Part shown: positions 1-16,577 of the stretch, one piece after another
How positions within the stretch are numbered: the first letter of the stretch is position 1
Layout: each line of letters starts with the position of its first letter
Source: Campylobacterota bacterium
GTDB taxonomy: Bacteria; Campylobacterota; Campylobacteria; Campylobacterales; Sulfurimonadaceae
DNA length: 16,577 nucleotides
Assembly: GCA_034717975.1 (NCBI GenBank)
Contig: JAYEMF010000061.1
Coordinates: 1 to 16,577 of the forward strand
Direction: 5' to 3'
The notes under the pieces: generated by a model
Databases searched by the model: none
The model's input: the letters and a program-made list of their open reading frames with translations, nothing else
Told to the model about the DNA's origin: nothing
Position numbers and translations under genes: made by a program

Positions 1-1
1 G

Positions 2-436
2 TATAACCTCTTTCATGACACCCTCATCTCCGAGATCACCGATTTTGAGAAGATCGGCTGTTTTGCCAATGCCGAATTTGCCGATGAGAGTGAAGTACTT
101 GAGATCGATTTCAAAGGTTTCAAATCACTCTATGAGCACTCCCCGCAACTTATGCTGGGCCTGCTTAAAGAGTTCGCCAGAAAAGCCAAGATGATGCAGT
201 GTATCATCAACCGGGAGATCGTTTTTGACGGGACTGCCAAAGTCGCCTTTATGCTCATCAATGATCTGGACAGCTTCAACCGCCTCAAGAAGCAGGAGGT
301 TGCCTATATGCTCAATATCCAGCCTGAAACCCTCTCGCGCATCCTGAAAAAACTGACCCGTAACGGCATCATCACGACCGAAGAGAACAAAATCATGATT
401 AGTGATGAGAGCGCACTTAAAGCCATATTTGATTAA
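2..436 (+). CDS. Crp/Fnr-family transcriptional regulator (NssR/Dnr-like), 5'-truncated by the window edge
   Basis: Frame is open from position 2 (YNLFHDTLISEITDFEKIGCFANAEFADESEVLEIDF... cNMP-barrel end) through the C-helix to the HTH KQEVAYMLNIQPETLSRILKKL with the Fnr-type E-x-x-S-R recognition helix. The ORF-track ATG at 152 is internal. Confidence 0.93.
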   Translation, partial: YNLFHDTLISEITDFEKIGCFANAEFADESEVLEIDFKGFKSLYEHSPQLMLGLLKEFARKAKMMQCIINREIVFDGTAKVAFMLINDLDSFNRLKKQEVAYMLNIQPETLSRILKKLTRNGIITTEENKIMISDESALKAIFD

Positions 437-450
437 CAAAGGAGTCTCAC

Positions 451-1779
451 GTGAATAAAATTACCACCAAAGTGAAACTGATCGGCGGGATCCTCTCGTT
501 GATGATCGCTGCCATTGTCGTCATCACCGTCATTATCAACCAAAACTCCTCACATGACTCTATCGTTATCAATGTGGCGGGAAAACAGCGTATGCTGACA
601 CAAAAGATCACAAAAGAGGTGATGTGGCTGCAAAACCGCGGCTCGGTTGACTTCACCAACCTTGATGCGGCCATCAGTGAATTTGACAACTCCCTCAATG
701 ACCTGATGGAGGGTAATGACGCACGCGGTATCTATGCCCCGCCGAAGGCATGTATCAAAGCCAGGCTGGGACAGGTCCGGGCATTATGGTTACCATTCCA
801 CGATCATCTGGACAGCTTCAAACTCCTGCTCTCACAGACCAAAACACTTAAAGCGACAATGTCTGAATCGACCGAAGCTATCTTGAATATCTCCGATCGT
901 GTAGTCAAGCAGATGGTCAAAGAAGGTATGGGAGGCCGTTACATCGATGATGCAGGCAGACAGCGCATGCTTACCCAAAAACTTGCCTTCCACTCCGCAC
1001 AGTACCTCATAACCGGAAGCGCACAGAGCGTCACCGCATTTTTTAATGCCTATGCTCTTTATGAATCGACACTGAAACATTTTCTAAGTGATGCCAGAGT
1101 GCAGAAACAGGTAGAACTTTTTAAAATACTTGAGAAAAACGAGCAGATCTGGTTTGACTATGCCAACTACATCATTGACCTGATGGATAAACAAAAAGAG
1201 CTCAATGAAACATTGGCATATCTCACCGAAATCAATATTGTTTTGCTGAACACTATGGATGAAACGGTAGAATCCTACAGTACCTACTCCGAAGATCAGC
1301 GCCAGTTTCTGCAGTATTTTCAATATATCGCCAGCTTCTTTGCCGTTATATTTATGATCTTTGCTGCGCGTCTTACAAAAAATATTGAACAGAATTTCGA
1401 GCATTTTCTACAGCACTCTGAAGCGATGGCAAGCTCGTTCAGCGATGAGGGCACCTCCGATATCGCTAAAAACAGAGAGAACGATGAACTGGCACTGGCA
1501 TCAATGCATATGAGCCAGTTTATGCAGCAGATGAATACCGTCATCGAGCATGCACAGCAGGCCATTCATGAATCAGAACAGGCAGCGCAGGAGCTGGCGG
1601 CCATATCGGACTCCATGGATGATGAGCTTGCGCTTGATGAAGATTCAAAAGAGCGCATCGACAACAGTGAAGATATCGTTATCCAGACCCTCGACGAGCT
1701 GAGCAATACCTCACAACTTCTTACCAAACTGCAGCAAAATCTTAGCAGTGTGATGACAAAAACACAAAATCATGACTAA
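451..1779 (+). CDS. Membrane-anchored putative nitrate/nitrite sensor: TM - tandem NarX-like/PilJ N-terminal sensor domains - TM - degenerate HAMP - short coiled-coil tail, no catalytic output domain
   Basis: GTG start with SD AAGGAG at 439-444. TM1 about aa 10-30, TM2 about aa 286-307. Two P-box-like motifs: INVAGKQRMLTQK (aa 40-52) and IDDAGRQRMLTQK (aa 165-177). HAMP-like NDELALASMHMSQFMQQM. No H-box/HATPase and no MCP LLALNAAIEAARAG hairpin. Confidence 0.8.
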   Translation: MNKITTKVKLIGGILSLMIAAIVVITVIINQNSSHDSIVINVAGKQRMLTQKITKEVMWLQNRGSVDFTNLDAAISEFDNSLNDLMEGNDARGIYAPPKACIKARLGQVRALWLPFHDHLDSFKLLLSQTKTLKATMSESTEAILNISDRVVKQMVKEGMGGRYIDDAGRQRMLTQKLAFHSAQYLITGSAQSVTAFFNAYALYESTLKHFLSDARVQKQVELFKILEKNEQIWFDYANYIIDLMDKQKELNETLAYLTEINIVLLNTMDETVESYSTYSEDQRQFLQYFQYIASFFAVIFMIFAARLTKNIEQNFEHFLQHSEAMASSFSDEGTSDIAKNRENDELALASMHMSQFMQQMNTVIEHAQQAIHESEQAAQELAAISDSMDDELALDEDSKERIDNSEDIVIQTLDELSNTSQLLTKLQQNLSSVMTKTQNHD

Positions 1780-1852
1780 CTTATCTTTGTGACTTTGCAA
1801 ACTGGTAAAAAAGTATCACCTTAAATAGCTCTTACAAAATTTCTATCAAAAA

Positions 1853-1866
1853 TTGACCTATGTCAA
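1853..1866. promoter_or_regulatory. Fnr/Dnr/Nss-type binding site TTGAC-CTAT-GTCAA upstream of napA
   Basis: Perfect TTGAC-N4-GTCAA palindrome, 21 nt upstream of TACAAT (centre about -40.5 if +1 is near 1900). 13/14 identical to the box at 9547-9560. Confidence 0.88.
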
Positions 1867-1887
1867 AAAAAAGCTTTCCTATTGCGT

Positions 1888-1893
1888 TACAAT
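1888..1893 (+). promoter_or_regulatory. sigma70 -10 element of the nap operon (gtTACAAT)
   Basis: Matches the gnTAnAAT pattern, lies at class-II spacing from the Fnr-type box, and gives a leader of about 70 nt to the napA ATG. Confidence 0.7.
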
Positions 1894-1968
1894 GTGTCGT
1901 TACCTATAGAATCAGAGTGCTGATCATCTTTAATGATAAGGTGTTCTGTTCAATTTAAGGAGGGACAA

Positions 1969-4806
1969 ATGAGCAAAATGATGGATAGAAGAAGTTTTCT
2001 TAAGAGTGCTGCGGCTGCTTCAGCTGCAAGTGCGATTGGAATGACTATTCCGACGGATGCACAGGCTGCATCGGATGCGGCACAAAGCGACTGGCGCTGG
2101 GATAAGGCGGCCTGTCGTTTCTGTGGTACCGGTTGTGGGATCATGATGGCGACCAAAGAGGGTCGTGTTGTTGCGGTCAAGGGGGACCCGGCAGCTCCAG
2201 TAAATCGTGGTCTGAACTGTATCAAGGGTTACTTCAACGCGAAGATCATGTATGGTGCTGACCGTTTGACGAAACCTTTGCTGCGTGTTAATTCAAAAGG
2301 CGAATTTGATAAAAAAGGTAAATTTGCCGAAGTAAGCTGGGAACGTGCTTTTGACGAGATGGAACATCACGCCAAAAAAGCGCTTAAAGCAAGCGGACCG
2401 GAAGGTGTCGCAGTATTCGCTTCCGGACAGTACACTGTTATGGAAGGTGTTGCTGCACAAAAAATGATGAAAGCCGGATTCCGTTCAAATGCGATCGATC
2501 CGAATGCACGTCACTGTATGGCATCAGCGGTTGTTGGTTTCTACCAGACTTTCGGTATCGATGAGCCGTCTGGCTGTTATGATGATATCGAGCTGACAGA
2601 TACGATTGTATCTTGGGGTTCAAACATGGCAGAGATGCACCCGATCCTCTGGTCTCGTGTAACTGACCGTAAACTGACTGATCCTGATCGCGTTAAAGTG
2701 GTCAATATGTCAACTTACCGCCACAGAACATCAGATTTGGCCGATATCGAGATCATCTTCTCGCCAAATACCGACCTTGCAATCTGGAACTACATTGCAC
2801 GTGAGATCGTTTACAATCACCCTGAAGCAATTGACTGGGATTTCGTCAAGAAACACATCGTGTTTGCAGCGTCTCCGGTAAATATGGGTTACGGTATGCG
2901 TCGTGCAGGTGAGAAGTCACTGAAAGACGGTAAGTATACTGCTCTTGAAATGGAAACTATCTCTAAAGAGATGAGTAAAGTCGTTTCTGAAAAAGAGGCA
3001 CCTGCTCTTGAGCCTTACGGTTACAAAGCCGGTGACAACATGGAGATGAAACCTGCCGGTCTTAAACACTGGGAGATCTCATTCGAAGAGTATAAAAAAT
3101 TCCTTGCTCCATATACACTTGATTATGTGGCAAACATTGCCAAAGGTGATCCAAACGAGAGCGTTGAAAGCTATGCGGCCAAACTGCAGGCACTTGCAGA
3201 CCTATATATCGAAAAAGGGCGTAAAGTCGTCTCTTTCTGGACAATGGGTATGAATCAGCATACACGTGGTACCTGGGTAAATACACTCTCTTACAACGTT
3301 CACTTCCTGCTTAACAAACAAGCTAAGCCGGGTGATGGTGCATTCTCACTGACTGGTCAGCCTTCAGCTTGTGGTACAGCTCGTGAAGTTGGTACATTCT
3401 GTCACAGACTTCCAGCCGATATGATGGTTAAAAGTCCTAAACACAGAAAAATCTGTGAAACTGCATGGAAAATCCCGGACGGTACACTAAACCCTGTCGG
3501 AAACCAGCACATCATGAAGATCCACCGCGATATTGAAGATGGTGTTGTTAAATTTGCATGGGTCAACGTATGTAACCCATACCAAGATACTGCATCAGCA
3601 AGTCACTGGATCAAAGCGGCACGTGAGATGGATAACTTCATCGTATGTTCAGACGGTTACCCCGGTATCTCTGCAAAAGTTTCTGACCTGATCCTTCCGA
3701 CAGCGATGATCTATGAAAAATGGGGTGCTTACGGTAATGCCGAGCGTCGTACACAGCACTGGAGACAACAGGTCCTTCCGGTAGGTGATTCGATGTCTGA
3801 CACATGGCAGTGGGTTGAGTTCTCAAAACGCTTTACTGTTAAAGATCTTTGGGGTGCACAACCACTAAGAGGTAAAAACAAAGACGGTTCACCAAAAGGA
3901 CTTCCGGATGTAATTGCCAAAGCGAAAGCGATGGGCTACAGTGAAAATGACACAATGTTTGACATCCTGTTTAACAATGAGTACTACCGCTCGTTCAAAA
4001 TCGACATGAATGATCCAGTTCAAAAAGGTTATGACAACTCTGAGTGTAACGGCGATAGCCGTAACGTTGTCGGATCTGACGGTAAAGTGTGGAAAGGGTA
4101 TGGTTTCTTTATCCATAAAGCACTGTTTGAAGAGTATGCTAACTTTGGACGCGGTCATGCACATGACCTGGCACCATTTGATGTCTACCATAAAGTACGT
4201 GGTCTTAAATGGCCTGTTGTCGATGGTAAAGAGACTCAATGGCGTTTCAATGTCAAGTACGATCCATATGCAGCCAAAGCCAATGCCAAAGCGGGTACAG
4301 ATAACTCTCACGCCTTCTACGGAACACTGGCTAAAGCTCTGACTCAGGGTGACCTGATGGGTATTAAAGATAAAAAGAAAAAATCACTGGCAAATAAAGC
4401 GAAGATCTTTGCACGTCCGTATATGGATCCTCCAGAAATGCCAGATAACACATGGGATCTATGGCTTTGTACCGGCCGTGTACTTGAACACTGGCACTCT
4501 GGAACAATGACAATGCGTGTACCTGAACTTTACCGTGCGGTACCGGAAGCACTCTGTTATATGCACCCTGCCGATGCGAAAAAACGTGGCGTTAAACGTG
4601 GTGAACTGGTTAATGTTGAATCACGTCGCGGAAGCGTTAAAGCACGTGTCGAGACTCGTGGACGTAACAGACCACCTGAAGGTCTATGTTTCGTACCTTG
4701 GTTCGATGAAAAAGTATTTATCAATAAAGTCTGTCTTGATGCGACATGTCCGCAATCTAAACAGACCGACTTTAAAAAATGTGCCGTAAAAGTCACGAAG
4801 GCGTAA
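1969..4806 (+). CDS. napA: Periplasmic nitrate reductase catalytic subunit NapA (Mo-bisMGD, [4Fe-4S]), epsilon-type large form
   Basis: Tat signal [15 protein letters not shown]...C cluster motif, NARHCMASA Mo ligand, [26 protein letters not shown] and DFKKCAVK. Start moved from 1933 to ATG 1969, which follows SD AAGGAGG at 1957-1963. Confidence 0.98.
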
Positions 4807-4833
4807 TCCTTCAGTGCCATAGCGGTCAGTGTA

Positions 4834-4858
4834 GGTAGATGGGCTTAGCTCATTTACC
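4834..4858 (+). other. Intra-operon RNA stem-loop between napA and napG
   Basis: GGTAGATGGGC-TTA-GCTCATTTACC forms an 11-bp stem with two G-U pairs and has no classical U-tract. Confidence 0.6.
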
Positions 4859-4880
4859 GTTATAAATAAAAAGTGTAACA

Positions 4881-5681
4881 GTGAAAAAAGAACCTCTAAG
4901 CGATCGTCGCAAATTTATCCTCACCATGGCACGGGGCGTTGGCCTTAGTGCGATGGGTGCTCTTGTATGGAGTGCTTATGTCGATGAAGTTAAAGCGGCG
5001 CCGCTTATTTTACGTCCTCCAGGTGCACTTGCCGAAGAGGATTTTTTAAAAACATGTATCAAATGTGGCTTGTGTGTGGAGGCGTGTCCTTACGATACGC
5101 TCCTGCTCGCCAAGCCGGGAGATAACAATCCTATCGGTACGCCATTTTTCATTCCAAAAGATATCCCGTGCTATATGTGCGACGATATTCCTTGTGTTCC
5201 GGTCTGTCCGACCGGCGCACTGGACACGGCATCGGTACAGTCAGAAATTGACGGCGAGATGACGTGGGATATCATGAAGATGGATATGGGCGTAGCCATT
5301 GTCGACGTCAAATCATGCATCGCGTTCTGGGGAATCCAGTGCGATGCGTGTTATCGCGCCTGTCCACTAATGGATGAAGCGATTTATCTTGATTATGACA
5401 AAAATGAACGGACCGGGAAGCACGCTTTTTTGAAGCCTGTTGTCAATCCTGACATCTGTACAGGCTGCGGCCTGTGCGAACGAGCCTGTGTGACGGAAAA
5501 ACCGGCAATTTTAGTACTGCCGAATGAAGTTGCACTCGGTAAAGCGGGTGACCACTATATCAAAGGCTGGGACAAAGCTGATGAAGAACGTCTCGAAGGT
5601 GCTAAAGCTGAGACGACAACGACTGAGCTAAGTAAAGAGAGCGCAATGGATTCGCTTAACGATATGGGAGATCTGTACTGA
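4881..5681 (+). CDS. napG: Ferredoxin-type protein NapG (quinol dehydrogenase periplasmic subunit)
   Basis: Tat motif DRRKFIL, LRPPGA, CIKCGLCVEACP, CYMCDDIPCVPVCP, CDACYRACP and CTGCGLCERAC. GTG start. Confidence 0.96.
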   Translation: MKKEPLSDRRKFILTMARGVGLSAMGALVWSAYVDEVKAAPLILRPPGALAEEDFLKTCIKCGLCVEACPYDTLLLAKPGDNNPIGTPFFIPKDIPCYMCDDIPCVPVCPTGALDTASVQSEIDGEMTWDIMKMDMGVAIVDVKSCIAFWGIQCDACYRACPLMDEAIYLDYDKNERTGKHAFLKPVVNPDICTGCGLCERACVTEKPAILVLPNEVALGKAGDHYIKGWDKADEERLEGAKAETTTTELSKESAMDSLNDMGDLY

Positions 5682-6499
5682 TGAAAAAGATACGTTATTT
5701 ACTGATGCGTCGATTTGTTCAGATCGGATTGATGGTACTTTATTTTGGTGCCAATGCCTACGGATGGAAGATCCTGCAGGGGAACCTAAGCGGTTCACTG
5801 CTGTTTGAGACTGTTCCGCTGGCAGACCCGTATGCGTTGATTCAGATGCTGTTTGCCGGAGCTGTTCTGGCAACCGACATCATTATCGGTGGAGTGATCA
5901 TCGCTGTTATCTATATGATTGTCGGTGGTCGTGCTTTTTGTAGCTGGGTCTGCCCAATCAATATGGTTACAGACCTGGCTAACTGGCTACGCCGTAAGAT
6001 CGGTGTCTCTCAGGTTCAAAAACGCGTCTATATGAGTCGCAACATCCGTTTCTGGATGCTCGGCTTAAGCCTTATCCTCTCAGTAGTGATGGGTGTGGCG
6101 GCGTTTGAACTGATCAGCCCGATCTCCATGGTGCACCGTGGTCTTGTCTTTGGCATGGGTCTTGGTATCGGAGCGATTGTTGTTATCTTCTTGTTTGATC
6201 TGTTTGTACATGAAAACGGATGGTGCGGGCATATCTGTCCACTTGGCGGATTTTACTCCATTTTGGGGAAAATCTCGCTAATCAGGGTTCGCCACGATGC
6301 GGACGCCTGTACTGCCTGTATGAAATGTAAAGAGGTTTGTCCGGAAAAAGAGGTGCTGCATATGGTAGCAAAGAGCAGTGAGAGTGTGTTAATGGGGCAG
6401 TGTACCAACTGCGCACGCTGTATTGAAGTGTGTGACGATGATGCACTGAACTTCTCACTGCGAAGTCTTGTTAAAAAAGAAAAGAAGGGGAACGCATGA
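5681..6499 (+). CDS. napH: Quinol dehydrogenase membrane subunit NapH
   Basis: RRFVQ, several TMs, GRAFCSWVCP, GWCGHICPLG and two C-terminal CxxCxxCxxxC motifs. TGATG overlap with napG. Confidence 0.96.
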   Translation: MKKIRYLLMRRFVQIGLMVLYFGANAYGWKILQGNLSGSLLFETVPLADPYALIQMLFAGAVLATDIIIGGVIIAVIYMIVGGRAFCSWVCPINMVTDLANWLRRKIGVSQVQKRVYMSRNIRFWMLGLSLILSVVMGVAAFELISPISMVHRGLVFGMGLGIGAIVVIFLFDLFVHENGWCGHICPLGGFYSILGKISLIRVRHDADACTACMKCKEVCPEKEVLHMVAKSSESVLMGQCTNCARCIEVCDDDALNFSLRSLVKKEKKGNA

Positions 6500-7122
6500 A
6501 AATGAAAATTGTTCTAGGCGCTATTACAGCTGCGATGCTGATGGTCGGTTGTACTGATTCGGCTGCGCCAGCTGCGCAAGCTGAAGTAAAACCAACAATT
6601 ACAGAAGAGTCTTTGGGTCTGCGTAAAACAGATCTTTATTCAGAAAATACAACCGTAGCTGCGAAGACAACGTACGGAACGGCTGCTGCAGGCGGCTCGG
6701 CAAAATTTGAGCGTGCATTTGACAATGCACCACCGATGATCCCGCACGATACGGAAGGGATGTTGCCAATCACTATGAATGACAACCAGTGTACCGGATG
6801 TCATATGCCGGAAGTAGCACCATCTATGGGGGCAACGCCGATTCCGGCATCGCACTTTGCAAGTTTCAGACCGGTTACGGAGATCGGTGCCGATGATAGA
6901 ATGGTAAAAGATGGAGCATCTGTAGACAATACAAGTGACAAACTGACATCACTGCATACAATGGATACGATGAATCACGCGCGTTACAACTGTTCACAGT
7001 GTCACGCACCACAGTCAACCGGTGATCTGCTGGTTGAAAATAACTTCCGCCCTGACTTTCAGAGCGAAAGCATGAAAAGCGGTTCTAGCCTGCTTGATAC
7101 CCTGAATACAGGTGTAAAATAG
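6496..7122 (+). CDS. napB: Diheme cytochrome c subunit NapB
   Basis: NAPPMIPH, CTGCH and CSQCH heme motifs, SHF. N-terminal signal ends in MVGC. ATGA overlap with napH. Confidence 0.96.
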   Translation: MKMKIVLGAITAAMLMVGCTDSAAPAAQAEVKPTITEESLGLRKTDLYSENTTVAAKTTYGTAAAGGSAKFERAFDNAPPMIPHDTEGMLPITMNDNQCTGCHMPEVAPSMGATPIPASHFASFRPVTEIGADDRMVKDGASVDNTSDKLTSLHTMDTMNHARYNCSQCHAPQSTGDLLVENNFRPDFQSESMKSGSSLLDTLNTGVK

Positions 7123-7602
7123 TTGGCAGACCTAAGCCGACGCGGTTTTTTTGGTGCCATTGGCGCCAAAGCCGTCAGTAAGGAGATCAAAATACGACCT
7201 CCTTACGCCAAAGAGAGTACTCTTTTTGGCACAGAGTGTCCCCAGTGTACTGGAGTTTGCGGCACTGTGTGCGAAGAAGAGATCATCAAGTTTGGTACAG
7301 ACAAGATTCCGTATCTCGATTTTTCAAAGAGTGGTTGTACCTACTGTGAAGAGTGTCTGAGTGCATGCGAACCGGGAGTCCTCAGTGATCCCGAGATAAA
7401 GGTACAGGCTTCCATCCGTATTAATCCAGCCAAATGTATGAGCTGGGAAGAGGTGATGTGTTTCTCCTGTAAAGAGCCGTGCCTGGATAATGCGATCATC
7501 TTCAGCGGGCTCTTCAAGCCAGAGATCAATAATGAGCTATGCACCTCATGTGGTTTCTGCCTTGGCCGTTGTCCAAGCAATGCCATAGAGATAGTGGCTT
7601 AA
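7123..7602 (+). CDS. napF: Ferredoxin-type protein NapF
   Basis: TTG start directly after the napB TAG. SRRGFF, IRPPY and four Cys clusters. Confidence 0.93.
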   Translation: MADLSRRGFFGAIGAKAVSKEIKIRPPYAKESTLFGTECPQCTGVCGTVCEEEIIKFGTDKIPYLDFSKSGCTYCEECLSACEPGVLSDPEIKVQASIRINPAKCMSWEEVMCFSCKEPCLDNAIIFSGLFKPEINNELCTSCGFCLGRCPSNAIEIVA

Positions 7603-7624
7603 AACAGAAAAGAGAGTAAGTAAT

Positions 7625-8587
7625 ATGTTAAAACCTATCTTTGCGCTTCTCATGCTATTGGCCATCACCACTTGTGCCAAAGAGATCAAGCCGGTTTATG
7701 AACTGAAGACAAGCGGGTTTGTTACCGATATAATCATTGATGAGGGCAAACTGTATGCCTCAACCTTTAGCGGTGCCGTCGATATTTTTGATATTAAAAG
7801 CAAAAAAAAGAGTGCTGATATCAAACTGCCCAATATTACCGACTTTATAGGAGATGTCGTTCCTCCAAAAGTCTACTCTGTCGATCGTCTGGCCAATAAG
7901 ACAATGATGGTCTCCGAAGGAAAATCGGGCTACCGCAACGTCTTTTTACATGACGGTAAAACGCTTACCCTGCTAAGTGAGTCAAAGTTTTTCATTAAAA
8001 AAGGACTTTTTGTCGATGAAGATCACATACTTCTGGGTCTTCTTAGCTCTGAACTCATACTTTTCAAGATCAGCACCAAAGAGGTGATCTACCGGCATCC
8101 TATTCTGGAACGTCGCAGCGGCGGTTCAGCTTTTAGCGATATGGTCCTGAGTGAAGATAGAAAAACGGTCGCGACTGCAGACGAGAGCGGTGAAATCCAT
8201 CTCTTCAATGTGGAGGATTTCAAACATCTAAAACTCTATGTTGGCCAAAACCTCGATAACATCTACAAGATCGACTATAAAAAAGGGATGATTATTACTG
8301 CCGGGCAGGATAGACGCTGTGCCATCTATAAACCTGATGGCAGAGCCTATTATGTCAATGGTGAATTTCTGATCTATGCTGCCGCGCTAAGCCCGTCGAG
8401 CAAGACAGGTGTCTTTGCCTCGACTGTGGAAAACGATCTTCAGCTTTTCAACACGGTTACAAAAAGCAAGACCCATCTTCTTAAAGGGCATGGTGCTACA
8501 CTTACAGACTTTGCCTTTTTGAGTGAGACCCAGTTCTTCTCATCGGCAGAAGAGAAGCGTATCCTATTTTGGGATATCACAAAGTAA
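7625..8587 (+). CDS. napL: NapL, WD40-like beta-propeller accessory protein
   Basis: Signal peptide, WD40-like repeats (LKGHGATLTDFAF...RILFWD), and position between napF and napD as in the epsilon napAGHBFLD operon. Confidence 0.88.
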   Translation: MLKPIFALLMLLAITTCAKEIKPVYELKTSGFVTDIIIDEGKLYASTFSGAVDIFDIKSKKKSADIKLPNITDFIGDVVPPKVYSVDRLANKTMMVSEGKSGYRNVFLHDGKTLTLLSESKFFIKKGLFVDEDHILLGLLSSELILFKISTKEVIYRHPILERRSGGSAFSDMVLSEDRKTVATADESGEIHLFNVEDFKHLKLYVGQNLDNIYKIDYKKGMIITAGQDRRCAIYKPDGRAYYVNGEFLIYAAALSPSSKTGVFASTVENDLQLFNTVTKSKTHLLKGHGATLTDFAFLSETQFFSSAEEKRILFWDITK

Positions 8588-8614
8588 ATTTTAAATTAAT
8601 CAGGAGAGTAACAT

Positions 8615-8965
8615 ATGAATGTATCAAGTATTGTCGTACAAACTACACCAAAGTTTATTGACGAAGTTGTGGAAGCACTGAAAAATCTGGATATATGTGA
8701 CTACCACTTTCACGATGAGATGGGACGCATAATTGTTACCATCGAGGGTTCAGGTGTGGAAGAGGAGATCAAGAAACTGACAGTCATCCAGGAGATGCCT
8801 CATATTGTTGCAGCCGATATGCATTTTGCCTATACGGAAGATGAACTTGATGCCGAACGTGACAAGCTTGAAAAAGAGGGGACTGCTCTTCCTGAATGGC
8901 TCAACAAGGAAGATGTCAATGTTAGAGACATCCAATATCACGGTGATCTCAAAAAGAAATTCTAA
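8615..8965 (+). CDS. napD: NapD Tat-proofreading chaperone
   Basis: MNVSSIVV...GRIIVTIEG signature, SD AGGAG, and operon position. Confidence 0.95.
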   Translation: MNVSSIVVQTTPKFIDEVVEALKNLDICDYHFHDEMGRIIVTIEGSGVEEEIKKLTVIQEMPHIVAADMHFAYTEDELDAERDKLEKEGTALPEWLNKEDVNVRDIQYHGDLKKKF

Positions 8966-8975
8966 GGAGCTATCC

Positions 8976-9503
8976 ATGGAAACCTCATTTGCTATATTTC
9001 AGGAGACAGAAGTACCTGAAAATGAGCTCATCATCTCACGTACTGATCTCTCTGGTATCATCACCTATGTCAATGATACCTTTGCAGAGATTTCAGGCTA
9101 CGATAACGATGAACTGATCGGCCAATCACACAACATTTTACGTCATCCCGATATGCCGCACAGTGTCTTCAAAACATTGTGGGATACCATCGAAGCTGGA
9201 AACAGCTGGGAAGGCTACGTCAAAAACCGACGCAAAGACAACGGCTACTACTGGGTCTATGCAAACATCAGCGGTGTCTATAAAGACGGGAAGCTGGTCG
9301 AGTATAAATCCCTGCGTTCATTTGTACCAAAAGCAAAACGTGACGAGGTCCAAAAAGTCTATGATGAACTGCGCCAAAATGAAGGAGACACTGTACGTAC
9401 AGTCACCTACCTTCCTGCCGATCTTTACACATCATTGAAACTCGAAGCCAGCGACAGCGGTCAGTCAATCGACGATCTTGTAATCGCTAAACTAAGTAAA
9501 TAA
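8976..9503 (+). CDS. Aer/CetB-type PAS (probable FAD-binding) protein with a C-terminal ribbon-helix-helix-like segment
   Basis: ATG at 8976 follows SD AAGGAG overlapping the napD stop; the ORF-track start at 8805 overlaps napD and is rejected. IISRTDLSGIITYVNDTFAEISGY...HNILRHPDMP...LWDTI...WEGYVKNRRKDNGYYWV is the Aer PAS signature. Tail: VRTVTYLPADLYTSLKLEASDSGQSIDDLVIAKL. Confidence 0.9.
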   Translation: METSFAIFQETEVPENELIISRTDLSGIITYVNDTFAEISGYDNDELIGQSHNILRHPDMPHSVFKTLWDTIEAGNSWEGYVKNRRKDNGYYWVYANISGVYKDGKLVEYKSLRSFVPKAKRDEVQKVYDELRQNEGDTVRTVTYLPADLYTSLKLEASDSGQSIDDLVIAKLSK

Positions 9504-9520
9504 GGCCCTTTAAGGGTCTT
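9502..9520 (+). terminator. Possible terminator/stem-loop ending the nap-PAS transcript
   Basis: AAGGCCC-TTTAA-GGGTCTT hairpin at the stop codon. The U-tract is weak and displaced. Confidence 0.45.
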
Positions 9521-9546
9521 GTCACTCCTCATTTTTATCTTTCACA

Positions 9547-9560
9547 TTGACCTAAGTCAA
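9547..9560. promoter_or_regulatory. Fnr/Dnr/Nss-type binding site TTGAC-CTAA-GTCAA upstream of the cytochrome c553 gene
   Basis: Perfect TTGAC-N4-GTCAA, 22 nt upstream of TATAAT (centre about -41.5 if +1 is near 9595). Confidence 0.9.
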
Positions 9561-9582
9561 AGGTATTATCCTCATATTAAAC

Positions 9583-9588
9583 TATAAT
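9583..9588 (+). promoter_or_regulatory. sigma70 -10 element (TATAAT) of the cytochrome c553 gene
   Basis: Consensus hexamer at class-II spacing from the Fnr-type box. SD AAGGA at 9605-9609. Confidence 0.75.
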
Positions 9589-9615
9589 CAAACCAACATT
9601 ACAAAAGGAAAATAG

Positions 9616-9909
9616 ATGAAGAAAGTACTTCTCGCAGGTTTAATGGTAGTTGGTATGTCATCGGTAGCATTTGCAGATGGTGCAGCTGCGTATAAAAAAT
9701 GTGCAGGCTGTCACGGTGCAAACGGTGAAAAAGTAGCTCTTGGTAAAAGTAAAGTGATCAAAGATATGTCAAAAGCTGATATTGTTGCTGCTATGAAAGG
9801 CTACAAAGACGGTACTTATGGCGGTCCAATGAAAGGGTTGATGAAAGGTCAAGTTGCTTCAATGAGTGATGCCGATATTCAAGCTATCGCAGATATGATC
9901 GGAAAATAA
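9616..9909 (+). CDS. Periplasmic monoheme cytochrome c553 (class I)
   Basis: Sec signal ending AFA, CAGCH, and distal Met region GGPMKGLMKGQ, typical of epsilon c553. Confidence 0.93.
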   Translation: MKKVLLAGLMVVGMSSVAFADGAAAYKKCAGCHGANGEKVALGKSKVIKDMSKADIVAAMKGYKDGTYGGPMKGLMKGQVASMSDADIQAIADMIGK

Positions 9910-9932
9910 GTAAAAACCGAACACTCTATATT

Positions 9933-9952
9933 TGGCAGTATCCCTGCTGCCA
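9933..9952 (+). terminator. Stem-loop, probable terminator after the c553 gene
   Basis: TGGCAGTA-TCCC-TGCTGCCA 8-bp stem, with pyrimidine-rich TCTCTTTT a few nt downstream. Confidence 0.5.
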
Positions 9953-10140
9953 GAGCTGTCTCTTTTCACTCTAACATAATAATCAGTAACCGCACTACCC
10001 GTTAAATCAAACATTCATCTTGAAAAATAGAGCGTAAAATATAATTGTATTTTTACTTTAAGTCTGCAAGCTTCGATTTTATTTTTAGAATTATCGAATT
10101 GAGATGGGCGAAAGAATAGATTGCGTGAAGTGAAGAGATC

Positions 10141-10169
10141 TTGAAATATACAGGCATCACGCCTGTATA
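10141..10169 (-). terminator. Intrinsic terminator of the cold-shock gene
   Basis: Perfect 9-bp stem TATACAGGC/GCCTGTATA (10147-10169), 4 nt after the csp stop and followed by TTT on the - strand. Confidence 0.75.
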
Positions 10170-10173
10170 GAAA

Positions 10174-10392
10174 TTACATTGCTGTAACGTTTTCTGCCTG
10201 AGGGCCTTTTTGACCTTCACCGATCTCGAAAGTAACTTTCTGACCGTCTGCAAGAGAAACACGATCGTGCCCCGTGCTGTTTACTTGGCGAAAGTGTACG
10301 AATACATCGCTGCCGCCGTTATCTGGTTGGATAAATCCAAAACCTTTTTCATCATTGAACCATTTTACGGTTCCATTTTGCAATTCTGCCAT
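10174..10392 (-). CDS. Cold-shock protein (CspA family)
   Basis: [15 protein letters not shown] (RNP1), DVFVHF (RNP2) and [10 protein letters not shown]. True ATG at 10392 with SD AGAGG; the ORF-track extension to 10440 is rejected. Confidence 0.96.
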
Positions 10393-10542
10393 GGTAATAC
10401 CTCTATATAGGAAAATACACTTCATATGAAGCGGAATCAAAATCGGGGAGTCTTTAGGTCTAGCAGAATAACTTTGTACACAATTCTATTCGTTACACAC
10501 CAAAGATGAACTCAAACCTCATCTTTCATCAGGGTTATTATA
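10393..10542 (-). promoter_or_regulatory. csp promoter (gcTATAAT at 10537-10542) and structured 5' UTR of about 140 nt
   Basis: Consensus -10 on the - strand, plus a hairpin AAAGATGA/TCATCTTT at 10502-10526 near the predicted 5' end. Long leaders are typical of cold-inducible csp genes. Confidence 0.65.
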
Positions 10543-10566
10543 GCGGTTTTTTTAGCAAAAATAGCA

Positions 10567-11115
10567 TTAAACCAAAAATGGTTTCAAAACTTCGACACTC
10601 AATCCCATTGCCGTACTCTCGAAACCTCTGACCTCTTTGATATAGGGTTTACAAAATCCCTCCACCATACATCCCCCGGCTTTCCCCCGCCATTCACCTG
10701 AATCAAGATAACGTTCCAGATCATCCTGATCGAAATCACCAAAGAGGTAGTCCGTTGAAGAGATATCGAGCAGTTCAAGTTTAGGGGTTTTATAGATCAT
10801 GCAGGTGATGATCGAGGTCACATTCCCGCTTTGTGTCATCAAGATATTTCGGGCATCATCAAGACAGCGCGCTTTGCGCAGTATCTGGTTTTGTGAGGTA
10901 ACGACCGTATCGGCGACAAGCAGAGGGTACTCTCCACAGCCGAAAGATTTGTAATTGGTTTCGTATTTTCCCAACGTTGCCTGATAGACAAAGTTTTTGG
11001 GTGAGCTGGCAATGATCTGTTCTTCATCAAAGTCGACACTCTCTTGCACAAAAGGTATACCAGCTTCACGAAGAAGCACTGCACGGGTTTGCGAAGAGGA
11101 GGCGAGCCGGATCAA
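10567..11115 (-). CDS. maf: Maf family nucleoside triphosphate pyrophosphatase
   Basis: IRLASSSQTRA, LVADTVV, GKAGG and AMGL motifs. Probable TTG start at 11115, 1 nt after the upstream TGA. Confidence 0.92.
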   Translation of the reverse strand: MIRLASSSQTRAVLLREAGIPFVQESVDFDEEQIIASSPKNFVYQATLGKYETNYKSFGCGEYPLLVADTVVTSQNQILRKARCLDDARNILMTQSGNVTSIITCMIYKTPKLELLDISSTDYLFGDFDQDDLERYLDSGEWRGKAGGCMVEGFCKPYIKEVRGFESTAMGLSVEVLKPFLV

Positions 11116-11116
11116 A

Positions 11117-11593
11117 TCAGTAGCGCAGTGTCGCACCAAGATAGATGGCAACAATACCGAGCAGAATATTTAACGGTACCATAAACGATCCGATCACTGC
11201 AAGTTTGGCTTTCGCTTCGATCAGGTTCCCCTCGTCAATAAGTTTTTGTACGCCGTTACGACGAATCACCATGGCAAGGTAGTTCAGTGCCATGACACTC
11301 CAGATCCCCTCTTTGGCAAACGCCAAAGTTTTATTCTCGCCATGATGCAGACCCATACCGATGGCCATGATCAGTGCGGTCACCAACAAGATGACAATGA
11401 ACGGGGCGACAATGGCAAAGAGTCGCTTCAGTGCATGCACCGTTCGTTCAACTCTCGCAGGCGGTTCGCGCAGTTCCATAAAAGAGTGGTGTGCCGCAAA
11501 ACGCATGGCGATCATACCGCCGACCCACACGACGGCACTTATAACATGCAGAAAAAGAATCAGTTGAGGGTATTGTTCATATAGTGCGCCCAT
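11117..11593 (-). CDS. Uncharacterised 4-TM membrane protein (CopD/DUF4149-like LHxxxxxxWxGG N-terminal motif)
   Basis: Four hydrophobic segments and the motif FLHVISAVVWVGG. TAATG overlap with the alaS stop. Confidence 0.75.
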   Translation of the reverse strand: MGALYEQYPQLILFLHVISAVVWVGGMIAMRFAAHHSFMELREPPARVERTVHALKRLFAIVAPFIVILLVTALIMAIGMGLHHGENKTLAFAKEGIWSVMALNYLAMVIRRNGVQKLIDEGNLIEAKAKLAVIGSFMVPLNILLGIVAIYLGATLRY

Positions 11594-14142
11594 TAGTTAA
11601 GCCCTTCTTTGACAAATTCCAATGCTGCCGCTTTTGCTTCAGGCAATTTGGAGGCGTCTTTACCCCCGGCCTGTGCAAAGTCCGGCCGACCGCCGCCGCC
11701 GCCGCCTAAAATTGGTGCGATGGCCTTGATCCAGTCACCAGCTTTAACAGAAGCCTCTTTGATACCTGCAGCAATAATCACCTTATCGCCTTTAACCTGG
11801 AAGAGCATTGCCGCTACCGCGTCATGTGCATTTTTCAGTTCATCGATACGTGTCTTCACGTCACCGCTTTTTATCTCTTCAACAATCACCGTAACGCCAT
11901 TGATCGCATCAGAGTGAAGCTCCTCTTTGGCAGCACTCTGTGCCTCATGAAGTTCACTCTTCAATGTTTTAACCTGCTCTTTAAGACGCTCGACACCTGC
12001 GAGTAGATCGCGGTTTTTCACAGCCTCTTCAACTTCATGCATAGTGTGACGCTGTGATTTGAAGTAGTTGTAGGCAGCATTTCCGCAAACCGCTTCGATA
12101 CGGCGAACACCGGCACTCACTCCGCTCTCTTTCACGATAATAAAGGTACCGATGGATGCCGTATTGTCAACATGTGTTCCGCCGCAGAGCTCAACCGATG
12201 CATCACCGAAACTGACCACACGGACACTATCACCATATTTTTCGCCAAACTGCGCTTTCGCACCGCTGGCTTTCGCCTCATCGATGCTCATCTCGTTGGT
12301 TTTTCTCTCAATACCGCGCAGGATCATCGTATTGACCTGCTCTTCAGCTTCGGCGATCTCCGCACTGCTCATTGCCTTCGGGTGAGAGAAGTCAAAACGC
12401 AGACGCCTGGCATCATTATATGAACCGGCCTGAGCAACATGATCACCCAAAATATCAAACAGCGTTGCATGCAGCAGGTGCGTTGCAGAGTGATGCTTCT
12501 CAATCTCTAAACGTTCGATGTCTACTTCTGACTTTACCGTCTCACCAACTTTCAAGGTCGATTCAACATGTAGATGAGAAAGGTTAAGTCCATGAAACTT
12601 TTTGGTCTCAACCACTTCGGCTTTGCCTGTTAACCTGCCGCTGTCACCGGTCTGACCGCCGCTTTCAGCATAAAATGGCGTATTATCGAGCAGTACCCAC
12701 CCTTTTTGTTCACTGTGCAGTTCATCCACCATCGAGAACTCTTCGCTTAGCAGTGCAAGCACCTTTGAATCGTGAGCCCTACCCTCGTATCCGACAAAAC
12801 TGTTTTGGCCGAATTTTTCCAGAAGTGCTTTAAAGTCACCTTCGACATGGGCATCACCACTCCCTTTCCAGGCTGCTTTGGCACGTTCACGCTGCGCTTT
12901 CATCAAGGCATTGAAACGTTCACTGTCGAGTTGAAGATTTTTTTCACGTAGCATATCTTCTGTCAGATCAAGCGGAAAGCCAAAAGTATCGTAGAGTTTA
13001 AACGCCACTTCACCGCTGAAGACTCTGTCGGTCTGTTTCAACTCTGCGTTGAAGAGAGCTATACCTGACTCGATGGTTTTAAAGAAACGCTCCTCTTCGA
13101 GCATGATCTGTTCTTCAACCACAACTGCTTTTTCGGCAAGATAGGGGTAGGAGCTTTTCATCAGCTCAACGACCGTACCGACCAGTTTATACATAAACGG
13201 TTTGGTAAATCCGAGCAGATACCCATGACGTACCGCACGGCGTAAAATACGGCGCAGGACATAACCGCGCCCCTCATTGGAGAAGTTCACACCCTGAGCC
13301 AACAAGAACAGCACGGTACGGATATGATCGGCAATCACGCGGTACGATGCGCCGCTCTCATAAACATACCCTTTACCGATCAGCTCAGCCACCTGGTTGA
13401 TGATCGGCATAAAGAGCGAAGAGTCGTAGTTGCTCGCTACTCCCTCTTGAACAGCAACTACACGTTCAAGTCCCATTCCGGTATCGATCGATGGTTTCGG
13501 AAGCGGTTTCAGTTCACCTTTCTTGTTACGCTCATACTGCATAAAGACAAGGTTCCATATCTCCAGGAACCGGTCCCCCTCACCGCCCATACGATCTTCA
13601 GGACCATTGAAACGCTCTGCCCCCTGATCAAAAAAGATCTCCGAGCATGGTCCGCACGGTCCGGTGTCGCCCATCTGCCAGAAGTTATCTTTGTCACCAA
13701 GGCGCATAATGCGGTCTTCACCCATATGACGCTGCCAAAGTTCATACGCTTCATCATCACTTTCATGAACGGTTACCCAAAGTTTCGTTTTATCGAGCTT
13801 GATGACTTCGGTGATAAATTCCCACGCATAGTCGATCGCTTCTTTTTTGAAATAATCGCCGAAACTGAAGTTGCCCAACATCTCGAAGAAAGTGTGATGG
13901 CGTGCGGTATGACCCACATTTTCAAGATCATTGTGTTTTCCGCCGGCACGTACACAGGTCTGACATGATGTCGCTCTCGGGTTTTGGGGAACCGGTACAT
14001 CACCGGTAAAAATCGATTTAAAGGGGACCATCCCTGCATTGTTAAACAGCAAGGTGGCATCATCCGGCACCAGCGGTGCACTCGCAATGCGTGCATGCTG
14101 CTTGGATTCAAAATATTTCAGATACGCTTCTCTAACGTCCAT
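11593..14142 (-). CDS. alaS: Alanine--tRNA ligase
   Basis: [38 protein letters not shown], editing motifs HSATH and CGGTH, C-terminal [16 protein letters not shown] at 14142 preferred over GTG at 14148. Confidence 0.98.
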
Positions 14143-14193
14143 AATCACTACTCTGTACAGGGTACTTAATCACACCCCTTATTAATTATCGCG

Positions 14194-14199
14194 ATTATA
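14194..14199 (-). promoter_or_regulatory. Probable alaS -10 element (ggTATAAT) overlapping the stop codon of the upstream EAL gene
   Basis: Consensus TATAAT about 50 nt upstream of the alaS ATG. Its TAA is the EAL gene stop at 14195-14197. Confidence 0.6.
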
Positions 14200-16558
14200 C
14201 CGAAGTCGTTGTTACAATACGCTCAAACTCGCTCATTGGCATCGGTTTATAGGCATAATAACCCTGATAGATGTCACATTTGATTTGCTTTAGATGATTC
14301 AGCGCTTCAAGGTTTTCCACTCCTTCAGCCAAAATTTTCAGATTAAACTTCTGTCCGATCGCCACAACCGATTCAACGATCATCGCATCACCCTGATTCT
14401 GATCCATATTGAGTACAAAGGCCTGGTCAATCTTGATCACATCTACCGGGAGCTGTTTCAGGTAAGCAAATGAGGAGTAGCCCGTTCCAAAATCATCAAT
14501 GGAGAAAGTGATTCCAAAATGCTTGAGTTCCTCTATCTTTCTTATCGCATCATGAATATTACGCATGATCTCACTCTCGGTCAGCTCCAGCTCGATCCAC
14601 TCCGGCTGAACCTGATGCTTGTTGACCAGGAGCATAAAGCGTTCAACAAAATAGGGCTGCAAAAAGTGTGTTGCACTGACATTGATGGCGATATGGCGTA
14701 GTGGAAAACCATCTTGCCCCTCACTCATTGCTTTAATCTCCCGCAGAGCCTGATCAAAGATCCACTCTTCGAGTTTGATAATGACCCCGCTCTCTTCAGC
14801 CACACCTATAAATTTATCTGGCGATATCGAGCCTTTTTCCGGATGAAACCATCGGATGAGCGCCTCAGCACCAATGATCTTATTGCTCTGAACGTCCAGT
14901 TGCGGCTGATAATAGATCTGGAACTCACCGTTTTTAAGCGCTTTGTGAATGTCATTCTCAATCGTGAGCTGCTCTTGGGCATGGACCCCCATCACACTAT
15001 GATAGAGTTTAATGGTATTGCGACCGCTTTTCTTGGCTTCATACATGGCAGTTTCCGAACGTTTCAGGATATCAAAAGCCGCGGTATCTGTATTATTGAA
15101 AAGCACAATCCCTATCGAAAGGCTCAAGTGGTAATCTTCACCGGCCGTCTTAAGCGGCCGGACGAAACTGCCTTTAATACTCAGGGCATGCTCCGAGGCT
15201 TCATGTTTGGCATGATCTTCGTCCATACCAAGCGAAGGTAACAGAACCACAAATTTGTCACCTCCAATGCGCGCGATGGTTTCGTTCTCTCCGATCACTT
15301 CTTCAATTTTGTACGCCACCTGCTTAAGTACCGTATCGCCTACATTGTGACCAAAAGTATCATTGACCTTTTTGAAGTTGTCGATATCAATAAAAAGCAG
15401 AGCAGCATAGTGTACCTGCACTGTATCTTTGGCGATCAGCGTGTTTAGCTTATCCATCAGCAGTGTACGGTTCGGGATCTCGGTCAGCATGTCATAATAG
15501 GCGTTGCGTACCATCTCCTCTTTGGCCGTCACCTCATCGGTAATATCGTTTATTATTGCTATCCCGCCGGTCACCTCTCCGTCGCTGTCTAGCATCGGCA
15601 CAGTCGAAAGATCGACATAAATAACATCTTCACCATAGAGTGTCTCAAAAGGACCGCGATAATTACCGGTCTGATTACGAAAAACATTTTCATGTACGTC
15701 GATAATATCACGATTTTTCAGCACATAAAGGTCCTGCCCGATCAGATCCTTTGTATACTCAACCCTGTTCATATGTTTAAACTGGGTATTGACATCCTGA
15801 AGAATCAGACTTGTATTGTAGTAATAGATGCCGACAGGTGCGCGTTCAAAAAGTGAGAAGAAACGCTCTTTGAGCTTGTCGTGGGAGTGTTTGATCGTAA
15901 TAAAATGCTGATGGTTGTTAAGCGAGTTGTTGATCACTCTGCCATAGTAGTTTGCAATCAGCACCATAATAAGCATCAGGGCGATAACAACGTAGGCAAT
16001 ATTGTTATAGATCCCACCATCCAGGAAAAAGAGACGCAAAATAAGCGGTAAAAAAGTCACCAGCACAAAACCAAGCAGCAAGTCACGTTTCGATGCCAGA
16101 ACACCCATCGACGTAAAACTGATCGCGAATAAAAAGAGCAGTACGACCATCTGATTGATCAGGTTCTCTGCCGGGAACATCAATACCGCGCTGCTTCCCC
16201 ACACAATTCCGCTGATCATGACATTCGTATAGTAGCGGTGAAGCCAGAGTCTGGCATCTTTGAGTTTATGGTATTCGCTTTCATGCCGAAACACGTAGTA
16301 GTGGTAAAAACGGTAAAGGAACATCACGAAACTGAGCAGCAGCCAGATACCGATGGAGTAGAGATCGACTGATTCCAGCTGCAGTGCACTCAGCAAAAGC
16401 GCCCCAAACATCTGGCCAATCAGCGTGATCGGCAGAGAGAGGTAAAAGAAGGTTAATTTATCATAGGCGAGGCGCTCTTCAAAAGAGACCGCTGTATTAT
16501 CGATGGCCTGATTCGAATCGTTATTAAAATTTTTATCTTGTTTCATCATCTCTGTCAT
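14195..16558 (-). CDS. Membrane-bound PAS-GGDEF-EAL c-di-GMP protein, probably a phosphodiesterase (GGDEF motif is GGDKF)
   Basis: About 5-6 N-terminal TMs, PAS (LFERAPVGIY...INDIT), DIDNFKKVND...ARIGGDKF, and intact EAL motifs EALIRW, INVS, ELTE, DDFGTGYSS, KIDQ, EGVE and QG. Confidence 0.93.
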   Translation of the reverse strand: MTEMMKQDKNFNNDSNQAIDNTAVSFEERLAYDKLTFFYLSLPITLIGQMFGALLLSALQLESVDLYSIGIWLLLSFVMFLYRFYHYYVFRHESEYHKLKDARLWLHRYYTNVMISGIVWGSSAVLMFPAENLINQMVVLLFLFAISFTSMGVLASKRDLLLGFVLVTFLPLILRLFFLDGGIYNNIAYVVIALMLIMVLIANYYGRVINNSLNNHQHFITIKHSHDKLKERFFSLFERAPVGIYYYNTSLILQDVNTQFKHMNRVEYTKDLIGQDLYVLKNRDIIDVHENVFRNQTGNYRGPFETLYGEDVIYVDLSTVPMLDSDGEVTGGIAIINDITDEVTAKEEMVRNAYYDMLTEIPNRTLLMDKLNTLIAKDTVQVHYAALLFIDIDNFKKVNDTFGHNVGDTVLKQVAYKIEEVIGENETIARIGGDKFVVLLPSLGMDEDHAKHEASEHALSIKGSFVRPLKTAGEDYHLSLSIGIVLFNNTDTAAFDILKRSETAMYEAKKSGRNTIKLYHSVMGVHAQEQLTIENDIHKALKNGEFQIYYQPQLDVQSNKIIGAEALIRWFHPEKGSISPDKFIGVAEESGVIIKLEEWIFDQALREIKAMSEGQDGFPLRHIAINVSATHFLQPYFVERFMLLVNKHQVQPEWIELELTESEIMRNIHDAIRKIEELKHFGITFSIDDFGTGYSSFAYLKQLPVDVIKIDQAFVLNMDQNQGDAMIVESVVAIGQKFNLKILAEGVENLEALNHLKQIKCDIYQGYYAYKPMPMSEFERIVTTTSV

Positions 16559-16577
16559 TAACTGCTTTTATTTATTA

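Follow-up and report, generated by a model that had tools for sequence, protein, structure and literature searches.

A Crp/Fnr regulator and a kinase-free PilJ-domain membrane sensor as a candidate nitrate-responsive pair at the nap operon of a Sulfurimonas-like Campylobacterota genome

The window analysed here, a stretch of 16,577 nucleotides from a Sulfurimonas-like Campylobacterota genome (2.52 Mb, 99.9% complete), contains a unit for the control of nitrate respiration. All elements named by the first-pass annotation, i.e. a Crp/Fnr gene, a sensor gene, the boxes, the nap operon, a PAS gene and a c553 gene, are found in it, with all genes on the forward strand. The first gene (2..436) is truncated by the contig start. 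Its 144 codons encode the C-terminal part of a Crp/Fnr regulator of the Dnr/Nss type (HTH_Crp_2 at 9e-12), and the first ~76 codons are located at the end of contig C127. It is followed by a directly read gap of 14 nt (437..450), which contains AAGGAG before the GTG start of the sensor gene at 451 and indicates tight coupling of both genes.

The nap operon, napAGHBFLD, spans 1969..8965. In detail, it consists of napA (1969-4806), napG (4881-5681), napH (5681-6499), napB (6496-7122), napF (7123-7602), napL (7625-8587) and napD (8615-8965), and NCBIfam and Pfam confirmed the names given to all seven genes, napA with 1425 bits against a cut-off of 904. The start of napA is most likely the ATG at 1969, preceded by the ribosome binding site AAGGAGG at 1957-1963, and not the opening of the reading frame at 1933. 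This gene order without napC is of the Campylobacterota type and recurs in genomes G254 and G216. Further downstream, a small class I (c553-type) cytochrome c is encoded at 9616..9909 (Cytochrom_C at 1e-7), whose translation contains a signal peptide and a CAGCH motif.

Two nearly identical Fnr-type boxes had been proposed ahead of nap and c553, and both proved to be exact copies of TTGAC-N4-GTCAA, namely Box 1, TTGACCTATGTCAA, at 1853-1866 upstream of napA and Box 2, TTGACCTAAGTCAA, at 9547-9560 upstream of the cytochrome gene (neither is assigned to a strand). Only 0.04 exact boxes would be expected in the window and none of 200 shuffles gave two or more; the significance is lost when one mismatch is tolerated (2 versus 0.77 expected; 33 of 200 shuffles). 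The whole 2.52-Mb genome has only four exact sites, and a third intergenic one lies between cNosZ and nosB/nosD. All 19 spacers between sensor gene and napA contain a box with at most two mismatches (11 exact, six with one mismatch, two with two), and the position of Box 2 is also boxed in locus L031 and in G254. Candidate -10 elements are TACAAT at 1888-1893, which would put the centre of Box 1 near -41.5, and TATAAT at 9583-9588 for Box 2. The boxes are presumably read by the sensor-paired Crp rather than by a paralogue; the genome encodes two further Crp paralogues, which could read the same boxes.

The window covers only the C-terminal 144 residues of the regulator, and the evidence for its effector domain comes from orthologues: the fragment shows 76% identity to L005, a full-length orthologue, over residues 75-218 of the latter, and 22 of 22 orthologues possess both cNMP_binding and HTH_Crp_2. 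The DNA-recognition helix, IQPETLSRILKKLTRN (317..364, corresponding to L005 residues 180-195), has invariant Q, P, T, L, S, R and R residues in alignment A2, and its IQPET.SR motif (IQPETLSR) is the same as in DNR of Pseudomonas aeruginosa (3dkw), the nearest solved relative. A cNMP-type effector domain together with a Crp HTH bearing the E--SR helix, present in all 22 orthologues, places these proteins in the Dnr/Nss branch of the Crp/Fnr superfamily. With DNR and the Nss regulators (NssR of C. jejuni; NssA/B/C of W. succinogenes) they share the Crp/Fnr fold, the Dnr-type helix, boxes of the TTGA-N6-TCAA type and, as predicted here, control of nap and nos genes, and no partner protein of those regulators is described in the literature we examined. 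An oxygen-sensing [4Fe-4S] Fnr proper was rejected, as the 22-row alignment shows no N-terminal Cys cluster and only C94 and C141 are conserved.

The sensor gene (451..1779) encodes a protein of 442 residues, in which two transmembrane helices (TM1 and TM2) flank a periplasmic PilJ domain of two modules and TM2 is followed by an acidic tail of helices. Pfam detects PilJ only (PF13675, 5.7e-24, in two stretches), and NCBIfam gives no match. Two N-boxes, INVAGKQRMLTQ (residues 40-51, 568..603) and IDDAGRQRMLTQ (residues 165-176, 943..978), exactly match the McpN pattern [IVL]-[ND]-x-A-G-x-Q-R-M-L-[ST]-Q as given in excerpts of PMC6381276; the second is missing from a short form of the family (~330 aa). 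Module 1 aligns to the nitrate-binding domain of McpN (6gcv, E 2.2e-15), whose N-box Arg contacts nitrate on the dimer axis according to the same excerpts (PMC6381276). Judging from these sequence features, the periplasmic domain most likely binds nitrate.

The cytoplasmic tail (residues 309-442, 1375..1776) comprises a HAMP-like linker and, behind it, a helical hairpin of acidic character (AF2 helices 343-392 and 397-439). It contains 27 D/E and 6 K/R, giving a net charge of -21 (median of -11 over 44 homologues), and includes a helix with an invariant SEDIVIQ motif (residues 404-426, 1660..1728, corresponding to L005 residues 414-436), of which E407, D408 and I411 are invariant in alignment A1. 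Six tails tested against Pfam reached no cut-off, be it for a kinase, an MCP or another output domain, nor did HAMP match in any of the six; feature matches in the Atlas to HAMP clusters (0.88-0.90) are a lead only. The description of a sensor 14 nt behind the Crp/Fnr gene, with nitrate-type boxes and no output domain, is thus borne out by two exact N-boxes and the Pfam result.

With NarX/NarQ of the E. coli NarX/NarQ-NarL/NarP systems the protein shares a periplasmic four-helix PilJ-type domain with an Arg-containing nitrate box, two TM helices and the connection to nap control, and its linker may likewise be of the HAMP type. However, it has no DHp histidine, no ATPase domain (HATPase_c) and no response regulator, and its output is predicted to be the stoichiometric binding of a Crp/Fnr protein. 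A kinase of the NarX/NarQ class was rejected, since neither the protein nor the six tails contain HisKA_3 or HATPase_c and the His of the tail stretch IHESE is not conserved in alignment A1. The genome, 99.9% complete as it is, likewise yielded no HisKA_3 domain, hence no NarX-class kinase domain, and no PilJ-domain gene besides that of the sensor, supporting the view that this system is independent of NarXL. The phylum is one without the NarXL paradigm.

The closest sequence relative of module 1 is McpN (PA2788 of P. aeruginosa), which has an identical N-box, and the tail is distantly akin to the HAMP domain and adjoining helices of MCPs. Nine of ten distant matches tested with the tail profile are MCPs, aligned over HAMP (covered in eight of the ten) and the following helices, suggesting that the cytoplasmic part apparently descends from a truncated chemoreceptor. 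The sensor could then be a decayed McpN-like nitrate chemoreceptor that has lost its signalling tip and serves taxis through another transducer, or senses another anion. One homologue is indeed labelled as a methyl-accepting chemotaxis protein by JGI, and the PilJ domains of the chemoreceptor PilJ do not bind nitrate (excerpts of PMC6381276). That receptor, however, lacks an N-box according to the same source, whereas both N-boxes of the sensor are exact, MCPsignal scores far below its cut-off (E 0.06-0.16), and the conserved neighbours are crp and nap with no che genes adjoining, so that we regard this explanation as very improbable. Unlike McpN, the sensor has no MCP signalling domain and ends ~130 residues after TM2, its long form has a second PilJ module, and it is encoded together with a transcription factor instead of che genes.

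The pairing with Crp is conserved without exception. Of the genome-contig loci with a match reaching the tail and with upstream DNA, all 23 have crp immediately before the sensor gene in the same orientation; the same arrangement is found in 29 of 29 loci with upstream DNA from 300 sampled Campylobacterota genomes. The two sets span at least eight family codes and combined provide 44 distinct Crp-sensor pairs. In 18 of 21 related loci, the distance between the two genes ranges from -8 to +11 nt. The neighbourhood survey thus speaks for the pairing proposed at the outset, and nap is adjacent in many loci (within the retrieved DNA in 15 of 24); in the complete genome G254 the whole gene order crp-sensor-napAGHBFLD-PAS-c553 is preserved, along with three exact boxes. 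The search of the 300 genomes gave the sensor in 65, and 64 of these also have napA. As napA is present in 185 of the 235 genomes without sensor, and as 119 of the 124 genomes of family f3 have napA whereas one of the 124 has the sensor, the module is not the sole route of the phylum. RNA contigs covered only napA of relatives, and neither crp nor the sensor gene.

Modelling of the sensor tail with the Crp/Fnr protein as a 2:2 complex supported binding, with an ipSAE of 0.69 versus 0.01 for the best of three controls, which included neither another HTH protein nor the paralogous Crp; docking of this kind might occur between an acidic helix and basic HTHs in general. Of 157 solved complexes 116 attain the score mark, as do 2 of 215 mismatched pairs, counts that are only a rough guide here because the 2:2 stoichiometry and the custom alignments of 21-22 rows differ from the calibration. 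Runs agreed in at least 93% of contacts, with a partner pLDDT of at least 54. In L005 numbering, Crp residues 150-152 and 180-195, the latter being the recognition helix, contact tail residues 382-389 and 414-436, the latter containing SEDIVIQ. The SEDIVIQ helix is therefore predicted to bind the recognition helices of Crp in the manner of a DNA mimic.

There might nevertheless be no direct coupling between the two proteins, the sensor being merely co-expressed and signalling elsewhere or idle, while Crp detects a signal of its own such as NO, redox state or a small ligand. DNR is a heme/NO sensor. The Crp partners retain the cNMP-type pocket and two near-invariant cysteines in alignment A2, of which C94, when aligned with CRP, comes to lie next to the residues that bind the cAMP phosphate, suggesting that they may sense some signal themselves; in addition, covariation between sensor and Crp was not significant over the 44 pairs (4 interface pairs in the top 2% versus 1.4 expected), and regulators of the NssR type answer nitrosative stress as described in parts of PMC8139620. 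The unbroken adjacency of overlapping or near-touching genes across the family codes and the complex score argue against this explanation, as does the conservation of a tail with no known output domain: a search of 1.84 billion representatives with its profile gave no more than 171 proteins, and matches down to E ~1e-9 belong, as compared by length, to the two length classes of the family or to shorter pieces. We therefore consider the absence of coupling rather unlikely. Direct coupling and sensing by Crp itself are compatible, and Crp could integrate both inputs.

As the complex model puts the SEDIVIQ helix on the recognition helix of Crp, we interpret the sensor as a membrane anti-activator, gated by nitrate, of the Crp that would activate nap-PAS, c553 and nosB, a reading we hold to be, on balance, somewhat probable. 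The two-gene operon would encode a Dnr/Nss-type activator and a dimeric two-TM sensor which, in the absence of nitrate, would hold the regulator at the membrane with its HTH occluded. The signal of nitrate binding would travel along TM2 and the HAMP-like linker and loosen this grip, and the freed Crp would occupy the TTGAC-N4-GTCAA boxes centred near -41.5, activating napAGHBFLD-PAS, the c553 gene and the nosB operon. The first-pass annotation had already proposed that a kinase-free sensor signals to its co-transcribed Crp by binding or sequestration; adjacency and complex model support the binding, while we infer nitrate as the ligand, the sign of control, the release of Crp and the reader of the boxes.

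The same complex might also work with reversed or positive logic, the nitrate-bound sensor capturing Crp and thereby switching off a high-affinity Nap under ample nitrate, or the sensor acting as a membrane co-activator or scaffold. The interface model is silent on the signal state, nitrate lowers the transcripts of the related mcpN, with taxis occurring only under nitrate starvation (excerpts of PMC6381276), and vent Nap enzymes are described in part of PMC4584964 as high-affinity adaptations to low nitrate. On the other hand, the predicted contact covers the DNA-recognition helix, so that Crp in the bound state should have no access to the boxes, a point against co-activation, and Nap of W. 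succinogenes is induced by nitrate through an Nss regulator according to passages of PMC6682613 and PMC8139620. We judge such reversed or positive logic unlikely. A point against the anti-activator reading itself is that Nap of Sulfurospirillum multivorans is seemingly not regulated by nitrate, as stated in a review (PMC6682613).

The last gene of the nap cluster (8976-9503) encodes a protein of 175 aa with PAS_3 at 1.1e-17. Its AF2 model (pLDDT 90.8) is best matched by the PAS domain of E. coli Aer (8dik; TM 0.94, E 3.3e-15, 43-46% identity), with which it has the stretch HNxxRHPDMP in common, and also matches NifL (2gj3); by its fold the domain is an Aer-type FAD-PAS with putative FAD binding. 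The C-terminal tail (nt 9384-9500) may be RHH-like, as suggested by its sequence pattern, an AF2 model with an extended stretch and two helices, and Pfam RHH matches below the cut-off (RHH_5 at E 0.0016, the best among four of 12 tails of the family with such matches, all sub-threshold); the two helices are missing in 13 of 32 family members. Of the earlier claim that a PAS-RHH protein adds a redox input, the Aer-type PAS domain and a strong link to nap hold, the RHH part is weakened by these sub-threshold matches and missing helices, and the input itself is plausible. Like CetB, the protein is a stand-alone PAS protein, but in contrast to CetA/CetB and Aer its gene sits inside nap clusters (23 of 29 loci) and not beside a transducer, and the long form adds the RHH-like tail.

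These features would also accommodate a three-input membrane hub, in which nitrate (through PilJ), redox state (through the FAD-PAS docked on the HAMP-like linker, as the PAS domain of Aer docks on the HAMP of the same protein and CetB on CetA) and NO or thiols (through the pocket cysteines of Crp) lead to one event, namely that a DNA-mimicking tip of four helices lets go of the recognition helices of a Dnr/Nss regulator. This extension strikes us as distinctly unlikely; if true, it would explain in general terms how oxygen, nitrate and N2O respiration are ordered in free-living Campylobacterota, which would manage this in the absence of Fnr, NarXL and NsrR.

Membrane sequestration of regulators is known from Mlc and the glucose transporter, sigma-E and the anti-sigma factor RseA, and MalT and MalK. 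The proposed anti-activator shares with these systems a membrane protein that holds a transcription factor inactive and releases it upon a signal with no phosphoryl transfer. It would differ in its holder, a periplasmic ligand sensor dedicated to this task and derived from a chemoreceptor, and in its prey, a Crp/Fnr dimer predicted to be gripped by its recognition helices.

No published description of the Crp-sensor pair was found in the literature searched. By what means nitrate is perceived by the Nss-type Crp/Fnr regulators of Campylobacterota is, according to reviews (PMC8139620), not known, and the pair represents a concrete and testable candidate receptor for it, with ligand-gated sequestration of a Crp/Fnr factor via its recognition helix as the mechanism offered. 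If true, a phosphorylation-free transmembrane route would join the known modes of bacterial nitrate sensing. This would be relevant for understanding how denitrification and N2O turnover are controlled in sulfidic and vent habitats as well as for the design of compact nitrate biosensors, and the sensor would be an example of a chemoreceptor converted into a transcription-factor holder.

The window comprises an entire contig (C61; 16,577 bases). Its genome measures 2.52 Mb at 99.9% completeness, and the nearest related loci are found in MAGs titled Helicobacteraceae, Sulfurimonas and Campylobacterales. On the forward strand, a Crp-type regulator gene that is cut by the contig start, leaving its final 144 codons (2–436), is followed by the gene of the sensor, a protein of 442 aa with PilJ as its sole Pfam family (451–1779), by napA, napG, napH, napB, napF, napL and napD (1933 or 1969–8965), by the gene of a PAS protein of 175 aa (8976–9503) and by that of a cytochrome c of 97 aa with a signal peptide and a CAGCH motif (9616–9909). 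The genes on the reverse strand are maf, a small membrane protein gene, alaS and a PAS-GGDEF-EAL gene (14195–16558). Palindromic boxes, TTGAC-N4-GTCAA, precede napA (1853–1866) and the cytochrome c553 gene (9547–9560). The elements listed in the first-pass annotation were confirmed, including the succession of Crp/Fnr gene and sensor gene after 14 nt; the gap contains AAGGAG and the sensor starts with GTG.

The first ~76 codons of crp form the end of another contig of the same genome, C127 (locus L097, 1486–1722). This N-terminal part contains no in-frame ATG, GTG or TTG, and an ATG at 1496 of the locus is one frame off from crp and lies directly before a run of five A; the missing start could be due to an assembly error at the contig end or to an unusual start codon. 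A contig from a DNA run reaches ~1.6 kb past the first base of the window, which is consistent with the join of C127 to the contig of the window (C61). The two crp pieces were treated apart and modelling was done with full-length orthologues.

Relatives of the sensor numbered 134 in a word-indexed search, with 120 of them listed. The family occurs as a long form of ~420–470 aa with two PilJ modules and as a short form of ~330 aa with a single module. The tail, i.e. the cytoplasmic part, is common to both forms, its invariant residues being F, E, F, E-D-x-x-I, L and L. A first set of loci (L005–L040, out of the best 80 genome_contigs loci) included 24 in which the match extends to the tail or the gene is truncated by the contig end; in 23 of these crp lies directly upstream of the sensor gene on the same strand, and the 24th (L028) starts inside the sensor gene. 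The gap between both genes is –8 to +11 nt in 18/21 loci, the other three values (–41 to –56) being an effect of the longest-ORF rule. For a second set, a sensor profile was run over 300 sampled Campylobacterota genomes, of which it matched 65, and the 30 best loci were inspected: crp is directly upstream in 29, and the 30th (L134) starts within the gene. The two sets partly overlap (L128 is from the genome of L014) and together provide 44 distinct crp-sensor pairs. The neighbourhood survey proposed in the first-pass annotation thus finds Crp upstream in 23/23 and 29/29 loci having upstream DNA. In one MAG (L018, 5736–6008) the crp preceding the sensor consists of an ORF of only 90 codons, which matches residues 73–124 and is possibly broken or misassembled. 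In six loci of the short form (L014, L016, L017, L021, L023 and L038) a divergent gene with a GGDEF domain lies on the opposite strand ~1–2 kb upstream of crp and resembles the PAS-GGDEF-EAL protein of the window.

By family code, the sensor was found in 14/23 genomes of f1, 14/15 of f7, 10/11 of f11, 17/90 of f2 and 1/124 of f3. Of the 300 genomes 249 contain napA, among them 64 of the 65 sensor-bearing ones (exception G153), so that the sensor implies nap; the converse fails, as most nap genomes, above all those of f3, have no sensor. Nap genes lie inside the fetched DNA in 15/24 loci of the first set, and a complete genome (G254) keeps the full order crp, sensor, napAGHBFLD, PAS and c553, with exact boxes before crp, napA and c553. 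In another complete genome (G216, family f2) the distance between sensor and napA is ~930 nt, two exact boxes stand 16 nt apart before napA (locus L159, 9665–9694) and no PAS gene follows napD. In the excerpts returned by full-text literature searches, including those of PMC6682613, PMC8139620, PMC8199190, PMC12285233, PMC4584964 and PMC11539149, a pairing of a PilJ-type sensor with Crp/Fnr is not described.

Hydrophobic segments span residues 10–29 and 289–306 of the sensor, and as the N-terminus is lysine-rich, the 260 residues between them should be periplasmic. In sequence alignments this region matches the PilJ domain, likewise bimodular, of P. aeruginosa PilJ (7zjr, E 1.5e-16), and its module 1 matches the McpN domain with bound nitrate (6gcv, E 2.2e-15); the fold matches of an AF2 model (pLDDT 81) are the same as those obtained by sequence. 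Both "P-boxes", which had been called nitrate-type, match the McpN N-box pattern exactly (PMC6381276). According to an excerpt of the McpN report, a single nitrate is held on the dimer axis by the arginine of the N-box, and McpN does not bind nitrite (PMC6381276).

The matches of the whole sensor in fold and sequence searches (PilJ, McpS, TorS and McpN) are confined to the periplasmic part. Six tails were compared with Pfam, and all of their matches stay below the cut-offs and are coiled-coil noise; the sensor has no Pfam output domain, in agreement with the initial description. A HisKA_3 domain is absent from the genome of the window, as found by a search which was positive in 7/14 reference genomes including E. 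coli, and this genome contains no other PilJ-domain gene besides the sensor. The absence of HisKA_3 from the genome and of Pfam domains from the 6 tails supports the proposal of a NarXL-independent system without phosphorelay.

A profile built from the tail only and run against 1.84 billion representatives matched 171 proteins at E ≤0.001 and 97 at ≤1e-10. Judged by length, the matches listed to E ~1e-9 belong to the two length classes of the sensor family or are shorter pieces. Among the weaker matches with other architectures 9/10 are chemoreceptors, 8 of these 9 with a Pfam HAMP domain, and where coordinates were compared the match starts within HAMP and continues through helices that precede the MCP signalling domain (in P0351, residues 212–338 vs 197–249 for HAMP). 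The Atlas feature search pointed to HAMP clusters at 0.88–0.90, which is a lead only, and the Atlas structure rows named no family for the tail. In our reading, the sensor derives from a nitrate chemoreceptor by loss of the signalling tip, with a HAMP-like linker and a hairpin of ~95 residues being kept. The tail is strongly acidic, with 27 D/E vs 6 K/R in the sensor of the window and a median net charge of –11 over 44 homologues.

Both cNMP_binding and HTH_Crp_2 are present in all 22 full-length Crp orthologues. Among solved structures the nearest to them is P. aeruginosa DNR, with which they have the IQPET.SR recognition helix in common. The alignment of the orthologues contains no Fnr-type cysteine cluster; C94 and C141 are near-invariant, and in alignment C94 falls next to the residues with which CRP binds the cAMP phosphate. 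Two more Crp paralogues exist in the genome of the window, neither with a sensor downstream, and both were rejected as further sensor pairs: that on contig C104 stands alone, and that on contig C43 (locus L085, 3–1249), also cut by the contig start, is followed after 5 nt by a gene for a patatin-like phospholipase.

The presence of two near-identical Fnr-type boxes was upheld: the window contains two exact copies vs 0.04 expected, and none of 200 shuffles gives two. When one mismatch is allowed, the count within the window is not above chance. In the whole genome 4 exact boxes occur, namely the two of the window, a third on contig C77 (locus L003, 1501–1514) between the gene of a cytochrome-c-fused NosZ (cNosZ) and nosB/nosD, and a fourth inside a mechanosensitive-channel gene; the position of the third suggests that N2O reduction is probably part of the same regulon. 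All 19 spacers between sensor and napA contain a box with ≤2 mismatches (11 exact, 6 with one mismatch and 2 with two). The centres of the two boxes are 28.5 and 29.5 nt upstream of the hexamers TACAAT (1888–1893) and TATAAT (9583–9588), picked by eye as putative –10 elements, a spacing that would put transcription starts near 1900 and 9595 and centre the boxes around –41.5, as in class II activation by CRP/FNR. A generic promoter scan of the window did not detect these two activator-type promoters. Metatranscriptome contigs (X5–X7) cover only napA, with neither crp nor the sensor gene represented, and their likeness of 90–95% points to transcripts of relatives. In G254 an exact box 83 nt upstream of crp (locus L158, 3083–3096 of the reverse complement) suggests a putative autoregulation; in the genome of the window a half-site only, plus a sigma-70-like TTGACT-18-TATTAT, is found upstream of crp. 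For Nitrosophilus labii, a published study describes exact TTGA-N6-TCAA sites 48–49 bases upstream of the napA, norE and nosB transcription starts, as well as a Crp/Fnr gene upstream of nap that is 44.8% identical to NssA (PMC11539149).

The PAS protein belongs to a large and highly conserved family (2,736 matches, with 60–73% identity among the matches listed). Its AF2 model (pLDDT 90.8) best matches the PAS domain of E. coli Aer (8dik, 43–46% identity, TM 0.94), followed by the FAD-PAS of NifL. The gene adjoins napD or napL in 23/29 of the best non-self loci (exceptions L099, L101, L102, L105, L111 and L118) and also in L005, L018 and L025. Over those 32 loci, 19 genes encode a long form with a strand-helix-helix tail and 13 a short form terminating right behind a conserved R-x-V-x-Y strand. 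In seven loci (L120, L122–L127) a short PAS gene (~140 aa) lies between napL and napD instead of after napD; judging from such loci, a free-standing PAS protein of the Aer type appears to belong regularly, though without a name of its own, to many nap clusters of Campylobacterota. A "PAS domain-containing protein" is named in the Figure 5 legend on the Nitrosophilus denitrification cluster, and the excerpts concerned assign it no role (PMC11539149). The sensor is present in 17/23 genomes with a nap-linked PAS gene, a co-occurrence that proves little since these relatives are not independent. Of the earlier description as a PAS-RHH protein, the part on a conserved nap gene is upheld, and the RHH nature of the tail is uncertain: RHH profiles match 4/12 tails, all below cut-offs, and the tail is missing in 13/32 loci. 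A redox input by the PAS protein is plausible, whereas DNA binding by its tail, as judged from sequence, is uncertain.

For the complex of sensor tail and Crp, a 2:2 prediction was run with two copies each of the Crp (alignment A2) and of the tail (residues 309–452, alignment A3) from locus L005. The score was 0.69 (runs 0.69, 0.71 and 0.55) vs 0.01 for the best of 3 controls; the score mark is attained by 116/157 solved complexes and by 2/215 mismatched pairs, and is rough for this job, which used its own alignments and is not a single-chain pair. At least 93% of the contacts agree between runs, and the partner pLDDT is at least 54. The predicted interface comprises Crp residues 67–68, 150–152 and 180–195, i.e. 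the recognition helix, and tail residues 382–389 and 414–436 with the invariant SEDIVIQ helix; the interface positions are identical in the Crp fragment of the window, and SEDIVIQ is identical in its sensor. We are not aware of a comparable complex among solved structures, and a model score owed to a memorised structure seems unlikely. Mutual information over 44 Crp-tail pairs placed 4 interface pairs in the top 2% vs 1.4 expected, an underpowered comparison. The prediction, with its contact on the recognition helix, supports the proposed binding of Crp by the sensor tail at the level of a model.

Taken together, the synteny, the loss of all enzymatic output, the conserved acidic tail and the controlled interface on the recognition helix support, as far as computation can go, the interpretation that the kinase-free sensor may act directly on the presumably co-transcribed Crp. 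In the simplest reading of the model, the sensor dimer would hold its acidic four-helix tip between the two HTH units like DNA and, in that way, would keep Crp off its boxes, and nitrate would change the grip of the sensor on Crp.

Follow-up and report, generated by a model that had tools for sequence, protein, structure and literature searches.

The cytoplasmic tail of a membrane protein encoded in the window (the whole 16,577-nucleotide stretch of Campylobacterota DNA that was analyzed) is best explained as the module through which a conserved transmembrane nitrate sensor, lacking both a kinase and a chemoreceptor tip, delivers its output; taken jointly with binding of the tail to the Crp/Fnr-type regulator encoded next to it, this reading is one that we hold to be somewhat probable. 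The sensor ORF (451..1779, 442 aa; all features described here lie on the + strand) is built in the order TM1, two PilJ modules, TM2 and an enzyme-free tail, and it ends in the translation of the window with a TAA stop at 1777-1779. TM1 (about aa 9-31, 475..543) appears as a hydrophobic run in the translation and is helical in the AlphaFold2 model, and TM2 (about aa 289-311, 1315..1383) was located from translation and model together. PilJ was the only Pfam domain found in the protein, in two stretches (E 5.7e-24), with no significant domain in the tail, and NCBIfam returned no match; the DHp (HisKA_3) and HATPase_c domains of a histidine kinase were absent from the protein in both collections.

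In the AlphaFold2 model, a single helix (221-328) spans TM2 and is followed by a disordered segment (329-344, pLDDT <50) and by two further helices, 345-392 and 397-440. The tail begins with a HAMP-like segment (aa 307 to about 362, 1369..1536) made up of an AS1-like helix, the low-confidence connector at 329-344 and an AS2-like start with DEL..AS. This part is called degenerate because Pfam HAMP went undetected: the family was not reported for the sensor protein at E≤0.01, and at E≤10 it appeared neither among the 10 families listed for the tail of the window nor among the 25 most-matched ones shown for 17 tails. Tail helix 1 (aa 345-392, 1483..1626), taken from the AlphaFold2 model, aligns to the N-arm of chemoreceptors and leads into a family-variable acidic linker, DSMDDELALDEDSKE (aa 387-401, 1609..1653), at the hairpin turn. 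Tail helix 2 (aa 397-440, 1639..1770) carries the best-conserved motif of the family, SEDIVIQTLDEL (aa 406-417, 1666..1701), which aligns to TEE.AI.TTE.LE of the chemoreceptor N-arm. An earlier note on this DNA had described some 135 aa after TM2, with a degenerate HAMP and two helices joined by an acidic linker, and the helices and the linker are present in the translation. Modeled alone, the tail forms the same hairpin as in the whole-protein model, with a pLDDT of 55-83; confidence in it is only moderate, because the C-arm, with which the N-arm pairs in chemoreceptors, is missing here, and the predicted hairpin may not be the native fold.

The conserved motif of the tail, SEDI.IQS.EEL, lies outside the linker, at the start of helix 2. 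Among 72 distinct homologous tails, E407 (window numbering) is invariant and seven more columns are at least 90% conserved, including F319, D408 and I411; within 25 closer relatives, F319, E346, L347, E407, L424 and L427 are invariant. Judged from its sequence, the tail is more than a chance feature, since it is conserved over these 72 homologues. The net charge of the tail is on the acidic side throughout the family (median -7, range -15 to +1 in the 72), and in the window it is -19 over 136 aa.

The origin of the tail was followed by profile comparison. Aligned with hhalign to 15 chemoreceptors, the tail family gave a probability of 98.7% (E 4.5e-16, 136 columns), and the alignment is colinear with HAMP and N-arm, with the HAMP-like segment matching the HAMP of the 15 chemoreceptors column by column, and ends about 36 residues short of the signaling tip. 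A search of the tail profile against 1.84 billion representatives retrieved 182 proteins at the cut-off of E≤1e-3; the top ones all belong to the sensor family, and from E ~1e-10 downwards there follow longer proteins in which the match is internal, with all 17 of the long matches that were scanned proving to be chemoreceptors. Searches by sequence and by fold that started from the tail alone brought up generic coiled coils only: Foldseek with the tail model, a check proposed in the earlier note, found nothing at E≤1e-3 (best, the p85 iSH2 coiled coil, E 0.2), and a profile search of the PDB had keratin as its best match (E 0.043). MCPsignal (PF00015) was not significant for the sensor protein and was seen in 3 of 17 tails, at best with E 0.042. 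The conserved tip, which chemoreceptors require for coupling to CheA and CheW, is absent from the sensor by both Pfam and hhalign, and so is the C-terminal arm with the second methylation helix: the ORF ends at aa 442, and each of 75 homologues has 0-19 aa between the end of the tail profile and the C-terminus. Campylobacterota chemoreceptors that combine HAMP with a cytoplasmic domain of 40-heptad-like type (P0215, of 530 aa, is an example) are colinear with the tail over HAMP and the initial ~88 N-arm residues and share the TEE.AI.TTE.LE / SEDI.IQS.EEL motif with it, but they run on to the conserved tip QTNLLALNAAIEAARAGE and then back along the C-arm, which the sensor family does not. As read from these alignments, the comparisons show descent of the tail from a chemoreceptor HAMP and membrane-proximal N-arm, with loss of tip and C-arm, and the idea of a chemoreceptor minus its tip, voiced in the earlier note, is thereby borne out.

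A short receptor of this kind might be thought a recently truncated chemoreceptor or kinase, i.e., a pseudogene, and its length is the one thing that speaks for this. The homologues, however, come from several families of the phylum, and all 75 end at the same place. In addition, 41 other protein clusters of 418-468 aa (29-61% identity) cover 92-100% of the sensor query. Whether close homologues might be full-length chemoreceptors or kinases had been raised as the refuting case; they are not, as the close ones all share the same length and C-terminus. The dN/dS of the tail is 0.036-0.135 in 8 of 10 close pairs, those for which dS was computable, and in 6 of these 8 it is no higher than that of the sensor part. 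Nor does a remnant follow the gene: the region 1780-1968 has stops in all three frames, and a related full-length chemoreceptor, used as tblastn query on the window with E up to 10, gave one chance match (6979-7032), in agreement with the clean ORF end and absent kinase remnant remarked upon earlier. The shared C-terminus, the low dN/dS and the missing remnant refute the pseudogene, which is almost certainly not what this gene is; at the sequence level, they show an evolved architecture under purifying selection.

On the input side, the N-box pattern [IVL]-[ND]-x-A-G-x-Q-R-M-L-[ST]-Q (PMC6381276) is matched exactly twice in the sensor, by N-box 1, INVAGKQRMLTQ (aa 40-51, 568..603), and by N-box 2, IDDAGRQRMLTQ (aa 165-176, 943..978), the latter in the second PilJ stretch. 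N-box 1, the nitrate motif of the PilJ domain, is also supported by the alignment to the ligand-binding domain of McpN (6gcv; phmmer E 3e-7), to whose fold the sensor can be superposed with an rmsd of 1.3 Å and 34% identity over 84 columns. The entire periplasmic part resembles the PilJ structures 8wdf/7zjr (Foldseek E 4e-7). By sequence, then, the nitrate N-boxes are intact in both periplasmic PilJ modules, and the sensor is predicted to bind nitrate in the manner of the N-box PilJ type, of which McpN is the example. McpN, the nitrate chemoreceptor of Pseudomonas aeruginosa (PDB 6gcv, PMC6381276), is like the sensor a transmembrane receptor with an N-box PilJ ligand-binding domain and a HAMP-type segment after TM2; it differs in having a single PilJ module and a complete chemoreceptor signaling domain, whereas the sensor has two N-box modules and a stub that ends after the proximal N-arm, without tip and without C-arm. 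The nitrate/nitrite kinases NarX and NarQ are described as sensing nitrate through a periplasmic four-helix domain with a G-x-x-R site and transmitting the signal via TM2 and HAMP (PMC8199190). These features, with a HAMP-like segment in the sensor, would be common to both designs, but NarX and NarQ have DHp and ATPase domains and the sensor has neither. HisKA_3 was not found anywhere in the genome to which the window belongs (99.9% complete). This genome has four NIT-domain ORFs as other possible nitrate/nitrite sensors, namely two chemoreceptors, a 1081-aa hybrid histidine kinase and a 295-aa NIT-only protein.

Directly upstream of the sensor gene lies the 3′ part (144 codons, 2..436) of a gene for a Crp/Fnr-family, Nss-type regulator (HTH_Crp_2, E 9e-12), the 5′ part of which is cut off by the contig end, the window being the whole contig; it ends at 436, ahead of the sensor start at 451 and in the same orientation, and its product shares 76% identity with the full 218-aa regulator encoded at a related locus, L001. 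In 15 of 16 loci, the sensor gene is directly preceded by a co-oriented Crp ORF of 200-250 aa (gap -56 to +11 nt); a sample of 401 genomes of the phylum added 60 loci, all with this layout (-47 to +26 nt), which makes 75 of 76 loci overall (-56 to +26 nt). The two genes often overlap by 4 or 8 nt. No third gene beside the pair is common to all loci. Across five complete genomes, the 7 Crp genes that lie next to a sensor gene match the partner profile at E≤1e-84 and the 10 other paralogues at 1e-50 or worse. Six residues are conserved in regulators paired with a sensor and not in the 7 orphan paralogues compared, and five of them fall in the DNA-binding domain (F149, L163, N167, Q181 and R194, L001 numbering). 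Like the tails, the regulators carry a net negative charge (median -4).

Regulators of this family have been characterized in Wolinella succinogenes, where NssA, NssB and NssC are described (Kern and Simon 2016, as reported in citing papers) as Crp/Fnr-family proteins that act at TTGA-N6-TCAA sites and switch on nap, nrf and nos upon nitrate, NO or N2O. Nitrosophilus labii has a Crp gene upstream of nap whose identity to NssA is given as 44.8%. The window regulator is like these proteins in family, and its gene precedes a sensor gene, whereas the accessible parts of the citing literature mention no sensor partner for the Nss proteins; a literature search, through the parts of papers open to it, brought up no description of such a sensor-regulator pair. 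How the Nss-type regulators perceive nitrate, NO or N2O was still unknown according to a 2021 review.

A perfect Crp/Fnr-type box, TTGACCTATGTCAA (1853..1866, from a sequence scan), stands in the napA promoter region, ahead of the presumed target operon napAGHBFLD (1933..8965, assigned by Pfam/NCBIfam; napA more likely starts at 1969). The pair usually stands ahead of an operon, nap in the window, with a TTGAC-N4-GTCAA box in its promoter region. The TACAAT at 1888..1893 may by inference be a -10 element, which would put the box center near -41.5; a consensus scan of 1700-2000 showed neither a complete sigma-70 promoter nor a terminator. A perfect TTGA-N6-TCAA box within 300 nt past the sensor stop is present in 29 of 72 pairs, with 0.039 expected per 300 nt. 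In the four metatranscriptome runs inspected, all from one sample, about a tenth of the sampled words were contained, and the reads falling on 1-4000 of the window were short conserved napA pieces only, 95-99% alike and coming from relatives; they are uninformative as to sensor expression.

Fifteen sensors have the same tail and no N-box, and 13 of these lie 13-137 nt before nosZ. They form one clade (support 100/100), their Crp partners form another (support 100), and both nest in the same 37-row clade of the sensor and Crp trees, the Crp tree having been made with FastTree and the sensor tree by a different method. Congruence of this sort does not show contact, since adjacent genes are inherited together. 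The family looks modular by sequence, with the same tail combined with a ligand part with or without the N-box.

How the tail might act was approached by complex prediction. The pair of L001 (58% and 76% identity to the window proteins) was modeled as two tails and one Crp with 72-row alignments, because the regulator gene of the window is incomplete. The complex score was 0.33 (runs 0.25, 0.33 and 0.35), against 0.02 for the best of 3 controls; the runs agreed in at least 78% of contacts, with a pLDDT of at least 84 for the partner and only 52-55 for the tail chains. In the calibration, which used single-chain pairs and the tool's own alignments, unlike the two-tail, one-Crp job, 116 of 157 solved complexes passed the mark, as did 2 of 215 mismatched pairs; passes at scores ≤0.60 came from only 18 of the 157 and from both of these mismatches, and the score of 0.33 falls in a range in which a pass is wrong more often than right. 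For the L001 pair, the prediction yielded no interface, and it gives weak support to binding of the tail to the regulator. In the mechanism that we favor, nitrate binding would shift TM2 and the HAMP-like segment, which would alter the coiled-coil tail; the tail would contact the co-encoded regulator directly, either holding it at the membrane or releasing or activating it, and nap would be transcribed in the presence of nitrate. That the tail signals by binding its co-encoded regulator is, we think, a little better than an even bet. The earlier suggestion of a tail made for protein-protein contact survives as the most economical reading, the strictly conserved neighbor being a Crp/Fnr regulator. 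Against direct binding, the adjacency of regulator and sensor could reflect co-regulation alone, and of the 60 rows with an N-box, 24 show no napA and no nosZ in the stretch examined, with other candidate sensors present in the genome.

The same 24 rows would suit a tail that signals to a partner encoded elsewhere, such as related chemoreceptors or another signaling enzyme, the Crp adjacency then being a matter of shared regulation or regulon. The homology of the tail to chemoreceptor HAMP and N-arm fits this, as do the related chemoreceptors that many of the phylum's genomes contain (weaker matches, found in frames of >500 aa), and the computed support for Crp binding is weak. Yet the Crp gene is the one universal neighbor, often with overlapping stop and start codons, and the tip needed for CheA/CheW coupling is gone. 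Moreover, the genome of the window has a single tail-profile match (E≤1e-5), so that no close chemoreceptor relative is at hand for mixed bundles, and a distant partner is on the whole unlikely. The earlier note had further proposed that the acidic patch could bind, as a DNA mimic, to a basic helix-turn-helix, here that of the regulator, which would make the sensor an anti-activator. The net acidity of the tails and the 5 of 6 paired-specific residues in the DNA-binding domain could be taken in this sense, but the linker varies in length and charge, being -7 in the window, an extreme case, and +1 to -6 in 16 relatives, and it is nearly deleted in that of locus L023. Since the acidic linker is not conserved, the idea finds no support; the conserved SEDI.IQS.EEL motif sits elsewhere, the regulators are acidic too, the paired-specific residues might just as well determine which DNA box is preferred, and no interface was predicted. 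We regard DNA mimicry as improbable, and would say as much of a sensor that does not signal at all but is a nitrate-binding membrane protein with another role (e.g., a scaffold for Nap maturation) or a mere target of the regulator. The want of an output enzyme and of a demonstrated partner speaks for such a protein, and so do the other candidate nitrate sensors; however, the tail with its HAMP-like segment is constrained at least as strongly as the sensor part in most pairs, the paralogues with a changed ligand site track another operon, nos, as a specificity-determining sensor would, and the pair is also found away from nap.

Nitrate and N2O are both respired by Campylobacterota. A wider reading, which we advance tentatively and consider doubtful as a whole, would see here a phylum-wide form of phosphotransfer-free signaling, in which a receptor made of a ligand-specific PilJ-type module and a chemoreceptor-derived HAMP/coiled-coil stub would govern a Crp/Fnr regulator by direct contact; in its N-box form it would then be the missing nitrate sensor of NssA-type regulation, and the N-box-less nosZ paralogue the sensor for N2O-responsive (NssC-type) regulation and the first N2O sensor protein. 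Control of regulators by protein contact without phosphotransfer is familiar from PipX with NtcA and from Mlc with the glucose transporter. NreA is likewise described as an accessory or sensor protein that controls the NreBC system by contact, without phosphotransfer. None of these is known to act on a Crp-family regulator through a transmembrane receptor whose coiled coil derives from a chemoreceptor, as is proposed for the pair considered here.

The genome of the window lacks a NarX/NarQ-type kinase domain, and the 2021 review left Nss signal perception unexplained; the regulator-sensor pair may explain how a whole phylum turns on nitrate and nitrous-oxide respiration. If the tail does bind the regulator, it would represent a new wiring of a transmembrane receptor to transcription, and an example of a chemoreceptor scaffold that was cut down and then reused. 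The nos-linked paralogue, if this is true, would hint at a switch for N2O reduction, a greenhouse-gas sink.

The window represents one entire contig from a Campylobacterota genome of 2.52 Mb that is 99.9% complete. Its forward strand opens with a Crp/Fnr-type regulator gene that is cut by the contig end, so that only its 3′ part (2–436) is present, followed by the sensor ORF (451–1779, 442 aa) and, after a spacer of 153 nt, by napAGHBFLD, as identified by Pfam and NCBIfam scans. A PAS protein gene and then a cytochrome c gene lie 3′ of this operon, and maf, a DUF2269 gene, alaS and a PAS-GGDEF-EAL gene are found on the opposite strand. The ATG at 1969 is the more likely start of napA than that at 1933, because it is preceded by AGGAGG at 1958–1963 and directly followed by the twin-arginine motif, and because NapA profiles begin to align at residue 17 of the ORF. 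The PAS-only protein gene (8805–9503) comes after napD and, since the ORF as listed overlaps napD, its real start probably lies further downstream. According to a figure legend, the denitrification genes of Nitrosophilus labii likewise include one for a PAS-domain protein, and the protein of the window may be an additional regulatory part.

The sensor consists of a first transmembrane helix (~9–31), a periplasmic region in which Pfam recognises two PilJ stretches (E 5.7e-24) and a second transmembrane helix (~289–311), after which 131–135 residues remain that match nothing in Pfam or NCBIfam. Each PilJ module contains an exact N-box, [IVL]-[ND]-x-A-G-x-Q-R-M-L-[ST]-Q, at residues 40–51 and 165–176. 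Martin-Mora et al. (PMC6381276) defined this pattern as characteristic of PilJ domains that bind nitrate, and describe the N-box arginine of McpN as hydrogen-bonding nitrate. The sensor matches the McpN ligand-binding domain in sequence (E 3e-7) and in fold (34% identity, rmsd 1.3 Å over 84 columns). Over its entire periplasmic part it also matches the bimodular McpS domain and the two-module region of PilJ (8wdf and 7zjr; E 4e-7, with TM-scores by target of 0.70 and 0.65). From the two exact N-boxes, together with the McpN and two-module PilJ matches, we infer on good grounds that the input would be nitrate. No other PilJ protein was found in the same genome.

The earlier note had read the cytoplasmic tail as resembling a chemoreceptor that has lost its signalling tip, ending cleanly and without a kinase remnant, and every sequence element that it quoted was found in its place in the 442-aa ORF. 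Nothing kinase- or chemoreceptor-like was found 3′ of the stop codon (TAA, 1777–1779). The suggested search for homologues sharing length and C-terminus returned 41 other protein clusters of 418–468 aa, which span 92–100% of the sensor at 29–61% identity, and a shorter form of ~300–345 aa with a single PilJ module and the same tail. Among the 75 homologues for which DNA was available (15 on named contigs and 60 in 401 sampled genomes of the phylum), the tail profile stops 0–19 aa short of the stop codon in all 75; close homologues are thus not full-length chemoreceptors or kinases, the outcome that would have refuted the note. The best-conserved tail positions are F319, the DEL..AS stretch (E346, L347) and the SEDI.IQS.EEL motif that opens the last helix, with E407 invariant in 72 of 72 tails. 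In eight of ten close pairs, those with unsaturated dS, the tail dN/dS was 0.036–0.135, and in six of these eight it did not exceed that of the sensor part. The observation of the note is confirmed, and the tail is an evolved module.

Neither solved structures nor Pfam, when searched with the tail, returned anything beyond coiled-coil noise. The tail profile, when run against 1.84 billion representative proteins, gave 182 matches at E ≤ 1e-3. The top matches were all members of the sensor family, aligned at the extreme C-terminus, and from ~E 1e-10 downward the matches were internal to longer proteins. Twenty of the matched proteins were scanned, of which three were short fragments and 17 were long, all 17 being chemoreceptors (16 with HAMP) in which the match covers HAMP and the stretch ahead of the Pfam signalling core. 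When the profile of 17 tails was aligned with that of 15 chemoreceptors of this kind, the probability was 98.7% (E 4.5e-16, 136 colinear columns), with SEDI.IQS.EEL aligned to the receptors’ TEE.AI.TTE.LE. The tail corresponds to HAMP and roughly 88 residues from the beginning of the N-arm, and stops ~36 residues before the tip motif. The likeness seen earlier was therefore apt, but the loss goes beyond the tip, as the whole C-arm is absent too. In the parent chemoreceptors, the homologous stretch forms an arm that pairs with the C-arm, whereas AlphaFold2 predicts, with moderate confidence, that the remaining piece folds into an antiparallel hairpin (345–392 and 397–440); this is a candidate fold, from which the native dimer may differ.

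A Crp/Fnr-type gene is the constant neighbour of this sensor. Fifteen of the 16 named loci with a complete sensor gene carry a complete Crp/Fnr ORF of 216–227 aa 5′ of the sensor (end-to-start distance −56 to +11 nt), as do all 60 further loci (−47 to +26 nt, many with 4- or 8-nt overlaps). At the sixteenth named locus, one of 76 in all, a Crp gene fragment (L012:5793–5948, 52 aligned residues) is all that precedes the sensor, and this gene may be broken or divergent. PilJ proteins of other phyla in the same scan had neither the tail nor a Crp neighbour. No third gene common to all loci was found: NapA is encoded 3′ in 26 of 72 loci, NosZ 3′ in 15 and a MoaA-like protein 5′ in 15. In five complete genomes, the partner profile matches the seven regulators encoded next to a sensor at E ≤ 1e-84, and ten other Crp paralogues at 1e-50 or worse. 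The partners combine a cNMP-binding-type domain with an HTH whose recognition helix carries E..SR, and share no invariant cysteine. F73, F149, L163, N167, Q181 and R194 are conserved in paired regulators but not among seven orphan paralogues that these genomes also encode; the six residues are numbered on the regulator (L001:5327–5980) of the relative with the closest complete pair, whose C-terminal part is equivalent to window 2–436.

In 29 of 72 distinct pairs, the 300 nt that follow the sensor gene contain a perfect TTGA-N6-TCAA box, against a background of 0.039 perfect boxes per 300 nt, and 45 of the 72 have a box with at most one mismatch. When TTGAC-N4-GTCAA was sought in the window with one mismatch allowed, two matches were obtained, both perfect and both intergenic. 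One (1853–1866) precedes napA; TACAAT at 1888–1893 would put it near −41.5, though a consensus scan of 1700–2000 did not find a full promoter. The other, TTGACCTAAGTCAA (9547–9560), lies between the PAS-protein gene, which ends at 9503, and the cytochrome c gene (9616–9909), which may be driven by the same regulator.

The ligand site varies with the operon. Among 75 sensor rows compared (three of them duplicates), 60 have an N-box-like motif; napA follows within 1 kb on the same strand in 25 of these (23 distinct) and lies elsewhere within the stretch in nine, nosZ follows in two, and 24 have neither. Of the 15 sensors without the motif, 13 stand 13–137 nt ahead of a cytochrome-c-type nosZ (L122:7778–12103, and loci L118, L120, L121, L123–L129, L131 and L132). 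The N-box-less sensors carry a conserved N-x-Q-K-x-F-T-Q-E-I in place of the G-x-x-R site, with a tail unchanged in kind, and their pair is a candidate sensor for an N2O-reductase-inducing signal. Their 15 tails form one clade (IQ-TREE, support 100/100), and their 15 regulators another (FastTree, 100). Because both nest inside the same 37-row clade in either tree, the two genes of the pair have duplicated and diverged together, and their ligand site goes with the operon. The matched clades show functional pairing and not physical contact, since related rows carry the same labels and adjacent genes are inherited together.

A mechanism can be proposed from these parts, namely the nitrate-type input, the constrained, enzyme-less, chemoreceptor-derived tail, the obligatory Crp neighbour and the Crp boxes at the downstream promoter. 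Nitrate binding would be relayed through the second transmembrane helix and the HAMP-like segment to the coiled-coil tail, which would touch the regulator and so alter its availability or activity. The interpretation in the earlier note, a minimal coiled-coil contact module, is partly supported: the tail is chemoreceptor-derived and evolved, a role in protein contact is probable, and the Crp regulator is the likely partner; that the tail binds it directly we consider slightly better than an even bet. Complex prediction for the L001 pair (two tails and one regulator, 72-row alignments) scored 0.33 (runs 0.25, 0.33 and 0.35) against 0.02 for the best of three controls. In the calibration, 116 of 157 solved complexes and two of 215 mismatched pairs reached the mark, but only 18 of the 157, plus both passing mismatches, reached it with a score of 0.60 or under, and the L001 job was set up differently from the calibration. 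The runs agreed in at least 78% of contacts, with a pLDDT of at least 84 for the regulator and only 52–55 for the tail chains, and no interface was returned; the verdict was weak support for contact.

It had also been suggested that the acidic linker of the tail acts as a DNA mimic. Most tails are acidic, with a median charge of −7, and five of the six paired-specific regulator residues fall in the DNA-binding domain, where they could equally set box preference; the linker itself, however, varies in length and charge, from +1 to −6 in 16 relatives versus −7 in the window copy, where alone it is extreme, and the suggestion is unsupported. The overall picture is weakened by four NIT-domain ORFs of the same genome, which are other candidate sensors (G000 contigs C16:533–1225, C78:6940–7647, C26:6463–7212 and C77:13944–14627). 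Two of them encode chemoreceptors, of 748 and 659 aa, one a hybrid histidine kinase of 1081 aa, and one a 295-aa protein that is NIT-only and has no output domain. No HisKA_3 domain was found in this genome. Expression data gave no information on the sensor: over window 1–4000, four metatranscriptome runs of one sample covered just short, conserved pieces of napA, 95–99% alike and derived from relatives. Literature searches, in which Kern and Simon (2016) was represented through citing papers, found no published account of the sensor gene beside the regulator. There is a fair chance that the tail marks a new way to wire a receptor to a Crp-family regulator.

What the first reader, a model, noticed from the sequence alone, without database searches (positions are those of the whole stretch)
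8976..9503. Aer-type PAS fused to a ribbon-helix-helix-like domain: possible new one-component redox regulator at the end of nap
Seen: a complete Aer-like PAS (RHPDMP, conserved W, KNRRKD) with no TM or MCP domain and no cetA-like partner nearby. The last 37 aa (9390-9500) follow the CopG/Arc/MetJ pattern: beta-strand VRTVTYLP, helix ADLYTSLKLEA, turn SG-x-S, helix IDDLVIAKL. The SD overlaps the napD stop, so it is probably the eighth gene of the operon. Known: Aer and CetB PAS domains sense respiratory redox state through FAD for energy taxis. Inference: this domain has been repurposed for transcriptional control, or the RHH acts only as a dimerisation module. I do not know of a characterised Aer-PAS-RHH protein.
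Basis: partly seen in the sequence, partly recalled or inferred. Interest (0 to 1): 0.8.

Follow-up and report, generated by a model that had tools for sequence, protein, structure and literature searches.

The report
Flavin PAS sensor fused to RHH
A small protein encoded at the end of a nitrate-reductase operon joins an Aer-like redox-sensing domain to a ribbon-helix-helix DNA-binding fold, which suggests an undescribed direct redox-to-transcription switch in sulfur-oxidising bacteria.

Summary
Window 8976-9503 (+) encodes a 175-aa protein. Residues 1-135 are an Aer-type PAS domain (E 1.1e-32 to the solved E. coli Aer PAS; the three flavin-contact residues named for Aer are invariant). Residues 136-175 fold as a ribbon-helix-helix (RHH): best structural match is the PutA RHH domain, Z 6.1, rmsd 0.9 A over 37 residues, followed by NikR, Arc, AmrZ and CopG-type proteins. 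A homodimer model passes its controls (0.71 against 0.00) and shows an antiparallel ribbon centred on V143 with helix B-B' packing.

The gene directly follows napD in 23 of the 34 closest genomic loci, from Campylobacterota and Aquificota. None of the 10 unlinked loci whose neighbours could be read has a chemoreceptor gene beside it. The full tail looks ancestral; two derived clades lost one or both helices but kept the R-x-V-x-Y strand.

Best reading (about 0.5): a flavin redox-sensing one-component regulator with an RHH output. DNA binding, flavin binding and the target are untested, and I found no operator. The nap promoter instead carries a conserved Crp/Fnr-type box. Databases label the family only as PAS or aerotaxis protein, and my paper searches found no description. 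Verdict: a new variant of a known kind, moderately interesting and easy to test.

The parts
8976..9503 (+). PAS-RHH gene (175 aa plus stop), the last gene of the nap cluster
   Evidence: Translation; full-length homologues of 160-195 aa at 59-73% identity; synteny.
8964..8969 (+). Shine-Dalgarno AAGGAG, overlapping the napD stop (TAA 8963-8965), 6 nt before the ATG
   Evidence: Read directly from the sequence.
8976..9329 (+). N-cap and Aer-type PAS core (aa 1-118). H52, N84 and R114 align with the flavin-contact residues His53, Asn85 and Arg115 of Aer.
   Evidence: Pfam; PDB 8dik at 1.1e-32; Foldseek 8dik at 2.7e-14; invariant columns; Aer residues from the abstract passage of PMC9668731.
9330..9380 (+). 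Conserved connecting helix (aa 119-135) between PAS and RHH. K121, R122, M125, Q126, Y129, D130 and R133 are nearly or fully invariant.
   Evidence: Helix 119-135 in the model; column counts; residues 126-127, 130 and 133-134 lie in the modelled dimer interface.
9381..9416 (+). RHH strand region (aa 136-147, strand about 139-147). R141, V143 and Y145 lie on the outward face.
   Evidence: Dimer contacts 143-143', 142-144', 140-146' and 139-147'; L146 touches helix B' residues 170 and 173; conservation.
9417..9458 (+). RHH helix A (aa 148-161). Position 153 is K or R in 104 of 120 sequences.
9459..9500 (+). G-x-S turn and RHH helix B (aa 162-175, helix 165-173). Position 164 is S or T in 96 of 120 sequences.
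   Evidence: B-B' contacts 172-172' and 173-173'.
1933..8965 (+). napAGHBFLD, the operon the gene is attached to
   Evidence: ORFs; NapD and NapL-like Pfam matches; the order matched by tblastn in 23 loci.
1853..1866 (.). Context: Crp/Fnr-type palindrome TTGACCTATGTCAA in the napA promoter region
   Evidence: a similar box lies within 260 bp upstream of napA in 10 of 11 sequences examined.

Best explanation
The gene encodes a soluble, dimeric one-component regulator. An N-terminal Aer-type PAS domain probably carries FAD and reports the redox state of the respiratory chain or cytoplasm. A strongly conserved helix (aa 119-135) links it to a C-terminal ribbon-helix-helix domain, whose two-stranded ribbon would read DNA.

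The redox state of the flavin would change how the PAS domains and N-caps sit against the helix and ribbon, and so switch DNA binding on or off. Because the gene is the last of napAGHBFLD and is probably translationally coupled to napD, its level follows nap expression. It would then feed the respiratory state back onto transcription, either of nap itself or of other respiratory genes.

Shown here: the PAS type, the RHH fold, a supported dimer model, residue conservation and synteny. Inferred: flavin binding, DNA binding, the target and the sign of regulation.
For: - PAS type: E 1.1e-32 to the solved Aer PAS and Foldseek 2.7e-14. H52, N84 and R114 are invariant in 120 sequences. In an ungapped alignment they keep the same spacing (32 and 30 residues) as Aer His53, Asn85 and Arg115, which contact the flavin.
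- RHH fold, tail-only model: pLDDT 92. VIA-align against 48,161 chains puts the PutA RHH-DNA complex first (Z 6.1, rmsd 0.9, 37 aligned), then TacA, NikR, Arc, AmrZ, CdbA and CopA. Foldseek rows are CdbA, AmrZ, omega, CopG and Arc at TM 0.71-0.86, but with E of 0.43 or worse.
- RHH, sequence level: weak hits all point the same way. RHH_5 scores E 0.0017 on the tail. Of 18 tails, 4 hit RHH_5, 3 RHH_3, 2 RHH_1 and 2 RHH_7. The tail profile hits the PDB RHH proteins SvtR (0.064) and ORF56 (0.08).
- Dimer: ipSAE 0.71 (runs 0.75, 0.71, 0.70) against a best control of 0.00. The runs agree in at least 100% of contacts and partner pLDDT is 93. This mark was reached by 20 of 30 proteins solved as pairs and 1 of 23 solved as single chains. 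The interface is 136-151, 154, 166, 169-170 and 172-175, plus 1-8, 58 and 126-134.
- Conserved tail positions are those that contact DNA in known RHH proteins: outward strand residues R141 (120 of 120), V143 (113 of 120) and Y145 (120 of 120), a basic residue in helix A (K/R153, 104 of 120), and the N-cap of helix B (S/T164, 96 of 120). A central valine on the reading face has precedent in AmrZ Val20 and FitA (PMC3325190 passages).
- Deep-branching full-tail members carry other residues at the outward positions, mostly polar or basic (K-S-W, K-N-W, T-T-H; one has F-S-Y), as expected if they read different operators.
- No MCP partner: none next to the gene in the window or in the 10 unlinked loci whose neighbours could be read. 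The same genome has three other Aer-type PAS genes directly beside MCP genes.
- The gene also occurs away from nap in genomes that do hold napA, as a trans-acting factor could.
Against: - No DNA-binding or flavin data exist.
- No candidate operator: k-mer counting over 11 napA upstream regions found only the Crp/Fnr-type box. That box, together with the neighbouring crp-like gene, already offers a regulator for nap.
- The tail is slightly acidic: median net charge -2, range -6 to +3, in 119 tails.
- Two derived clades lack one or both RHH helices yet keep R-x-V-x-Y. Within the window's taxonomic family, 19 of 34 orthologue matches end at residues 143-152. So the strand has a role that does not need an RHH.
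- In the dimer model the N-cap (aa 1-8) and P58 of the flavin loop also lie in the interface. I could not see whether they cover the ribbon's outward face.
- No Pfam RHH model reaches its curated cut-off on the window protein (15.2 to 18.5 bits against 26).
- The dimer pass may partly reflect the model's memory of solved RHH dimers.
Confidence: 0.5

Rival explanations
1. The RHH-like tail is only a dimerisation clasp for a flavin PAS redox sensor. The sensor would signal by protein-protein contact, for example to the neighbouring Crp/Fnr-type regulator, to the output-less PilJ-type nitrate sensor encoded upstream of napA, or to the cytoplasmic Nap maturation proteins NapD and NapF. It would not bind DNA.
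For: - Clades that lost one or both helices keep the strand R-x-V-x-Y, and the truncated ones remain nap-linked (9 of 9).
- The tail has a net negative charge.
- No operator was found.
- The nap promoter has its own Crp/Fnr-type box.
- The 442-aa PilJ-domain protein has no recognisable output domain and would need a partner.
- NifL, a relative of this PAS type (2gj3), acts through a partner protein (from established knowledge, recalled).
Against: - The full RHH looks ancestral and is kept in 17 of the 34 loci across two phyla.
- The conserved positions include the helix-A basic residue and the helix-B N-cap. A mere clasp would not need these.
- Most solved proteins that match the tail are DNA binders.
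- No specific partner was tested here.
Confidence: 0.3
2. It is a CetB-like energy-taxis sensor that works with a CetA-like chemoreceptor encoded elsewhere. The tail would mediate docking or dimerisation.
For: - The PAS domain is of the Aer/CetB type.
- Some sources name members 'aerotaxis receptor' or 'chemotaxis protein'.
- CetB is a dimeric stand-alone PAS protein (PMC2628428 passages).
- The genome has many chemoreceptor-linked PAS paralogues.
Against: [quoted passage not shown] Here no MCP gene is adjacent in the window, in the 23 nap-linked loci, or in the 10 unlinked loci whose neighbours could be read.
- The same genome already has three PAS+MCP gene pairs whose PAS proteins lack this tail.
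- Conserved placement after napD in two phyla points to respiration rather than motility.
Confidence: 0.12

Closest known systems
E. coli Aer (PAS domain, PDB 8dik)
   Same: Same PAS subtype: E 1.1e-32, 43% identity in the Foldseek alignment. The RHPDMP loop and the flavin-contact His, Asn and Arg are conserved.
   Different: Aer continues into a membrane anchor, HAMP and MCP signalling domain. This protein ends after 175 aa with an RHH.
Campylobacter jejuni CetB/CetC with CetA (bipartite energy taxis)
   Same: A stand-alone Aer-type PAS protein of similar size from the same phylum, likely a dimer (PMC2628428).
   Different: CetB is co-transcribed with the chemoreceptor CetA. Here there is no adjacent MCP, the gene follows napD, and it has an RHH tail. 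I did not align a CetB sequence directly.
PutA (RHH domain joined to a flavoenzyme)
   Same: The PutA RHH domain is the best structural match of the tail (2rbf, Z 6.1). PutA is a flavoprotein whose RHH-mediated repression responds to flavin reduction (recalled).
   Different: In PutA the RHH is N-terminal and the flavin sits in a large proline dehydrogenase. Here a small PAS sensor precedes a C-terminal RHH. No sequence relationship beyond the fold was seen.
NikR and MetJ (ligand-controlled RHH regulators)
   Same: An RHH joined to, or controlled by, a small-molecule-sensing part. NikR chains are among the best matches (2ca9 Z 5.8, 1q5v Z 5.3).
   Different: The sensor domain differs (nickel-binding domain in NikR, SAM as co-repressor in MetJ), as does the domain order. 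None uses a PAS domain.
NifL PAS1 and MmoS (FAD-PAS redox sensors that control transcription indirectly)
   Same: Related FAD-binding PAS domains (2gj3 at 1.8e-13, 3ewk at 6.5e-29) used for redox control of gene expression.
   Different: They act through a partner (NifA) or a kinase, not through a DNA-binding domain in the same chain.
AmrZ and FitA (RHH with valine at the centre of the reading face)
   Same: The basic-x-Val-x-residue pattern on the ribbon. AmrZ Lys18, Val20 and Arg22 contact bases (PMC3325190). AmrZ is among the best structural matches (Z 5.7).
   Different: They have no sensor domain. The third position here is Tyr, not Arg.

Membership tests
PAS domain (Pfam PAS_3 / PAS / PAS_9) | Profile match above the curated cut-off | tested here: met
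   PAS_3 65.4 bits (cut-off 25.6), PAS 52.7 (22.6), PAS_9 45.9 (27).
Aer-type FAD-binding PAS | Close similarity to the solved Aer PAS domain, with the flavin-contact residues His53, Asn85 and Arg115 conserved | tested here: met
   8dik at 1.1e-32. H52, N84 and R114 are invariant in 120 sequences and keep the same spacing as in Aer.
Aer-type FAD-binding PAS | Binds FAD and changes state on reduction | not testable with these tools
   Needs a spectrum of the purified protein.
Ribbon-helix-helix superfamily | Strand-helix-helix fold with a turn before helix B | tested here: met
   Tail model pLDDT 92. Best matches are RHH proteins: Z 6.1 to 5.0 for the first 17 rows, rmsd 0.8-2.2 over 37-40 residues; Foldseek TM 0.71-0.86. 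Z below 8 is middling by the tool's own note, but the matches cover the whole domain and nearly all rows are of one fold.
Ribbon-helix-helix superfamily | Intertwined homodimer with an antiparallel two-stranded ribbon | tested here: met
   Model only: ipSAE 0.71 against a best control of 0.00; contacts 143-143', 142-144', 140-146', 172-172' and 173-173'. The pass may owe something to solved RHH dimers.
Ribbon-helix-helix superfamily | Sequence profile match above a curated Pfam cut-off | tested here: not met
   RHH_5 scores 15.2 bits on the whole protein and 18.5 on the tail, against a cut-off of 26. The tail profile against PDB RHH proteins gives E 0.064-0.61.
Ribbon-helix-helix superfamily | Sequence-specific DNA binding through the ribbon | not testable with these tools
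   No operator was found by k-mer counting. No tool here models protein with DNA.
CetB-type bipartite energy-taxis sensor | Encoded beside, and co-transcribed with, a CetA-like HAMP-MCP gene | tested here: not met
   No MCPsignal in the window ORFs scanned, nor next to the gene in the 23 nap-linked loci or the 10 unlinked loci with readable neighbours. Other PAS paralogues of the same genome do have such neighbours.
nap operon (eighth gene) | Conserved position directly after napD on the same strand | tested here: met
   23 of the 34 best loci are nap-linked, one of them between napL and napD. There is a 10-nt gap with the SD overlapping the napD stop.
nap operon (eighth gene) | Co-transcription with napAGHBFLD | not testable with these tools
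   No RNA run was available to test this.

The most novel reading that the evidence does not exclude
PAS-RHH is an unrecognised class of one-component regulator. In it an Aer-type flavin sensor directly gates a ribbon-helix-helix DNA reader. It travels with the napAGHBFLD module across Campylobacterota and Aquificota. There it supplies the redox or oxygen feedback on nitrate respiration that these bacteria, which lack NarXL/FNR-type control, are not known to have. It would work as a small analogue of the PutA flavin switch.
Probability: 0.4. Interest if true: 0.7.

Novelty: new variant of a known kind. Interest (0 to 1): 0.58.

Why it matters
How Campylobacterota and Aquificota set nitrate respiration against oxygen is poorly understood. 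A 2021 review names only the Crp/Fnr-type Nss regulators for Wolinella and says that how the signals are sensed is unknown (PMC8139620 passages).

This 175-aa protein is a compact, soluble and widespread candidate, conserved next to nap in two phyla. A flavin spectrum and redox-dependent DAP-seq or EMSA could test it in weeks.

If it binds DNA, it adds a new input-output pairing (flavin PAS with RHH) to the one-component systems. It would also give a minimal model for how a PAS signal reaches a beta-ribbon DNA reader. Databases would need to re-label a family now called 'aerotaxis receptor' or 'PAS domain-containing protein'.

Tried and rejected
- The exhaustive representative search with the whole protein was swamped by long multi-PAS proteins and said nothing about the tail.
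- Foldseek with the full-length model returned only PAS and LOV structures, so I folded the tail alone.
- Foldseek on the tail gave no row at E <= 0.001. The rows are RHH proteins but the E-values (0.43 and worse) are weak for a 40-residue query.
- The tail profile against PDB sequences was topped by designed repeat proteins (dTor), which I regard as spurious repeat matches.
- Operator search: 6-, 7- and 8-mer counts over the 260 bp upstream of napA in 11 sequences found only A/T-rich words, the SD, and the core of the Crp/Fnr-type box. This simple count cannot exclude a short degenerate operator.
- RNA evidence for co-transcription: no RNA holder listed. Four DNA runs from one study hold the stretch, two of which may be its source. 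I did not lay reads.
- Earlier findings of this scan, by place and by sequence: nothing returned.
- Literature: 'ribbon-helix-helix' + 'PAS domain' + 'one-component' gave 0 papers. 'ribbon-helix-helix' + 'PAS domain' gave 14 papers, 11 listed. I judged these by title and abstract start only, and none appears to describe a PAS-RHH protein. 'napL' + 'napD' + 'PAS domain' gave 0. 'napAGHBFLD' + 'PAS' gave 6, 5 listed. In the one I opened (PMC12286921, passages), 'PAS' matched only 'passed' and 'past'. The C. jejuni PAS regulator CfiR is a YheO-type PAS with a helix-turn-helix, which is unrelated (PMC4519771 passages).
- The A. butzleri genome paper lists 'redox-sensing PAS domain proteins' under chemotaxis and does not mention a nap-linked one in the passages shown.
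- One paper search failed on a term with a slash.
- Rejected: a toxin-antitoxin antitoxin reading of the RHH. There is no toxin-like neighbour, and the RHH is fused to a PAS domain.
- Rejected: a longer 232-aa ORF from the TTG at 8805. Homologues start at the ATG at 8976.

Full report
**Setting.** The + strand of the window carries, in order:
- the 3' end of a Crp-like regulator gene (2-436; HTH_Crp_2 at 9e-12);
- a 442-aa membrane protein with PilJ-type sensor modules (451-1779);
- napA (1933-4806), napG, napH, napB, napF, napL (7625-8587) and napD (8615-8965; NapD at 2.9e-21);
- the ORF in question (8976-9503);
- a small c-type cytochrome gene (9616-9909).

The minus strand then holds maf, a membrane protein gene, alaS and a PAS-GGDEF-EAL gene.

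**The observation.** The ORF translates cleanly to 175 aa. AAGGAG at 8964-8969 overlaps the napD stop codon and lies 6 nt before the ATG. Homologues begin at the same methionine, so the start is right. RHPDMP (aa 56-61), KNRRKD (aa 83-88) and three invariant tryptophans are present. Only PAS families pass their Pfam cut-offs. The best solved relative is the E. coli Aer PAS domain (8dik, 1.1e-32 over aa 9-129), followed by full-length Aer, MmoS and NifL. The Aer structure paper's abstract names His53, Asn85 and Arg115 as flavin contacts (PMC9668731). In the ungapped alignment these fall on H52, N84 and R114, with identical spacing. All three are invariant in 120 family members.

**The tail is a ribbon-helix-helix.**
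- Sequence evidence is weak but consistent. RHH_5 scores E 0.019 on the whole protein and 0.0017 on the tail, both below the cut-off of 26 bits. Among 18 tails scanned singly, the families hit most often are RHH_5 (4), RHH_3 (3), RHH_1 (2) and RHH_7 (2). A profile of the 18 tails finds the RHH proteins SvtR (0.064), ORF56 (0.08) and AvtR (0.61) in the PDB, behind spurious designed repeats.
- Structure is clearer. The full-length AlphaFold model (pLDDT 90.9, pTM 0.82) shows helix 119-135, an extended stretch 136-147, and helices 148-161 and 165-173.
- The tail folded alone (pLDDT 92) was aligned without Foldseek to 48,161 chains. The best matches are the PutA RHH-operator complex (Z 6.1, rmsd 0.9 A, 37 residues), TacA1, NikR, Arc, AmrZ, CdbA, CopA and NikA, and further RHH proteins fill almost the whole list.
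- Foldseek lists the same kind of proteins at TM 0.71-0.86 but with weak E-values.
- These Z values are middling by the tool's own calibration. However, the matches span the whole 40-residue domain and nearly all rows are of one fold.

**Dimer.** A two-copy prediction with a 120-sequence alignment (118 rows used) scored ipSAE 0.71 (runs 0.75, 0.71, 0.70) against 0.00 for the best of three controls. Contact agreement was at least 100% and partner pLDDT 93. That mark was reached by 20 of 30 proteins solved as pairs and by 1 of 23 solved as single chains.
- The closest contacts are 143-143', 142-144', 140-146', 139-147', 172-172' and 173-173'. Residues 146, 150 and 154 also touch helix B'.
- This describes an antiparallel ribbon with its dyad at V143, capped by crossed B helices, which is the RHH dimer.
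- L146 touches helix B', so the even positions face the core. R141, V143 and Y145 therefore face outward, the side that enters the major groove in RHH proteins.
- Residues 1-8, P58 of the flavin loop, and 126-134 of the connecting helix also lie in the interface. This suggests a physical route from flavin to ribbon. I could not inspect coordinates, so I cannot say whether they cover the outward face.
- The pass may partly reflect solved RHH dimers known to the model.

**Conservation.** In 120 close homologues (59-73% identity), R141 and Y145 never vary. V143 is valine in 113. Position 153 in helix A is K or R in 104. Position 164 at the start of helix B is S or T in 96. The core positions 140, 146, 154, 169, 172 and 173 stay hydrophobic. 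These conserved polar positions are the ones that contact bases and phosphates in characterised RHH proteins. AmrZ reads DNA with Lys18, Val20 and Arg22, and its paper notes a valine at the same place in FitA (PMC3325190). The connecting helix is even more conserved: Q126, Y129 and D130 are invariant, and K121, R122, M125 and R133 nearly so. Against DNA binding, the tails are mildly acidic, with a median net charge of -2.

**Distribution and context.** The word-indexed search found 2736 hits. The best 120 are all 160-195 aa long and cover 86-100% of the query. Named members come from Sulfurimonas, Hydrogenimonas, Nitratiruptor, Nitrosophilus and Persephonella.

In the GTDB genome collection the 34 best loci are all Campylobacterota or Aquificota. 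The remaining 46 kept loci are mostly true Aer-type receptors of about 500-700 aa. Of the 34:
- 23 have the gene at the end of napAGHBFLD, one of them between napL and napD;
- 10 do not;
- 1 starts at a contig edge and cannot be judged.

None of the 10 unlinked loci has an MCP neighbour. Instead I saw pta-ackA-gap, pyruvate kinase, CLC channels, a cytochrome c peroxidase and YtfJ. Three unlinked carriers do have napA on another contig and a single PAS-RHH orthologue. In one of them (L007) the gene has its own TTGAC-N4-GTCAA box ahead of a TATAAT.

The window's own genome has 24 Aer-type PAS matches, but only this one carries the tail. Three paralogues sit directly beside MCP genes. [quoted passage not shown]

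**Three tail forms**:

| Form | Loci | Length | nap-linked |
|---|---|---|---|
| Full strand-helix-helix tail | 17 | 167-189 aa | 13 of 17 |
| Ends zero to four residues after R-x-V/I-x-Y | 9 | 137-145 aa | 9 of 9 |
| Strand plus one short helix | 8 | about 152-162 aa (one cut at the contig edge) | 1 of 8 |

I built a quick maximum-likelihood tree of 33 loci plus the window and two outgroup paralogues. L026 was left out because it is cut at its N-terminus. Only columns at least 70% filled were kept, so the two helices are largely excluded.
- The full form is paraphyletic and includes the deepest branches.
- The truncated form is one clade (SH-aLRT 96).
- The intermediate form is one clade (SH-aLRT 83).

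So PAS-RHH is probably the ancestral architecture, and the helices were lost about twice. In the window's own taxonomic family, 35 of 81 genomes (16 of 23 genera) have an orthologue at E <= 1e-40. Of the 34 other than the window's, 14 alignments reach residue 161 or beyond, 19 end at 143-152, and 1 is cut by a contig end. The deep full-tail members carry K-S-W, K-N-W, T-T-H or F-S-Y at the outward strand positions, as operator-reading residues might vary. The retention of R-x-V-x-Y without the helices is the main argument that the strand also has a role unrelated to DNA.

**Regulation of nap.** The napA upstream region holds an exact palindrome, TTGACCTATGTCAA (1853-1866). A second, TTGACCTAAGTCAA (9547-9560), overlaps the -35 of a promoter-like site ahead of the cytochrome gene. 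A similar box lies within 260 bp of napA in 10 of 11 sequences examined; the eleventh has one further upstream. By recall, this resembles FNR/CRP-type sites. A review reports Crp/Fnr-type NssA, NssB and NssC as activators of nap, nrf and nos in Wolinella (PMC8139620 passages). So the main activator of nap is probably the neighbouring Crp-like protein. PAS-RHH, if it binds DNA, would modulate nap or act elsewhere. I found no second conserved motif.

**Known or new.** Source names for the family are 'PAS domain-containing protein', 'aerotaxis receptor' and 'chemotaxis protein'. NCBIfam has no specific model. ESM Atlas clusters carry only PAS families. The paper searches listed under Tried and rejected found no description of a PAS-RHH protein or of a PAS gene in nap clusters. 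These searches cover only the held open-access library.

**Verdict.** The RHH fold, the dimer model and conservation across two phyla are supported. Regulatory function is a well-founded inference at about even odds. A dimerisation-only role comes second, and a taxis role is a distant third. It is a new variant of a known kind: a one-component regulator built from two known modules in a pairing not described before.

Noticed in passing
window 451-1779 (+): 442-aa membrane protein with two PilJ-type periplasmic modules, each carrying a G[KR]QRMLTQK motif. The best solved relative is 'Chemotaxis transducer' 6gcv (3e-07), then PilJ. It has a roughly 130-residue acidic cytoplasmic tail but no recognisable output domain (no MCPsignal, kinase or GGDEF). 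It sits between the crp-like gene and napA. The same crp plus sensor pair lies next to nap in L021, L027, L033 and L034. It may be an orphan nitrate sensor whose partner is unknown.
   Followed up: partly
window 1853-1866 and 9547-9560; L007 about 5912-5925: Exact TTGAC-N4-GTCAA palindromes lie ahead of napA and ahead of the cytochrome c gene. A similar box lies upstream of napA in 10 of 11 sequences examined, and ahead of the unlinked PAS-RHH gene of L007. This is probably the site of the neighbouring Crp/Fnr-type regulator, and it would place nap, the cytochrome and (in L007) PAS-RHH in one regulon.
   Followed up: partly
own genome: L084, L085, L090: Three Aer-type stand-alone PAS genes lie directly beside MCP genes (MCPsignal with CZB or HAMP_2). 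These are CetAB-like bipartite receptors. None of their PAS proteins has the RHH tail.
   Followed up: partly
window 1933 versus 1969: The napA ORF as listed starts at the ATG at 1933. However, an AAGGAGG precedes the ATG at 1969 ([12 protein letters not shown], the twin-arginine signal), and homologues align from there. The true start is probably 1969.
   Followed up: no
L019 6001-6438: In one Sulfurimonadaceae genome the truncated PAS gene lies between napL and napD rather than after napD.
   Followed up: no
L044, L057, L060, L061; also L049: Other stand-alone Aer-type PAS proteins of about 160-170 aa carry a different, all-helical tail with no RHH strand. They come from Aquificaceae, Dechloromonas, Nautiliaceae and Thalassospiraceae. 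L049 (Campylobacterales) has a divergent RHH-like tail in a genome where napA was not found with my query.
   Followed up: no
L013 2868-3125: A Sulfurospirillum nap cluster has a homologue of the window's small cytochrome c (57% identity) inserted between napH and napB. This links that cytochrome to Nap.
   Followed up: no
window 9504-9518: A short imperfect hairpin (GGCCCTT TAA GGGTC) follows the stop codon, but the scan did not call it a terminator. The only terminator-like site in 8500-10100 is at 9931-9954, after the cytochrome gene. Read-through into the cytochrome gene is therefore possible.
   Followed up: no
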